Below, piece after piece: positions 1 through 64,000 of a stretch of 64,000 nt of DNA. The stretch's first letter is position 1; each line of letters begins with the position of its first letter. Under the pieces are notes generated by a model. It saw only the letters and a list, made by a program, of their open reading frames with translations. It was not told the DNA's origin and made no database searches. The translations under genes were made by a program, and so were the position numbers. The stretch is from Alphaproteobacteria bacterium (lineage in GTDB: Bacteria > Pseudomonadota > Alphaproteobacteria > RF32 > CAG-239), in NCBI GenBank assembly GCA_045659785.1, contig JAZRCM010000002.1:1954-65953 (forward strand). The letters are read 5' to 3'.

Positions 1-93
1 AAACATAGTGCTTCAGGTCGTTTCTACGAAGCAACAGGAAGTGGCTTCCAACCTGTTGAGATCAATTCAAGATCATCGAGCATACTACCGATT

Positions 94-1770
94 ATGGATA
101 TAGACAAAAGTATTGACTTGTCAAAAACAACCTTAAACGAACAAGGAATAGAAATAGTAGAATTAGGTAGTTTTCCTCAAAATATAGCTAATGAAGATAT
201 TCAACAAAAACTGGAAGCAGCATATAGTCAAAAAGCACTAACTCCAACCGGGAAATCATACACTTTAGATGGTGGAGTTAGTGAAACTGATGGCTTTAGA
301 GCCCAAAAACACAACGAATTTGAAATGGATGGCAAGAGGTATATCAGAATAAAATCTAAAAGTTGTATTGGATCATACAATAAATCGACAATAAATATGA
401 TAAAAGAAGGAGATCCTATGTGGGTTGAGGTATCTCCGATAAGATGGCAAGTTGACAGAAAAAATGGTATATTGGTGCCTGATGCTGCTTTAATATCAGG
501 TATCCGTCCCAAAGATGCGGATAAATACCTGAGCGAATATTTTTCAAAAGAAATCTTTCAACATGATACTTCTAAACAACAAGAACAACAAAGCCAACTT
601 TCTCCGGAAGAAAAAAGAGCCAGACGTCAAGGAAAGTACGGAATAACCATAAATAAAAAAAAGATGAAAGTAAAAGAACAAATTGGTTTTTACGTTGAAC
701 ATGGTATGTCTTTTATGTTGCATGGGCCATCAGGTGTTGGAAAAACCCGTCGTGTTATGGAACTTGATCCTGATTTAATCTCTATCCCTTTAGCAAAAGG
801 AATTTTGACGGAAGATGTTATTGGAAAAGTAGTTTTTCCAAGTGGTGAAGTTGCTAAAATGAAACCCATACAAGGAAATGAATGGACAGACCCCTCATGG
901 TCTCCATTTGAAGAAGGAAAAGAGCAAGGTGGTATTTGGTGCCCTCCCGCTTGGTATGTAGCTCTTTGTAATAAATGTAAAGAAGAGCCTGAAAAACCTC
1001 ACGTCCTATTTATTGATGAAGTTACTAATGTCAATGAAGGAACACAGTCTTTGATTTTCCACATTTGTTTAAACAAAACAATTACTCCAAATGCAGGACA
1101 TTTACCCCCAAATATTGTTGTAGTTTTAGCTGGCAACAACATGGACGAATCAAATGCGGCTTATACAACAGCGGAACCATTATTTCGTCGTATGTACGGA
1201 CATATTTATTTGAAAACCGATATTCCTGAATGGTTAGAATGGGGAAGCGAAAAAAACACAAAACATCCAGAAAGATTAAAAATTCACCCTATTGTTTCCT
1301 CTTTCGTTGCAACCCATGGAAAAGATGTATTCTATACAGATTATGATGCAGACAAGCCTAAAGAATATGCTATTGATCCTCGTGGTTGGGAACAGATTTC
1401 CGATATTATATATAACAATGAAGGAGAAATTAGAGAAGAGCTATTAGTAGCCAAAATGGGACCGGAACTAGCCGCAAGTTTTATGCATTATGCGGAATAC
1501 CCTCCTCTTACATTAGAAGAGGTTTTAGAAGGTGCTTATGATCGTTCTGACATCCCCGAAAAATTTGATGAAAAATTATCATTAGCTATGAGTTTCCGTT
1601 ATGTCGGAGAAAGAGATTTTGAAAAAGTTCATAATTTTGTCGAAGATAATTTAGGCAAAGAAATAGCAGCTACTTTTGATGAAGCATGGGTAGGAAAAGA
1701 TGATGACAGAGCCTTATACTTTGCTGAAATGAAGATGAAAAAAGATTTACTGAACGGAGGAGGAAGATAA
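94..1770 (+). CDS. AAA+ ATPase, MoxR/AAA_5-like, with an extra N-terminal domain of about 190 aa and a C-terminal extension. The reading frame is open from position 1, so the true 5' end may lie upstream of the window.
   Basis: Walker A (FMLHGPSGVGKTRRV), Walker B (HVLFIDEV) and a sensor-like VLAGNNMDES segment. No stop codon in frame between position 1 and the ATG at 94, and no SD before 94. Ends 2 nt before the next ORF. Confidence 0.7.
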   Translation: MDIDKSIDLSKTTLNEQGIEIVELGSFPQNIANEDIQQKLEAAYSQKALTPTGKSYTLDGGVSETDGFRAQKHNEFEMDGKRYIRIKSKSCIGSYNKSTINMIKEGDPMWVEVSPIRWQVDRKNGILVPDAALISGIRPKDADKYLSEYFSKEIFQHDTSKQQEQQSQLSPEEKRARRQGKYGITINKKKMKVKEQIGFYVEHGMSFMLHGPSGVGKTRRVMELDPDLISIPLAKGILTEDVIGKVVFPSGEVAKMKPIQGNEWTDPSWSPFEEGKEQGGIWCPPAWYVALCNKCKEEPEKPHVLFIDEVTNVNEGTQSLIFHICLNKTITPNAGHLPPNIVVVLAGNNMDESNAAYTTAEPLFRRMYGHIYLKTDIPEWLEWGSEKNTKHPERLKIHPIVSSFVATHGKDVFYTDYDADKPKEYAIDPRGWEQISDIIYNNEGEIREELLVAKMGPELAASFMHYAEYPPLTLEEVLEGAYDRSDIPEKFDEKLSLAMSFRYVGERDFEKVHNFVEDNLGKEIAATFDEAWVGKDDDRALYFAEMKMKKDLLNGGGR

Positions 1771-1771
1771 G

Positions 1772-2155
1772 ATGAACGAAGAAGCTAAAAACAAATTAAG
1801 CAAAGTTTTGTCTAATAATGCAGAAAATCCTCTTATAATTGTATCTGATGAAAATATAACTTTTGAAAATACTGTTACAATTAACGCCAACATTAATGAA
1901 CGCGATTTGCATATTGAAAGTATGTGGCAGAAAAAGATAATGTTACGAAACAGCAATAAACATCTTTTTCTTGTGATTAACGGACTTGACAATATTGAAG
2001 CTGAAGAACAAGACAAGTTTATTCATTTACTGAAAGATCGTCGTTCGGGAACATTTAAGCTTCCTGATTATGTGCAAATTGTTATTCCGGTAAAAGATAA
2101 AGAAAAAGTTTCTAAACAAATAAAATCACTATCACTGTTATGGGAAGTTAAATAA
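1772..2155 (+). CDS. Small hypothetical protein (127 aa), the middle gene of the AAA/vWA operon.
   Basis: ORF lying 2 nt after the AAA gene; its TAA stop overlaps the ATG of the next gene (TAATG). The layout suggests translational coupling. Confidence 0.55.
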   Translation: MNEEAKNKLSKVLSNNAENPLIIVSDENITFENTVTINANINERDLHIESMWQKKIMLRNSNKHLFLVINGLDNIEAEEQDKFIHLLKDRRSGTFKLPDYVQIVIPVKDKEKVSKQIKSLSLLWEVK

Positions 2156-3777
2156 TGACAGAGTACGATGCAAAGGCACAAGAAGAAGATATCAGATATA
2201 TCAGGGGAAAAGTATTACGAAAATTCCCTCTTCTCGGTGTGACTATGGCATCATTGGAAACCTATCCTGACAGCACGATAAAAACGGCTTATACAGATGG
2301 TAAGAGTATACATTACTCTCCTAAGTTTTTTGCTAAACTTTCTGATGAAGAAAAAGTTTTTGTTTATGCTCATGAAGTTATGCATGTAGCTTTCAATCAC
2401 ATTATGCGAAGCAAAGGAAGACACCATAAGTTATGGAATATTGCAACAGATTCCGTGATTAATCAGATATTGAAAGAAGAAGGTCTTCCTCTTGTAAAAG
2501 GCGGTGTAAACATAGAAGAAGCACTTAATAAATCAGCAGAAGAAATGTATGAAAAACTCTTAAAGAAAAGAGAAGAAAAAAGGAAGCAAAAGGAAGAAGA
2601 GGAAAAAAGGAAACAAGAAAAAAGCAATTCGACAACTTCGCAAGATAATCCCGAACAACAGAGAGACAATCAAGAACAGGAAGAAAATCCTCAAAGTCAA
2701 GAAGATAATAATCAGCAAATAGAGAACAACGAAGACAACAATCAAGCTGATAATGAACAAACAGAAAATACCGACGAACAAGAACAACGCGATAACGGAG
2801 ATTCCGAGGAAGGAAACTCCGATGATGAAAATTCCGTCGAAGAAAATGATGATACTTCTGATAATGAAGAAGATAGCGATGAATTTGACGAAGATATTTA
2901 TGATGTTTTAGATGATGAAAACGAAGATGTCGGACACGCAGACCACCAAATTTGGAAACAAGCCGTAGAAGAGGCAGAAAAACAACAAGCTGCAGAAAAC
3001 GTCCAAAGCGGCACAGGAGAAAGAAGCGAAGGTAACAACGATGATACTTTCGAGAAAGGCTTTGTCGCCGATAACAAAGAAGAACGTGCTCAACAAATTA
3101 AACGAGCAAGACAAATGCTTGAAAAAAGCAAAGCTGAAGCTCAAGCTTCAATACAGGGACAATCATTTGGTGATGTGGGGGAAATTTGCAGAGGAGAAGA
3201 AGTTGTTAATTGGAAAAGAGTATTAAAAAATTCAATAGAAAAAGAAGAAATGCGATGGTCATATCGTCGAGCTTCAGCGGAAAATGATTATGCTGCTAGG
3301 TTAGAAGAAGTGGAAACTGATGAAATGGCAGAAACAGAAGTTATGCTTGATGTCAGCGGTTCTGTTAATGAAAAAATGATCAAAGAATTTTTACGACAGC
3401 TTAAACCTATTTTGAAAAGTTCTAAACTCAAAGTCGGTTGTTTTGATGATAGAATATATGATTTTGCAGAAATCAAAAAAGATAAAGATATTGATGAGTT
3501 CAAAGTTCCCGGTGGCGGCGGTACAAATTTAGATAAAGCGGTACGAGCCTTTTCAAAAAGTAAAAAAGTAAACAAAATAGTATTTACGGATGGATATGCA
3601 TGGGGAAGTGATATGCCTCAAGACGATTTGAAAGGCACAAATGTTCTATGGCTCGTCTATGATAACAGAGACTTCCACCCTTGTTGCGGAAAAGTTATTT
3701 ATGTTGACAAAAAACAATTCACGCAAGGAGCAAGACAATCTTTTGCTCAACAAGGAAAAGACGGATACTTATGTTAA
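2155..3777 (+). CDS. DUF2201-type putative Zn metallopeptidase (HExxH) with a C-terminal vWA domain (MIDAS motif) and a very long acidic low-complexity linker.
   Basis: N-terminal YAHEVMHVAFNH followed by WNIATDSVINQ. C-terminal vWA with DVSGSV (DxSxS) and GGGT. About 2540-3140 is E/D/N/Q-rich. Start overlaps the previous stop. Confidence 0.7.
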   Translation: MTEYDAKAQEEDIRYIRGKVLRKFPLLGVTMASLETYPDSTIKTAYTDGKSIHYSPKFFAKLSDEEKVFVYAHEVMHVAFNHIMRSKGRHHKLWNIATDSVINQILKEEGLPLVKGGVNIEEALNKSAEEMYEKLLKKREEKRKQKEEEEKRKQEKSNSTTSQDNPEQQRDNQEQEENPQSQEDNNQQIENNEDNNQADNEQTENTDEQEQRDNGDSEEGNSDDENSVEENDDTSDNEEDSDEFDEDIYDVLDDENEDVGHADHQIWKQAVEEAEKQQAAENVQSGTGERSEGNNDDTFEKGFVADNKEERAQQIKRARQMLEKSKAEAQASIQGQSFGDVGEICRGEEVVNWKRVLKNSIEKEEMRWSYRRASAENDYAARLEEVETDEMAETEVMLDVSGSVNEKMIKEFLRQLKPILKSSKLKVGCFDDRIYDFAEIKKDKDIDEFKVPGGGGTNLDKAVRAFSKSKKVNKIVFTDGYAWGSDMPQDDLKGTNVLWLVYDNRDFHPCCGKVIYVDKKQFTQGARQSFAQQGKDGYLC

Positions 3778-5600
3778 AAATAATAACGGACGGAAGCCAT
3801 AAGTTCTTCTAAATCATTACCGTTTTTATAGTCTTCGTAACGATATTCTGCGGCAAGTCCCCAATTTGTAGAAAGAGGAATATTAGCTTCAACAGAATAT
3901 GTTGTTTTATTGCCTAACCAATTTGTTGCATACATCTGTTTAGCTTCTGCCAAAAGCTTGAAATATTGAAAATGAATATAGCTTCCGGCTGTAAATTCTA
4001 TACCGGCATATTGATTGTGAGGTAAAAATCCGCCATAAGCTCCCTCTACTCCACTATTTATGTAAAACCACAAAAAATCGGTGAGTTCGATAGTGCCACC
4101 ACCATTTACTTTTATTCTTGTTGCATATCCCTCTTTGTCGTTTTCCGGATTTAATACTCGCCAAACATCCCAATTTATGCCAAAAGAAGTCGGTGTAAAC
4201 ATTTGATTAATCGGAGATAATGATTTAATTCCCAATATATTAAATTCGCTTAAAACAGTTTTGTGCGATTTGTCATAATGTCGCCAACGAGAGTTAAGAA
4301 AATTTATTTCCGCTCCGGTTAAAAGGCCATAATCATTATCAGTTAAAGAGTGATATGCCGGACGAAATGATATTTCTTGAAAAGCTTCTCCATTGCGTTT
4401 ACCTGTTCCGATGGTTGTTCTCATCGCTTCGTGAGATTTTAATGGTGATTTTCCTGTAGGATTTTCACTCATTTGAGCCTTTTGATTTTGTAATTTATTG
4501 CGAGCCATCAACCCTTTAAAACTGCGTTTACGATATTCGGTAATTTCAAATTCTTTTTTCACAAATTGATATTGCACATATTGATAAGCAGTTTCCAAAA
4601 CATCGGCTTTTTGCTCGTCAGGAATATTATTCAAGCTATAATCATTATCTTTTACCGCTGCAATAAATGCCTTCTCCTGCTCTTTATTCATCTGCTTTAC
4701 TCTATGCACGATTTTAGATTGTCGTGACGGGCGATAGTTTATATCTTTTACCAAGTTATCGCTGTTATATACGGCCTTTATGGTATCTACCGGAATTGTC
4801 TGAACCGGAAATTTATCGGCAAGTTGCAATGACGGACGAACTGCATCAAGCATTTCCATAATCATATAAGAACAATTTTGGGTAAAGAAATAATAACGAG
4901 TTTGTGTTTGCCCTATTTCCCACAAATGAGCTACAAACATATCCAACTCTTGCGGAGAAAAATTTAAACTCAACTCCCAAATATCACGGTTTTCAATATT
5001 ATTATAGGTATTGATTATGTCATAATACGGTTTTACGGTCCAGCCACCGTAATATCCGCCGGTTAATCCATAAATAGCAAACAACACACTATTTTCTTTC
5101 CCGGCTGTAAAAGCACCATAATTTGCACCATGTGCCAACAGTTGCGTTCCTTGTCTGGATGTATCAATTCGCAATAATGTATGTCCGAAAAGAGACGACG
5201 GATTGTTCATATAAGCATCGGTAAAAAGTAAGGTAACTCCGGATGGTTGCAAGTCTTTTTTGAATTGTTCAAACTCATCACATTTTAGATTAACTTGCTC
5301 TACCAAGCTGTTGTTTTTAAGAAAAATATGTCTTGCCGGAAAAAGACACATTTTTTTCATGTCTTGTTTTTCTTCAAACAATTTTATTGTTGCTTGAAGC
5401 TCACTTTCGGGATTTGTTTTACCATCTTCTGCCAGAAAAAAACTATCACTATCAATACTTGATTCATATCCTCCGAAAAACTTAGGACGATAATGAACGA
5501 GCGACAACCATTGAGGAGAATTTGCCGTATTTTCAACTGCTGAAACCGGCGAAACCAACCACAAAAAACAAAATATGAAAAAAATAAGTCTAATCATCAT
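3774..5600 (-). CDS. Exported DUF4105 (Lnb N-terminal domain)-like protein with a probable C-terminal outer-membrane beta-barrel.
   Basis: Signal peptide MMIRLIFFIFCFLWLVSPVSA. YYFFTQNCSYMIMEMLDAVRP motif, recalled as typical of DUF4105. The protein ends ...SVRYYF, a C-terminal aromatic residue typical of OMPs. Confidence 0.5.
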   Translation of the reverse strand: MMIRLIFFIFCFLWLVSPVSAVENTANSPQWLSLVHYRPKFFGGYESSIDSDSFFLAEDGKTNPESELQATIKLFEEKQDMKKMCLFPARHIFLKNNSLVEQVNLKCDEFEQFKKDLQPSGVTLLFTDAYMNNPSSLFGHTLLRIDTSRQGTQLLAHGANYGAFTAGKENSVLFAIYGLTGGYYGGWTVKPYYDIINTYNNIENRDIWELSLNFSPQELDMFVAHLWEIGQTQTRYYFFTQNCSYMIMEMLDAVRPSLQLADKFPVQTIPVDTIKAVYNSDNLVKDINYRPSRQSKIVHRVKQMNKEQEKAFIAAVKDNDYSLNNIPDEQKADVLETAYQYVQYQFVKKEFEITEYRKRSFKGLMARNKLQNQKAQMSENPTGKSPLKSHEAMRTTIGTGKRNGEAFQEISFRPAYHSLTDNDYGLLTGAEINFLNSRWRHYDKSHKTVLSEFNILGIKSLSPINQMFTPTSFGINWDVWRVLNPENDKEGYATRIKVNGGGTIELTDFLWFYINSGVEGAYGGFLPHNQYAGIEFTAGSYIHFQYFKLLAEAKQMYATNWLGNKTTYSVEANIPLSTNWGLAAEYRYEDYKNGNDLEELMASVRYYF

Positions 5601-5650
5601 ATAAAAAAACGGCTCTTGTTATTGGCAAGAGCCGTAAACTCAACAATTAA

Positions 5651-6106
5651 TTATGCTTTGAGCATAGCAAAAATTTGTTGTGTTACATAAATTGCATCAA
5701 CATTGCTGTCCGGGAAAATTGCAGCAAAATGTTGTTGTGATTTTTTAGCAAATTCGTTTTTATCCATATTCAAGATACCTGCTAAAGTATCAAGAGTTTC
5801 ACCCTCACCGCGAGAAGCGTCGAGAGCATATTGTTCCATATTGTTTTCAATGAAGTTGAAAACCATTTTTTGTGTACCGCCGCTAACACGACCGTTAGGA
5901 TCACAACCTGAAGTACCGAAAGTAATACCGAAAGTTTGGTTACCGAAGATACCGTTAGTGGTAACAGCCAAAATTTGCGGAGCCATACCGCTTTGACCAC
6001 GCCAAGCCATAGAACCGAGACCGCAACCGGTGCTGTCAATAGCTTGAGCATTGTTAGCAGCTAATAATGCAGCACAAGCAACTGATAATAAATAGAGTTT
6101 TTTCAT
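5651..6106 (-). CDS. Small secreted hypothetical protein (151 aa), possibly DUF3015-like.
   Basis: Signal peptide MKKLYLLSVACAALLAANNAQA. Gly/Thr-rich region with two Cys. Confidence 0.45.
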   Translation of the reverse strand: MKKLYLLSVACAALLAANNAQAIDSTGCGLGSMAWRGQSGMAPQILAVTTNGIFGNQTFGITFGTSGCDPNGRVSGGTQKMVFNFIENNMEQYALDASRGEGETLDTLAGILNMDKNEFAKKSQQHFAAIFPDSNVDAIYVTQQIFAMLKA

Positions 6107-6317
6107 TTGTTAATCTCCAATATATATTGTAAACATCATAACTATAACAATACAGTTTGCTTATGAAAAGCAAAAAAATAATTATTTAACAGAATATTTA
6201 TCTTGCAAAAAGTTTTCATACTTGTTATATAGTTTACATAATCTAATTTAACTTGGCTGTGAAAAGTGTTCTTTTCCAGTCAGATTTTTTTTAATTTAAA
6301 TCGATGAGGTGATGAAA

Positions 6318-6788
6318 ATGGATAAGTTCCCTTTAACTAAAGAGGGTTTTCTTGCTCTTGAACAAGAATTGAAGAATCTTAAAGGCGTTGAACGTCCCAA
6401 CATTATTGCAGCAATTTCCGAAGCTCGCGCTCAAGGAGATTTGTCTGAAAATGCAGAATACTCAGCTGCAAAAGAAAAACAAAGCTTTATCGAAGGACGC
6501 ATACAAGAATTAGAAGTAGTTATCAGCCGTGCTCAAGTTATTGATACATCTGCAAACAAAGGCGATGTAATTCGTTTTGGTGCAAAAGTGTTGGTTGTTG
6601 ACGAAGATACCGACAAAGAAAGCAAATATCAAATTGTAGGCGATTATGAAGCTGATATTAACAAAAATAAGATTTCGGTTTCTTCTCCTTTGGCAAGAGC
6701 CTTAATCGGTAAAGAAGTCGGAGATACAGCCGAATATACTGCTCCGGGCGGCAAAAAATCTTTTGAAATTTTAGAAATTTCATACTAA
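6318..6788 (+). CDS. greA: Transcription elongation factor GreA.
   Basis: [22 protein letters not shown]...[27 protein letters not shown], which is canonical GreA. SD AGGTGA lies 7 nt upstream. The ORF track begins at the GTG at 6309. Confidence 0.9.
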
Positions 6789-6817
6789 AAATTTTATTCA
6801 TAATGAATACATATAAT

Positions 6818-6851
6818 GTCGGAAGATAAAAGCTTCCGACATTTTTATTTT
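6818..6851 (+). terminator. Rho-independent terminator of greA.
   Basis: Hairpin GTCGGAAGATAAAAGCTTCCGAC followed by ATTTTTATTTT. Confidence 0.7.
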
Positions 6852-6864
6852 GTAGGAGAAAAAT

Positions 6865-7047
6865 ATGGAAAATAACGAAAAGAAAAACATCATAAACAAC
6901 TATCAAAATCGTTGTGATTGCAGTGAAGATGATAATTGCGGATGCTCTTATCCTAACAATACAAACTCCGATTATGATGCAGTCTGTCCTAAAAATCTAA
7001 ATCAGGAAGATTGTTGCAAAAAACGTTCGGCTTCTAAAAATGCCTGA
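6865..7047 (+). CDS. Candidate small Cys-rich protein (60 aa, 8 Cys). Its 3' end overlaps the convergent trxB by 46 nt.
   Basis: A strong SD (AGGAGA) sits 6 nt before the ATG, directly after the greA terminator. Eight Cys in 60 codons is unusual in an AT-rich genome. Confidence 0.3.
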   Translation: MENNEKKNIINNYQNRCDCSEDDNCGCSYPNNTNSDYDAVCPKNLNQEDCCKKRSASKNA

Positions 7048-7940
7048 CAACCGGAGCCTGCCGCAGTTATGGCTTGGCGATATACGGAATCTTTAACATC
7101 TCCGGCAGCAAAAACACCTTGAACGGAAGTTTGACAACTTCCCGGTGTGGTAACGATGTAACCATCTTTATCAAGCTCTAATACCGATTTGAATATTTCG
7201 GTATTGGGCTTATGTCCGATTGCCACAAACAGTCCGTCAACTTTTAATTCTCTGATATTATCGGTTTTAAGGTTTTTTATTTTCACTCCGTTCATAGATT
7301 TAGGTTCATCAGTTCCTAATACATCGGTTACGACACTATCCCATTCTATATTAATTTTCGGATGGTTAAATAAACGATTTTGCAAAATTTTATCGGCTCG
7401 CAATTCGTTACGTCGATGAATCAAAGTTACCGAAGCTGCGATATTGGAAAGATAAAGCGCCTCTTCTGCCGCTGTATTTCCACCCCCTACAACGGCAACA
7501 TGGCGATTGCGATAGAAAAATCCGTCACAAGTTGCACATCCTGATACACCGAATCCCCTATATTTTTCCTCATTCGGGAGTCCGAGCCATTTAGCTGTTG
7601 CTCCGGTAGCGATTATAACACTATCAGCCTGATAAGAGTGAAGTTCGGATATCAATGTAAACGGAGGCATCGTAAAATCGACTTCCGTTATATGGTCCTC
7701 AATAACTTTTACACCTAAAGATACGGCTTGTTGATACATCCTCTCCATAAGCTGAGGTCCTGATATCGGCTCCGGAAAACCGGGGAAATTTTCAACATCG
7801 GTAGTTATGGTTAATTGTCCGCCTTTTTGAAATCCGGATATCAATAAAGGATTTAACCCTGCTCTTGCGGCATAGATTCCTGCAGTATATCCGGCAGGTC
7901 CGGAACCGACGATAATGACTTTAGATTTGAATTGTGCCAT
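7002..7940 (-). CDS. trxB: Thioredoxin-disulfide reductase.
   Basis: FAD-binding motif GSGPAGYTAGIYAARAG, redox-active CATCDG, NAD(P)-binding motif VVGGGNTAAEEA. Confidence 0.92.
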   Translation of the reverse strand: MAQFKSKVIIVGSGPAGYTAGIYAARAGLNPLLISGFQKGGQLTITTDVENFPGFPEPISGPQLMERMYQQAVSLGVKVIEDHITEVDFTMPPFTLISELHSYQADSVIIATGATAKWLGLPNEEKYRGFGVSGCATCDGFFYRNRHVAVVGGGNTAAEEALYLSNIAASVTLIHRRNELRADKILQNRLFNHPKINIEWDSVVTDVLGTDEPKSMNGVKIKNLKTDNIRELKVDGLFVAIGHKPNTEIFKSVLELDKDGYIVTTPGSCQTSVQGVFAAGDVKDSVYRQAITAAGSGCQAFLEAERFLQQSS

Positions 7941-8061
7941 AATTTTTCTCCTTGAAAATAAGATACTATTTTCATTTTTTTATTCAAGAGTAAAAATCTT
8001 TTATAAAAACTGTTGACATATAACAAAAAATGTGCGAATTAAATAGCCGATGCGTGAGATT

Positions 8062-8138
8062 GCGCTCCTAGCTCAGCTGGATAGAGCAACAGCCTTCTAA
8101 GCTGTGGGTCAGAGGTTCGAATCCTCTGGAGCGCGCCA
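8062..8138 (+). tRNA. tRNA-Arg (anticodon TCT).
   Basis: Manual fold. Acceptor GCGCTCC pairs with GGAGCGC, then discriminator G and CCA. Anticodon stem ACAGC/GCTGT with loop CTTCTAA. T-loop TTCGAAT. Confidence 0.85.
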
Positions 8139-8148
8139 GTTTCAAAAA

Positions 8149-8178
8149 AAAGAGGACATTATGTCCTCTTTTTTTATA
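8149..8178 (+). terminator. Terminator after tRNA-Arg.
   Basis: Hairpin AAGAGGACATTATGTCCTCTT followed by a T7 run. Confidence 0.7.
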
Positions 8179-8364
8179 TTCCTATTGTTACCCCAAAAAG
8201 GAAAGGAGAGCCGTTAAACTCTCCTTTGTTACTATGAAAAACAATACTCTTATCAAGTATTCCAACATTTCTATCATTTTTAATTATAACTAAAAATATA
8301 CTTATGTCAACAAAAAAAGCTTGGTAATTTAAATTACCAAGCCGAAAAAAATCCAAGAGAATAT

Positions 8365-9183
8365 TTAGATAATATCTCTCACGCTTTTTTGTCCGTTACC
8401 TGCCTGATTCATATTGAAAAAGGCATTGATGGTGATGTCATCGTATCGGAGCTGATACAAACCACCCTTCTCTATCATTTGACGTTTTTTGTTGAGCCAA
8501 TAATAGTTACCGAAGTTTTTGGTCTTGTAAAACTGCTCAGGGCGAAGGTCGAGAATGTTCTCAGCATTTAAGATGCCCATATAAGCTGCTCCTTGTACCC
8601 AATGTCTCTTGAGCAATCCGTTAGCACGTTTTCCGGCAGAACGACGATAACGTGTCATACAATTAACACAATATTCATCGCTTTCTCCGTCGTTGACAGC
8701 CTCCAAAAATTTGCTCGGAGCCTGAACATATCGCCCATCAAGGCTGTAACCGGTAACGTTTTCTCCGCCTACATTGTACATAAATAACGCACAGCCGATA
8801 ATCTGTTCATCGCTCAACTTGCGTTTGTCGAAGTGTTTGAAGAACGGTACAAGGCGGTTTTCAATATGGTAAATACACCATTCTTTACCTACCTTCTTGC
8901 TGACAATGTCCTTCTTAGTTACATAGTCACCATTAGGCTTAACAGTAACACCATACCAAGATGTCCATCGAGCTCCGCAGTGGTATGGTTTACCCTGACC
9001 TTTGTCGCCTTCAATGAGAGCGATAAAGGTAAAGATGTCCTCACTGAGTTCGGTTGCTCGAGCAACGTTGTACTCTGCCGCGTTCTTACTTCTTCTTGAA
9101 CCGTTTCCGCCACAAGTGAAACAAAGGGTCATAATGACCGCAAAAATTGCCAATATGGCAATAATCTGAGATTTTTTCTTCAT
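8365..9183 (-). CDS. Exported GH24 (phage-type) lysozyme-like protein, lipoprotein-like, with a C-terminal extension of about 90 aa.
   Basis: Signal peptide with Cys. IALIEGDKGQGKPYHCGARWTSWYGVTV resembles the lysozyme E...Y...T.GYG motif. LSDEQIIGCALFMYNVGG and AGKRANGLLKRH resemble the GL.RRR.E tail. Confidence 0.5.
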   Translation of the reverse strand: MKKKSQIIAILAIFAVIMTLCFTCGGNGSRRSKNAAEYNVARATELSEDIFTFIALIEGDKGQGKPYHCGARWTSWYGVTVKPNGDYVTKKDIVSKKVGKEWCIYHIENRLVPFFKHFDKRKLSDEQIIGCALFMYNVGGENVTGYSLDGRYVQAPSKFLEAVNDGESDEYCVNCMTRYRRSAGKRANGLLKRHWVQGAAYMGILNAENILDLRPEQFYKTKNFGNYYWLNKKRQMIEKGGLYQLRYDDITINAFFNMNQAGNGQKSVRDII

Positions 9184-9303
9184 ATAATAGTATTTTAATA
9201 AGGTTTCTAGGCTTACAGAATAACATTTTTATAAAATAAGTCAAGTTTTTTGCACAAAAAAAGCACGTTTTGTCTAACGTGCTTTTTAGGTTTCTATGTA
9301 AAA

Positions 9304-9747
9304 TTATTCAGGTTTTTGTGCGGTTAAAATAACTCCGTCTTTTATACCGGTTATTTTTACATCATCGCCGGATTTAAGATTATCTTCGCACTCAACCAGC
9401 CATACGGTATCACCGATAGACACTTTTGAACGACCATCGACAACATCTTGAACCAACTTAAAACGACGACCGATATATTGTGCAGCAGGATTGTTCAAAT
9501 TTTTACTTTCCGGAGCCACTTTAGCCAAATTCATCAGCTTTTTATATACATATAACCCGATTATGGCACAAATTGCAGCGATAACCGAAAATACTATCAC
9601 TTGTTGCGTAGTGGTAAGAGTAACAAAACTCACTACTCCGACCATTATTAAGGCGGCGAAACCGAACCAAATAACATAAGTTCCGGGAATAAAGAACTCT
9701 AACAATACAAGTCCTAATCCCAATGAAAGCCAATGAATATAATTCAT
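9304..9747 (-). CDS. NfeD-family membrane protein, partner of the SPFH protein.
   Basis: Two or three N-terminal TM helices plus a C-terminal soluble OB-like domain. Lies directly downstream of the stomatin-like gene. Confidence 0.7.
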   Translation of the reverse strand: MNYIHWLSLGLGLVLLEFFIPGTYVIWFGFAALIMVGVVSFVTLTTTQQVIVFSVIAAICAIIGLYVYKKLMNLAKVAPESKNLNNPAAQYIGRRFKLVQDVVDGRSKVSIGDTVWLVECEDNLKSGDDVKITGIKDGVILTAQKPE

Positions 9748-9756
9748 AACAAACTC

Positions 9757-10674
9757 CTATTTTTTGTTATCCATAACTTCTTTGGCAATCTCTGCAATTC
9801 CGGCCAATGAACCGATAAGATTTTGTGTATCCATCGGCAACATTAACAATTTTTGGTTTGGAGAAGTTACGATACCTTGCAAAGCTTCTACATATTTAAC
9901 ACCTAAGAAATAATTTAGGGCTTTAGCATCACCTTGAGCTATTGCATCAGACAGCATTTTTGTTGCATTTGCTTCGGCTTCTGCTGCACGTTCACGAGCT
10001 TCTGCAGCACGGAAAGCTGCTTCTCTTTCACCTTCTGCCTGCAAAATACGAGATTGTTTTTCACCTTCTGATTTCAAAATTTCTGATTGGCGAACACCTT
10101 CAGCTTCCAAAATGTTGGCACGTTTTTCACGCTCTGCCTTCATTTGACGAGCCATCGCATCTATCAAATCACGCGGTGGTGTAATATCCTTGATTTCAAC
10201 ACGGGTAACTTTAACCCCCCAAGGGATTGTTGCATCATCTACGACCGACAACAAACGCTGATTTATGGAATCACGTTGAGACAGAAGTTCGTCAATTTCC
10301 ATACCGCCGATAACCGTACGAATGTTGGTCATAACAAGGTTTAGAATAGCCAAATCCAAATCTCTTACCTGATAAGCGGCATTTTCTGCTTTTTGAATTT
10401 GAAAGAACAATACACCGTCAACCGTTACCATCGCATTATCACGAGTAATAACTTCTTGAGACGGAACATCCAAAACTTGTTCCATACGATTGATTTTTGC
10501 ACCTATTTTTTCCAAAATCGGAACTAAAATATGAAATCCCGGTTCAAGCGAACGAGTATATTTTCCTAAAAATTCAACAGTATATTCATATCCCTGTCGA
10601 ACGATTACGACCGAATTTACCAATGCCACAACAATGAGTATCAGCAAAACTATGGCAACGATTTCTATTCCCAT
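9757..10674 (-). CDS. SPFH/band-7 (stomatin/QmcA-like) protein.
   Basis: N-terminal TM, then VVIVRQGYEYTVEFLGKYTRSLEPGFHILVPILE, then a coiled-coil Ala/Glu-rich tail. Likely start is MGIEIV; the ORF track extends to 10710. Confidence 0.8.
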   Translation of the reverse strand: MGIEIVAIVLLILIVVALVNSVVIVRQGYEYTVEFLGKYTRSLEPGFHILVPILEKIGAKINRMEQVLDVPSQEVITRDNAMVTVDGVLFFQIQKAENAAYQVRDLDLAILNLVMTNIRTVIGGMEIDELLSQRDSINQRLLSVVDDATIPWGVKVTRVEIKDITPPRDLIDAMARQMKAEREKRANILEAEGVRQSEILKSEGEKQSRILQAEGEREAAFRAAEARERAAEAEANATKMLSDAIAQGDAKALNYFLGVKYVEALQGIVTSPNQKLLMLPMDTQNLIGSLAGIAEIAKEVMDNKK

Positions 10675-10740
10675 TTTATCCTCACTAAAAAAGTTAAAAC
10701 ATATTAGCATTGTATTGCTTTATATAATTTATGCAATACA

Positions 10741-11206
10741 TTATTTAATAATATCCGCTAAACTGAATTTTATAACTTTAGCCAAATCATCCGGTCTTAA
10801 TTCTATTTGAAAACCTATCTTGCCACCACTAAAAATTATGGTTTCAAAATTTGATGCCGATTGATGTATTGTTGTCTTAAAAAATTTTTTCATACCAATT
10901 GGAGAGCAACCTCCGTGAACATAGCCGGTTAACCCTAAAAGTTCTTTAGATTTAACCATTTCTATTGACTTTTCCCCAACCGCAACTGCCGCTTTTTTTC
11001 AAATCTAATTCTTCCGCAACCGGAACTAAAAAAACATAGTTACTGCCGGATTTTGCAACCGTAACCAAAGTTTTAAATACCTGTTCAGGATTTTCTCCTA
11101 ATTCCTCGGCAATTTCTGTTCCGCTAAGTGAATGATTATACAAATATTCCTTATAAGGAATTTTCATACTATCCAACTTGCGCATTGCATTTGTTTTATC
11201 TGCCAT
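10741..11206 (-). pseudogene. ybaK: ybaK (Cys-tRNA(Pro) deacylase) disrupted by a 1-nt insertion in an A7 homopolymer (plus-strand T7 at 10993-10999).
   Basis: The two track ORFs (10952-11206 and 10741-10959) align to the N- and C-halves of E. coli YbaK. Removing one A restores ...[37 protein letters not shown]. Confidence 0.75.
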
Positions 11207-11210
11207 ATTT

Positions 11211-11657
11211 TTACCATATCATAAGTAATGTTCCGAGAGTTATCAATGCCCCTCCTCCGATAACCTTCCAAGTAACAGCCTCTTTTAAGAAGATAAAAGC
11301 CATAACCATGGTTATCACAACACTGAATTTGTCAACAGGAACAACTTTTGAAGCATCACCGATTTGTAAAGCTTTGAAATAAAACAACCATGACAGTCCG
11401 GTAGCACATCCGGATAAAATCAAAAAAGTCCAACTTTTTGCCGTTATATTAGGAATTTGGTGAGCGGTTCCGGTAGCAAAAACTATTCCGAAAGTAATAA
11501 GCAAAATAACAACCGTACGAATTGCAGTTCCTAAATTAGAGTCAACATTTTCAATTCCGATTTTTGCCAATATTGAAGTTAAGGCAGCAAAAAATGCTGA
11601 CAATAAAGCATATACAACCCACATATTTTTACCTTTTCCGTTAAATATTGAAAACAT
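11211..11657 (-). CDS. Small 4-TM EamA/DMT-superfamily membrane protein (ArnE/ArnF- or SMR-like size).
   Basis: 148 aa with four hydrophobic helices. Abuts a GT2 gene. Confidence 0.5.
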   Translation of the reverse strand: MFSIFNGKGKNMWVVYALLSAFFAALTSILAKIGIENVDSNLGTAIRTVVILLITFGIVFATGTAHQIPNITAKSWTFLILSGCATGLSWLFYFKALQIGDASKVVPVDKFSVVITMVMAFIFLKEAVTWKVIGGGALITLGTLLMIW

Positions 11658-11669
11658 TTCACACCTTGT

Positions 11670-12485
11670 TTATTTTTGATTTTTTTTGCAATTAAATTGT
11701 TGAATAATCATATTCTCATCCATTTTTGTAGGACGTAATCTTTTTTCAACACCATTACAAGCATAGTTCAAAAAGTAATAAAGTCTTGCATAAGCCGGCA
11801 AATTCTTTTCATTCCAATAACGTTTCAGAGTATTTTTTGCCATTTTAAGTTTATTTTTACTCAACTGCTTGTCTCTAACTCTATATAAAGTCAAAACTTC
11901 GTTTAAGCCGTGGAATTTTTTACCTTCTCTCAGGTATCCCATCCAAACACGTGCATCTTCACAAAGTTCTCTGTCTTTAGGAAATTCTATTCTGTCAACT
12001 TGTTTTCGGTCAATCATTACCGATGACATACCTATTTGTGTTGTCTTCATATATTTCGCTAAATCAACTTCTTCATCAACATTGACTTTTCCGCTGGTTT
12101 TCAATTCCCCGTCTTCAGTCATAAAAGCATAAGACGTATGTGATAAAGCTGCACCTTTTTCTTCCATAAAAGCAACTTGTTTTGAAAGTTTATGTTTTGA
12201 CCATAAGTCATCTGAATCCAAAAATGCAATATACTGCCCTTGCGCTTGAGAAATGGCATAATTACGGCAAACACTTACACCGCTGTTTTCCGGCATATCG
12301 AAAACTTTTATTCTGTCGTCTTCCGTCGCATATTTTTGAGCTTCTTGCAAGGTATTATCCGTAGAGGCATCGTTAACTATAATAAGTTCCCAATCAGGAT
12401 ACGTTTGTGCTTGTACCGATTGAATTGTATGCTTTAAAAACTTTTCGCAGTTATATGCTGGCATAATGACTGAAACTTTTACCAT
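11670..12485 (-). CDS. Family 2 glycosyltransferase.
   Basis: VSVIMPAYNCEKFL...IIVNDASTDNT...FLDSDDLW, i.e. the GT2 signatures DxD and DSDD. Confidence 0.8.
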   Translation of the reverse strand: MVKVSVIMPAYNCEKFLKHTIQSVQAQTYPDWELIIVNDASTDNTLQEAQKYATEDDRIKVFDMPENSGVSVCRNYAISQAQGQYIAFLDSDDLWSKHKLSKQVAFMEEKGAALSHTSYAFMTEDGELKTSGKVNVDEEVDLAKYMKTTQIGMSSVMIDRKQVDRIEFPKDRELCEDARVWMGYLREGKKFHGLNEVLTLYRVRDKQLSKNKLKMAKNTLKRYWNEKNLPAYARLYYFLNYACNGVEKRLRPTKMDENMIIQQFNCKKNQK

Positions 12486-12562
12486 ATCCGGCTCCTTATC
12501 TTTTAGAGATATTATTACTTAATATTAGGTATTGGTCAATCATATTTACAAAAAAAGCGGAA

Positions 12563-13189
12563 TTATCCGCTTTTTTTAACTGTTACGATATTTGGCTCAA
12601 CAGCTTTTTTTATAGGAACCGAATTTACAGCTACTTTTTCTTGTATTACTCTTTGTTTGTTTCCTTTCTTAACAACCGTTTCTTTAATTTTAGTTTCTTT
12701 TTGAGCAATTGTTGTGTTTTTGTTTTCTTTTTTAGCAACTGTTTTTTGCGGTTGTTTTACCTCCTTTTTAGCTACGGTTTTATTGTTTGTAGTTGGCTTT
12801 TTATTATTTTGAGCTACCGTATTATTCTTTTTAGGTTCTTGTTTTTTATTATTTTGAGCAACCGTATTATTCTTTTTAGGCTCTTGTTTTTTATTATCTG
12901 TCTTTTGGACCTGTTTTTTAGGTTCAGTTTTCTTTTTCTCAGCCTTTTTAACAACTTTTTTTGATGGTTCTTTTTTTACAATGGTATTATTAATAACTTT
13001 TGTGGGTTGAACAATCTTGTAGTTGTTTGTTTCGTAGTGATAAACATTTGTATTGCTGTAACTGTCATAAGGGTATGAATACGAATATGAATAAGTCGAA
13101 TAACCTTCATACGGATATGTTGATATGGCACATCCTGATGCAAATATAACTACTGACAAGCTACAAAATATTTTTATAAAACTTTTCAT
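12563..13189 (-). CDS. Lipoprotein with a Lys-rich repetitive C-terminal region.
   Basis: Signal peptide ending ...FASGC (lipobox-like). Tandem 15 aa repeats KKQEPKKNNTVAQNN. Confidence 0.55.
   Translation of the reverse strand: MKSFIKIFCSLSVVIFASGCAISTYPYEGYSTYSYSYSYPYDSYSNTNVYHYETNNYKIVQPTKVINNTIVKKEPSKKVVKKAEKKKTEPKKQVQKTDNKKQEPKKNNTVAQNNKKQEPKKNNTVAQNNKKPTTNNKTVAKKEVKQPQKTVAKKENKNTTIAQKETKIKETVVKKGNKQRVIQEKVAVNSVPIKKAVEPNIVTVKKSG
12801..12890. repeat. Tandem direct repeat of 45 bp, two copies (two mismatches), inside the lipoprotein gene.
   Basis: TTATTATTTTGAGC[T/A]ACCGTATTATTCTTTTTAGG[T/C]TCTTGTTTT occurs twice in tandem. Confidence 0.8.
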
Positions 13190-13335
13190 ATCGATTCTCC
13201 GTTTTTTGTTATCATACCCTCTACAACGAAAGAACTTTTATTAAGGTTCAAAAAAATAAAAATATTGACTTTTGTCAATTTTGTCTTTATATTCAAGTTT
13301 AGTAACAATCAATTATTCACATAAATTTTTATCTT

Positions 13336-13794
13336 ATGACTCAAACATCAATTTTGCTTGATCAGGCTCGTTTGGATTATACCAACGCATTAAATGTCCT
13401 GACACTTGTTGAAATGCGTATAATCTCGGTTTCTGCCGAAGATTTGATGTATGCTTATTTGGTCGCCACCGAGTGGTGTAACTGGTTCAAGAACCCTGAT
13501 GCCGAAGGCAGTCCTCTTACCAAGTTTGGTCCTAACCATCCTGATTATAGCAGTGTGCTTAGCATGATGGAAGACAGTGTAAGAAATTTGGAAGACAACC
13601 TGATGATGGAAATGCCTGCCGTGTACATCGTGTTCTCACAGCTCAACCCTAATCTGGTCGCAATCAGCAAACAGGAAGACAAGTCCGGTGTACTGGAAAG
13701 CACAAAGCGATACATCAAATCGCTTGAACTTACCGCAAACTTCTACAAAGAAAGAGACGGTAGAGATGCTTTCCTCAATAAGCTTAAGGCTTAA
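13336..13794 (+). CDS. Hypothetical protein (152 aa) with clearly higher GC and a different codon style from its neighbours.
   Basis: ORF with local GC of about 45% against about 33% around it. Followed by a bidirectional terminator. Confidence 0.5.
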   Translation: MTQTSILLDQARLDYTNALNVLTLVEMRIISVSAEDLMYAYLVATEWCNWFKNPDAEGSPLTKFGPNHPDYSSVLSMMEDSVRNLEDNLMMEMPAVYIVFSQLNPNLVAISKQEDKSGVLESTKRYIKSLELTANFYKERDGRDAFLNKLKA

Positions 13795-13811
13795 GTGCTT
13801 CATTGTCACAA

Positions 13812-13848
13812 AAAAAACTCGTTGAAAAAATCAACGAGTTTTTGCTTT
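13812..13848. terminator. Bidirectional hairpin terminator.
   Basis: AAAAAAACTCGTTGAAAAAATCACGAGTTTTT-type hairpin with A-run and T-run flanks, lying between convergent genes. Confidence 0.65.
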
Positions 13849-13849
13849 T

Positions 13850-14335
13850 TTAGGCATTAGTAGAACCTAATCCCCCTTCTCTGATACCAACTGCTTCATC
13901 ATCATAAGTGATACCATAAGGTAAAAATATCCCTTGGCAAAAAGCTTTGCCGGCATCTATGTGTAAATGTTGTTTGCCGTCATTACAAAGTTTTACCCAA
14001 ATATGTCCTTCATTATCGGAATTATCAAAATAATCTTCATCAATAATCCCCACCGAATTACCAAGACGAGCATGAAACTTGAAGCCTAATCCCGATTTTG
14101 GAAAAATCCCTAAAAACCAACCGTTTTCTACTTTACACTTCAGACCTGTCGGAACTTTTAATGCTTCACCCGGAGCTAAATCTATATCAAATAATGTTTT
14201 TATATCATAACCGGCAGAACCTTTTGTTGCTCTTGTCGGCAATATTATATCATCGTATTTAATTATCGGATTTGATACGTCTTTATTGTATTGCTCAATA
14301 GATATTTTCTCAAATTTTCCAACCTTAGCCGTCAT
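13850..14335 (-). CDS. dut: dUTP diphosphatase (dUTPase) family protein with a divergent N-terminus.
   Basis: dUTPase motifs: KGSAGYDI, PKSGLG, LGNSVGIIDEDY, and C-terminal REGGLGSTN. Confidence 0.65.
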   Translation of the reverse strand: MTAKVGKFEKISIEQYNKDVSNPIIKYDDIILPTRATKGSAGYDIKTLFDIDLAPGEALKVPTGLKCKVENGWFLGIFPKSGLGFKFHARLGNSVGIIDEDYFDNSDNEGHIWVKLCNDGKQHLHIDAGKAFCQGIFLPYGITYDDEAVGIREGGLGSTNA

Positions 14336-14450
14336 TTGTTTTTCCTTTTATTATCTTTAGTAGGCTTTATATTTAATATATTTTATTTGCAAATACAAAC
14401 AAAAAAAGCCTTTGCATTTTGCAAAGGCTCGATAAAAAGATTTTCACAGA

Positions 14451-14747
14451 TTAGTCAAATGATGTTCCCCATATTCCGACATTCCACGAAATAACAACAA
14501 TCCACATTGCTATTATACCAATGTCAGTTATCTGATGTTCAAAGAACGGCATACCCACCAGATACGCAAGTCCCATAAACAATACTGCTAAAAACGCATA
14601 TAGCAGTCCATACTTTAAAGATGTATCACGACGAAACACCTGTCTTGTAAAAATACCGGAAACTGTTCCTAAAATTAGCATTCCGAGAACACGAAAAATT
14701 CCTCCTATTCCGAAAGAAGTAATCGCATATAAAAGCTCCTGTTCCAT
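14451..14747 (-). CDS. Small hypothetical membrane protein.
   Basis: 98 aa with three hydrophobic segments. Confidence 0.4.
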   Translation of the reverse strand: MEQELLYAITSFGIGGIFRVLGMLILGTVSGIFTRQVFRRDTSLKYGLLYAFLAVLFMGLAYLVGMPFFEHQITDIGIIAMWIVVISWNVGIWGTSFD

Positions 14748-14912
14748 AATAAGATTTTTTAAGGATTAATAATTATCAACTGTATGAACACAATATAATA
14801 AAAAAACTTTTTTGTCCAGTTTTTATTGTTAATAATCGTAATATTTTTGTTATTAAACTTAGAAAATTGTATATCATTTGCATAGTTTTGATATTTAACA
14901 AGCAGGTGGAAT

Positions 14913-15581
14913 ATGCTCAAAAAAATATTTTTATCTCCCTTTTTTATGCCGATGTTTTTCGTTATGGTGTGGGGCGGTTTTGTTGCTTATGTTTTTATAA
15001 ATCATAGTGATAACATTTTATCTTTCGTAAAAAACGGTCCGGTAATCGAAGATACATCACATTTAGGATATATGCTGTTGGTTGCCGCTTTGCTTTGGTA
15101 TTGTGACGACTTTAGAGATAAAATTAAAAGTTGGGGTATATTTTTGTTTTTAAGTATGTGCGCTTTTTTGAGAGAATACGGAATACATCGTCATCTTTCA
15201 AAAACGGATACCACACCTTTCAAATCTCGTTTTTTCTTAAATCCCGATAATCCGGTAGGAGAAAAAATTGTTTTCGGAATATTGCTGATTATAATTGCTG
15301 CTGCAGTTATATATTTGGCTGTAAAGTATTCAAAGTTTTTAGTTACGTCATTTTTCAAGCTTAATACAATAAGTTGGTCTGTTGCAACAATGTGTACTAT
15401 TGGTGTTGCTTCTAAAATAATAGACAGATTTCCTGCTAATTATCGTAAATCGACAGGAGTTGAGCTATCCGAGAATACTTATGCAATTATGCAACTGGTA
15501 GAAGAATCAAGCGAGATGTTTCTGCCTTATTTAGCAATATTTATAATTATTCAATACCATTTAGAACTTAAAAAACGTTAG
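14913..15581 (+). CDS. Hypothetical integral membrane protein.
   Basis: 222 aa with multiple TM helices. Confidence 0.45.
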   Translation: MLKKIFLSPFFMPMFFVMVWGGFVAYVFINHSDNILSFVKNGPVIEDTSHLGYMLLVAALLWYCDDFRDKIKSWGIFLFLSMCAFLREYGIHRHLSKTDTTPFKSRFFLNPDNPVGEKIVFGILLIIIAAAVIYLAVKYSKFLVTSFFKLNTISWSVATMCTIGVASKIIDRFPANYRKSTGVELSENTYAIMQLVEESSEMFLPYLAIFIIIQYHLELKKR

Positions 15582-15673
15582 TTTTTTGCATTTTTTTCAA
15601 AATCTTACAAAAAAGTTGAAAAAAACTGTTGCAAAATATATTTTTTGTTGCTAATAGTATTGCGTTATCCGAA

Positions 15674-15750
15674 CGGGACTTAGCTCAGCCTGGTAGAGCG
15701 CTTGCTTTGGGAGCAAGATGTCGTAGGTTCGAATCCTATAGTCCCGACCA
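15674..15750 (+). tRNA. tRNA-Pro (anticodon TGG).
   Basis: Manual fold. Acceptor CGGGACT pairs with AGTCCCG, then A and CCA. Anticodon stem CTTGC/GCAAG with loop TTTGGGA. T-loop TTCGAAT. Confidence 0.85.
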
Positions 15751-15757
15751 AACATAA

Positions 15758-15790
15758 AAACCTTACCCTTGTGGTGAGGTTTTTTTGTTT
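15758..15790 (+). terminator. Terminator after tRNA-Pro.
   Basis: Hairpin ACCTTACCCTTGTGGTGAGGT followed by T7. Confidence 0.65.
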
Positions 15791-15895
15791 GAATGGCTGG
15801 CTCAGGGTTCGAACCTACAAAAGTAGGTTTGAAAACAAGCGGTAGGCAGACGGGAGTATGCCGGTGCGAAGCAACCGTGCAGTTTCGACGAAGTC

Positions 15896-15915
15896 AATCC
15901 TATAGTCCCGACCAG
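15896..15915 (+). repeat. Partial direct duplicate of the tRNA-Pro 3' end (19/20 nt AATCCTATAGTCCCGACCA). It is followed by its own terminator hairpin at 15924-15952.
   Basis: 15896-15915 matches 15731-15750 with one mismatch. The downstream region repeats the tRNA-end, terminator, palindrome unit with divergence. Confidence 0.75.
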
Positions 15916-16016
15916 ATACAAAAAAAAGCCGCCTTTATGGTGGCTTTTTTGTGTCTGAATTAGGGAGTTAGGATTTGAACCTACGGAAGTAGGTTCGACT
16001 ACCAATTTTTATCACC

Positions 16017-16598
16017 TTATTCCTTCGGAATATAGAATTTATTTTCGTTTTTCAGTTTATTATAGTGTTCTATATCTCTATATTTGAACACTTTTGCAGG
16101 ATTGCCTCCTGCTATGGCATAAGCCGGTATCTCTCCGTGAACAACGGCACCACCTTGTATTATTGCGCCCTCGCCTATTTTTGTTCCGGGTAACAATGTT
16201 ACTCTTGATCCCATCCAAACACAATCGCCGATTATGACATCCTTTTTGATAACATCTTTTCCATAAGGGATTGTATCGCTCTCATAATTATGATTTTGTG
16301 TTAAAACCAATATATCTTGCCCACCGATAACATAATTTCCGGTAACAAACTTACCGCTTCCCATAACTCTAATTCCGTTAAAAGCATTATAATCACCGAT
16401 ATATGTAGATTTACTGAATTTCGATTTTCCGCCGATACGCAATCTTTTTCCTACTTTTTTTGCTTTCATACGAACATTGATTATATCAAGATTATAAAAC
16501 GGACTACACAAAAACACGCAATCCAAAAAACTTCTGACTTTTTTTCGTAATTTTGAAAAAGGTATCCAAAAAGTTAGTAAGCGAACAACTATTTTCAT
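16017..16598 (-). CDS. Hexapeptide-repeat (left-handed beta-helix) acyltransferase, likely a sugar O-acetyltransferase.
   Basis: GDCVWMGSRVTLLPGTKIGEGAIIQGGAVVHGEIPAYAIAGGNPAKV is a hexapeptide-repeat segment. N-terminal hydrophobic stretch. Confidence 0.7.
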   Translation of the reverse strand: MKIVVRLLTFWIPFSKLRKKVRSFLDCVFLCSPFYNLDIINVRMKAKKVGKRLRIGGKSKFSKSTYIGDYNAFNGIRVMGSGKFVTGNYVIGGQDILVLTQNHNYESDTIPYGKDVIKKDVIIGDCVWMGSRVTLLPGTKIGEGAIIQGGAVVHGEIPAYAIAGGNPAKVFKYRDIEHYNKLKNENKFYIPKE

Positions 16599-16616
16599 AT
16601 CAAAAACTCCTTTTTT

Positions 16617-17303
16617 CTAAAATAGTCCGGTATCTCTGAAACTGTAACATTCATCTTTACCGACAATTATGTGATCTTGCAATTTTATATCAACACTTTG
16701 TAATGCGGTAAAAATTTGTTTAGTTACCAAAATATCGGCTTTTGACGGAGTTACAACTCCGGTCGGATGGTTATGAACCATAATCACACTTTTGGCATTA
16801 TTGAAGATAGCAGATTTTACCACCTCAGCCGGATGGATTGCAACATTATCTGTTGTCCCCCTCTGCTGAACATCTTGTCCGATAACTTTCAATTTTGCAT
16901 CTAAAAATATGAGCATAAACTCTTCTCGTTTTTTATGTGCCATTTTCATACGACAATAGTCTATCATCGCATCCCAATTTGAAATTATGGGACTATCTGC
17001 GGCACACAAATTTTGCCAAGTCATACGCAGAGCTGCTTCTTTTACTATTGAAAATACCAGGATAGAGCTTTCTTTTAAACCGGAAAAACTCATTAAAGCA
17101 TTTTCATCTGCTCCCATAACTCCGGCAAAACTGCCAAATTCATTTATCAGAGCCTTTGCCAAAGGTTTTGTATCTTTACGGGGAATAGCCAAAGTCAGGA
17201 GAAGTTCTAGCATTTCATAATCGGCCATATCCTGTCCGTGTCCACGCAAAAAACGTTCTTTTAAGCGTTGACGATGCCCGATGTAGTCTTTTTCTTCCGC
17301 CAT
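16617..17303 (-). CDS. radC: RadC-like JAB-domain protein (UPF0758).
   Basis: N-terminal HhH-like region, C-terminal JAMM-like motif VHNHPTGVVTPSKADI. Confidence 0.8.
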   Translation of the reverse strand: MAEEKDYIGHRQRLKERFLRGHGQDMADYEMLELLLTLAIPRKDTKPLAKALINEFGSFAGVMGADENALMSFSGLKESSILVFSIVKEAALRMTWQNLCAADSPIISNWDAMIDYCRMKMAHKKREEFMLIFLDAKLKVIGQDVQQRGTTDNVAIHPAEVVKSAIFNNAKSVIMVHNHPTGVVTPSKADILVTKQIFTALQSVDIKLQDHIIVGKDECYSFRDTGLF

Positions 17304-17312
17304 TTTTAATCC

Positions 17313-18149
17313 CTACTTTTTATATGGTGGTCTGTCCAGCCCCTTAGGAGAATATGTAAACACCTCAAATCCGTCTTTTGTAACAGCCAAAGAGTGTTCA
17401 AATTGTGCTGATAAGGTTTTATCTCTGGTTACGGCAGTCCAACCGTTCGGCAAAATAAAACCGTCTTTTTTACCGATATTTATCATCGGTTCAATAGTAA
17501 AAAACATTCCCTCTTCCATAACCGGTCCGGTACCTTTTTTACCGCAGTGCATAACATTAGGTTGGTCATGAAAAACTTTTCCCAATCCGTGACCGCAGAA
17601 CATATCTACAACCGAATATCCGTATTTATGAGCATATTCTTCTATAACCGCACCGATATCCCCGAAATGAGCTCCCGGTTTAACAACTTCAATTCCGCGC
17701 ATCATACATTCGTAGGTAACATCACACAAACGAGTAGCTTTTATTTTGGGTTTACCGACATAATACATACGACTTGAATCTCCATACCATCCGTCAACAA
17801 TTACCGTAACATCAATGTTGGCAATATCACCGTTAGCCAGTTTTTGTTCCGCACTCGGTATGCCGTGGCAAATCACATGATTGACCGAAATACAAGTATA
17901 TTTCGGATACCCGTGATAATTTTTACAAGCAGAAATCGCTCCCTTGCTTTTGATATATTCGTTGCACAAATTATCCAAATATTCGGTTGATACTCCGACA
18001 TCTACATAATCGGTAATATAATCTAAAACTTCAGCGGCAAGTTTGCCTGCTTTACGCATACCTTCAAAATCTGTCGGCTCATGAATTGTTATGCGATCTG
18101 AATTTTTTCTGCTCAATTTTTTACTCCTAATTTTTTTGTTTATAAACAC
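17313..18149 (-). CDS. map: Type I methionine aminopeptidase.
   Basis: Metal ligands in DVTVIVDGWYGDSSRMYYVG, HGLGKVFHD and FTIEPMIN, which is the classic MetAP-1 arrangement. Confidence 0.88.
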   Translation of the reverse strand: MFINKKIRSKKLSRKNSDRITIHEPTDFEGMRKAGKLAAEVLDYITDYVDVGVSTEYLDNLCNEYIKSKGAISACKNYHGYPKYTCISVNHVICHGIPSAEQKLANGDIANIDVTVIVDGWYGDSSRMYYVGKPKIKATRLCDVTYECMMRGIEVVKPGAHFGDIGAVIEEYAHKYGYSVVDMFCGHGLGKVFHDQPNVMHCGKKGTGPVMEEGMFFTIEPMINIGKKDGFILPNGWTAVTRDKTLSAQFEHSLAVTKDGFEVFTYSPKGLDRPPYKK

Positions 18150-18241
18150 TACACCAGCCTCGTTTTTTTTGCAACATCAATCTTGAAGAATTCCCCTAAC
18201 GGATTATCTTTCTTATAAAACAACGAGTGAGGATTATAACA

Positions 18242-18736
18242 ATGAAAATAAATTTCGGACGTCTTGCCTATTGTTTTATATTGGTATTTTTAGCAATGAT
18301 TGCCGGTCGTTATTATAACAGTTTCGGAATGTTAAACTGGTATAATGAGATAGAAAAACCGATGATGACACCTCCCGATATGGTCTTTCCGATAGTATGG
18401 AGTATTTTATATACGCTTATGGCCATAGCCTTTTATCAGGCTTTTATGGTGGCAAGTACCGATAAAAAACGTCAAAAACTTAACGGATATTTCTTGGGAT
18501 TGTTATTTTTACACATTCTTTGGAGTTACGCATTTTTCTATATGGGATATATCGGAATGGCGCTGATTGTTGTAATTATCATCGATATTGTAAGTTATAT
18601 GATAATGATGATGTTTTGGGCGACTTCAACGGCATCTGCATTGTTATTTTTCCCATATTTTGTATGGATTTTATTTGCAACATATTTGAACGCATCTTTT
18701 GTAAACTTGAACGGTTTTGTCATATTTTTAGAATAA
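18242..18736 (+). CDS. tspO: TspO/MBR (translocator protein) family membrane protein.
   Basis: WYNEIEKPMMTPPDMVFPIVWSILYTLMAIA and LFFPYFVWILFATYLN align well to Rhodobacter TspO. SD GAGGA 8 nt upstream. The ORF track begins at the GTG at 18227. Confidence 0.75.
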   Translation: MKINFGRLAYCFILVFLAMIAGRYYNSFGMLNWYNEIEKPMMTPPDMVFPIVWSILYTLMAIAFYQAFMVASTDKKRQKLNGYFLGLLFLHILWSYAFFYMGYIGMALIVVIIIDIVSYMIMMMFWATSTASALLFFPYFVWILFATYLNASFVNLNGFVIFLE

Positions 18737-18852
18737 AGTATTAAGGCAGGCTCAAAAAGTCTGCTTTTTTATTATTTTTTTACTTGCCATTGACATCTTT
18801 TTGCATTAAAAAGTTTGGGTTAGTTTTATATGTAAAAAGAGGTTTATGAACA

Positions 18853-21483
18853 ATGACAGTAACGGTAAATCAAATAAGAAGTACCTTTCTTAACTACTTC
18901 GCAAAAAATGACCATAAAATCATACAATCATCTCCGTTAGTACCGGACAACGATCCTACTTTGATGTTTACAAACTCAGGTATGGTTCAGTTTAAGAATA
19001 TTTTGGCGGGTAATGAAACAAGAGATTATGTGCGAGCCGCTACTGCTCAAAAATCTGTTCGTGCCGGTGGTAAACATAATGACCTGGACAGTGTAGGATA
19101 TGATGTTCGACACCACACATTTTTTGAAATGTTAGGAAACTTTTCTTTCGGCGATTATTTCAAAGAAGGCGCTATTTTATATGCTTGGGAGCTTTTGACT
19201 AAAGAATTTGATATTCCGAAGGAAAAACTTGCTGTTACAATTTATCATAACGATGACGAAGCTCATGATTTATGGAAAAAAATCGCCGGTCTTCCTGAAG
19301 AAAGAATTATTCGTATTGCCACAAAAGATAACTTTTGGCAAATGGGTGATACAGGTCCTTGCGGTCCGTGTTCCGAAATCTTTTATGACCATGGTCCTGA
19401 AGTTTGGGGTGGTCTGCCCGGAACTCCTGAAGAAGACGGCGACAGATTTATCGAAATTTGGAACTTGGTGTTTGACCAGTTTGAAGACTTGCCTGACGGT
19501 AGCCGTGTCAACATTAAAAAACCGTCTATTGATACCGGTATGGGATTAGAAAGAATTGCCGCAATTTTACAGGGTGTTCACTCTAACTTTGATATTGATT
19601 TGTTCCAAAACTTAATCGGCTCTATTGCTGATTTGGCAAATTCTGATCCGAAAGGAAAATTACAGGCTTCCCATAACGTTATTGCCGATCATATGCGCTC
19701 CGCTGCCTTTTTGATTGCTGACGGTGTATTGCCGTCAAATGAAGGTCGCGGATACGTATTGCGTCGTATTATGCGTCGTGCTATGCGTCACGTTCACATG
19801 TTAGGTGTTAAAGAACCTATGATGTACAAACTCCTTCCTACTTTGCAAAAAGAAATGGGTGAAGCTTATCCTGAACTGTATCGTGCAGAAGCATTAATCA
19901 GAGAAACATTAAAAACAGAAGAAACAAAGTTTATCAAGACATTAGAAAAAGGACTTAAACTTTTAGATGAAGAAACCGCAGACATGTCTGCCGGTGATAC
20001 TTTAAACGGCGAGACCGCATTTAAGCTCTATGACACATACGGTTTCCCTCTTGATTTGACACAAGATGCTTTGAAAAATAAAGATATCAATGTTGATGTT
20101 GACGGGTTTAATACCGCTATGGAAAGACAACGTGCCGAAGCTCGTAAAAACTGGGCCGGTAGCGGTGATGAAGGTGTAGAAAAAATTTGGTTTGAAGTTT
20201 TTGATAAACTTGGAAAAAGCGAATTTTTAGGTTATAGCTCAACTAAGGCTGACGGAGAAATTAAAGCTTTGGTTCAAAACTCTCAACTTGTTGACAGTGT
20301 AAAAGAAGGAGACTTCTATTTGGTTGCAAATCAAACTCCTTTTTATGGTGAATCAGGCGGTCAGGTTGGCGATACCGGCTTTATCAAAAGCAAAGATTTT
20401 GTTGCTGAAGTGATTGATACCAAAAAGAAAATTGACGGTATGATTGTTCATATCTGTAAATTGGTTAGCGGTGAAGTTAAAATCGGCGAATTTGCAAGTT
20501 TTGAAATTAATGAAGAAAACCGCAACAAAATCAGAGCTAACCACTCTGTTACTCACTTGTTACATCGTGCATTGCGTGATATTTTGGGCGAACACGTTAC
20601 ACAAAAAGGTTCGATGGTTGCTCCGGACAGAGCTCGTTTTGATATTTCACATCACAAACAAGTTACTGCCGAAGAATTGCGACAAGCAGAGAATATTGTT
20701 AATGAAGCAGTTCGTAAAAACTATAATTGCATTACCAGAATTATGACACCGGAAGAAGCGGTTGCCGCCGGTGCAATGGCTCTATTCGGTGAAAAATACG
20801 GCGAAACTGTTCGTGTTGTAAGCATGGAAAACGATGGCGAAGTATTTTCTCGTGAATTGTGCGGTGGTACTCACGTTTCGACAACCGGAGATATCGGATA
20901 TTTTAACATTGTTTCCGAATCTGCCGTTGCGGCCGGTGTTCGTCGTATTGAATTTTTAACCGGATATGCAGCTGAAAAATATACTCAAGATATGGAAGAT
21001 AAGCTTCATCAAATCAGTTTGTTATTAAAAACAAGTCCTGCTGATATTGAAGCACGTATTAAACTTTTGATGGAAGAAAAGAAAAAGTTAGAAGCTGAAA
21101 TATTACGAGTTCGTAAAAACTTTGCAAGCAATAAAGCTGCTGATAATAAGGAAAAATTTGAAGATATTAACGGTGTTAAATTTGCTGCAAAAGTATTGAA
21201 TAATATTTCTGCAAAAGATCTTAAAGCCTTTATCGACGAAGTTAAACAACAAATTGAAAGCGGTATAATTGTTCTCTTCTCTTGCTATGATGACAAGGTA
21301 ACTGCTGTTATCGGTGTTACGGAAGATTTGACAGCTAAATATTCTGCAAATGATTTGATTAAGGTTATTGCTCCTTATATCGGAGCTAAAGGTGGCGGCG
21401 GTCGTCCTGATATGGCTCAAACCGGTGGTACTGACCTTACACAACTCAATGAAGCAGTTGATGCTTTAAGAAAAGCCATTTAA
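18853..21483 (+). CDS. alaS: Alanine--tRNA ligase.
   Basis: 876 aa. N-terminus MTVTVNQIRSTFLNYF, class II motifs, HSVTHLLHRAL editing-domain motif, C-terminal DHHA1 with GGGRPDMAQ. Confidence 0.95.
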   Translation: MTVTVNQIRSTFLNYFAKNDHKIIQSSPLVPDNDPTLMFTNSGMVQFKNILAGNETRDYVRAATAQKSVRAGGKHNDLDSVGYDVRHHTFFEMLGNFSFGDYFKEGAILYAWELLTKEFDIPKEKLAVTIYHNDDEAHDLWKKIAGLPEERIIRIATKDNFWQMGDTGPCGPCSEIFYDHGPEVWGGLPGTPEEDGDRFIEIWNLVFDQFEDLPDGSRVNIKKPSIDTGMGLERIAAILQGVHSNFDIDLFQNLIGSIADLANSDPKGKLQASHNVIADHMRSAAFLIADGVLPSNEGRGYVLRRIMRRAMRHVHMLGVKEPMMYKLLPTLQKEMGEAYPELYRAEALIRETLKTEETKFIKTLEKGLKLLDEETADMSAGDTLNGETAFKLYDTYGFPLDLTQDALKNKDINVDVDGFNTAMERQRAEARKNWAGSGDEGVEKIWFEVFDKLGKSEFLGYSSTKADGEIKALVQNSQLVDSVKEGDFYLVANQTPFYGESGGQVGDTGFIKSKDFVAEVIDTKKKIDGMIVHICKLVSGEVKIGEFASFEINEENRNKIRANHSVTHLLHRALRDILGEHVTQKGSMVAPDRARFDISHHKQVTAEELRQAENIVNEAVRKNYNCITRIMTPEEAVAAGAMALFGEKYGETVRVVSMENDGEVFSRELCGGTHVSTTGDIGYFNIVSESAVAAGVRRIEFLTGYAAEKYTQDMEDKLHQISLLLKTSPADIEARIKLLMEEKKKLEAEILRVRKNFASNKAADNKEKFEDINGVKFAAKVLNNISAKDLKAFIDEVKQQIESGIIVLFSCYDDKVTAVIGVTEDLTAKYSANDLIKVIAPYIGAKGGGGRPDMAQTGGTDLTQLNEAVDALRKAI

Positions 21484-21488
21484 TCAAC

Positions 21489-21522
21489 AAGCCCGCATTA
21501 AACCGCGGGCTTTTATTTTTGA
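21489..21522 (+). terminator. Terminator of alaS. A second hairpin lies at 21541-21568.
   Basis: Hairpin GCCCGCATTAAACCGCGGGC followed by TTTTATTTTT. Confidence 0.7.
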
Positions 21523-21632
21523 TAGTAAAATCTAAAAAAAAGGCGGTTAATAAATAACCGCTTTTTCTTGAGTTTCGTATATTCAATGCTAAATTATACG
21601 CATTAAGAAATCTTAATATTAAGGAGTTATAT

Positions 21633-23249
21633 ATGATTGAAATTATCAAAACTACCCCGTATACCGATCAAAAGATGGGGACTGCGGGTTTGCGTAAAAA
21701 ATCAAAAGTTGTGATGCAGGAACATTATTTTGAAAACTTTCTTCAAAGTATTTTTAATGTAATTGCTCCGGAAGGAAAGACTTTTGTTGTCGGTGGTGAC
21801 GGTCGTTTTTATAATAGCATTGCTATTCAAAAATTGATAAAAATGTCTGCTGCTAACGGTGTTAAAAAGCTCATTGTCGGCAAAAACGGATATCTTTCTA
21901 CTCCGGCATCATCAAATATGATTTTGAAAAATCATACTGACGGCGGTTTCGTTTTAACCGCTTCGCACAATCCGGGCGGAGAAAACGGTGACTTTGGTAT
22001 TAAATATGCCACAGAAACCGGCGGACAATGCTCAAGTCAGGTTAGTGATAAAATTTTTGAACAAACCAAAAATATTACCGAATTCAAAATCTTGCAATGC
22101 GAAGATATCAAACTTGATATATTAGGCTCTCAAAAAGTCGGAGAAATGGAAGTTGAAATCGTTGATCCGATTACAGAATATGTTAAATTGATGGAAAGCA
22201 TTTTTGACTTTGAAGCTATCAAAAAAATGTTTGCAAACGGCTTTACCATGCGTTTTGATGCTATGAATGCCGTTACCGGTCCTTACGCAATTGAAATCTT
22301 TGAAAATGTTCTCGGTGCTGCTAAAGGTTCTGTTCTTAATGCAACTCCTAAACAAGATTTCGGCGGATTGCATCCGGATCCGAACTTGGTTTATGCAAAA
22401 GAATTGGTTGACATTATGTACGGCGAAAATGCACCTGATTTTGGTGCGGCTAATGACGGCGACGGCGACCGCAATATGATTTTGGGCAAAAAATTCTTTG
22501 TTACTCCGAGTGACAGCTTGGCTATTTTGACCGATAACTATGCTTTGATACCTGCTTATAAAGATGGTATTTTCGGTGTAGCAAAATCTATGGCTACTTC
22601 AACCGCTGTTGCCAGAGTTGCCGATGCCCACAAAATCGGATACTATGAAGTTCCGACAGGTTGGAAATATTTTGTAAACCTTATGGACAGCAAACGCATT
22701 ACATTCTGCGGTGAAGAAAGCTTTGGTACCGGTTCCAGCCATATTAGAGAAAAAGACGGTATTTGGGCTGTTTTATTCTGGTTAAACGTAATTGCCGCTT
22801 CAGGAAAATCTGTTGAGGAAATTACTACCGAACATTGGCAAAAATACGGACGTAGCTACTATTTGCGTTTTGACTTCGATGGTATTCCTACCGATATTGC
22901 AAACGATTTGATGAAGAATTTGGAAGAAAAACTTCCTTCTTTAAACGGTCAGGAAATGAACGGATTTAAGATTAAATTGGCAGAAGTCTTCACGTACAAC
23001 GACCCTGTTGATCATTCTTCTACGTCAAACGGTATGAGAATCTTGATGGAAGACGGATCTCGTATTGTATTCCGTTTGTCAGGTACAAGCAGTAGCGGTG
23101 CTACTTTGCGTGTATATCTCGAAAAATTGGAACGCAATAATTTTGATGCAAATCCGCGTGATATGGTTGATGAATTGCTCAAAATGGCAATGAATATTGC
23201 CGAAATTGAGAAACGCACCGGCAAAAAACAAGCTGATGTTACAACCTAA
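21633..23249 (+). CDS. pgm: Phosphoglucomutase (alpha-D-glucose-phosphate specific).
   Basis: Active-site TASHNPGGENGD, metal loop GAANDGDGDRNM, sugar-binding motif CGEESFG. Confidence 0.9.
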   Translation: MIEIIKTTPYTDQKMGTAGLRKKSKVVMQEHYFENFLQSIFNVIAPEGKTFVVGGDGRFYNSIAIQKLIKMSAANGVKKLIVGKNGYLSTPASSNMILKNHTDGGFVLTASHNPGGENGDFGIKYATETGGQCSSQVSDKIFEQTKNITEFKILQCEDIKLDILGSQKVGEMEVEIVDPITEYVKLMESIFDFEAIKKMFANGFTMRFDAMNAVTGPYAIEIFENVLGAAKGSVLNATPKQDFGGLHPDPNLVYAKELVDIMYGENAPDFGAANDGDGDRNMILGKKFFVTPSDSLAILTDNYALIPAYKDGIFGVAKSMATSTAVARVADAHKIGYYEVPTGWKYFVNLMDSKRITFCGEESFGTGSSHIREKDGIWAVLFWLNVIAASGKSVEEITTEHWQKYGRSYYLRFDFDGIPTDIANDLMKNLEEKLPSLNGQEMNGFKIKLAEVFTYNDPVDHSSTSNGMRILMEDGSRIVFRLSGTSSSGATLRVYLEKLERNNFDANPRDMVDELLKMAMNIAEIEKRTGKKQADVTT

Positions 23250-23275
23250 TCGCAAGTAGCATAAAGAAGGCCACC

Positions 23276-25903
23276 GTGAAAAGTATATTAAGCAAAATAA
23301 AATTGCCACGTCCGGACAAACTTTTGCAAAAAAGATTGATTGCTCTGGCATATACTTTGGTGGCCTTAACTGCTACTTTAATTACTCTTTTTGTGTATCA
23401 ACAACATCTTTATATCTTTTTGTTGATTATCAGTTTCTTGACCTTTATGTGTTTGATTTTATCACTTTTAACACTAAAGTCCGGAGAAGAAGCTATCAAT
23501 TATGGCGGTTTTGCCAATGAAATTATACGTCAAAGCTCAAATGCCAAGAGAATAGAAACCTATAAAGGCAAAATAATACTGGAAAATGATGGCGCTAAAG
23601 AGCTTTTTGCACAGCAAAATATCTTACGTTTTTTACAAGAACATTTAGCCGAATATCGCAATAATAATTTTGCATATCAGCAACTTAAGAACGCTTTTAT
23701 GAATATGTCCGCCGTAAAAGTTACCCTTGCGTTGGACTTATCGGAAAACAACGAACATTCATCATGGTTTCAGGTATCGTTAAAGCCGATTTATTTGAAA
23801 AGAACAGACTTTTTTGAACAACCTTTTTCCATAAAAAAAGTCAAGAAAGATGTTTATATGTATTGGAGTTTTAGAGATATTACTGCCGAACATAATATGG
23901 AAGAAGTATTCCAAAATGAACGTTTGTATATGCACGACTTTTTAGATTATCTTCCGGCAGCTCTTTATATTGCCAATAATGAGTATAAAATAGAATATTG
24001 TAATTACGCCTTTGCCAACAAGTTGGGTAAAACACGTGAAGAAATAACAGGAACATATCTTATCGATTATTTGGCAGAAAACTCCCCTATTCCGCCGCAA
24101 ACTTCCGCATGGAACGGTTTTGTTCATTTTATCGGCAAAAACGGTAACAATATAGAGACCTGCATAAAACAAGACAGTTTCAGATATAATAATACCATAA
24201 AAATCAGAGCTGCCGCCATTACGGATTTGCCTAATGATCAAATGCTTCATAAACAACTAAGTCGTGCCGTTGATGAAATAAGCTGGCTTTTTGATTTTGC
24301 TCCGATAGGAATTGTTTTTACAAACACAAACGGCATAATTCAAGAATGTAATCCTGCGGCTTGCAACATTTTTAATATGAAAAATGACAATATAATCAAT
24401 GCCGATATTTTTGATTTAATCAGCCATAACAATAAATATTCTCTGGGAAGAGAAATGGAACAAATTGTTAATAAGGAAAAAAATACATCTTCATTAGAGT
24501 TTGTGATTTCTTCTTCCGAAAAATCGGCAACAGCACATATTATTCCGATGAAAAGATTGTTTGCGGACAAGGAAACAATAATCGACGGATTGATATTTTA
24601 TATCATAGATGCTACCGAACAAAAGAAACTTGAAAGTCAGTATGCTCAAGCTCAAAAAATGCAAGCTTTGGGACAGTTAGCCGGTGGTGTTGCTCACGAC
24701 TTTAATAATCTTTTGACCGCAATTATCGGTTTTTGTGATTTGTTATGTCAACGTCATAGTGTCGGTGACCCGTCTTATGTTGACTTAAACCAGATAAAAA
24801 ACAATGCTAATCGTGCTGCCGCTTTGGTAAAACAACTCTTAGCTTTTTCACGCAAACAGGCTTTGCAACCGAAATATATTGATGTTACCGAGAACTTTAT
24901 GGAACTTATATATATGCTGAAACGTATTATCGGCGAAAATGTTTCCTTAAAATTCCACCATGGTACGGATTTAGGCTTTATAAAAGTTGACCCCGGACAA
25001 TTTTCTCAAGTTATTATGAACTTAGCCGTAAATGCTAAAGATGCGATGAACGGTAAAGGTGACCTTAATATTACGACCTATACCAAGCAAATTACGTCAC
25101 CGCAACAATTTGGAGAAGAAATTGTTAAACCCGGCAACTTTGTTGTGATTGATGTCAGTGATACCGGTTGCGGTATTCCGGAAGAAAATTTAACTCGTAT
25201 TTTTGAGCCGTTTTTCTCAACGAAACAAAATGTTGTCGGCTCAGGTACCGGATTAGGATTGGCAATGGTTTACGGTATTGTCAGACAGACCGGAGGCTTT
25301 ATAAAAGTCAGCAGTGTGATAAATCAAGGTACTACTTTTTCTATTCATCTGCCCCGCTTTGAAAATAATCCCGATATTGAGGCAAAGGAACCGCAAAAAG
25401 CTAAAAATATTACCTCTGCGGACGGTTTGCCGATTATTAATGTTCAAACAGAAAATAATGCTACCGCAAATCAAAAATTTATATTTGGGCTTAATGTATC
25501 GGCAATCGATAGAGTTGATGCAAAAAATCCGCATGAAGGAATTAAGATTTTATTTGTTGAAGACGAAGATTCCGTTCGTAACTTTGCCGTAAGAGCCTTA
25601 AAGAAAAAGGGGTACGAAGTTATCGGTTGCAATTCTGCCGAAAATGCGTTAGAACAGCTGAAAACAAACAAAGACTTTAGTTTGCTGGTTACAGATATGA
25701 TGATGCCCGGAATGAATGGTGTCGAATTGGCTAAAATTGTAAAACAACAAATTAAAGACATTAAAATTATTCTTGCTTCCGGCTATTCCGAAGAAATTGC
25801 TCGTAATGAAATGGCGGTTTCCGAGGATATAGAATTTATGGCTAAACCGTTTAGTCTTGGTGATTTAACAAAGAAAATTTTTGATGTATTGAATAAGGCA
25901 TAA
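23276..25903 (+). CDS. cckA: Hybrid sensor histidine kinase: TM, PAS, HisKA, HATPase and a C-terminal receiver. CckA-like.
   Basis: H-box [21 protein letters not shown] boxes [10 protein letters not shown] and [10 protein letters not shown]-terminal REC domain [11 protein letters not shown]...[16 protein letters not shown] start. Confidence 0.6.
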
Positions 25904-25904
25904 A

Positions 25905-26633
25905 ATGAACAAGAGCAATAACGCACGTCAATATCCGATTGAATTTGCACATTTTTCGTACATGAGGAAGAATAATTTCATAAAAGCTCCATGTAATGCC
26001 GAAGCTTTCGATATGATAGATATGTGGCCTCATTGGCCAAATTCGGCAATTTGCATCTATGGTCCATATCGTTGCGGAAAAACTCATTTATCACACATAT
26101 TTGCCGAGAAAGTAGCCGTTCTTACTCAATATCCGTATTTTATTCCGCAAATTGAAGCAAAAGATATTGATATGCAAATTCCACCGTTGTTGTTTTCTAA
26201 ACACAGATGTTTGATTGTTGAAAATTTGGAAGAAGCTGTCAATGAAGAAGCCATATTTCACCTTTTCAATTTATACCGAAATGAAGGCGGATATATTCTC
26301 TTTACATCTGCAGTCCCGCCGGCAAGACTAAATTTTAGATTACCTGATTTGCAATCAAGACTGAATATGATTCCGGCAATAGCCATATCAAAACCCGATG
26401 ATGAGTTGCTTTCATCGCTGATTATGAAACTCTTTATGGACAGACAAATTGCAGTATCTGATGAGGTTATAAATTATATGGTTATCAATATGCAAAGGTC
26501 TTTCAGTTATGCTCATAAGCTGGTAGAAGAAATCGATAACATATCGCTCTCATATAAGCGAGCCGTTTCTGTACCTATTGTGAAAGAAGCCATAGAAGCA
26601 CTTAAAATCAATCGTCAAGGCGAGTTGTTTTAG
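25905..26633 (+). CDS. hdaA: DnaA-related AAA+ regulator Hda/HdaA.
   Basis: WPHWPNSAICIYGPYRCGKTHLSHIFAEK closely matches the HdaA Walker region. About 240 aa. Confidence 0.65.
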   Translation: MNKSNNARQYPIEFAHFSYMRKNNFIKAPCNAEAFDMIDMWPHWPNSAICIYGPYRCGKTHLSHIFAEKVAVLTQYPYFIPQIEAKDIDMQIPPLLFSKHRCLIVENLEEAVNEEAIFHLFNLYRNEGGYILFTSAVPPARLNFRLPDLQSRLNMIPAIAISKPDDELLSSLIMKLFMDRQIAVSDEVINYMVINMQRSFSYAHKLVEEIDNISLSYKRAVSVPIVKEAIEALKINRQGELF

Positions 26634-26646
26634 TTAAATGTAATGC

Positions 26647-26958
26647 CTATTGTTTTCTTATAGGCCTATATATCTTATCCCAATAAATGAACATAAGCAA
26701 AGCAAAAGGTCCGGTCATAAGCAATAGAAAAAATAAAATTACATTTCTGATAATATTTATAAGGCTAACAGATTTTACAAAATCAATCACTTTTTGACTA
26801 TCTGTGCCTGAATAAGCAATCCATATTGATTTTATTTTACTATATCCTTTTGCACGAGATTCTTCGTAATGCTTTTGCATATCTTCAATATCTTGTCTGA
26901 TTAAATCACAAAACCCGCAAAAAATTACAAATAGTATAAATCCAATTACATATCCCAT
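26647..26958 (-). CDS. Small hypothetical membrane protein.
   Basis: 103 aa with two TM helices. Confidence 0.4.
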   Translation of the reverse strand: MGYVIGFILFVIFCGFCDLIRQDIEDMQKHYEESRAKGYSKIKSIWIAYSGTDSQKVIDFVKSVSLINIIRNVILFFLLLMTGPFALLMFIYWDKIYRPIRKQ

Positions 26959-27019
26959 ATTATCCTCCTATAAGGATAATATAACATATATTTTCTAAAA
27001 CATCTATTAGTAAAACATA

Positions 27020-27523
27020 TTATACATGACATACATCTTCTTGGCACTTGATACTCAACTTTTCTTGCCCGTTTTGAGAAGAATTATCTTTTATATGTTC
27101 GGATATTTCTTTTTTGAAATCCTCAACCGAGCCGTATCCTCTGTCTATGTATGATGCCATAGTGATATAAATTAACTCGTCTAATGTCGGTCTGTTGTTT
27201 ATCAATAAATTAAGTTTACGAACAATCTTTTCTTTATATTTGTAATTATCGTTTCCAAGATTATTAAGACCGACCAGTCTGTCTTGTATTTCTTTTACGG
27301 CTTTAGCGTTATATTCTATCCTAATTCGGGCAAGTTTGCTTTGATATGTCGCAACCGAATTAAAATCAGAAACTTTTTTGAGTTGAACAGATAAATTATT
27401 TTGCGGATAGTAAGTCGCAACGGTATCTTCTAACACCGCAAACAACAATCCTTTGCTTTCCGCCTTCTGTATATTAAGAAGGAAAGCTTCGCCCAATGTA
27501 CTTTGTTTAATGTCTTGTAGCAT
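27020..27523 (-). CDS. Hypothetical protein (167 aa).
   Basis: ORF divergent from the 27673 gene. No recognisable motif. Confidence 0.4.
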   Translation of the reverse strand: MLQDIKQSTLGEAFLLNIQKAESKGLLFAVLEDTVATYYPQNNLSVQLKKVSDFNSVATYQSKLARIRIEYNAKAVKEIQDRLVGLNNLGNDNYKYKEKIVRKLNLLINNRPTLDELIYITMASYIDRGYGSVEDFKKEISEHIKDNSSQNGQEKLSIKCQEDVCHV

Positions 27524-27672
27524 CGTCCTTCTCCTTTCTAATAATTACAAATCCTATTATAATAAATATAACACATATATGCTTGTTTCTCAAGTGATAA
27601 ATTAGTTTAATAAATCTAATAAAACATTTGATTATTTTATTAAATCCTCATATAATCGTGGCTTGAGGATTA

Positions 27673-28365
27673 ATGATTATGACCGATTTGTGTTTCTCGT
27701 CAGAGACTTATATGATTGATATTAACGACGTTGCCGTATTAAACGATAGCAACGTTGATTTTGTATGCAAAAAAAATAAGGATATTGTTATTTTAATGGG
27801 AGATATGGAACAAAATATCCCCGATACCCTACTCTGCGGTCGCGAAAACATCAATAAAGCTATTGCAAATAAGGAAGAATATATTGCAGTCAAAATTGCT
27901 TTTATTTCAAAAATAAAAAAATATGATATTATCACTCAGTTTATAAAAAAGTTTCGCGGAAAATATAAAATTTGGTCTTCTAATATTTATCATACCAATC
28001 CGGAATTTATTCGCAAAATGAAAATTGAGCGTTCTTTTCGTACTAAAGAGAATGCCTACAATTTTACAAATCCGTTATACAGACGCACCGACGAAGAACG
28101 CATAAGTCGTTATGAAAAACTATGCGAAAGTATTAAAAACGGTTATGATGATAATTACCCCATTGATATTATGCTACTTCGTATGTTGGGTATAAAAGAT
28201 AATGTTAATAACGGTCATCATCGTATGGCTGTCGCCCTTGAGCAAGGTATAAAAAAGATTTCCGTTCGTTTTTCGGCAGTGGGACAAGCTCCTCGTATAT
28301 TGCACCCACTATTGAAAGTTATTGCCGACATCGCCATCAAAATAAAACAAAATAAAAACAGCTGA
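27673..28365 (+). CDS. Hypothetical protein with a ParB/sulfiredoxin-like motif (NGHHRMAVALEQG).
   Basis: A G-H-H-R-x-A-A-like element characteristic of the ParB/Srx nuclease fold, near the C-terminus. Confidence 0.4.
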   Translation: MIMTDLCFSSETYMIDINDVAVLNDSNVDFVCKKNKDIVILMGDMEQNIPDTLLCGRENINKAIANKEEYIAVKIAFISKIKKYDIITQFIKKFRGKYKIWSSNIYHTNPEFIRKMKIERSFRTKENAYNFTNPLYRRTDEERISRYEKLCESIKNGYDDNYPIDIMLLRMLGIKDNVNNGHHRMAVALEQGIKKISVRFSAVGQAPRILHPLLKVIADIAIKIKQNKNS

Positions 28366-28445
28366 TTATATTAGCTTTATCGAATATTTATGTATTGCCT
28401 AGGATTAAATAAGTTATATAAAAATTGGTAAAATATATAAACAAT

Positions 28446-28475
28446 AAAAAACTCCGGAAATCCGGAGTTTTTTTA
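28446..28475. terminator. Bidirectional terminator.
   Basis: AAAAAACTCCGGAAATCCGGAGTTTTTTT. Nearly identical in design to the hairpin at 56225-56252. Confidence 0.7.
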
Positions 28476-28937
28476 TTATCTTGTTGCGTTTTTAATTAAC
28501 CAACAAACAAATACAGTCAACCCTGTAATAGCACCTATCACAAACCAGTCCGAACTCTGATTTCTCGGTTTGAAAGAGGTAGGATATTCTGAATACTTAA
28601 TAGTATTTGAAGATTTCATAAAACTTTCCATTTTAGATTTTGAAATATAATTAAGACAACGAGGGTGCTCATGAGCGCCAGCCTTGATAAAAGTATTATA
28701 TGCTTTATAGTCATTTTTCTTAATTGCTATACAAACTCCGCTATCTCCGTTTTTATTCGGTGCATCTAAATCTAATCCACGATTTGAAGCAGCCATCAAT
28801 GATGCTAAATCACCATCAGCAGCAAGACTATACATATAATTAAAATCATCTGGCGAAAGCTTTTTTGTAGCAAAGGCTGGTGATACACAAGCAAAATAAA
28901 ATGCTATTATGGTTAAATATGTTATAAATTTTCTCAT
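28476..28937 (-). CDS. Exported or membrane-anchored protein with ankyrin-repeat-like segments.
   Basis: Signal peptide MRKFITYLTIIAFYFACVSPAFA. NGDSGVCIAIKKNDYKAYNTFIKAGA fits the ANK consensus. C-terminal TM helix. SD GGAGTG upstream. The ORF track begins at 28979. Confidence 0.45.
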   Translation of the reverse strand: MRKFITYLTIIAFYFACVSPAFATKKLSPDDFNYMYSLAADGDLASLMAASNRGLDLDAPNKNGDSGVCIAIKKNDYKAYNTFIKAGAHEHPRCLNYISKSKMESFMKSSNTIKYSEYPTSFKPRNQSSDWFVIGAITGLTVFVCWLIKNATR

Positions 28938-29106
28938 TAGTTCACACACTCCATTATTTTTCGGATATTTTAACAGCATCTTTTTTAATAAATAGTTTAT
29001 TTTATACTTTTTTATTAACTAAAAAAATATATTGACAAAATTGCCGAAAAACATTAATCTATGCTGTGTAATTAAAATTATTTATTAACAATTCTAATCT
29101 AATGTT

Positions 29107-29631
29107 ATGAACAAAAAATGTTTATTGTCATTGTTTTTTTTGATGACAGCAGCTTTTTGCTTGAGCGCACAAGCGACTATCGCTACAAGCAATGAAATCA
29201 GTGAAGCACCTGAAGTAATCCTTGGGAAAGGAAACTACTTCACCGGAGAAGTTATTGTTGCTGATGATTCTCAAATCTTCACAACAAACGAGAAAAACAT
29301 CTTTGTATGGCTTAAGGACAACAAAGCTGTTGAAGTAAAACTTCTGAAACCGGAAATTTTCCACAAAATGCTCGCTGGCGAAGAAGGTCACAAGGTTTAT
29401 GACCAATGGCCTATGATCCTCAAAATCAAGAACAAAGAGTATCTTTGTTTTTATTTTGCGACATCCGGAGGCGGCTATTATGGGCTCCCTAACGGAAAAC
29501 TTATGAAAGAACGCGGCATGAAGCAGGCCGGAGTTGTTCGCTCACAGTGGTTGACTGACAAAGAAGGAGTAAAAGAAACAAACTCTCTTCGCTCGCTAAT
29601 TCAGCAGATATCAGGCACTTCGGAGCAGTAA
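29107..29631 (+). CDS. Secreted hypothetical protein with anomalous (higher) GC.
   Basis: Signal peptide MNKKCLLSLFFLMTAAFCLSAQA. Codons such as GGC, GCG and CTC are rare elsewhere in the window. Strong terminator at 29650-29682. Confidence 0.5.
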   Translation: MNKKCLLSLFFLMTAAFCLSAQATIATSNEISEAPEVILGKGNYFTGEVIVADDSQIFTTNEKNIFVWLKDNKAVEVKLLKPEIFHKMLAGEEGHKVYDQWPMILKIKNKEYLCFYFATSGGGYYGLPNGKLMKERGMKQAGVVRSQWLTDKEGVKETNSLRSLIQQISGTSEQ

Positions 29632-29680
29632 GAACAGCGGACAGATAATTCAAGGCACCTATACACGGTGCCTTTTTTCT

Positions 29681-30496
29681 TCACAAAAAATAATTGTCCA
29701 GAAAATCATCAACTTCTGTTCTTAATTCCTCATTTAGCAACTTATCGTTATGATAATTTTGTAATCCGTCAAACATCAATTTCACCAAATTCAGCTTACG
29801 ACAAAAAGTTACCGATGCTTTATAATTTAAATCAAAGAACCAACTTATAAAAGTAAGGCTATGATCTGCGGCTGTTTGTCGTAAAGAATAATCTACTGTT
29901 TTATGCCTTTTGAAATCTTCAATAACTTCAAGACTTATTTTCAACTCAGATGACGGAGTCTGGTCTGGATTAGGCACAAATAACGGCATATACTTTTCGG
30001 TTTCATAACAAACAATATTAAAATTTGCAATTTTATCTGCATCGCGAATCAGCCAAAATATATGCTCTACCTCATCTCTGAGCTTATCATCTTTTATAGA
30101 CAGATACTCTTCGTCTTCATAAAACTTTTCTTTTACATGTCCGTGGTGTTTTATGGGTAAAGTTATTCTAATATCACTGTATTCGGGCATATCATGCAGT
30201 TTTTTGCTGCCTACAACACCATGGTCAATTCTCGGAGTTTTATTCCATAGACCGATTATTTCTTCAAATCTGGCAACATCATGCAATAAAACTGCCGTTT
30301 TAACCATATCAATAAATTCTTCACTCTGATTTTGAAACCATTTTTCATGTTTTATGATATAATTTCCGGCACCTAAAACCTGTAAAGAATGGTGTATTTT
30401 CTCTTCGGCATAGCGAATATGAAAATCGCTGTTTTTAACGATTGATAAACATCTCTCATATTCGGAATACAGTAAATTCAAAGCATTTTTCAGCAT
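29681..30496 (-). CDS. HD-domain phosphohydrolase-like protein.
   Basis: H...HD motif (VLLHDVARFE) with further downstream His/Asp residues. Confidence 0.5.
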   Translation of the reverse strand: MLKNALNLLYSEYERCLSIVKNSDFHIRYAEEKIHHSLQVLGAGNYIIKHEKWFQNQSEEFIDMVKTAVLLHDVARFEEIIGLWNKTPRIDHGVVGSKKLHDMPEYSDIRITLPIKHHGHVKEKFYEDEEYLSIKDDKLRDEVEHIFWLIRDADKIANFNIVCYETEKYMPLFVPNPDQTPSSELKISLEVIEDFKRHKTVDYSLRQTAADHSLTFISWFFDLNYKASVTFCRKLNLVKLMFDGLQNYHNDKLLNEELRTEVDDFLDNYFL

Positions 30497-30687
30497 ATTA
30501 ACCTCTCAATTTATATGTGTAATTCTATATTTTTAGAGTTATTTTTTAGTTAATAAAAAAAATGCTTGCAAAAAGAACAAAAATAGAACAATATATTTTC
30601 AGCGGATAAGTTGTCTTCATAAATTGTATTTTATGACAATTTATAAGATAGTAACTACAGTTAATTAAAAATGAAAGAGAAACGAAT

Positions 30688-31713
30688 ATGGAAAAAGATA
30701 AAGCATTAGATGCCGCCCTATCCCAAATTGAGCGCACTTTCGGTAAAGGCTCAATTATGCGTTTAGGACAAAACACAAACATTGATATTGAGGCTATTTC
30801 TACCGGTTCTTTAGGAACAGATATTGCTTTAGGAATCGGCGGACTTCCTAAAGGAAGAATTATCGAAATATATGGTCCTGAAAGCTCCGGTAAAACAACT
30901 TTTGCGTTGAGTGTTGTTGCTCAAGCTCAAAAGAAAGGCGGAGTTTGTGCATTTGTTGATGCCGAACATGCTTTAGACCCATCTTATGCCAAAAAAATCG
31001 GTGTTGATATTGAAAACCTGTTAGTTTCTCAACCGGACTCCGGTGAACAAGCTTTGGAAATTGCAGATACTTTGGTTCGTTCCGGTGCTATTGATGTTTT
31101 GGTTGTTGACTCAGTTGCCGCATTGGTTCCTAAGGCTGAATTAGAAGGAGAAATGGGCGATTCTCACATGGGTTTACAAGCAAGACTTATGTCTCAAGCT
31201 TTGCGTAAGCTTACATCAACAGTTTCACGTTCAAATACTTTAATTATATTCATCAACCAAATTCGTATGAAAATCGGTGTTATGTTCGGTAGCCCGGAAA
31301 CAACAACCGGCGGTAATGCTTTGAAGTTTTATGCTTCCGTACGTTTGGATATCAGAAGAATCGGCTCGATTAAAGATAAAGAAGATGTTATCGGTAGCCA
31401 AACCAGAGTTAAAATCGTAAAGAACAAAGTGGCTCCTCCGTTCAAAACCGTTGATTTTGATATTATGTACGGCGAAGGTATTTCTAAAACCGGTGAACTT
31501 ATCGACTTAGGTGTTAAAGCCGGATTGGTAGAAAAATCCGGTGCATGGTTCTCCTATAAGGGAGAAAAATTAGGTCAAGGTCGTGAAAATGCCAAAATAT
31601 TCTTGCGTGATCACCCTGAAATCGCTGATGAAATCGAAAATAAAATCAGAGCCGATGCCGGTCATCTGACTGTTGAAATGATTGGCGATGATATGTCTGA
31701 CGATATGGAATAA
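30688..31713 (+). CDS. recA: Recombinase RecA.
   Basis: GPESSGKTT Walker A, the [21 protein letters not shown]1 region, and [13 protein letters not shown]. Confidence 0.97.
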
Positions 31714-31714
31714 T

Positions 31715-31745
31715 CTGAAATCCCTCGCAAGAGGGATTTTTCATT
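31715..31745 (+). terminator. Terminator of recA.
   Basis: Hairpin AAATCCCTCGCAAGAGGGATTT followed by TTTT. Confidence 0.7.
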
Positions 31746-31811
31746 AATTGAAATTTATATTTTTTTTGATGTATAATGGTTGCATGTTTTTCATTATGAA
31801 AGGAGATTTAA

Positions 31812-32945
31812 ATGGCTGATATAAAAGATGATGGAAAAACAGAAGAAGAAAGAAAAAAAGAATTAGAAAAAGAAGAACAAGAAAGAAAAGAAGAAGAAAA
31901 AAAACGAGAAGCATTGTCTGAAATAGAAGCTCAAGCTAAGTCTTTATCAGATAAGTATGGCGAAAAATTTGATGTAGGGGCCTATACTGCTGCTGCTAAA
32001 AGCTATGTAGATGAACATAAATCTTTAGAAGGATTCGATAGTTCTGCCTTTATCAAAGAAAAAGATGATGAAGATAAAGGTAAAGACAAAGATAAAGAAT
32101 CTGATAACGAAAAAATTGAAAATAACAAAGCTCTTTCTTTTTCGCTGAAAGAAAAAGATGGTAAGTTTACGGCTATCGGTACCGATGGAACGGTACTTGA
32201 AGGTAAAAACTTTGAAGAAATAAATGATAAAATATGTCAAGATTTAAAACAAAAAGTTGAAAATGAAGGACGTGAATGCGTTTTGGCTTATAGGGGAAAA
32301 AATCCCGAAAGACAAGAAATATTCTCAAGAAATGCCATAATGAAACATGGTGTAGCTATTTCTGATGGTTATCCTAAAGATCCTCAATTTTGGAAAGATT
32401 TGAAGAATGAATATTTAGCAGACAAAAACCACTCTTTAAAAGAGTGGGAACGTATGACCCGTAAAATTCCTGATGATGTTATGCAACGTACTCCGGAAGA
32501 ACAAGCTCGTAATAAAAAACTGTTGGATGCTGATTTGTTGAAAAAACTTCGTAAAGGTATGACCGCTAATGAAGCAGTGGGAGCTACCGCAGGTATTCCT
32601 CCAACTCCAACTATTCCTTTGAGTATCGACCAAACTAACGGACGAGCAAATAATGTCTCCGGTATGACTAACGTTCCAAATACACCGGTTGCAAATAACA
32701 TTCCGAATATTTCCAATGTGTCTAATGAAGCCGGAACTGTAGGACAGCCTACGGGAGAACAAGTCGGCGATCAAAAAGCTCAAGACAGAAATCTGGTAGC
32801 ACAAATGCGTCGAGGTATTAACCCTAACTCTCCGGAATATCAAGCTCAAATGGCTGCAGAAGAGCAACGCAGACAAAATACGCAAGAGCTTACTCCTGAG
32901 ATGCAGGAAGAAATCAAAAAACGTGCTCAAGATAAAATTAAATAA
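31812..32945 (+). CDS. Highly charged low-complexity hypothetical protein (377 aa).
   Basis: Lys/Glu-rich N-terminus (EEERKKELEKEEQERKEEEKKRE). Asn/Pro/Thr-rich middle. Terminator at 32962-32998. Confidence 0.45.
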   Translation: MADIKDDGKTEEERKKELEKEEQERKEEEKKREALSEIEAQAKSLSDKYGEKFDVGAYTAAAKSYVDEHKSLEGFDSSAFIKEKDDEDKGKDKDKESDNEKIENNKALSFSLKEKDGKFTAIGTDGTVLEGKNFEEINDKICQDLKQKVENEGRECVLAYRGKNPERQEIFSRNAIMKHGVAISDGYPKDPQFWKDLKNEYLADKNHSLKEWERMTRKIPDDVMQRTPEEQARNKKLLDADLLKKLRKGMTANEAVGATAGIPPTPTIPLSIDQTNGRANNVSGMTNVPNTPVANNIPNISNVSNEAGTVGQPTGEQVGDQKAQDRNLVAQMRRGINPNSPEYQAQMAAEEQRRQNTQELTPEMQEEIKKRAQDKIK

Positions 32946-33084
32946 GCAGTTTTGCAACAATGAAAAAAATCCCAAAAACTTTTTGGGATTTTTTCATTTT
33001 CAGTCATGTTTAAAATTAAAAAACTATACATAACTTACAAAAAGTGGTATAATTTGTCGTATTTTTCATCATAGGAGCAAAAAA

Positions 33085-33657
33085 TTGGATATATATAGAG
33101 TAGTATGTAGCGAAAATCAAAAACTTTATCCTAATGAAACGTTTGTTGATTTTATGCCGGCAGGAATGAACCGTTCTGAAAACTCGGTTATACATGATAG
33201 CATTCTAAAAATGCGAAGAATGGCTAACCCTGAAGTTGAAAGCTTAACCAATGGATTGCTATTATACGATTTTGGTGCCGGAAGAATTGAACTCAAATTT
33301 GAAAAAGCATACAATCATATTATCCGTCGTAATCAAGAAAATTTTCGCAAAAATTACGAACACTTAATTATTCGCAGATTTAAAGAAATGAGAGAAAATG
33401 GTAAAGATAAAACTCTTAATATCAATACTGCTACTCTTGCAGTTGTTTATGATTTTTATAAAAAAGATAATGATGATCTAGTTGCTCCACAAAGTGCTAA
33501 AGAGGTGGAATTACGTCGTAAAGCGGAAGAATATCGCCAACTGCAAAAACGTAGACAAGAACTTATGGAAAAAGTAAACGAACGTTCAAAAAAAGAACGC
33601 TCGTTTACATCTGAACAATTTTTAGCTTGGAAAATGGCTCACTATCAAGGAGATTAA
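33085..33657 (+). CDS. Hypothetical protein (190 aa).
   Basis: ORF with SD-like AGGAGCAA upstream. Confidence 0.4.
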   Translation: MDIYRVVCSENQKLYPNETFVDFMPAGMNRSENSVIHDSILKMRRMANPEVESLTNGLLLYDFGAGRIELKFEKAYNHIIRRNQENFRKNYEHLIIRRFKEMRENGKDKTLNINTATLAVVYDFYKKDNDDLVAPQSAKEVELRRKAEEYRQLQKRRQELMEKVNERSKKERSFTSEQFLAWKMAHYQGD

Positions 33658-34292
33658 ATGTTATCTACATAACGTTTAATCATATCCAAGGCTTTTTTGT
33701 AATAATCTTTGCTATGAGGTGCGACATCTGATTTGACTATGTCTCTATATTCCATAGTATAAGTTCTGTCCGGATTGAGTTTTATCCCTTTAGCTTCTAT
33801 TTTTTCAAGCTTTTCATCTAACAAATCAGTAAATTCATTGATATCTACCTCATACAAACCCTCAACTTCTTCCGGCTGTAAAACTGCCTTATATGGCGAA
33901 CCGCTTACCATTGCCATATATACCATTTGAAACTCTCTATTATTTATATTTTCGATTTCGTAAATTTCTTTTGAAGTGAACAATTTCATTATATCGTCTT
34001 TATTGAGCTTGATACCAAGTTCTTCTTCTATTTCACGATATCCGTCTTTTACTTCTTCTCCTGCTTTTATATGACCGGCGGCGGTTATATCCAATTTATT
34101 GGGAAAAATATCTTTATTATGTTTACGAAGTTGCAACCATAACATAGTTTTTCCTTCTTCTGTTTTTTGCGCCAACCAACAATGAAACGTTTTGTGCCAC
34201 AAGCCTTCTCTGTGAGCTTGTGATTTCATTACTGTTCCCAAAAAATTCATATTTTCATCAAATATATCTATCAATTCATCAGCCATAGTCAT
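33654..34292 (-). CDS. Nudix hydrolase.
   Basis: Nudix box GHIKAGEEVKDGYREIEEELGI (Gx5Ex7REUxEExGU). Confidence 0.8.
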   Translation of the reverse strand: MTMADELIDIFDENMNFLGTVMKSQAHREGLWHKTFHCWLAQKTEEGKTMLWLQLRKHNKDIFPNKLDITAAGHIKAGEEVKDGYREIEEELGIKLNKDDIMKLFTSKEIYEIENINNREFQMVYMAMVSGSPYKAVLQPEEVEGLYEVDINEFTDLLDEKLEKIEAKGIKLNPDRTYTMEYRDIVKSDVAPHSKDYYKKALDMIKRYVDNI

Positions 34293-34298
34293 ATATCC

Positions 34299-35027
34299 TT
34301 AGTCCAAATAGTATTCAATAGTAGAGACGACTCTAACTTTCTTTTCAATTCTGTTCATTTCTGTTGCATTTGCCGTTTGTTCACGGGGTAAAATAGAAAA
34401 AACACCTTGGTTAGCCTTGCGAATTTTTCCAACCTTGGTGTTTGAACTTTTTGCAAACTCATTTGCGGCTGCCATAGCATTTTTTGTTGCGGCTTCCAAC
34501 ATTTGAGGTTTTATATCGTTAATCTTTGTAAATATGTAAGAAACCGGCATATAACTGTTGTTATCAAAAACGATACCTTTCGAAATCAAAATCCCCGTAG
34601 AATTTACTGCTTTTTCAATTAAATCAACATCAGTTGATTTGACTTGAATACTCTGAGTTAAAATATATCGAAAAGAATTTTGCGAATCGCTACGATAGGG
34701 ATTTGCCATAAGGTCGTTTGTTTCGGTTCTTTGTGCGATAATTTCGTTATCGTTAAAGCCAAGTTTTTTCAAAAAAGAAGTGATAATTTCTTGTTGTGCC
34801 GTCATTTTTGATTGAGATACAGCCAAGTCATTTCCGGTTACTACATATTTTATGTCCCAAACACCCAAGTCGGCTTTCACATCCATTTCGGCAAGACCTT
34901 TAACAGTCACAAAATTAGCGTCAGATTTTGCGCGATAGTAATAGTATCCGGGGAAAAATCCGCCTAATGCAATACCTATCGACAGCATAAAAGAACATAA
35001 CATTTTACATTTATCTGACATACACAT
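34299..35027 (-). CDS. SIMPL/DUF541 (BP26/YggE-like) periplasmic protein.
   Basis: N-terminal TM or signal sequence. Overall similarity pattern to the 26 kDa periplasmic immunogenic protein family. The start may be the internal Met at 35003. Confidence 0.5.
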   Translation of the reverse strand: MCMSDKCKMLCSFMLSIGIALGGFFPGYYYYRAKSDANFVTVKGLAEMDVKADLGVWDIKYVVTGNDLAVSQSKMTAQQEIITSFLKKLGFNDNEIIAQRTETNDLMANPYRSDSQNSFRYILTQSIQVKSTDVDLIEKAVNSTGILISKGIVFDNNSYMPVSYIFTKINDIKPQMLEAATKNAMAAANEFAKSSNTKVGKIRKANQGVFSILPREQTANATEMNRIEKKVRVVSTIEYYLD

Positions 35028-35186
35028 CTCCTTAACAGAAAAAACTCGTGCACTATATATAAATACTCTTCTTTTTTATTTTTAGCAACTATGAGATAAA
35101 AATATTAAGAAGTTTTATAAAAAAATTATAAAAACTATTGACGAACTTAAAAAGTTAAGTTAAATATATCTCCGTTGTCTGCTGAT

Positions 35187-35274
35187 GGAGAGTTGGCAGA
35201 GCGGTAATGCAGCGGATTGCTAATCCGTCATCGGTAACTCCGATGCACAGGTTCGAGTCCTGTACTCTCCGCCA
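35187..35274 (+). tRNA. tRNA-Ser (anticodon GCT).
   Basis: Acceptor GGAGAGT pairs with ACTCTCC, then G and CCA. Anticodon loop TTGCTAA. Long variable arm. T-loop TTCGAGT. Confidence 0.85.
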
Positions 35275-35275
35275 C

Positions 35276-35308
35276 TAAAAGCCTTGATTTATTCAAGGCT
35301 TTTTCTTT
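35276..35308. terminator. Bidirectional terminator between tRNA-Ser and the RNase H gene.
   Basis: Hairpin AAAAGCCTTGATTTATTCAAGGCTTTTT. Confidence 0.7.
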
Positions 35309-35369
35309 TATTTATCACTATAATTTTTATTCTTGATACAGTTAAATTGAGATAAGAATGAAATTTGTT

Positions 35370-35819
35370 CTATCTCTCGTAGAACTTTGCTCTGCCCTCA
35401 TTGGCGGCTAGATCCGCAAATCTGTTTCCCATAGAGTGAGTTTGAAAATTATGAGTATGAGCTTTGATTTTCTTAACCGTTATTCCTCTGCGTCTGATTT
35501 GATAAGCCCAATATTCACACATTTTATGCCTAATGTATTGCTCTTTTGTTCTCGGCTTATCTTGTATCTCATTATTTATATAAGACAAAGCTGTCAAACT
35601 GTCGGTATAAATAACCCCTCTTCCTTCTGTTAGGATACTTGCCAAATGGATTGCGAACAATTCCGCCTCGTTGTTGGAACTTGCTCTAATCCAATTAGAA
35701 TACACTTTGCGTTTTTGTCCGTCTTGAACAACAACACCTATTCCTGCAATTCCTTTTCTTTCATCATACGAACTGTCACAAAATGCTTTCATTTTATTTC
35801 CATCAACAACTTTTGCCAA
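35370..35819 (-). CDS. rnhA: Ribonuclease H (type 1 RNase H fold).
   Basis: DSS...GIGVVV, NNEAELFAIHLA, IYTDSL and KAHTHN...NRFADLAA align motif-for-motif with E. coli RnhA. The true start may be the internal Met at about 35792. Confidence 0.55.
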   Translation of the reverse strand: MAKVVDGNKMKAFCDSSYDERKGIAGIGVVVQDGQKRKVYSNWIRASSNNEAELFAIHLASILTEGRGVIYTDSLTALSYINNEIQDKPRTKEQYIRHKMCEYWAYQIRRRGITVKKIKAHTHNFQTHSMGNRFADLAANEGRAKFYER

Positions 35820-35873
35820 ATATAGAATCTCTTTTAATTCATATATATTATTCGTACAATACTTTTTCCAGTG

Positions 35874-37406
35874 TTATCTTCCATGATTTATCGTCATGTA
35901 TTTTATCACCTCACTATTAGAGGAAGTCTGTTCATCTGCATGAGATTTTTCGGGCTTATCTATAACATCTTTAGTTGTATCAAGAACTTGATGATGTAAG
36001 ACATCAGAATATCTTTTTCCGTCTTCATCTTCCCATTTAGGATAAGTGGGATCATTTAATTTAACTGTCTGTTTTTCGTTTTTTTCTGCTTTAAGAAAAT
36101 ATGAAATTTTAGGCTCAGGAATATCCGTCATCGGAACTTCATTATTCGGGTTCAAAAACTCACGCAGATTTAGCGTTTTGGTTTCTCCATCTGCTTCAAA
36201 CTGAATTGTATATAAACTTTCGACTGCCTGTTGAAAATACTCTTCTTTACATTTTTTAGGCAATCTTTTTCCTTGTTTGTAATAATCGGTATTTATCGCA
36301 TCAAGAAAAGCTTTTATTGTTTCCTGATAATCTTTATGCTTGTCAAATGATTTTACAAACTTTTCTCTCATATCTTCAGTCGTCAGCTTTCCGTCTAAAT
36401 AATCTTTAGCCATTTTGCTCATACCGTCAGCTTTTGATTTATCATAAACAAACATATTATTTATTACCAAAGCATGCTGCACTAAATCTGCATATTGAGA
36501 TAAGGTTAATTTTTTATCATACTTCGGTAGATTAAAACGTTCTGCGAGTGCTTCATTACTCTGATTACGCATATACATATATGTTTGCAACAACATATAG
36601 TTTAGCTGTTTTTTTCCGAACTCATCAAGTTCAATATCTTTTTTTCTATATTGATTAAAATTTACACCACCTATTGTATAGGCAACATTCAATGCTTTTT
36701 GATAATTTTCTTCATGCCATGGTGCATATTTTCCCGACAAATCGCTGGCGATTGCATTGAAAGAATTTTGAGTACTATACCTTGATTTGAAATTTTCTTC
36801 CCACATTTTTGTGGTTCCATTTACAATCAAATCCATATCTTTATCAAAATCTTCTCGGTACGGACTGCCGGGTTTAATCTCTCCTTTTTGTATGGCTTCT
36901 TTATAAAACTCGAAACGAGATGATACATCAAATACACTTATATCACCGGTTCGAATATATTTATCTCTTAAATATATTAACTCTGCCATATTGGCGGATA
37001 TCTCATCGTGCATATCAAGTTTATAGCTATGATCCGGACTTACGGGATATGAATACAATCCTTCTTTTTTATTATCCCTATGTTTTTGTTCATGAATAAC
37101 CGTAATTGCTATATTTTCTTCAGGAATTGTGTAACCCGGCTCATTGTCTTTGTCATAATGCAAGGTAATCGAATTATTTTTAGTTGAATAAGTTGCCAGA
37201 GATCTCGGATTTGCCAATGTGTCCACTTGATAATCAATTTCTCTGGTATGCCTTGTTAAAAGTTCTTTTTTAGGAGATTTCGGCTCGTGCTGTTCTGCAA
37301 TTTTTTGCGCTAATGACGATGACGGAACTATTGTTGTCAATATTGTTGCAGCATATATGAGCACTTTTTCTTTCCAACTTGTTGTTTTTTTATTTGTCTT
37401 TGCCAT
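35874..37406 (-). CDS. Secreted HExxH-motif protein, paralogue 1 (putative Zn metallopeptidase-like, unknown family).
   Basis: Signal peptide. VIHEQKHRDN...SYPVSPDHSYKLDMHDEISANMAELIY. About 45% identical to the 38391-39956 product. SD AGGAGA. Confidence 0.6.
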   Translation of the reverse strand: MAKTNKKTTSWKEKVLIYAATILTTIVPSSSLAQKIAEQHEPKSPKKELLTRHTREIDYQVDTLANPRSLATYSTKNNSITLHYDKDNEPGYTIPEENIAITVIHEQKHRDNKKEGLYSYPVSPDHSYKLDMHDEISANMAELIYLRDKYIRTGDISVFDVSSRFEFYKEAIQKGEIKPGSPYREDFDKDMDLIVNGTTKMWEENFKSRYSTQNSFNAIASDLSGKYAPWHEENYQKALNVAYTIGGVNFNQYRKKDIELDEFGKKQLNYMLLQTYMYMRNQSNEALAERFNLPKYDKKLTLSQYADLVQHALVINNMFVYDKSKADGMSKMAKDYLDGKLTTEDMREKFVKSFDKHKDYQETIKAFLDAINTDYYKQGKRLPKKCKEEYFQQAVESLYTIQFEADGETKTLNLREFLNPNNEVPMTDIPEPKISYFLKAEKNEKQTVKLNDPTYPKWEDEDGKRYSDVLHHQVLDTTKDVIDKPEKSHADEQTSSNSEVIKYMTINHGR

Positions 37407-37541
37407 AATTTAATCTCCTAAACGGGAAAATTGTATCATTTTTTATGCTTAATGTAAATACAAAAACTTTCTTGATTTTTTTGTCTATCTATGATATGTA
37501 ATACTCCTCGTTTTTATATTATTCACTAAATACTATTCTTT

Positions 37542-38345
37542 ATGTTTACAATCACAAAAACCATGGAGGATATTCGTATAATATGCGAAATTCTCGTTAA
37601 AAAGACCCCTTTTGTGAGGTCGTGTGAACTACATGGCACTCCAAAACTGGGTTATGAGATGTATCAGGGAGAGATGGTTAATCCATCTTGGGTATGGCCT
37701 GCAAGGGTTGAACTTACAAACGGAGAAGTGCACTTTGGCTGTTTTGTTTTTGATGAAAACACAAGCACTGCATCTTTCGGAAATGAAAACTTTTATCGTT
37801 GGAAAGAAAGAAAAGAGAACTTCTGCTATTTTGACAATGTAAAACAGGTGGCTTTCTATCCGGGAAACAAACCGAAAACGGAAGTCTTTTATGATGACAG
37901 CTGTGTGAGAGAGTTTTCATTATCAAATGATGATGTACTGCACATTTTTGAAGCTTATGTAAATTCACTTTACAATAATGCTGATGTAAAAAGTGTAGTG
38001 TTCAAAATCAAGCATGGCAATCCGTTCTACATTGCGGAAGTAACGATTGATGAAAAGACTGTTTATTACGAAATGCCGGTCGGACTTACTTATCATTCAA
38101 ATCTGCTTAATACGGCAAACCTTATTAAGGAGATTTCGGTAACAGAACTCAGCAATCCGTCGTTGTACCTTAACCCGAAAATCGGAAAGTCGTACTTGTT
38201 ATCGGAAGAAGCAATTCCTCAAAACAAGGCATGGATTGGCTCTCGTTTGATGGCTGTACAGTTTGACGTTGTCAAATTTAACTTTAAGCTCATTCCATTC
38301 AAAAAAGCAGATTTTGATGGTATAGAGCTGTTTGGCAACGTGTAA
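37542..38345 (+). CDS. Hypothetical protein (267 aa) with foreign-looking GC and codon usage, lying between the two paralogues.
   Basis: Visibly higher GC than its flanks. Followed by a bidirectional hairpin terminator at 38363-38395. Confidence 0.5.
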   Translation: MFTITKTMEDIRIICEILVKKTPFVRSCELHGTPKLGYEMYQGEMVNPSWVWPARVELTNGEVHFGCFVFDENTSTASFGNENFYRWKERKENFCYFDNVKQVAFYPGNKPKTEVFYDDSCVREFSLSNDDVLHIFEAYVNSLYNNADVKSVVFKIKHGNPFYIAEVTIDEKTVYYEMPVGLTYHSNLLNTANLIKEISVTELSNPSLYLNPKIGKSYLLSEEAIPQNKAWIGSRLMAVQFDVVKFNFKLIPFKKADFDGIELFGNV

Positions 38346-38390
38346 CATTTCTTCTTTTTGAACAAAAACCTCACTTTTATAAGTGAGGTT

Positions 38391-39956
38391 TTATTCATAT
38401 CCGTTGCGTTTTTTTATAGCCGCAAGATGTTCTATCGGATTTTTCATAAACTCCGTTATATGTTCCTTAGCTTCTGATATATAGCTTTTTTCCGGTTGTA
38501 AAACGACATCTTTACTCGTGTCTATGGTCTCAAAATATAATACTTCCGATACTCTTTCACCATCTTGATCTTTCCATTGACGATATTTAGGCTTCGGCAA
38601 ATTAATTGCGGAAACTTTTTTATTCTTCTTTTCTTTCACAAAAAATCCGTTAGATAAATCATACAAATCGCTAAACGGCATCTTATCGTTAGGATTTAAT
38701 ATTTGGAACAAATTTACATCTTCTTTTTTACCATCAACCTCAATATGAGCAGTATATAGTTTCTCCAACGCTTGTGTATAATAAGCTCCTTTATCCTTAC
38801 TCTTTCTTGGTATTTTTATATCTCCATTATAGGCTTCGCTTGATATTCGGTCTATCATTCCCTCAACAACAGAATAAAAATATTCATTTACAACACCAAA
38901 AGATTTTTCATATTCTTTAGCAATATCCTCTGCTGTTTTTTCCTTTTTAACATACGCTGTTGCCAAACTGGCCATATAATCTTGAGGAGTTTTTTCTGCA
39001 ATAGACATATGTTGAATTACAATAGCATGACGTAACAAATTGCGATATTCATCTATGGTTAAATTACCGTCGTATGCCGGCAAATAAAAACGTTCACTTG
39101 CTTCTTGATTATTTGTGCTTTTTACATGCACATAAGATTGAGCAAGCAAATAATTGAGACGTTTTTTACCGACTTCGGGAACTTCTACATCTTTTTCTAT
39201 GTACTGAGAAAAATCTACTCCGGCAATTTTATAGGTCAATTCCAAACATTTTTGATAGTTTTCATCATGAAACTCTGAATAACTACCTACATGGTCGCTG
39301 TTGTTAAAAGCATTATTTGCATTCTGTCTCGAATATGAGATTTCAACATTATTATGCCACATTTTTATAACACCATTGATAATCAATGACATTTCTTTAT
39401 CAAAATCTTCTCTGTATTCACTTTTCGGATTTATTATGCCTTGCTCTATTGCTTCTTTATAAAAATAAAACCTTGGAGATATTTCTAAAATTTTAGTATC
39501 ACCTGTTTTTAAGTATTTATCACGTATATATATTAATTCAGCAATATTCGCGGAAATTTCATTATGCATATCAAGTTTATAAGCTTGTTCCGGGCTTACG
39601 GGATATTTTCTTATACCTGCTTCTCTGTTATCTCTATGTTTTTGTTCATGAATAAGTGACATAGCCAAAAAATTTTCCGGTAAATCATAGTGGGCACCGG
39701 GTATTTTTTGATAAGACAGAGTAATTGTATTCCTATCTCCGGAATATGCTCCATAATTGACAATATTATCAAGCGTATCAACCTGATAATCTATTTTTCT
39801 GGTAGGTACAACTGTTACAATTTTGTCTGCATTATCATTGTCTTGTTGAGGAGCATCTTTAGCAACGGCAGCAGAGGGAATAATCGTAGATAAAAAGGTT
39901 GCAAAAGTAAGCAACTTTTTACGAAATCCGCCTTTTTGTGTTTTCTTTTCTGCCAT
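38391..39956 (-). CDS. Secreted HExxH-motif protein, paralogue 2.
   Basis: Signal peptide KKLLTFATFLSTIIPSAAVA. LIHEQKHRDN...KYPVSPEQAYKLDMHNEISANIAELIY. Likely start is MAEKK with SD AAGGA; the ORF track begins at 40025. Confidence 0.6.
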   Translation of the reverse strand: MAEKKTQKGGFRKKLLTFATFLSTIIPSAAVAKDAPQQDNDNADKIVTVVPTRKIDYQVDTLDNIVNYGAYSGDRNTITLSYQKIPGAHYDLPENFLAMSLIHEQKHRDNREAGIRKYPVSPEQAYKLDMHNEISANIAELIYIRDKYLKTGDTKILEISPRFYFYKEAIEQGIINPKSEYREDFDKEMSLIINGVIKMWHNNVEISYSRQNANNAFNNSDHVGSYSEFHDENYQKCLELTYKIAGVDFSQYIEKDVEVPEVGKKRLNYLLAQSYVHVKSTNNQEASERFYLPAYDGNLTIDEYRNLLRHAIVIQHMSIAEKTPQDYMASLATAYVKKEKTAEDIAKEYEKSFGVVNEYFYSVVEGMIDRISSEAYNGDIKIPRKSKDKGAYYTQALEKLYTAHIEVDGKKEDVNLFQILNPNDKMPFSDLYDLSNGFFVKEKKNKKVSAINLPKPKYRQWKDQDGERVSEVLYFETIDTSKDVVLQPEKSYISEAKEHITEFMKNPIEHLAAIKKRNGYE

Positions 39957-40060
39957 ATTTTTATCCTTTAACGGGATACATTGTAATATATTTTCAGCTA
40001 TTTGTAAATAAACAAAAAGCGACAATAGTCTGCCGCTTTTATTGATTAAAATATGTAAAA

Positions 40061-40501
40061 TTATACAATCATTGCTGTAAATTCTGCTTCAGAAACAAGC
40101 TTATCATCAACATAAGCCTTTCCTCTGAAAACGAAAATGTTACGGCGAGACTGAATTTTTTCTACATACATTTTCATTTGATCGCCAGGTTTTACAGGTT
40201 TACGGAATTTAACACCATCGATAGACATAAACAATACATTCGGTGTCTTATCTCCTTCCGAAGCTGCTGAAACAATAGCGCCTGCAGTTTGAGCCATAGC
40301 CTCAATTTGTAAAACTCCCGGCATTACAGGATTATTCGGGAAGTGACCTTGATAAAATTCTTCGTTCATTGTAAGATTTTTCAATCCCATACCTTTTTCA
40401 CCCGGAACTTCTACTTCTAATCTGTCAACCAACAAAAACGGATAACGATGCGGTAAAAGTTTCATGATATCTTCGATATAGTAGATTTTATTTTCTGACA
40501 T
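40061..40501 (-). CDS. fabZ: 3-hydroxyacyl-ACP dehydratase FabZ.
   Basis: LLPHRYPFLLVDRLEVEV...FYQGHFPNNPVMPGVLQIEAMAQTAG. Confidence 0.93.
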   Translation of the reverse strand: MSENKIYYIEDIMKLLPHRYPFLLVDRLEVEVPGEKGMGLKNLTMNEEFYQGHFPNNPVMPGVLQIEAMAQTAGAIVSAASEGDKTPNVLFMSIDGVKFRKPVKPGDQMKMYVEKIQSRRNIFVFRGKAYVDDKLVSEAEFTAMIV

Positions 40502-40524
40502 TTTTTATTTTCCTTATTTAGTTA

Positions 40525-41538
40525 TTATTTTTTTGAATTTTTTTGCAAGAATGATACTTGACGCATATAATCCTTAAACGGAACACTTGGTGTACCCATA
40601 ACCACGTTGCCAGGCTCAATATCACGCATAACACCTGACTGAGCAGCCACCTGAACTCCGCTACCGATATTAAGGTGATCGGCAAAACCTGTTTGTCCTC
40701 CGCATACAACATAATCGCCGAAATTGCAACTGCCGGCAATTCCGGTTTGAGCAACAACAATACAACCTCGTCCCATTTTGTCGTTATGTGCTATTTGAAC
40801 CAAATTGTCAACACGACAACCATCGCCGATAACTGTATCTCCTAATGCACCTCTGTCTATACAAGAGCAAGAACCGACTTCAATGTCATTACCCATAATA
40901 ACACGACCGAGTTGCGGTATGCGTTTATGAACTCCGTTGATTGTTTCAAAACCGAAACCGTCTTGTCCGATACGAGCACCGTTATAAATATAACAATTAT
41001 TTCCCATAACCGTATAGGCTATTGAACAGTGTGCGCCTAAACGGCAATTATCACCTATTACACAGCCATCAGAAATGACAGCAAACGGTTCTATAATTGT
41101 ATCGTTACCGATAACAGCATTAGCACCTATAACCACATAATCAGCGATAGATACCCCCTCTCCTATTTTAGCTGACGGATGAATTTTTGCCGTATCGGCA
41201 ATTCCGCTTTGAGGTCTTCTCTCCGCATACATAGCTTCTTTTAATTTAAGAGCAGCAACTTTAGGAGAATTAGTTGTTAAAATAACAACACCCTCTGCAA
41301 CAAAACTTGCTAATTCAGGAGTTGTAACACAAGCTGTTGCCTTAATTTCAGCGCCGGCAGCTTTTTTCTTTCTATCATAGAAGAAACATACTTCTCCATC
41401 TTGAGCATCGAACATTGTGTTAATGTCATTAATAACAACGTCATCTTTTCCGGCAGTTATAACCTCTGCTTCGCATATCTCGGCAATTTGAGATATTGTT
41501 AAACTGCCTTTATATTCAAAAAATCTGGTATCTATCAT
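40525..41538 (-). CDS. lpxD: UDP-3-O-acylglucosamine N-acyltransferase LpxD.
   Basis: N-terminal LpxD domain plus extended hexapeptide repeats. Sits at the conserved position between fabZ and bamA. Confidence 0.88.
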   Translation of the reverse strand: MIDTRFFEYKGSLTISQIAEICEAEVITAGKDDVVINDINTMFDAQDGEVCFFYDRKKKAAGAEIKATACVTTPELASFVAEGVVILTTNSPKVAALKLKEAMYAERRPQSGIADTAKIHPSAKIGEGVSIADYVVIGANAVIGNDTIIEPFAVISDGCVIGDNCRLGAHCSIAYTVMGNNCYIYNGARIGQDGFGFETINGVHKRIPQLGRVIMGNDIEVGSCSCIDRGALGDTVIGDGCRVDNLVQIAHNDKMGRGCIVVAQTGIAGSCNFGDYVVCGGQTGFADHLNIGSGVQVAAQSGVMRDIEPGNVVMGTPSVPFKDYMRQVSFLQKNSKK

Positions 41539-41553
41539 TGTTTTCTCCTTAAA

Positions 41554-43809
41554 TTAGAGACTTGTTCCAAAGTTTAATCTGAATACTTCTGTTTCATCGT
41601 AATCTTCTTTAACTACCGGAAAACCGAAGTCAATATCGATTTTACCCATAGGAGACATCCAAGTGAAACCGAAACCTACGGACACACGAGGACTTGATGA
41701 ATATTCTACAATTTCATAGCTTACGTCATCAGGTTTACCTAATGTACCGATGTCCACGAAAGTACGCCCTTTAATTCCGACTTCATCTAAACCTATCGGG
41801 AATGTCAATTCGGTACCGCCATATACCATCCAGTTGCCGCCTAGAGCATCTTTGGTATATTTATCACGAGCACCTATACCGGAACTGTCAAAACCGCGCA
41901 TTGTTGAACCGCCGAGGAAATATCTTTGGCTCAAACGAACATTTTCATTACCATATCCGGCTACATAGCCTCCGGTTACAAACATTTTCAAAGTATAATC
42001 CTCAAAAAATGTATAGTAGAGATATGATTTTGCATCAAAACGCAGATATTTGTCATCTCCGCCAAGTCCTCCGACATCATTTGAGAATGATAAATAATAT
42101 CCTTCTGTCGGAGAAATAGCATTATCACGACGGTCGTATGCCAATGTTTGACCGATACTTGAATCCATATATTTACCTTCTTGGTTTTGAATATAAATAG
42201 ACGAATGTTTGCTGACATTTTCTATTTCTTCCTGTTGTAAAGTATAACGCAACGATTGAGACAGATTATCTGTATATCTCCATCCAAAGCGTAATCTACC
42301 ACCAGTTACTCCCTGATCATATGATGATTCATCTTGATAATCTGTCTCTGTACGATAAACATCAACACCTGCACTCAAAGGCAATCCGATAAAATACGGC
42401 TCGGTAAAACTGATGTTATAGTCTTGTTCTCTTTGCGATACACCTACATCAACACCAAGTCTTTGACCTTTACCACGGAAGTTGTTTTCGGTCACACCGG
42501 CTCTGATTAAAGCTCCGTTAACAGTAGAATATCCGATACCTACATTGAAGAAACCGGTAGATTTTTCGGTAACATCAACATTAATATCCGCTTTATTTCT
42601 GTCATCTGTCGGAGATGTTTGAATATTAACATTACTAAAGTAATTTAAGTTTTCAATATTACGGCGAGATGCTCTGATTTTTGCGGCATTAAAAGCATCA
42701 CCTTCATTTAAGCGAAATTCTCTTCTGATAACTTCATCATAAGTTCTGCTGTTACCCGTAATATTAATTTGATTGATAAAAATACGAGCACCTTCACGAA
42801 TACGGAATGTAATTTCCATTGTACCGTCTTGCATATTTTTGTTTAATTCCGGTTCAACTTCTACAAAGGCAAATCCTTTTTTACCAATTTCTTCGGTTAA
42901 TGTATAAACACTTTTTTCAACCTTATCGGCATTATACCAATCACCCTCTTCTATTTCGAGTTCTTCTTTAAGGCCATCAACATCAATATCACCAATGCTT
43001 GATTTTATATTTATCTTATTAACTTTGTATCGTTTTCCTTCTTCCAATACCATTGTTATCAAAAATGATTCGCTTGAAGGGCTCAATTCCGCAACGGCAG
43101 AAATTACACGAAAATCAGCATATCCGTTTTTGAGATAGAAACGACGTAACAACTCTTTATCATAGTTTGTTTTTTCCGGGTCATAGTTTTCAGATGTTGA
43201 AAAAATACGCCACCAACGAGTTTCCTTACTCAAGATTTCGCCTTGCAAATCACTGTCGGAATAGTGTTCGTTACCGACAAAGTTTATTTTTGTAATTTTA
43301 GCCAAAGGACCTTCATCAATTTCATAGATTAAATCAACACGATTTTGGTCTCTTTCAATAACTTTCGGTTCTACCACTGCGGCATATCGTCCGACTCTCT
43401 TGTAAATATTCAAAATACGTTGGGTATCTTCTTGAACTTTGGCAACACTATATATAGAACGAGGAGCTAATTGAACTTCGCTTTCCAACATCTTATCATC
43501 AATTTTATCGTTGCCGTCAAAAAAACGTTTATTTACAATCGGATTTTCGGAAACATTAATATTCAATGTGCTTCCGTTAATATCAAATTTAACATCAGAA
43601 AACAAGCCGGTTGTATAAAGTTTCTTAAAAGCATCGTTTAACTGTTCCTGTGAAACATCACTTCCGGGAGCAATATTAACATAAGATAAGACAGTTTCAC
43701 GTTCAACACGCTGTAATCCGCTAACATTAATATTGTTAACAGGCGTAGCTAAAACATCATTTGCTCCCATAAGAGCAGGAATTAATGCTACCAAATATTT
43801 CTTTTTCAT
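41554..43809 (-). CDS. bamA: Outer membrane protein assembly factor BamA (Omp85).
   Basis: 751 aa. Signal peptide, POTRA repeats, C-terminal beta-barrel ending ...FRLNFGTSL. Lies upstream of rseP. Confidence 0.9.
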   Translation of the reverse strand: MKKKYLVALIPALMGANDVLATPVNNINVSGLQRVERETVLSYVNIAPGSDVSQEQLNDAFKKLYTTGLFSDVKFDINGSTLNINVSENPIVNKRFFDGNDKIDDKMLESEVQLAPRSIYSVAKVQEDTQRILNIYKRVGRYAAVVEPKVIERDQNRVDLIYEIDEGPLAKITKINFVGNEHYSDSDLQGEILSKETRWWRIFSTSENYDPEKTNYDKELLRRFYLKNGYADFRVISAVAELSPSSESFLITMVLEEGKRYKVNKINIKSSIGDIDVDGLKEELEIEEGDWYNADKVEKSVYTLTEEIGKKGFAFVEVEPELNKNMQDGTMEITFRIREGARIFINQINITGNSRTYDEVIRREFRLNEGDAFNAAKIRASRRNIENLNYFSNVNIQTSPTDDRNKADINVDVTEKSTGFFNVGIGYSTVNGALIRAGVTENNFRGKGQRLGVDVGVSQREQDYNISFTEPYFIGLPLSAGVDVYRTETDYQDESSYDQGVTGGRLRFGWRYTDNLSQSLRYTLQQEEIENVSKHSSIYIQNQEGKYMDSSIGQTLAYDRRDNAISPTEGYYLSFSNDVGGLGGDDKYLRFDAKSYLYYTFFEDYTLKMFVTGGYVAGYGNENVRLSQRYFLGGSTMRGFDSSGIGARDKYTKDALGGNWMVYGGTELTFPIGLDEVGIKGRTFVDIGTLGKPDDVSYEIVEYSSSPRVSVGFGFTWMSPMGKIDIDFGFPVVKEDYDETEVFRLNFGTSL

Positions 43810-43832
43810 TATTGATATCCTCTAATTCAATT

Positions 43833-44966
43833 TTATACAAACCAACGCTTAAATAAATGAACAATGTCATTCCAAGTGGCAAAAATCATTAATGCGATTA
43901 ACAAAGCAAAACCGCATTTAAATAAAAATTCTTTCACTTTCGGATTGATTTCTCTGCGAGTAACTATTTCAACCAAGAAAATAACCACATGACCGCCATC
44001 TAAAACGGGTATCGGGAATAAATTAATCAATCCCAAATTGATAGACAACAATGCCATAAATGCAATAAAATCAACTAATCCGTTTTTCTTTGATATATCT
44101 CCGGACATTTCGGCAATGCGCAAAATTCCGCCTAAATCTTCGGTACCTCTGTCGCCGACAATCATTTGTTTTACACCACGCAAAGTACCCACGGTAATAC
44201 GCCATGTTTCGCTTGTTGCCTCAACAAATGCTTGAGGAACAGACAACTTTTCATTGTCCAATTCTATTGAACTTTGTGATTTAATCCCCAACATAGGTCT
44301 TTTGGTCGTAGTTCCGTTTTCTTCGACTTCCAATGGTTTAAGATTTACCGAAAATTCCAGAGTTTCTTCGTTTCTAATGAGTTTTACGTTTGCTTTCCCG
44401 TCAGTTATCAGAGCAATTTCGGTACTTATATCGCTAAATGTTTTGATTTTCTTGCCATTGATTTCGGTTATTCTGTCCCCGGTTTGAATCCCTGCTTCAT
44501 AGGCAGCACCTTCGGGAATAACATCTCCTACAACCGGAGGAAAAGTAAATTTGCCCAAAGTGATAAACATTATGGCAAAAACCAATATTGCAAAAAGATA
44601 GTTAAATCCAGGACCGCCTAAAACTATTGCCAACTTTTTCCATGGATTTTGAAAAGCAAAAGCTTCTTTCTTTTCTTCGTCGGTTAAAGAAGAAATAATT
44701 TCATCATCTTCTCCTGCCGACGCTCCGTTAGAATCTCCTAAAAATTGACAATATCCTCCTAACGGAATCGCACATATTTTCCAATTTGTACCGTGTTTAT
44801 CGGTAAAACCGCATAACTGCTTACCGAAACCGATAGCAAAATCCGTTACTTTAACACCACAAAGACGGGCAATAATAAAATGCCCGAATTCGTGAACAAA
44901 TACCAACACTCCCAGTAATACGATAAACGGTACTACATAGTAGAAAGCATTTACTATACCACTCAT
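43833..44966 (-). CDS. rseP: RIP zinc metalloprotease RseP (site-2 protease).
   Basis: HEFGHFIIARLCGV, a PDZ domain, and a C-terminal LDGG motif. Confidence 0.9.
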   Translation of the reverse strand: MSGIVNAFYYVVPFIVLLGVLVFVHEFGHFIIARLCGVKVTDFAIGFGKQLCGFTDKHGTNWKICAIPLGGYCQFLGDSNGASAGEDDEIISSLTDEEKKEAFAFQNPWKKLAIVLGGPGFNYLFAILVFAIMFITLGKFTFPPVVGDVIPEGAAYEAGIQTGDRITEINGKKIKTFSDISTEIALITDGKANVKLIRNEETLEFSVNLKPLEVEENGTTTKRPMLGIKSQSSIELDNEKLSVPQAFVEATSETWRITVGTLRGVKQMIVGDRGTEDLGGILRIAEMSGDISKKNGLVDFIAFMALLSINLGLINLFPIPVLDGGHVVIFLVEIVTRREINPKVKEFLFKCGFALLIALMIFATWNDIVHLFKRWFV

Positions 44967-44980
44967 AAAAAACTAACCTC

Positions 44981-45760
44981 TTACATCATATATTTATAAT
45001 AAAGAACTATACCCAAAAGCAATATCGGAGCTGTAAAGATAAGACCATCAACCCTATCAAATACCCCACCGTGTCCGGGGATAAGGCTACTTGAATCTTT
45101 GACACCTACTTTGCGTTTGATTGCAGACTCAATTAAATCACCGATTTGTTCTACAACAGCCAAAACAGCGGCAACTGCGGCATAATAAATATATCCTTGC
45201 CAATTTACCAAGTATGCAAATATTGCACCGGTAGCTCCGGCAAATAACATTCCGCCGACTAAACCGGACCAAGTCTTATTCGGGCTGATTTTAGGAGCAA
45301 GTTTCGGACCTTTAAGATTGCAACCTACGGCATATCCGCCAATGTCAACACTCCAAACAACCAAAAGTAACCATAAAACGGGCAATGGAGATAATGCAAT
45401 CATAAACCACATCAAAGAGCCGACACCGATTGAGATATATGGAACACCAAGAGTTAATATCCATCTGTGTTTCTCTTCTTTTGCCTTAACAAAAACAACA
45501 ACGGTAGCTAATGCCATCATCAAAAAAATACCAAACCAAGATTGGAGCATAACTGCCGTAGCCATTGATAAAGTGTAAATTGTTGAGTAAACCGTTTTTT
45601 TGTTTTGAGCAACCATATCACTCCATTCCCAAGATAAGAGTGCACCGATGGTTAAAACCAAAAAATTAAAATAAGGAAACTCTAAAAAAATACTACCAAT
45701 AACTAACGGCCCTAAAATAAGAGCTGTTATTGTTCTTTTCAAAAGGTTACTTTTTGCCAT
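44981..45760 (-). CDS. cdsA: Phosphatidate cytidylyltransferase CdsA.
   Basis: C-terminal SLIPGHGGVFDRVDGLIF signature. Start taken at MAKSNLLKRT; the ORF track extends to 45835. Confidence 0.85.
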   Translation of the reverse strand: MAKSNLLKRTITALILGPLVIGSIFLEFPYFNFLVLTIGALLSWEWSDMVAQNKKTVYSTIYTLSMATAVMLQSWFGIFLMMALATVVVFVKAKEEKHRWILTLGVPYISIGVGSLMWFMIALSPLPVLWLLLVVWSVDIGGYAVGCNLKGPKLAPKISPNKTWSGLVGGMLFAGATGAIFAYLVNWQGYIYYAAVAAVLAVVEQIGDLIESAIKRKVGVKDSSSLIPGHGGVFDRVDGLIFTAPILLLGIVLYYKYMM

Positions 45761-46448
45761 ATCTTCTCTCCCGAGTATTATAATTTTGAATAATATCTTC
45801 CAATTCTTTACGTCCGAAGTCGGGCCATAAAACATCGGTAAAATAAAGTTCGGAATAAGCTAATTGCCACAACAGATAATTGCTTATTCTTTGTTCTCCG
45901 CTGGTTCTGACTAACATATCAGGATCAGGAATATCTTTTGTATAAAGCAATGCCGAAAACAATCTTTCATCAATATCGCTAACGTCAATACTTCCGTTCT
46001 TAACCAAAACAGCCACGCGATGAGCTGCCTTTATGATTTCTTGACGAGAGCCATAGCTGATTGCTAAGCACAAAGTAAAATCTTTATTATTTGCCGTTTG
46101 TTCTTCAATTTCGGACATTTTTACCGCAATATCACTATCCAACATATTGCGTTCGCCGATAAAAACAATGCGTGTGTTGTTCTTTTGAATTTCTTGCAAA
46201 TCGTTTTTCAAATACTCACGTAAAAGCCCCATAAGAGACTCTACCTCTTCAGGGCTGCGTTGCCAGTTTTCGGTTGAAAAAGCATATAATGTTAAATACT
46301 TTATGCCTAAGTCTTTAGCATCTCGACAAACTTGTTCGAGTTGCTTTGCACCTTGACGATGTCCGGCAACCGCTGGTAAGCCTCTTTTCTTTGCCCAACG
46401 ACGGTTGCCATCCATAATTATCGCTAAGTGATTGAGTTGATTATTCAC
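45747..46448 (-). CDS. uppS: Undecaprenyl diphosphate synthase.
   Basis: HLAIIMDGNRRWA, TLYAFSTENWQR and SGEQRISN motifs. Confidence 0.92.
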   Translation of the reverse strand: MNNQLNHLAIIMDGNRRWAKKRGLPAVAGHRQGAKQLEQVCRDAKDLGIKYLTLYAFSTENWQRSPEEVESLMGLLREYLKNDLQEIQKNNTRIVFIGERNMLDSDIAVKMSEIEEQTANNKDFTLCLAISYGSRQEIIKAAHRVAVLVKNGSIDVSDIDERLFSALLYTKDIPDPDMLVRTSGEQRISNYLLWQLAYSELYFTDVLWPDFGRKELEDIIQNYNTRERRYGKK

Positions 46449-46462
46449 GACGAACCTCTGCC

Positions 46463-47026
46463 TTACACTTGCATAATATCTTTTTCTTTTTGAGCTAAAA
46501 CTTCATCAATTTTCTTGATGCTTTCATCAGTAAATTTTTGAATTTCATTTTCATAACGTTTTTCTTCGTCTTCTGAAATTTCATTATCTTTTTTAAGCTT
46601 TTTGATTCCGTCTAAAGCATCACGACGAATATTGCGAACAGCCACTTTACTTTGCTCGGTATATTTACCGGCAACTTTTACCAATTCTTTTCTGCGTTCT
46701 TCACTCAAAGGAGGAATAGGAATACGAATTAATTGTCCGTCAGATACGGGGTTAAGACCTAAATCAGACTCCTGAATAGCTTTTTCTACAGCCTTAGCCA
46801 TACCTCTATCCCAAACACTTACAGACAAGCAACGGGCATCAGGAACACTGATTGTTCCGACTTGAGAAATTGGTGTCATAGAACCATAAGCATCAACCAT
46901 AATTCCGTCAAGCAAACTTGCATGCGCACGACCGGCACGCAACCCGCCCAAATCACTTTTAAGAGCTTCAATAGTTTTCTCCATTCTGCTCTTGGTATTT
47001 TCTTTAATTTCTGAATAGTCAGCCAT
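46463..47026 (-). CDS. frr: Ribosome recycling factor.
   Basis: 187 aa, typical RRF sequence (...RIPIPPLSEERRKELVK...). Confidence 0.93.
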   Translation of the reverse strand: MADYSEIKENTKSRMEKTIEALKSDLGGLRAGRAHASLLDGIMVDAYGSMTPISQVGTISVPDARCLSVSVWDRGMAKAVEKAIQESDLGLNPVSDGQLIRIPIPPLSEERRKELVKVAGKYTEQSKVAVRNIRRDALDGIKKLKKDNEISEDEEKRYENEIQKFTDESIKKIDEVLAQKEKDIMQV

Positions 47027-47040
47027 TTGTAACCTCTTTA

Positions 47041-47760
47041 TTAATTAATGATTGTAAAATCGCCTTCGCCCGAAATAGCCTTTAACAAAGCTTTTTCTCC
47101 TTTTTGAGCAAAAACAACTATTGGAATATTGTTATCTTTAGCTAAAGCAACTGCTGTTAAATCCATAACTTTCAAGCTTTTTTGAATAACGTCATCATAA
47201 GTTATGTGTTCATAACGCACTGCATTTGCATTCTTTTTAGGATCGTCGGAATACACACCGTCAACCTGTGTTGATTTGAGCAAAACGTCGCATCCCATTT
47301 CAGATGCTCGAAGCGCCGCACCGGTATCGGTTGTAAAATAAGGATTTCCGGTTCCTCCGGCAAAGATAATCACTCTGTTTTTTTCTAAGTGTCTTAAAGC
47401 TCTGCGATATATATAGTTTTCACAAACAGAAGGTATATTGATACCGGAAAGCACTCTTGTTGCAGTTCCCATTTTTTCGAGAGCATTTTGCAGATACAAA
47501 GCATTCATAACCGTTGCCAACATTCCGACTTGGTCTGCGACCGAACGATTGAGCCCTTTAGATGCTTCTTTTGCTCCTCTGAAAATATTACCTCCGCCAA
47601 CCACGATACAAACTTCAACGCCTTTATCGTGTACTTCCTTAATTTGTTCCGCTAATGAGTTTATAACCTGTTCATCCATCCCGAAAGCTCGGTCTCCCAT
47701 AAGTCCTTCGCCGGATAATTTAAGTAATATGCGTTTATATTTCGGTGTCATATCAAGCAT
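47041..47760 (-). CDS. pyrH: UMP kinase.
   Basis: [20 protein letters not shown] and [14 protein letters not shown]. Confidence 0.93.
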
Positions 47761-47961
47761 TCTCTATTGTTAAATTCCAGTTTATATTAATCAATTAAAT
47801 TTCTTTGTCGACTATATTTATATTTTTATTCAATGAAAACTTTAATTTTATGCTTTAAGCCATGCTTTTTTGTCGTTGTGTGGGAAAACTAAAAAAAAAT
47901 ATTTAAAATAAAATGCTTTTGTTTTACATCTAGAAGTAAATTTAAAAGAAAGGATAAAACA

Positions 47962-48600
47962 ATGATTTCTATTTTTGTTGCCTCGGCTTTAGGCGGTTAT
48001 TTGCTCGGTTCAATTCCGTTCGGACTGGTTTTATGCTACATTGCAGGACTGGGTGATATAAGAAAAATCGGCTCCGGCAATATCGGTGCTACTAACGTAT
48101 TGAGAACCGGACGTAAAGATTTAGCTTTAGCAACAGTTTTGCTTGATGCCTCAAAAGCAGGTATTGCTGCTTGGGTTGCCGGATTGCTCGCACCTGAAAA
48201 CGATATGTTGGTTATGGGAATTATGACTAAGACCAACACATTAGCTGCATTAATCGCCGGTACATCTGCTATCTTGGGACATAATTTCCCGATATGGCTA
48301 GGTTTCAAAGGCGGAAAAGGCGTTGCCTCCGCGTTCGGTTTTATCGTAGTAATGAGTCCGACATTAGGTTTGTTAGCATTGCTGACTTGGTTGGTATTTG
48401 CTTTTGCTTTTCGCTATTCTTCGTTGTCTGCTATTGCTGCTGCAACACTTACTCCGGTTTATGCATACTTTTTTGCCGGAGAAATGGAGGCTATATTCTT
48501 TAGCATGATAGCTTTGTTGGTTTTAATCAGACATCATGCCAACATTGTAAGACTCGTAAAAGGAACGGAAAGTAAAATCAGCTTTAAGAAGAAAGCATAA
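47962..48600 (+). CDS. plsY: Glycerol-3-phosphate acyltransferase PlsY.
   Basis: GSGNIGATNVLRTGRK, HNFPIWLGFKGGKGVA. Confidence 0.9.
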   Translation: MISIFVASALGGYLLGSIPFGLVLCYIAGLGDIRKIGSGNIGATNVLRTGRKDLALATVLLDASKAGIAAWVAGLLAPENDMLVMGIMTKTNTLAALIAGTSAILGHNFPIWLGFKGGKGVASAFGFIVVMSPTLGLLALLTWLVFAFAFRYSSLSAIAAATLTPVYAYFFAGEMEAIFFSMIALLVLIRHHANIVRLVKGTESKISFKKKA

Positions 48601-49721
48601 TGGCTTTGAAACAAACAATTATTGAAGCTCTGCGACTGATTAATACCGATGGTATCGGTCCGGTAAATTATGAAAAATATATAAGTGCATACGGCTCTGT
48701 TGCCGATGCACTTGTTTTTTTGGAAAAAGCAGGAAAGAAAGTACCTACTCCGTCTTGGGCTGAAAATGAATTGAAAAATGCCGAAAAACAAAATGTGCAT
48801 ATTCTACTTAAAGAAGATAATTTATATCCTCAAAAACTCTTATCTCTGAAAGATGCTCCTCCGGTCTTGTACGCAAAAGGAAATTTAAACTTATTATCGA
48901 CAGATTTATCTTTAGCCATAGTCGGAAGTCGCAATGCCAGTATTAATGCAAGAAAGTTGTCATCTAAAATTGCCTGTGATTTAACCGAAAATAAAATTTT
49001 AATAATTTCGGGAATGGCTCGAGGAATTGATGCATCTGCTCATAAGGGAGCAATGTATGCTCTTAATCAAAAAGGTCCAACCATCGCTGTATTGGGAACA
49101 GGAATTGATAAAATATATCCCACGGAAAATAAAGACTTGTATTATCAAATAGCAGAACAGGGTTTGTTATTGTCGGAAGTTCCGTTGGAAACCGAAGCTC
49201 AAGTTTCAAACTTTCCACGCAGAAACAGGATTGTTGCCGGACTAAGCTGCGGAGTTTTGGTAACTGAAGCATCTGAAAAATCAGGTTCGCTAATCACTGC
49301 AAAGATTGGAGCCCAACAGGGAAAACATTTATTTGCCGTTCCGGGTAACCCATGTGATTCAAAATCAGCCGGAACCAATAATTTATTAAGAATGGGGGCG
49401 CATTTTACCGAAAATGCAGATGACATTATTAATATATTGAAGGATTATACTGTTAATACCCCAACCTATAAGGTTGAAAAAATATGTGACGATTTATTCA
49501 TAAACTCTCTTGACAATTCTGCAAAAACTAACAATATTCCTTCTAGTTCTAAATATCCGATTGAAGAATTTTTATCAACATCGGCTGCTGATATAGATGA
49601 AGTTATACGTTATTCAAAACTGGATACAGCAACGGTAATGATGCAAATTCTCGACTTGGAAATAGAGGGAAGGATAGTTCGACTTCCGGGCAATAAAATC
49701 GCATTGAGCGAAAGAAAGTGA
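48600..49721 (+). CDS. dprA: DNA processing protein DprA (Smf).
   Basis: Rossmann-like GMARGIDASAHKGA, ...VPGNPCDSKSAGTNNLLR. Confidence 0.88.
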   Translation: MALKQTIIEALRLINTDGIGPVNYEKYISAYGSVADALVFLEKAGKKVPTPSWAENELKNAEKQNVHILLKEDNLYPQKLLSLKDAPPVLYAKGNLNLLSTDLSLAIVGSRNASINARKLSSKIACDLTENKILIISGMARGIDASAHKGAMYALNQKGPTIAVLGTGIDKIYPTENKDLYYQIAEQGLLLSEVPLETEAQVSNFPRRNRIVAGLSCGVLVTEASEKSGSLITAKIGAQQGKHLFAVPGNPCDSKSAGTNNLLRMGAHFTENADDIINILKDYTVNTPTYKVEKICDDLFINSLDNSAKTNNIPSSSKYPIEEFLSTSAADIDEVIRYSKLDTATVMMQILDLEIEGRIVRLPGNKIALSERK

Positions 49722-49732
49722 GAAAAAAAGAA

Positions 49733-52186
49733 ATGAAACTAGTTATCGTGGAATCTCCGGCAAAAGCCAAAACAATCAATAAATATTTAGGTGAAGAATA
49801 TAAAGTTCTTGCCAGTTTCGGTCATATAAGAGATTTGCCGAGTAAAGACGGTTCCGTTCAACCGGAACAAGATTTTGCCATGACTTGGGAACTGAGTTCC
49901 GGAGGACAAAAACGTCTGAAAGACATTATTGCCGCAGTTAAAGATGCTGACACGATTGTACTCGCATCCGACCCGGATAGAGAAGGAGAAGCCATTGCTT
50001 GGCACATTTTAGAAGAACTGAAAGCTCGTAACAAGATTAAAGATAAAAAAATCGAGCGTGTCGTATTTCACGAAATTACAAAATCAGCAGTAACCGAAGC
50101 AATTAAAAATCCGCGTTCGATTGACGATAATCTGGTTTCTGCATATATGGCAAGACGTGCTCTTGACTATTTGGTAGGTTTTAATCTTTCTCCTGTCTTA
50201 TGGAGAAAACTTCCCGGCTCAAAATCCGCAGGACGTGTACAATCGGTTGCGTTACGTCTTGTTTGCGAAAGAGAAAATGAGATAGAAAACTTTAAGCCGG
50301 AAGAATATTGGACCATTGATGCCGAGTTGTTTACATCAAAACAAGCTTTGATAAAATCAAAATTAGTTACTTTAGACGGTAAAAAGCTGGAAAAATTTGA
50401 CATTAACAGCGAAGAAAAAGCCCTTGCGGCAAAAGCAAAAATAGAAGCTCAAGATTTTGCGGTTTCAAATGTTGAACGCAAAAAAGCTAATCGCTACCCT
50501 GCTCCTCCGTTTACAACCTCAACTTTACAACAGGAAGCAGCTCGTAAGTTACGCTTCTCTGCTAAAAAGACAATGCAGATAGCACAAAAACTCTATGAAG
50601 AAGGTTATATTACCTATATGCGTACCGATGCGGTAAACCTTTCTAAAGATGCTATCAATGCTTGTCGTGATGCGATTGTTAAATATTTTGGTGAAGATTA
50701 TCTGCCTAAAACACCTAAAGAATATAAAAACAAGTCTAAAAATGCGCAAGAAGCTCACGAGGCTATTCGTCCGGCAGATGTATTTAATACTCCTAAAAAA
50801 ATGGAAACAAAACTTGATGCCGATGCTCATAAATTATATGAATTAATTTGGAAGCGCACTGTCGCTTGTCAAATGAATCCTGCTATTTTGGATAAGGTTT
50901 CCATTGAATCTACATCTAATGACGGACAAATTATGTTGCGTGCAAACGGTCAAGTTATCGCTTTTGACGGGTATCTCAAACTTTATCAGGAAAGTTTTGA
51001 CGATGATGACGAAGATGAAGATAACCGCCTGTTGCCAAATGTAGAAGTCGGAGAAAAAGAGACTAAAGGTGAAATTTTCACAGACAAACACTTTACTGCT
51101 CCTCCTCCTCGTTTTACCGAAGCAAGTTTGGTGAAAAAACTTGAAGAACTCGGTATTGGACGTCCGTCAACTTATGCGACTATTATTGCCGTTCTACAAG
51201 AACGTCAATATGTTAAGGTGGAAAAGCTTCGTTTTATTCCTGAAGAGAGAGGAAGAATTGTTACCGTATTTTTAGAAAACTTTTTCAAAAAATATGTAGA
51301 ATATGATTTTACCGCACAAATGGAAGAATTTTTAGATGATATTTCCGCCGGTTCTATGGAATGGAAAAAACTTTTGACCGGTTTTTGGAGCAAATTTATC
51401 AAAAATATTGAAGCGGTCAGTCCATTACAAATGACTGAAGTTATCAATAAAATTGATGAAGTATTGGGAAATCACTTATTCCCTACAAGAGAAGACGGAA
51501 CGGATCCTCGTTCTTGTCCTGATTGTAACAACGGGCGTTTAGGCATAAAATTAGGCCGTTTCGGAGCATTTATAGGTTGTTCTAACTATCCGGAATGTAA
51601 ATATACCAAACAATTGATTGACACCTCTGCCGAAGAAGAAAAAATTGCTAATGCACCGGAATTAACTAATCCTGAAGATAAGGAATTAGGTTTGATAGAC
51701 AATGAGGTTATTTATCTCAAAAAAGGTCCTTACGGTTACTATGTACAATTAGGTGCAGACAAGGGTAAGGAAAAGCCTAAACGTTGCTCTTTGCCAAAAG
51801 GATGTACACCTGAAAACATTTCTTTGGAAAAGGCTGAGATTTTGTTAAATCTGCCTCGTCAATTAGGTAACGGTATTGAAGTTAATATCGGAAAATTCGG
51901 TATGTATATAAAACAAGGCGGAAAATCTAAATCATTAACCGGCAATGATGATGTATTCAACATTACATTGGAAAGAGCCGAACAAATATTGCAAGGGGTA
52001 GCAGAAAAACCTCAAGCGACCGTAATTGGCACAAACCCGCAAAATAACGAACAAATAACCCTAAATTCAGGCAGATATGGTCCTTACTTAAAGTGTGGCA
52101 AGAACAATTACGCCCTACCGAAAGATTTACAAGGTAAAGAAATTGATATTGAAACCGCAATGAAAATAATTTCTGCAAAAAAGTAA
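49733..52186 (+). CDS. topA: DNA topoisomerase I.
   Basis: MKLVIVESPAKAKTI Toprim N-terminus, active-site Tyr region (YITYMRTD), and C-terminal Zn-ribbon-like CPDC/CSNYPEC motifs. The ORF track begins 15 nt earlier. Confidence 0.95.
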   Translation: MKLVIVESPAKAKTINKYLGEEYKVLASFGHIRDLPSKDGSVQPEQDFAMTWELSSGGQKRLKDIIAAVKDADTIVLASDPDREGEAIAWHILEELKARNKIKDKKIERVVFHEITKSAVTEAIKNPRSIDDNLVSAYMARRALDYLVGFNLSPVLWRKLPGSKSAGRVQSVALRLVCERENEIENFKPEEYWTIDAELFTSKQALIKSKLVTLDGKKLEKFDINSEEKALAAKAKIEAQDFAVSNVERKKANRYPAPPFTTSTLQQEAARKLRFSAKKTMQIAQKLYEEGYITYMRTDAVNLSKDAINACRDAIVKYFGEDYLPKTPKEYKNKSKNAQEAHEAIRPADVFNTPKKMETKLDADAHKLYELIWKRTVACQMNPAILDKVSIESTSNDGQIMLRANGQVIAFDGYLKLYQESFDDDDEDEDNRLLPNVEVGEKETKGEIFTDKHFTAPPPRFTEASLVKKLEELGIGRPSTYATIIAVLQERQYVKVEKLRFIPEERGRIVTVFLENFFKKYVEYDFTAQMEEFLDDISAGSMEWKKLLTGFWSKFIKNIEAVSPLQMTEVINKIDEVLGNHLFPTREDGTDPRSCPDCNNGRLGIKLGRFGAFIGCSNYPECKYTKQLIDTSAEEEKIANAPELTNPEDKELGLIDNEVIYLKKGPYGYYVQLGADKGKEKPKRCSLPKGCTPENISLEKAEILLNLPRQLGNGIEVNIGKFGMYIKQGGKSKSLTGNDDVFNITLERAEQILQGVAEKPQATVIGTNPQNNEQITLNSGRYGPYLKCGKNNYALPKDLQGKEIDIETAMKIISAKK

Positions 52187-52220
52187 AATAAAGTCGCCGT
52201 AAAAAGGCGACTTTATCTTT
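52187..52220 (+). terminator. Terminator of topA.
   Basis: Hairpin AAGTCGCCGTAAAAAGGCGACTT followed by a T-rich tail. Confidence 0.55.
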
Positions 52221-52316
52221 ATAAATACTATTCACAGCATATATTTTTTTATAGCAAATTTGATAAAAAAATGCTAAATTCTGTTAGAAATGTAACCAAG
52301 TTTATAAAAAAGAACA

Positions 52317-52823
52317 ATGACAAATAAAACAAATTCTACATATTCAAGAGATGAAGCATACTCGATTAAAATAGGTATGTATGCAATTTTGGTAATAGCC
52401 CTTCTCTTTGCGACATATATCATCAGACGAGATTTAACCGCTAATCAGGAGAAAAACAGCCATTATTCCATTAATGCCAGATTTGGCAGAACCGATGGCT
52501 TGAGCATTGGAAACGATGTTCGCTTGGCCGGTGTTAATGTAGGTAAAGTTATTGATATGCAGATAGATGAAAATTATCGAGTTATATTGACAATGGAAAT
52601 CAAAGAAGGAATACAAATTCCTGATGACAGTTCTGCATCTATCGTCAGTAACGGAGTTTTGGGAAGTAAATATATAGAATTGGAACCAGGCGGTTCGGAA
52701 GATTATCTCGAACAAGGAAGCGAAATATCCTTTGTTCGTGATGCGATGGTTTTAGAAGAAGTTGTTGACAGAATTATCGGTTTAGGAAAAGCAAAACGCC
52801 AAAAACAAAAGGAGCAAAAATAA
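52317..52823 (+). CDS. MlaD/MCE-domain protein, copy 1.
   Basis: N-terminal TM, then an MCE domain (RFGRTDGLSIGNDVRLAGVNVGKV...). Confidence 0.75.
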   Translation: MTNKTNSTYSRDEAYSIKIGMYAILVIALLFATYIIRRDLTANQEKNSHYSINARFGRTDGLSIGNDVRLAGVNVGKVIDMQIDENYRVILTMEIKEGIQIPDDSSASIVSNGVLGSKYIELEPGGSEDYLEQGSEISFVRDAMVLEEVVDRIIGLGKAKRQKQKEQK

Positions 52824-53281
52824 TGAGTAAACGACCATTTGAAACAATTATGGGAATTGTGGTATTAATAATTGCAGGTCTGTTCTTGGCTTTTGCATAC
52901 AGAGTTTCTGATTTACAAGTAGTTAAAGGATATGAGCTTACGGCAAAATTCTTAAAAGTCGGAGGGCTCGGAGTTGGTGCAGACGTTATGATTAACGGTA
53001 TAAAAATCGGAACGGTTGTCGGTTTGAAACTTGATAATGAAAATTATGATGCAGAAATCAAATTAAGTATTGCTCCCGATGTGAAGTTGCCGGAAGACAG
53101 TGTTGCAACTATTGCAACAAACGGTTTGATGGGCAATAAGTTTATCAAGGTAGAACCGGGAAAATCAAAAGAAATTCTGCAAAACGGTGATGAAATCACC
53201 AATACAAAAGATTTCAAAACATTAGAAGATATGGTTGGTGAAGTTATATTTATGGTGACCGGCGATGATGACAAAGAATAA
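52823..53281 (+). CDS. MlaD/MCE-domain protein, copy 2, a tandem paralogue of copy 1.
   Basis: N-terminal TM, then an MCE domain (KFLKVGGLGVGADVMINGIKIGTV...). Confidence 0.75.
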   Translation: MSKRPFETIMGIVVLIIAGLFLAFAYRVSDLQVVKGYELTAKFLKVGGLGVGADVMINGIKIGTVVGLKLDNENYDAEIKLSIAPDVKLPEDSVATIATNGLMGNKFIKVEPGKSKEILQNGDEITNTKDFKTLEDMVGEVIFMVTGDDDKE

Positions 53282-54335
53282 ACTTTTTTATACAACATTG
53301 TTTTCCGCATTATCACTGTCTTTAGGTGCCAATGCGACAGAAATAAATACCAATACCGCTATTATGCAGGCAATGGATAAAATTACCGGTCACGTAAGTC
53401 TTGTGGAAGTTCCGGTAAATCAGGAAGTTAAGTTCGGTACTTTTTCAATTTTGGTTCGTGAGTGTAAAACAAGAACTCCTGAAGAAACACCGGAAAACTT
53501 TGCCTTTGTTGATATTGTCGATGCCACACCTAAGGGCAATAAAATCAATATCTTCAAAGGGTGGATGTTATCTTCATCTCCGGCATTGAATGCTGTTGCT
53601 CATCCGGTATATGACGTATGGCTGTTGAAATGTACTGACAAAAACGTTGATACAAAATTACAGATGAATAAAGAGGAGTTAGCTGACAGAGATACAATAG
53701 AAATGAAACGTCAGCAAGCTATTATGGTTTTGGAAGAAATTGCTAAAAGTGAAGATGCGGTTGAAAATAATGGAGAACCTATCGACTTAATTCCGGCTTC
53801 GGTCGCAGAAAATAGCGAAGAAAATAAAACAGAAAAAGCTGTTGTTGAAACAACTGAAGAAGTCAAATCCGAAAATATGGTAGCAAAAACAGATAACAAT
53901 ATCAGTATTGTTGAAAATACACCGAAAGAAACTGCAACCGATGTTAAAGAGATAACTACTCCTACGGAAGAAGGAGTACCTGAAGCTTTGGTTGTAATTC
54001 AGGAGGAAAAAACGCCTGTTGCATCGCAAGAAGAATATGAAGTTATCGAAAACGTCGTTGTTATAAAAAGCGAACAGGAACAAAAACTTACTTCCGATAT
54101 AAAAAATGTTCAGGAAGAACTCAAAGAACAAGTAGCCGAAGTTGCTGAAAAAGTGGAAGAAAATACTAAAAAAGCTATTGAAGAAGCTGATAAACACATT
54201 GAAAAGATTGCGGAAGAAACAAAAGAAACCGTAAAACAAAAGGTAGATGAGGAGATTAAAGAGAAAGTTCTCTCTCCGGAAGAAATTATTTTACAGCTTG
54301 AAAAAGAATTATCGGCTAAAGCTATCGGAGAATAA
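53265..54335 (+). CDS. Secreted protein, possibly DUF2155-like, with a long Glu/Lys-rich C-terminal tail.
   Basis: Signal peptide. Conserved-looking N-terminal domain of about 130 aa, then E/K/V-rich low complexity. Confidence 0.45.
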   Translation: MMTKNKLFYTTLFSALSLSLGANATEINTNTAIMQAMDKITGHVSLVEVPVNQEVKFGTFSILVRECKTRTPEETPENFAFVDIVDATPKGNKINIFKGWMLSSSPALNAVAHPVYDVWLLKCTDKNVDTKLQMNKEELADRDTIEMKRQQAIMVLEEIAKSEDAVENNGEPIDLIPASVAENSEENKTEKAVVETTEEVKSENMVAKTDNNISIVENTPKETATDVKEITTPTEEGVPEALVVIQEEKTPVASQEEYEVIENVVVIKSEQEQKLTSDIKNVQEELKEQVAEVAEKVEENTKKAIEEADKHIEKIAEETKETVKQKVDEEIKEKVLSPEEIILQLEKELSAKAIGE

Positions 54336-55282
54336 TGAGGAGTAATAATATGAGCGAAAACGAAATTGATGTTAGTTTTGTGATGACGGTTTATAATAAA
54401 GAATATTATTTGCCGTCGGTATTAAAAGCTCTTTTAGGTCAAACAGGACTAAAAAATCCGGAATTTATTTTTGTTGATGATTTATCTTCGGATAAGTCAG
54501 TTCAAATTATCAAAGATATGACTAAAGATATTCCTAATGTGACTATTGTTGAAAACGACAGAAACAGAGGAATTAGTGCTCGAATAAATCAGGGTATCGC
54601 TTTAGCAAAGGGGAAATGGTGCCGAATGCTTGATTCTGATGACATTTTTCCGCTTGATTCTACCGAAAAAATGATAAAGCTCGCAGAAGAGCTTCCGGCT
54701 GATATGGTCTATGGTTGTTTTACCAAAACCGGAAAAGAACCGCAAGAACTTGAAAAATGTATGTTAGAAGAATTTACATATACCCATAATCAAAATGCTC
54801 TTATGGGAGTTTTGACCGGAAGATTTACCCGTATGGGACAATTAATTAAAACAGAAGTATTGAAAAAAGCCGAAGGTGCTGATGAACGTGCTTTTATCCA
54901 AGATGAATCTATTCCTTTGAGAGCTGCAATTTATGCACATGGTATAGCAAAAATGACTGCTAACGTGGTTTTGGTTCCTAAGGAAATAGGCAATTTCTCT
55001 GGTAATAAGGTTCAGCTCGATCACGACCGATTTATGGCATATTATTGGACAATAAAAGATAATACACAGCTATCTGAAAAGAATATGCATCTGATGTATA
55101 TGAGAGCCTTGTCGGCATATTGGAAATTTGTAAAGAAGACTGAAAAAAATCCGTATATGACATCTATATTCTATCGTTATTTATGGTGCAAAATGAGTAA
55201 TTGCTTACCTGATATTGAATATTTGGATAAGATATATAATATTTTTGCAGCAAGAGATGATGTTCGCAGAATAAAACCATAA
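54335..55282 (+). CDS. Family 2 glycosyltransferase.
   Basis: VSFVMTVYNKEYYL...FIFVDDLSSDKS...LDSDD. Confidence 0.75.
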   Translation: MRSNNMSENEIDVSFVMTVYNKEYYLPSVLKALLGQTGLKNPEFIFVDDLSSDKSVQIIKDMTKDIPNVTIVENDRNRGISARINQGIALAKGKWCRMLDSDDIFPLDSTEKMIKLAEELPADMVYGCFTKTGKEPQELEKCMLEEFTYTHNQNALMGVLTGRFTRMGQLIKTEVLKKAEGADERAFIQDESIPLRAAIYAHGIAKMTANVVLVPKEIGNFSGNKVQLDHDRFMAYYWTIKDNTQLSEKNMHLMYMRALSAYWKFVKKTEKNPYMTSIFYRYLWCKMSNCLPDIEYLDKIYNIFAARDDVRRIKP

Positions 55283-55340
55283 AACTATCCTAAAATACAT
55301 AAAATAATATTGACTGTTTTTTAATATATGCAATAGTATT

Positions 55341-55385
55341 GCTATGCTATGCTATGCTATGCTATGCTATGCTATGCTATGGCAT
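55341..55385. repeat. Pentanucleotide simple-sequence repeat (GCTAT)9 in the 5' leader or start region of the pyruvyl transferase gene.
   Basis: GCTATGCTATGCTATGCTATGCTATGCTATGCTATGCTATGCTAT. It contains ATGs every 15 nt that are currently in frame with the downstream CDS. Confidence 0.9.
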
Positions 55386-55410
55386 AATATATTATGAACA
55401 GGAGATAAAC

Positions 55411-56223
55411 ATGATACGCTTACACTACTGCCGTGCCAATAATTTTGGCGATGCAATGAATCCGATTTTAATTGAACGCCTTACCGGTAAAAAATGCAAA
55501 TATGCCGGAAAGTCGACTGCACAAATTGTAGGAATCGGCAGTATCTTAAATGGTTTTACTCGTCCTCGTTTCGGTAAAAGAATAAAAGATTTATTTACCT
55601 TACCGACAAATATCTGGACATCAGGTTTCATAAAAGAGGTAGATTACAAAGAAAATTTCAGAAAAAATATCCATTTTGCCGCAGTAAGAGGAAAAATTAC
55701 CAAAGAGCGTATTGAAAAAATTGTTGGTAAAAAGATTGATATGGCTCTCGGTGACGGAGGACTTTTGTTCAATCGTTTGCTTGATATTGCTCCGGAAAAG
55801 AAGTATAAAATCGGATTTACACCTCACGTTGAAGATTTAGATAATCCTCTTTTTAATAAACTTATTGATGAAATACCTCACTCAATATTGATTAATTTTA
55901 GGGATGAACCTTTGACTGTTCTTAAACAAATTGCAGAATGCGAGTTTGTTCTTTCCACATCAATGCACGGACTTATTGCTGCAGATTCTTTCGGTATTCC
56001 GAATCAATGGTTGACAGTTTCAAATAAACTTACCGGTGGAGAGTATAAATTTAAGGATTATTATTCGGTGTTTAATATCACTCCTAAAGCTTTAACGGCT
56101 GATGATGTTAAAAACCTTAACCAAAATCAAATTGAAGATTTAGCAAATCAATACAAAATAAACTATACTCAAGTTGAAGAAGTTCAAAACGATCTTTTAG
56201 AAGCCTTAATGGACATTACATAA
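55411..56223 (+). CDS. Polysaccharide pyruvyl transferase family protein (CsaB/WcaK-like).
   Basis: RANNFGDAMNP...GIGSIL N-terminal motif. Start taken at the ATG with SD AGGAGA 6 nt upstream. The ORF track begins at 55339 inside the repeat. Confidence 0.6.
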   Translation: MIRLHYCRANNFGDAMNPILIERLTGKKCKYAGKSTAQIVGIGSILNGFTRPRFGKRIKDLFTLPTNIWTSGFIKEVDYKENFRKNIHFAAVRGKITKERIEKIVGKKIDMALGDGGLLFNRLLDIAPEKKYKIGFTPHVEDLDNPLFNKLIDEIPHSILINFRDEPLTVLKQIAECEFVLSTSMHGLIAADSFGIPNQWLTVSNKLTGGEYKFKDYYSVFNITPKALTADDVKNLNQNQIEDLANQYKINYTQVEEVQNDLLEALMDIT

Positions 56224-56255
56224 TAAAAAAACTCGGGAAATCCCGAGTTTTTTAT
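56224..56255. terminator. Bidirectional terminator.
   Basis: AAAAAAACTCGGGAAATCCCGAGTTTTTT. Confidence 0.75.
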
Positions 56256-56272
56256 TATAACTTTAATTATAA

Positions 56273-56728
56273 TTAGAATGGGATATCGTCATCAATAGGA
56301 GCAGTTGCCGGAGCAGAATCCCATCCGTTTGATGCAGATGCAGAAAATACGTCTCCGCCTGAAGAAGCACCTTCACCACGTCCGTCAAGCATAACTAATG
56401 TTCCTGTATAGTTTTGCAAAACAATCTCTGTTGTGTATCTCTTTTGACCGTTAGCATCGTCCCAAGAGCGTGTTTGCAATTGACCTTCAATATAAACTTT
56501 TGAACCTTTACGCAAAAATCTTTCTGCAACATCAGCTAACTGGTTATTAAAAATAACTACACGATGCCATTCGGTTCTGTCTTTTCTTTCTCCGGAAACT
56601 TTATCTTTCCATGTATCGGTTGTAGCAACACTTAAGTTCACCACTTTACTACCGTTTTGTGTTGTATTAACTCTCGGGTCATCACCAAGATTACCGACCA
56701 AAATCACTTTGTTTATACTTCCAGCCAT
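56273..56728 (-). CDS. ssb: Single-stranded DNA-binding protein.
   Basis: [14 protein letters not shown]...[12 protein letters not shown]-fold motifs and an acidic C-terminal tail ...DDDIPF. Confidence 0.93.
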
Positions 56729-56800
56729 TTTTTCTCTCTTTTTCTCTAAAATTAAAACTACTACGAATATAATTTAATTAATATTATAGTCAAAAACAAA

Positions 56801-57919
56801 TCAATATACCTGTGTATATTCGCCATCACGAATACGATAAATAACATAAGGCAATGATTTTTCAGGAATACCGTTAATAAATGTCACTGTATCCCATCCG
56901 GTATTAATCGGATTTGCTTCAAGTTGTTTTAAGATTTTATCATATTTGAATGATTTTGTTTCTTTTACCAGATTTGACCACATTTTTACCGACAAATATC
57001 CGTAAGGCATCAATCCTTCCGGCTCAATCCCCCATAAACGAAGTCTGACCAAGCTTGATGCAAAATTCGGATTTTGTGTTAATGGAGGTAAAGACATCAT
57101 AAAACTATCTTCTGATAAATCTTTCATTTTACGAGCAAATTTCTTATTTAAGTGGTATCTGTCCGCAAAAACAACAATTTCTGAATCCATTGTTTTTAAT
57201 TTTTCAATTGTCTTTATAATATTATCATGTGTTCCTAAAACATAAACGATAGAAGCTTCGCCGTTTGTTGCCTTTGATACGGCGGCATCAATATCTCCTC
57301 CCTGCTCTGCATAGTTGATAAGAATTAAACTGCCCTTACTTTCAGGTTTTTCATATTCGAGTCTGATAGTATCGGCAACCGAAGTCATATCCATATCTTT
57401 TCCGTCATAAAATACGGCCATTGTATGTTGCGGATAGTGAGAGAACACAAAGCGTGTCAATTCTTTTGCTTGCTCCTCTTTATAGCCGGTAAAGTGGATT
57501 ATTCCTTTATGTGCACGATTATATCTGGCTTTGCTTACACTTGTCGGGTGTACCTGCAAAATTTTTGCCTTTGCCAACAATTCGGCAACATCATCGGCAG
57601 CATTGTTACAGGTGGGACCGATTACCATATAAATTTTGTTATCTGCAACCTTATTCAGTGACATCATTTGCGCAGCCGAAAGAGAAAGATTGTCATCACA
57701 AGGATCATCAATCGGTAAAAGATTTATTTTTTTACCTTGCAAACCGCCACGATTATTAATCTCATCAACCGCAATTTTTGCACCGTTAATCAATTCTTCG
57801 CTAAAATATTTATAGTCGTTACCCATAGGAGTAATAACCGCAATATTTATTTCTGCAAAAGCATTAAACGGAGAGAGTAACACAGCTCCCAACAATATAT
57901 TTCTAAAAAAGTTCTTCAT
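56801..57919 (-). CDS. Periplasmic substrate-binding protein, type 1 PBP (LivJ/LivK-like, branched-chain amino acid family). No cognate permease nearby.
   Basis: Signal peptide. INIAVITPMGNDYKYFSEELINGAKIAVDEINNRGGLQGKKINLL is typical of the Leu/Ile/Val-binding family. Confidence 0.6.
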   Translation of the reverse strand: MKNFFRNILLGAVLLSPFNAFAEINIAVITPMGNDYKYFSEELINGAKIAVDEINNRGGLQGKKINLLPIDDPCDDNLSLSAAQMMSLNKVADNKIYMVIGPTCNNAADDVAELLAKAKILQVHPTSVSKARYNRAHKGIIHFTGYKEEQAKELTRFVFSHYPQHTMAVFYDGKDMDMTSVADTIRLEYEKPESKGSLILINYAEQGGDIDAAVSKATNGEASIVYVLGTHDNIIKTIEKLKTMDSEIVVFADRYHLNKKFARKMKDLSEDSFMMSLPPLTQNPNFASSLVRLRLWGIEPEGLMPYGYLSVKMWSNLVKETKSFKYDKILKQLEANPINTGWDTVTFINGIPEKSLPYVIYRIRDGEYTQVY

Positions 57920-58090
57920 TTCGTTCTTCTTTATTTATTTTAGTACTAAACTCTACCAATATTAACTAATTTTTAATATATTGGCAAGCACAAAGCATTA
58001 TTATTGACAAAATATCGCTTTTATTTGCTTATTTTAGGGATTTTTGTTGCTAAATTTGTTGTTGCTGTCTATATTTTTCACAGGAGATTG

Positions 58091-60901
58091 ATGATGGAAT
58101 ATATAGATATAAAAGGCGCAAGAGAACATAATCTTAAAAATATTGATATAAAAATTCCAAAAAACAAACTGACGGTAATAACAGGTATATCCGGCTCAGG
58201 AAAATCGTCTCTGGCCTTTGATACAATCTATGCGGAAGGTCAACGCAGATATGTGGAAAGCCTTTCGGCTTATGCGCGCCAATTTTTAGACCTGATGAAA
58301 AAGCCCGAAGTAGACTCTATTGAGGGATTGTCGCCGGCTATTTCCATTGAGCAAAAAACAACCTCGCACAATCCTCGTTCGACAGTCGGCACAATTACCG
58401 AAATATACGATTATATGCGTCTATTATGGGCAAGAGCCGGAACTCCCTATTCTCCGGCCACCGGTCTCCCGATTGAATCTCAAACTGTTTCTCAAATGAC
58501 CGATGCGATTATAACAATGCCGGAAGGAAGTAAAATTATGCTTTTGGCACCTATAGCTCGAGGTAAAAAAGGAGAATTTAAAAAAGAATTTGAAAACTTA
58601 CAAAGACAAGGATTTCAGCGAATAAAAATTGATGGAGAAGTTTATAGCCTTGATGAAACTCCGGAATTAAATAAAAATCAAAAACATAACATTGAAGTTA
58701 TTGTTGATAGAATTGTAGTTAAAGCCGGGCTTGAAGAACGCCTGTCACAATCAATAGAAACCGCTTTGAAATTAAGCAACGGGTTGTTGTTTGTCGAAAA
58801 CATAAGTGCAGGAGAAATAAAAACTTATTCTTCTAAATTTGCCTGCCCTGTTTCGGGATTTACCATTGAAGAAATTGAGCCAAGATTATTTTCATTTAAC
58901 AATCCATACGGTGCTTGCCCTCATTGTGACGGTATCGGTGCAAGACTTTATATGGATCCGGATTTGATTGTTCCTAATCCTAATTTATCTTTATCAAAAG
59001 GTGCTATTGCCCCTTGGGATGCCGGACGTTCAGCCTTTTACAATCAAACAATTACATCTTTGTGCGATTTTTTAAGAATTGACAGTAAAATGCCATGGAA
59101 AGATATTCCTGAAAAAGCAAAAAATATCATTCTTTACGGTTCGGGAAATGTATGTGTACCGATGTATTATTCTCGTTTTGTAACAGATAAACCTTTTGAA
59201 GGTGTAATTCCTAATATGGAGCGAAGATTTTTAGAAACCGACTCGAACTGGGTAAGAGAAGAATTTGCAAAATATCAATCTTCGGCAACGTGTGATTATT
59301 GCAAAGGTAAACGTCTAAAACCGGAAGCTTCGGCTATTAAAATATGCGGACTTGATATTATGGACGCCTCAGAAATGTCAATTAAACAAGCTTTGGAATG
59401 GTTTTCGAAAGTAGAAGAACAATTATCACCTAAAAAAGCTGAAATTGCCTCTAAAATCTTGAAAGAAATAATTGAACGTCTGCAATTTTTGAATAATGTC
59501 GGACTTGGTTATTTAACACTTTCTCGTCAATCAGGTTCGTTGTCCGGCGGAGAAGCTCAAAGAATACGTTTGGCCTCGCAAATAGGTTCCGGATTAACCG
59601 GCGTTATGTATGTTTTAGATGAACCGTCAATCGGTTTACATCAAAGAGATAATGACCGCTTGTTGTCAACATTAAACAGATTGCGAGATATAGGAAACAC
59701 GGTTATAGTTGTAGAACATGACGAAGATGCAATTAAATCAGCAGATTTTTTGGTTGATATGGGCCCCGGAGCCGGAGAAAACGGCGGTAAAGTTATGGCT
59801 TTGGGTAATGTTGAGGAGGTATTAAAAAATCCTGACAGTATTACGGCACAATATATTACCGGTAAAAAAGAAATATCTGTTCCTATTCGTCGCAGAAGCG
59901 GTAACGGAAAGTTTATTGAAATTACCGGAGCCAAAACAAACAACCTTAAAAACGTTGACTTAAAAATTCCGTTAGGAACATTTACTTGTGTCACCGGCGT
60001 TTCAGGAGGAGGAAAATCTTCTCTCATTTTAGAAACACTTTTTAAGGCTATCAATAAGGAACTTAACGGAAGCCGTGAACATGCAGGAAAATATGACAAG
60101 TTGTCAGGGCTTGAAAATATTGATAAGGTTATAGATATAGACCAATCCCCCATCGGCAGAACCCCTCGTTCTAATCCGGCAACTTATACCGGTGTATTTT
60201 CTTATATCAGGGAATGGTTTGCCGGACTTCCTGAAGCAAAAGCAAGAGGTTATTCGGCAGGAAGATTTTCATTTAATGTGGCTGGGGGAAGATGTGAAGC
60301 CTGTCAAGGCGATGGTGTTACAAAAATAGAAATGCACTTTTTGCCTGATGTTTATGTGGCTTGCGATGTTTGTAAAGGAAAACGTTTTAATAGAGAAACT
60401 TTAGAAGTAAAATATAAAGGAAAATCAATTGCTGATGTTCTTGATATGACCGTTGATGAAGCACACACATTTTTTGAAGCCATACCTTCCATTAAAAATC
60501 GACTGGAACTTTTGCAAAAAGTAGGATTAGGATATATCCATCTCGGACAATCGGCAACCACATTATCAGGCGGTGAAGCACAAAGAATTAAGTTATCTAA
60601 AGAATTATCAAAGAAAGCAACTGGGAAAACTTTATATATTTTAGATGAACCGACAACAGGGCTCCATTTTGATGATATAAACAAGCTGCTAAAAGTGTTA
60701 CAAGCTCTAGTCGAGCAAGGAAATACCGTTGTTGTTATTGAACATAATCTCGATGTTATAAAAGTTGCGGATTATATAGTTGATATGGGACCTGAAGGCG
60801 GAGACGGAGGAGGAAAAATTGTTGTTCAGGGAACTCCGGAAGAAGTTGCAAAATCGAAAAAAAGTTATACGGCAAAATATTTACGTGAAAAATTGAAATA
60901 A
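58091..60901 (+). CDS. uvrA: Excinuclease ABC subunit UvrA.
   Basis: Two ABC modules ([23 protein letters not shown] and [10 protein letters not shown]), Zn-finger [20 protein letters not shown] signatures. SD AGGAG. The ORF track begins 87 nt upstream. Confidence 0.95.
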
Positions 60902-60905
60902 AAAA

Positions 60906-60943
60906 TTAAACCGCTTTGATTTGTTCTTCAAAGCGGTTTTTTG
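60906..60943. terminator. Bidirectional terminator between uvrA and the minus-strand operon.
   Basis: AAACCGCTTTGATTTGTTCTTCAAAGCGGTTTTTT. Confidence 0.75.
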
Positions 60944-60958
60944 TTAATATTTGATACG

Positions 60959-61171
60959 CTATCGCATACCTTTTAATTGTTTTAAAATTTTGTTGTATCT
61001 GGCACAGATTGCATCGTAATTTTCTTTTGAAATCAATCCTTCGGCAAAACTGTGGCGGTAATAGTCCATCTTGCTCTCTACAAGTGCGACATCTGAATAG
61101 ATAGTCTTTTCCATAGCTAATAAGGTATAAATTATAAAATAACTTCGCAAGACATATATCATTTTGTCCAA
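60959..61171 (-). CDS. Small hypothetical protein (70 aa), last gene of the minus-strand operon.
   Basis: ORF 28 nt downstream of the 279 aa gene. Confidence 0.35.
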   Translation of the reverse strand: MDKMIYVLRSYFIIYTLLAMEKTIYSDVALVESKMDYYRHSFAEGLISKENYDAICARYNKILKQLKGMR

Positions 61172-61199
61172 TATGTCAACACTGATTTTATATCTTCGT

Positions 61200-62039
61200 T
61201 TACCTATTTTTTTGCTTTGCCTTGCTCAAAACGTCTGCATTAACAACTTTTATACCTTGACTCCTAGGATTCTTCTTGCAATATCCGAGACATAGATTTT
61301 CTTCATCTAAATCAGCCCCTCTAAAACCCAACATATTTGATTCATTACCACTTGCTATTTCAAGGAACTCTTCATGTGTCATATCGGTATTATATACTCT
61401 GGGCATTGAACAATTTCTTGAATTAAAAGGATCAAACAAAAGCATTTTTCCGTTATCTTCAATCATTAAAAAATGATGTTCTTCCAAACCTTTCCACTTT
61501 GCTTTTTCTTCTCCGGTTTCTTTATCTGTAAATGTTTTTCCTTGAAGCAATGCACCCGAACATAAATACGATTTTATTCCGCAAGATTGTAAATATACCT
61601 GTGACAAAATAGCACTTTCCGTACACATTCCCATACCGCTAAACATCATGGTTGATAGTTTTACACCATTTTTGTTTTCTTCATCACGCAAAACGGACAT
61701 TCTTTTACCGCCGTCCGTTTTTACATTAAGCATCGATATTTCATCTTGAATACAGGATATTCTCAAATACAATTCCGAAGTAATTCCTAGCTCTTCAGCT
61801 TCTTTTTTAATGTTTCTATAAGTAGATACACCGCCAAAATGTCTGTTTCGTTTTTTATATTCATACCTCGAAGTAGCTCTTTCAAAAATTTCAGAAAAAG
61901 AAGATATATCTGCAATAATATCACAACCTCCTGCTTGGGAAGGAAATGCTTCTTGATTGTACGGAGATGTTGGGATTTTATCCCCTTCCTTTATATCTGT
62001 TATCAGCTGACAAATGTCACTATTATTTGCTACTTGCAT
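61200..62039 (-). CDS. Hypothetical protein with a transglutaminase/papain-like Cys-His-Asp signature.
   Basis: GMCTESAIL, similar to the G-x-C-x-x-x-A motif of transglutaminase-like proteins. A later EHHFLMIED...D segment. No signal peptide. Confidence 0.4.
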   Translation of the reverse strand: MQVANNSDICQLITDIKEGDKIPTSPYNQEAFPSQAGGCDIIADISSFSEIFERATSRYEYKKRNRHFGGVSTYRNIKKEAEELGITSELYLRISCIQDEISMLNVKTDGGKRMSVLRDEENKNGVKLSTMMFSGMGMCTESAILSQVYLQSCGIKSYLCSGALLQGKTFTDKETGEEKAKWKGLEEHHFLMIEDNGKMLLFDPFNSRNCSMPRVYNTDMTHEEFLEIASGNESNMLGFRGADLDEENLCLGYCKKNPRSQGIKVVNADVLSKAKQKNR

Positions 62040-62047
62040 AACAACAC

Positions 62048-62764
62048 CTATTTGGTTGTTTCTACCTCTTCAAGACTTTTGAAAATGCGTTTTGTCATGT
62101 CCATTTTCTTTTGGTCGCTCATTTTTATAAAATCCTCTTTTGTGATATGAACCATATCTTTGCGAGTTTTACGACCTTTCAATGCCGTATTCATCCATTT
62201 CGGATATGTATGGAATACAAGCAATTTTCTTTCATCCATCATAAAAATAAGCTCATAAGGAGTTTTTTTAGAATTATCAAAAGCCATAGAAACATCGCTT
62301 AATCGCAACATATCCGGAAAACGTTTCATAATATTGGGAAATCTGCGTTCAATATCATCAGTAGCAACATCGTGTCCACCATTTCTCACTCTTTGTTGAA
62401 CACGCAAATATGACAAATGGGCTGATGACAAACCGATAAAAATGGAAGCTATATTAAAGCCCTCTTCTTTAGCCATTTCAATGAGCTTCAAATGTGTTCT
62501 TCCCGAAGCGGTCGTTTCATATATAAAAGTTTGTTTTTTTTCCATTTTTTCACGCAAACGATTGCGAATATTACGCCCTGCTTCAAACATAAAATCGTTT
62601 ACATCTCCGTCTTCTCCTGCCAGCTCTTTAGCTTCATTATCCAAATTTATAAATTCGGCTTTTTTGAAAAACGGATCATCTTTCAAAACTTGGTCATAAA
62701 AAGTAGATTTACCTGCTCCGTTAGGACCGGCAATAACAATCATCCACGGTTTTGCTTTAGCCAT
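62048..62764 (-). CDS. Zeta-toxin/COG4185-like P-loop kinase family protein.
   Basis: MIVIAGPNGAGKSTFY Walker A right at the N-terminus, about 240 aa. Start taken at MAKAK; the ORF track extends to 62779. Confidence 0.55.
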   Translation of the reverse strand: MAKAKPWMIVIAGPNGAGKSTFYDQVLKDDPFFKKAEFINLDNEAKELAGEDGDVNDFMFEAGRNIRNRLREKMEKKQTFIYETTASGRTHLKLIEMAKEEGFNIASIFIGLSSAHLSYLRVQQRVRNGGHDVATDDIERRFPNIMKRFPDMLRLSDVSMAFDNSKKTPYELIFMMDERKLLVFHTYPKWMNTALKGRKTRKDMVHITKEDFIKMSDQKKMDMTKRIFKSLEEVETTK

Positions 62765-62936
62765 TGTAAACCCCCGCAATATGTTCGTTATAGTCTTTAT
62801 CTAAAGTCACAATGTAACGTGTACCATCTTTCTCTTCTCTGATAATACAATCGTTTTCTTCGTAATATTTCGGATAGGTATCTATCTCTATTTTACCTTG
62901 TAATCTTACAAATTTTCTTTTGAAATATTCAAACAT
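62757..62936 (-). CDS. Small 59 aa ORF missing from the supplied track. Its stop overlaps the start of the P-loop kinase gene (candidate antitoxin or adaptor).
   Basis: Translation MFEYFKRKFVRLQGKIEIDTYPKYYEENDCIIREEKDGTRYIVTLDKDYNEHIAGVYNG. SD GGAGAT 6 nt upstream. ATGGCTAA overlap with the downstream start. Confidence 0.45.
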   Translation of the reverse strand: MFEYFKRKFVRLQGKIEIDTYPKYYEENDCIIREEKDGTRYIVTLDKDYNEHIAGVYNG

Positions 62937-63044
62937 TGTTATCTCCTATATTTGACGATAATAATTTATTTTTGACAAAAAAGCAAATAAAAAAAACGGT
63001 TTTGATTACACAACCAAAACCGCTTTGACAATCAGAAGAAAAAA

Positions 63045-64000
63045 CTAGTATTCTTCACTTTGAATTGCAGGCTCCATAACTGTTTCTGCATTATCATTTT
63101 CATCAGCCACGCTTTCTCCCAAAACTTCCGAACCGGTTTCGTTTTCCAATTCTTCTTCGTCTTTTGAGTCTGCATCTAACCAAGTAACAGAAACAACCTG
63201 TTCATCTTCGGCCGTACGGAATAAAATTACACCTTGAGTTTTACGTCCGGCAATTCTTATGTCTTCTACCGGCATACGAATAAGTTTTCCGCCATCGGTA
63301 ACCATCATAATCTGGTTATTATCCTCAATCGGGAAAGAACTTACCACTTCTTTATTTCTCGGTGACATTTCCATATTAGCAATACCGGAACCGCCACGAC
63401 CGGTTACACGATATTCATAAGAAGATGAACGTTTACCATATCCGGTACAAGTAACAGTTAAGATAAACTGTTCATTTGCTTGCATTTCTTCAAATTGTTC
63501 TGCAGTCAAAATATTGAGTAATCCGGTATCCGTAGCTTTAACCGTTACGGTATTGCCGTTTTCAGCTTCCATACGTTTGATTGCGGAAGAAATGCGAGAA
63601 TATTCATCACGTTGTTCTGCCGTTGCATCACTGTGTTTCAATACTGACATTGAAATAACTTCATCTTTATCCGCAAGTTTAATACCGCGAACACCAACAG
63701 AATTACGTCCGACAAACACACGGACATCAGTAACAGGGAAACGAATACATTTACCGCCGCGAGTTGCCAACATAATGTCATCGTTTTCATCACAAATACG
63801 AACATTTATGAGCTTGTCGTCTTCGTCAAGTTTCATTGCAATCTTACCGTTTGATTGAACATTTACAAAATCCATAAGACTGTTACGACGTATCATACCG
63901 CTCTTAGTTGAAAATACGATAGACATATCTTTGCAATCTGCTTCATTTTCAGGCAAACGCATAATTGTTGTAATATTTTCGCCCTCATCTAACGGCAACA
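63045..64000 (-). CDS. gyrA: DNA gyrase subunit A, C-terminal part. The gene continues beyond the window.
   Basis: Repetitive beta-pinwheel-like blades (…TRGGKCIRF…, …TDGGKLIRM…) and an acidic C-terminal tail. The frame is open to the window edge. ParC cannot be fully excluded. Confidence 0.6.
   Translation of the reverse strand, partial: LPLDEGENITTIMRLPENEADCKDMSIVFSTKSGMIRRNSLMDFVNVQSNGKIAMKLDEDDKLINVRICDENDDIMLATRGGKCIRFPVTDVRVFVGRNSVGVRGIKLADKDEVISMSVLKHSDATAEQRDEYSRISSAIKRMEAENGNTVTVKATDTGLLNILTAEQFEEMQANEQFILTVTCTGYGKRSSSYEYRVTGRGGSGIANMEMSPRNKEVVSSFPIEDNNQIMMVTDGGKLIRMPVEDIRIAGRKTQGVILFRTAEDEQVVSVTWLDADSKDEEELENETGSEVLGESVADENDNAETVMEPAIQSEEY

Follow-up and report, generated by a model that had tools for sequence, protein, structure and literature searches.

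The interval between gyrA and uvrA in the stretch of DNA analysed here (64,000 nucleotides, referred to as the window) contains four consecutive ORFs on the minus strand, one of which encodes a kinase resembling the zeta toxins and another a predicted cysteine enzyme. Zeta/PezT-type kinases are among the few toxins of toxin-antitoxin systems that poison cell-wall or cofactor metabolism. The question raised by the locus is whether the four genes form a single system, which the preliminary description put forward as a candidate toxin-antitoxin or abortive-infection-like module with an extra enzymatic component, or else as a secreted-effector operon, or whether the unit is a smaller one.

Gene content and boundaries of the gyrA-uvrA interval

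The upstream boundary of the unit is a terminator-like hairpin with a T-run located 3' of gyrA (positions 62993 to 63026, minus strand), in which a 15-pair stem is followed by TTTTATTT. The downstream boundary is a bidirectional terminator-like hairpin (60908 to 60939, both strands), which has a 12-pair stem and T-runs on each strand and is common to the last ORF and the convergent uvrA gene. No sigma-70 consensus promoter was seen upstream of the first ORF.

This first ORF (62757 to 62936, minus strand) encodes a protein of 59 amino acids and has an AGGAG Shine-Dalgarno sequence 7 nucleotides upstream of its ATG. Its C-terminal end reads ...TACAATGGCTAA, and the ATG of the gene for a P-loop kinase of 239 amino acids (62048 to 62767, minus strand) lies inside this terminal sequence at position 62767, giving an overlap of 8 nucleotides, ATGGCTAA. 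The stop codon of the kinase gene is followed, after a gap of 8 nucleotides, by the gene for a protein of 279 amino acids (61200 to 62039, minus strand) with the motifs GMCTESA and EHHFLMIED. In all of these respects, including the shared terminator, the layout was as the preliminary description had given it, and only the length of the fourth ORF required revision. Previously listed as 70 amino acids (60959 to 61171), it was called as a gene of 51 amino acids in the relatives L009 and L012, and the extension to a TTG start at position 61171 was interrupted by stop codons in L009, so that the fourth gene (60959 to 61114, minus strand) starts at the ATG at position 61114 and encodes 51 amino acids (MEKTIYSD...LKQLKGMR). 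No family match to this protein was found in the searches.

All four ORFs showed purifying selection in comparisons with relatives and are therefore not chance reading frames, with dN/dS values of 0.01 to 0.14 for the 59-aa ORF, 0.05 to 0.24 for the kinase, 0.16 to 0.19 for the 279-aa ORF and 0.16 to 0.20 for the 51-aa ORF. The values for the 59-aa ORF identify it as protein-coding, under a constraint at least as strong as that on the kinase.

A zeta-toxin-like kinase and its overlapping partner gene

The kinase begins with MAKAKPWMIVIAGPNGAGKST and carries its Walker A motif at G14 to T22. The N-terminal position of this motif was confirmed; the proposed likeness to zeta toxin in this respect was not, the motif being placed differently in zeta and PezT (catalytic Asp67 and Asp66) and matching instead that of short zeta-like kinases such as Rv0366c (Asp36; PMC6362051). 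The match to the Pfam family Zeta_toxin (PF06414) scored 33.4 bits against a cut-off of 22.3 (E-value 4e-8), aligning kinase residues 4 to 150 with profile positions 13 to 170 of 199, and was outscored by AAA_33, which was the best Pfam match (48.3 bits, 1.7e-12, above the cut-off). An AF2 model of the kinase (pLDDT 89) was matched by Foldseek to the polynucleotide kinase CthPnk of Clostridium thermocellum as the top result (E-value 6e-8, TMt 0.70), to AvrRxo1 (5e-7, with the highest query-normalised TM-score, TMq 0.60 to 0.63), to PezT (2p5t, 5e-7) and zeta (1gvn and 3q8x, about 1e-6), here with a probability of 1.0 and TM-scores of about 0.5, and to ng_zeta1. The polynucleotide kinase and AvrRxo1 scored as well as or better than PezT and zeta. 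Judged by the Pfam score and the modelled structure, the kinase is zeta-toxin-like, as had been suggested, and belongs to a fold group that includes zeta/PezT, AvrRxo1 and Pnk.

More than 1000 homologues of the kinase were identified. The motifs GPNGAGKS/T and N41-x-D43 were invariant in 44 homologues, and the invariant residues of the family are D43, E84, R122, R126 and the GGH at positions 130 to 132. The likeness of D43 to Asp67 of zeta is one of sequence pattern alone (I-N-L-D vs I-D-N-D), and the family profile, once the P-loop had been removed, matched none of the zeta and PezT sequences in the PDB. The segment at the position of the canonical G-T-x-R UNAG motif reads F-I-Y-E-T-T-A-S-G-R (family consensus ETTxSGR). 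The canonical motif is absent, and the substrate of the kinase is therefore probably different from UNAG, as far as can be predicted from the motif. Characterised relatives of the kinase phosphorylate UDP-GlcNAc, UDP-MurNAc or NAD.

The same data can be read in terms of a non-toxic cellular enzyme, a polynucleotide or small-molecule kinase serving in repair or metabolism, in which case the 59-aa protein would be a subunit with a regulatory or adaptor role. Both the generic AAA_33 domain as best Pfam match and a polynucleotide kinase as best fold match count against a toxin-antitoxin function, and the family profile also matched Pnkp1 (6.6e-5 over 136 residues). Furthermore, the kinase is under strong purifying selection and widely conserved in the clade, a pattern that might also reflect a function beneficial to the cell. 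A housekeeping kinase, the identification that the preliminary description had wanted checked, was rejected: the NCBIfam models for guanylate, shikimate and other kinases reached the P-loop only, with 13 to 18 bits against cut-offs of 160 to 750. PHROGs returned a generic ATPase only, and at the kinase loci examined no phosphatase, ligase or Hen1 gene was located nearby, which speaks against a role in repair.

The 59-aa protein is acidic (pI 5.3) and the kinase basic (pI 9.4), so that their charges are complementary. Its homologues form 35 clusters, all of 57 to 90 amino acids and none of them named, and the small upstream ORF is a genuine, conserved partner gene, as proposed, in keeping with a toxin-antitoxin arrangement. 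No match to it was obtained in Pfam, NCBIfam, PADLOC or the sequences of the PDB. Searches of the PDB with its profile and with that of the plasmid-borne partners described below gave no chain of epsilon, PezA, ng_epsilon1 or Arc1 at E-values of up to 10. No Pfam match of any kind, RHH and ParD_like (PF11903) domains included, was obtained for the 59-aa protein or for five plasmid and other partners. The partner has no DNA-binding domain, for which reason the usual autoregulation is not evident; a regulatory or adaptor subunit might equally lack one.

Profile comparisons with hhalign gave a probability of 94.7% (E-value 5.9e-8) between the 59-aa family and partner proteins of 75 to 85 amino acids encoded on plasmids, which are likewise unnamed and to which the 59-aa protein is homologous by this criterion. 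For three partners from other phyla, the corresponding values were 39% against the 59-aa family and 66% against the plasmid partners. The 59-aa protein is probably the antitoxin of the zeta-toxin-like kinase. More tentatively, and with the odds somewhat against it, the 59-aa protein and its plasmid relatives may represent a new and widespread class of antitoxins or kinase regulators, built from β-hairpin units of the form P-x-Y-Y ... G-x-I-K-E-x-P-D-G-R-R-x-L-V that resemble the CPAP/TCP10 G-box, and controlling short zeta-fold kinases that form a clade of their own and would act on a target other than UDP-GlcNAc. Such a class would amount to an addiction or defence family of plasmids and chromosomes that has been missed by the current catalogues of toxin-antitoxin and defence systems.

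Distribution of the pair and of the downstream genes

Related uncultured Alphaproteobacteria carry the pair of genes in at least six different chromosomal settings, flanked by gyrA and uvrA, by aaRS and lysozyme genes, by MatE and tig, by KsgA and xerC, by DUF308 and bPH_2, and by MatE and a GtrA-like gene. The start of the kinase gene was overlapped by the partner ORF in all of the neighbourhoods examined, and the kinases of many related genomes, in contexts that look reduced, were 50% to 77% identical. In a search for empty sites, none of the genes flanking the pair in the other contexts was found within the window. A scan of genome contigs with the generic pattern GPNGAGK[ST]T gave two distant loci, both with a partner-like small ORF, and a scan of metagenome contigs for the kinase gave two loci.

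Relatives of the kinase were also present in 607 plasmid records, where they were annotated as "zeta toxin family protein" or "AAA family ATPase". The pair adjoins repA on a Burkholderia plasmid, is located between kleE and trfB-parA-parB on a conjugative plasmid of E. coli and between IS6 copies in Piscirickettsia, and is carried by pZM33 in Zymomonas. The order of the two genes was reversed in a relative from Acidobacteriota, partner-like genes occurred alone on plasmids of 2.5 to 8.8 kb, and a kinase without a partner was found in another locus, a patchiness that is typical of toxin-antitoxin modules. The plasmids with the partner only suggest that the partner domain may function by itself.

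The unit is a mobile two-gene cassette that consists of the kinase and its conserved 59-aa partner. Its different chromosomal positions in related genomes, its relatives in plasmid stability and replication regions, and the partner-only and kinase-only arrangements all argue against a cellular enzyme with a small subunit, which we regard as unlikely. We favour, with a probability of roughly 60%, a non-canonical zeta/PezT-like pair of the type-II-like toxin-antitoxin kind, with the kinase as putative toxin and an undescribed family of antitoxins. In such a pair, the acidic 59-aa protein would be translated first, and the 8-nucleotide stop/start overlap would couple synthesis of the basic kinase to that of the small protein. 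The 59-aa protein would bind the kinase and hold it inactive; upon its loss or degradation, the kinase would use ATP to phosphorylate an essential metabolite, resulting in growth arrest. Candidate residues for this activity are K20 of the Walker A motif, D43 as a catalytic base, and R122 and R126. The cassette would be a mobile, self-stabilising element, in line with its varied chromosomal sites and with its relatives in plasmid maintenance regions. Rv0366c, a short zeta-like kinase without the UNAG motif, is a validated toxin (PMC6362051), and nearly half of the zeta/PezT homologues are found in Proteobacteria, many of them without a recognised antitoxin or known substrate (PMC10532202).

The 279-aa protein has a different history. 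Only 18 relatives were found at E-values of up to 1e-3 among 1.84 billion representatives, and in the resulting family of 19 sequences, with identities down to 20%, S129, C139, E141, H188 and D203 were invariant, which bears out the earlier suggestion of a C...H...D arrangement of the transglutaminase or papain type. Every family-model match of the protein in the window was below the threshold; its relatives matched Transglut_core, DUF553, Tox-PLDMTX (2.6e-5) and Acetyltransf_2, and the family gave a weak match to SseI. The top Foldseek matches to its AF2 model (pLDDT 80) were weak and all to transglutaminase-like cysteine enzymes. From these patterns, the protein is a rare predicted Cys-His-Asp enzyme of the transglutaminase/papain type, preceded by a helical N-terminal domain of about 125 amino acids of its own. 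Matches of giant proteins to its residues 27 to 82 were discarded as repeat-driven.

All four genes occurred together in three relatives, and a single toxin-antitoxin or abortive-infection module with the transglutaminase-like protein as a third effector would also account for their common strand, the two terminators and the gap of only 8 nucleotides between the kinase and 279-aa genes. However, these relatives are syntenic and 83% to 98% identical and represent the same lineage, whereas the 279-aa and 51-aa genes were missing beside the pair in all more distant genomes, in each of the five further chromosomal settings and also on plasmids. Homologues of the 279-aa gene elsewhere stand alone, without the kinase, and recombination breakpoints separate this gene from its flanks, indicating a mosaic history. 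A conserved TTGACA box precedes the 51-aa ORF. A known defence system was likewise rejected: PADLOC-DB 2.0 matched nothing beyond the P-loop of the kinase (local matches of about 20 residues), and nothing in the 59-aa, 279-aa and 51-aa proteins. The four-gene module is thereby rendered most improbable. The 279-aa gene is a lineage-specific neighbour outside the conserved cassette, and both it and the 51-aa gene, though probably co-transcribed with the pair, are local passengers that occupy the same gyrA-uvrA slot in one lineage. The juxtaposition of a kinase and a cysteine enzyme in an apparent operon is local and is not to be listed as a new multi-enzyme system.

The proposal of a secreted-effector operon fared little better, and we consider it very unlikely. 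It would comprise an AvrRxo1-like secreted kinase, the 59-aa protein as chaperone or immunity factor, and the 279-aa protein as a second, papain- or deamidase-like effector directed at a host or competitor. The high TM-score of AvrRxo1, the matches of the 279-aa family to Tox-PLDMTX and SseI, and the fast evolution and recombination of the 279-aa gene are consistent with it, and AvrRxo1-Arc1 acts both as effector with chaperone and as toxin with antitoxin (PMC4938570). However, the analysis revealed neither a signal for secretion nor an N-terminal extension or genes of a secretion system, AvrRxo1 is twice as long as the kinase, the partner gene of the kinase is located upstream rather than downstream and is unrelated to Arc1, and the plasmid relatives reside in maintenance regions and not in virulence loci.

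Comparison with known systems

Among transglutaminase-like and papain-fold enzymes, the 279-aa protein shares the ordered Cys...His...Asp residues, with spacings of 49 and 15, and the motif G-x-C-x-E...G-I-x-S-Y...H-x-F-L...D-P. Its weak fold matches lie solely in this superfamily (Transglut_core, DUF553, vasohibin, the SseI/PMT-C3 deamidases and the arylamine N-acetyltransferases), from whose members it differs by its sub-threshold scores, its own N-terminus and the small size of its family.

The kinase and its partner were compared with several other systems. Bacterial Pnkp/Hen1 is similar in fold, whereas the NCBIfam model bacter_Pnkp gave 13 bits against a cut-off of 750, and no Pnkp/Hen1 repair domains were present at the kinase loci examined. 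The epsilon/zeta and PezA/PezT systems of Streptococcus (PDB 1GVN, 3Q8X and 2P5T) share the PF06414 family, the phosphotransferase fold and a small antitoxin gene upstream. Their toxins have about 30 additional N-terminal amino acids and the G-T-x-R UNAG site, and their antitoxins are three-helix bundles, none of which was found here; the identity to the kinase was only 12% to 17%, with no detectable similarity outside the P-loop.

Similar in architecture is Rv0366c-Rv0367c of Mycobacterium tuberculosis (PMC6362051), in which a short zeta-like P-loop kinase with a Walker A motif near the N-terminus has kept the Asp while G-T-x-R is not conserved. A small gene is located directly upstream in the same operon, for which a third, unrelated downstream gene is also predicted. 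The antitoxin Rv0367c is a protein of 129 amino acids with an RHH/ParD-like domain, whereas the partner here has 59 amino acids and no DNA-binding domain, and toxicity has been shown for Rv0366c, whereas the kinase here is a putative toxin.

In AvrRxo1-Arc1 of Xanthomonas (4Z8Q) and ng_epsilon1/ng_zeta1 of Neisseria (6EPG), zeta-fold kinases are neutralised by small proteins that have no relation to epsilon, which shows that the fold takes other substrates (NAD and UDP-MurNAc) and other inhibitor architectures. These toxins are about 400 amino acids long (about 420 for the AvrRxo1 type) and their antitoxin genes are located downstream, in contrast to the 239-aa kinase and upstream partner here, and Arc1 and ng_epsilon1 are unrelated in sequence to the 59-aa protein.

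Relatives of both genes are found in the plasmid pairs of E. coli (pYDC107_41), Burkholderia contaminans, Zymomonas (pZM33) and Piscirickettsia, for which we found no record of experimental study. They encode a homologous partner of 75 to 85 amino acids and a kinase of about 195 amino acids, with the same gene order and stop/start overlap, and the kinases are 27% to 36% identical to the one in the window and share the motifs ETT, RVxxRVxxGGH and DNS. The plasmid partners have about 40 additional N-terminal amino acids, and the C-terminal extension of the kinase in the window, about 45 amino acids long, has no counterpart in the plasmid kinases. The locus links an unnamed family of small proteins to zeta-type kinases, both chromosomally in gut-type uncultured Alphaproteobacteria and in plasmids from E. 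coli, Salmonella, Klebsiella, Burkholderia, Zymomonas and Piscirickettsia, and it makes the 59-aa family a concrete candidate antitoxin, for which the E. coli plasmid pair offers a tractable model.

Gene order between gyrA and uvrA

On the minus strand, 4 ORFs occupied the interval that separates gyrA from the convergent uvrA gene, in agreement with the positions reported in the preliminary description. The first encoded a protein of 59 amino acids (62757 to 62936), with an AGGAG sequence located 7 nt 5' of its ATG. It ended with ...TAC AAT GGC TAA, inside which the ATG of the gene for a 239 amino acid kinase was located (62048 to 62767, counted from the ATG), giving an overlap of 8 nt. Another 8 nt separated the kinase stop codon from the start of a gene for a 279 amino acid protein (61200 to 62039), which was followed by the fourth ORF. 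A hairpin with a T-run was located after gyrA on the same strand (63026 to 62993), and a bidirectional hairpin (60908 to 60939, both strands) lay between the last ORF and uvrA. No sigma-70 promoter was identified 5' of the 59 amino acid ORF on the minus strand in a consensus scan.

The fourth gene was present as described, but not at the proposed length of 70 amino acids with a TTG start (60959 to 61171, minus strand). A protein of 51 amino acids was called in the syntenic relatives, and the TTG-start extension was interrupted by stop codons in one of these (L009), in which the 51 amino acid frame was intact although its amino acid identity was only 53%. The gene was therefore placed at 60959 to 61114 on the minus strand. 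The segment 5' of it (61115 to 61199) contained a TATAAT sequence and a perfect TTGACA box, which was retained in all 4 syntenic genomes and which included the TTG codon previously taken as the start. The gene may have its own promoter; the consensus scan did not call one in this segment.

The kinase and its small partner

The 239 amino acid protein matched the Pfam families AAA_33 (48.3 bits) and Zeta_toxin (33.4 bits; gathering score 22.3), both above the gathering score. Matches to the NCBIfam housekeeping-kinase models and the PADLOC defence models were confined to the P-loop of about 20 residues. More than 1,000 homologs were identified, the closest of which (50% to 98% identity) were from uncultured Alphaproteobacteria, while remoter homologs (33% to 40%) of about 195 amino acids were labelled "predicted ABC-type ATPase". 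Residues G14, N16, G17, A18, G19, K20, T22, N41, D43, E84, R122, R126, G130, G131, H132, and N165 were invariant in 44 homologs. A Foldseek search of the PDB with the AlphaFold2 model (mean pLDDT 89) retrieved the Clostridium thermocellum polynucleotide kinase (E = 6e-8), AvrRxo1 (5e-7; best query-normalised TM, 0.60 to 0.63), PezT (5e-7), Zeta (about 1e-6), and ng_zeta1 (8e-5), as well as adenylate and UMP/CMP kinases (3e-5 or weaker), all with only 10% to 17% sequence identity. The family profile matched the PDB sequences of Pnkp1 (6.6e-5) and PezT (3.4e-3), and none when the P-loop was removed. The segment expected to carry the G-T-x-R UNAG motif read E-T-T-A-S-G-R. From the Pfam and fold matches and this substitution we conclude that the protein is a kinase of the zeta/PezT superfamily without a canonical UNAG site, which bears out its earlier description as zeta-toxin-like.

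The ORF upstream is a real partner gene of the kinase. In all close and moderately distant relatives examined, an ORF of 58 to 61 amino acids (43% to 98% identity) shared 4 or 8 nt with the start of the kinase gene, and its dN/dS values (0.01 to 0.14) were at least as low as those of the kinase (0.05 to 0.24). The 59 amino acid protein is acidic (pI 5.3), as compared to the basic kinase (pI 9.4). It had no match in Pfam, NCBIfam, PADLOC, or PDB sequences; its family formed 35 clusters of 57 to 90 amino acids, all unnamed, in a collection of 5.8 billion proteins, and no published description was found in a literature search. Such a pair could also represent a benign kinase with its regulatory subunit, a reading that we consider possible, if rather unlikely.

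The pair is mobile and occupied 6 chromosomal neighborhoods among the loci compared (L numbers): between gyrA and uvrA together with the 279 and 51 amino acid genes (window, L009, L011, L012), between genes for a tRNA synthetase and a lysozyme-domain protein (L001), MatE and trigger factor (L002), KsgA and, further along, xerC (L003 to L005), DUF308 and bPH_2 (L015, L016), and MatE and a GtrA-like protein (L034).

Relatives on plasmids and in other phyla

Kinase homologs with 27% to 36% identity, annotated as "zeta toxin family protein" or "AAA family ATPase", were identified by tblastn in 607 PLSDB plasmid records. A "hypothetical protein" of 75 to 131 amino acids overlapped the kinase start in 5 plasmids, from Burkholderia (adjoining repA), Cupriavidus, Escherichia coli (conjugative pYDC107_41, flanked by kleE and trfB-parA-parB), Zymomonas (pZM33), and Piscirickettsia (flanked by IS6 copies), and this partner family was found in 83 to 94 plasmid records. 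In a profile-profile comparison, the 59 amino acid family (27 sequences) matched 6 plasmid partners with 94.7% probability (E = 5.9e-8) across residues 19 to 55, which contained the motif P-x-Y-Y...G-x-I-[KR]-E-x-x-D-G-x-R-x-[LI]-V-x-[LF]-D. The plasmid-partner profile (residues about 45 to 70) in turn resembled the β-hairpin repeats of the CPAP/SAS-4 G-box (TCP10_C; E = 1e-7) through "YPDGRRE" units, which may reflect a convergent repeat motif or a common hairpin module. The resemblance suggests that the partners are built from β-hairpins, whereas the epsilon and PezA antitoxins are helical. One Sphingomonas homolog carried the annotation "T-complex 10 C-terminal domain protein".

Small ORFs were also located beside distant kinases: upstream and abutting in a Bacteroidota genome, on a plasmid-like contig, and, in an Acidobacteriota MAG (L013, 3893 to 4755), as a 61 amino acid ORF downstream of the kinase that overlapped its stop codon, the reverse of the order in all proteobacterial examples. 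Their relationship to the partner family (39% to 66%) is only suggestive.

Partner genes without a kinase were present on plasmids of 2.5 to 8.8 kb, which may be antitoxin-only "anti-addiction" genes or a domain with an independent function. These very small plasmids were RepL-type and mobilisable, and included pGOX5 (2.7 kb; L026, 919 to 1164), E. coli pB379_5 (2.5 kb; L036, 2151 to 2435), and E. coli pMB9880_4 (L035, 2321 to 2674). Conversely, a kinase homolog (41%) at L017 (2560 to 2920 and 3001 to 4644) lacked the small partner; 2 PP-binding (carrier-protein) genes followed it directly, and a tandem repeat of about 90 nt, apparent from recurring peptide strings in the translated ORFs, was located upstream. 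On the Enterococcus plasmid NZ_CP033739.1 (L024, 1311 to 2109), an intact short zeta-like kinase ORF of about 203 amino acids (32% identity to the window kinase), missing from the PLSDB gene table, was located between the epsilon and zeta genes of an omega-epsilon-zeta cassette, preceded by a helical ORF of 61 amino acids.

The 279 amino acid protein and the extent of the cassette

The 279 amino acid protein was a near-orphan with 5 close homologs, and a search of 1.84 billion representatives gave 18 matches at E ≤ 1e-3. S129, C139, E141, H188, and D203 were invariant in the family down to 20% identity, in a G-x-C...H...D-P layout as in transglutaminase-like cores. The window protein did not reach the threshold of either Transglut_core or the CEP76 peptidase domain; family members matched DUF553 (7.7e-6), Tox-PLDMTX (2.6e-5), Transglut_core (1.7e-4), and arylamine N-acetyltransferase, and the family profile weakly matched a Bacillus N-acetyltransferase and SseI. 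The top Foldseek matches of the model (pLDDT 80) were weak (5e-3 to 5e-2) and consisted solely of TglA, a TGase, a Cytophaga transglutaminase-like protease, vasohibins, staphopain, and SseI. The invariant residues, together with the family-member and fold matches, uphold the suggested Cys/His/Asp transglutaminase- or papain-like enzyme at the superfamily level only. That the locus is an effector operon appears very improbable.

The gene for this protein is not part of the cassette. Besides the window, it adjoined the kinase only in the syntenic L009, L011, and L012 (83% to 90% identical); a 61% homolog was located after ruvC with no kinase nearby, and those of 23% to 36% identity likewise lacked one. 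The window was most similar to L011 and L012 (0.92 to 0.99) in gyrA, the 59 amino acid ORF, the kinase, the 51 amino acid ORF, and uvrA, that is, everywhere but inside the 279 amino acid gene (61297 to 61740), where L009 was nearest (0.93 to 0.97, versus 0.83 to 0.86). The dS values of the gene and its flanks were also discordant, and it evolved faster than its neighbors (dN of 0.09 versus 0.01). The switch in nearest relative and the discordant dS values point to allele exchange and hence to a recombinational history of its own. The initial proposal of a single 4-gene system is thus very improbable. In L001, a 77% relative, the corresponding slot directly downstream of the pair held a gene for a different enzyme, a 361 amino acid Phage_lysozyme-domain protein (2518 to 3603).

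The best-supported model for the core of the locus, to which we assign a probability of roughly 60%, is a 2-gene type II-like toxin-antitoxin cassette, in which gene structure, conservation, mobility, fold class, partner homology, and the independence of the downstream genes are matters of observation. The zeta-fold kinase would be the toxin, probably acting on a non-UNAG substrate, and the small acidic protein, translationally coupled to it, would bind and inhibit it. The putative inhibitor family is previously undescribed and of relevance to toxin-antitoxin and plasmid biology; such a cassette is not surprising in principle. According to a 2023 review (PMC10532202), experimental work on PezT/zeta homologs beyond the canonical systems is lacking, and for many of them no antitoxin is known. 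The pair differs from canonical epsilon/zeta and PezAT both in the UNAG motif of the kinase and in the absence of antitoxin homology in the 59 amino acid protein. The closest characterized system is Rv0366c-Rv0367c, in which the validated toxin Rv0366c is likewise a zeta/PezT-superfamily kinase without a canonical UNAG site (PMC6362051).
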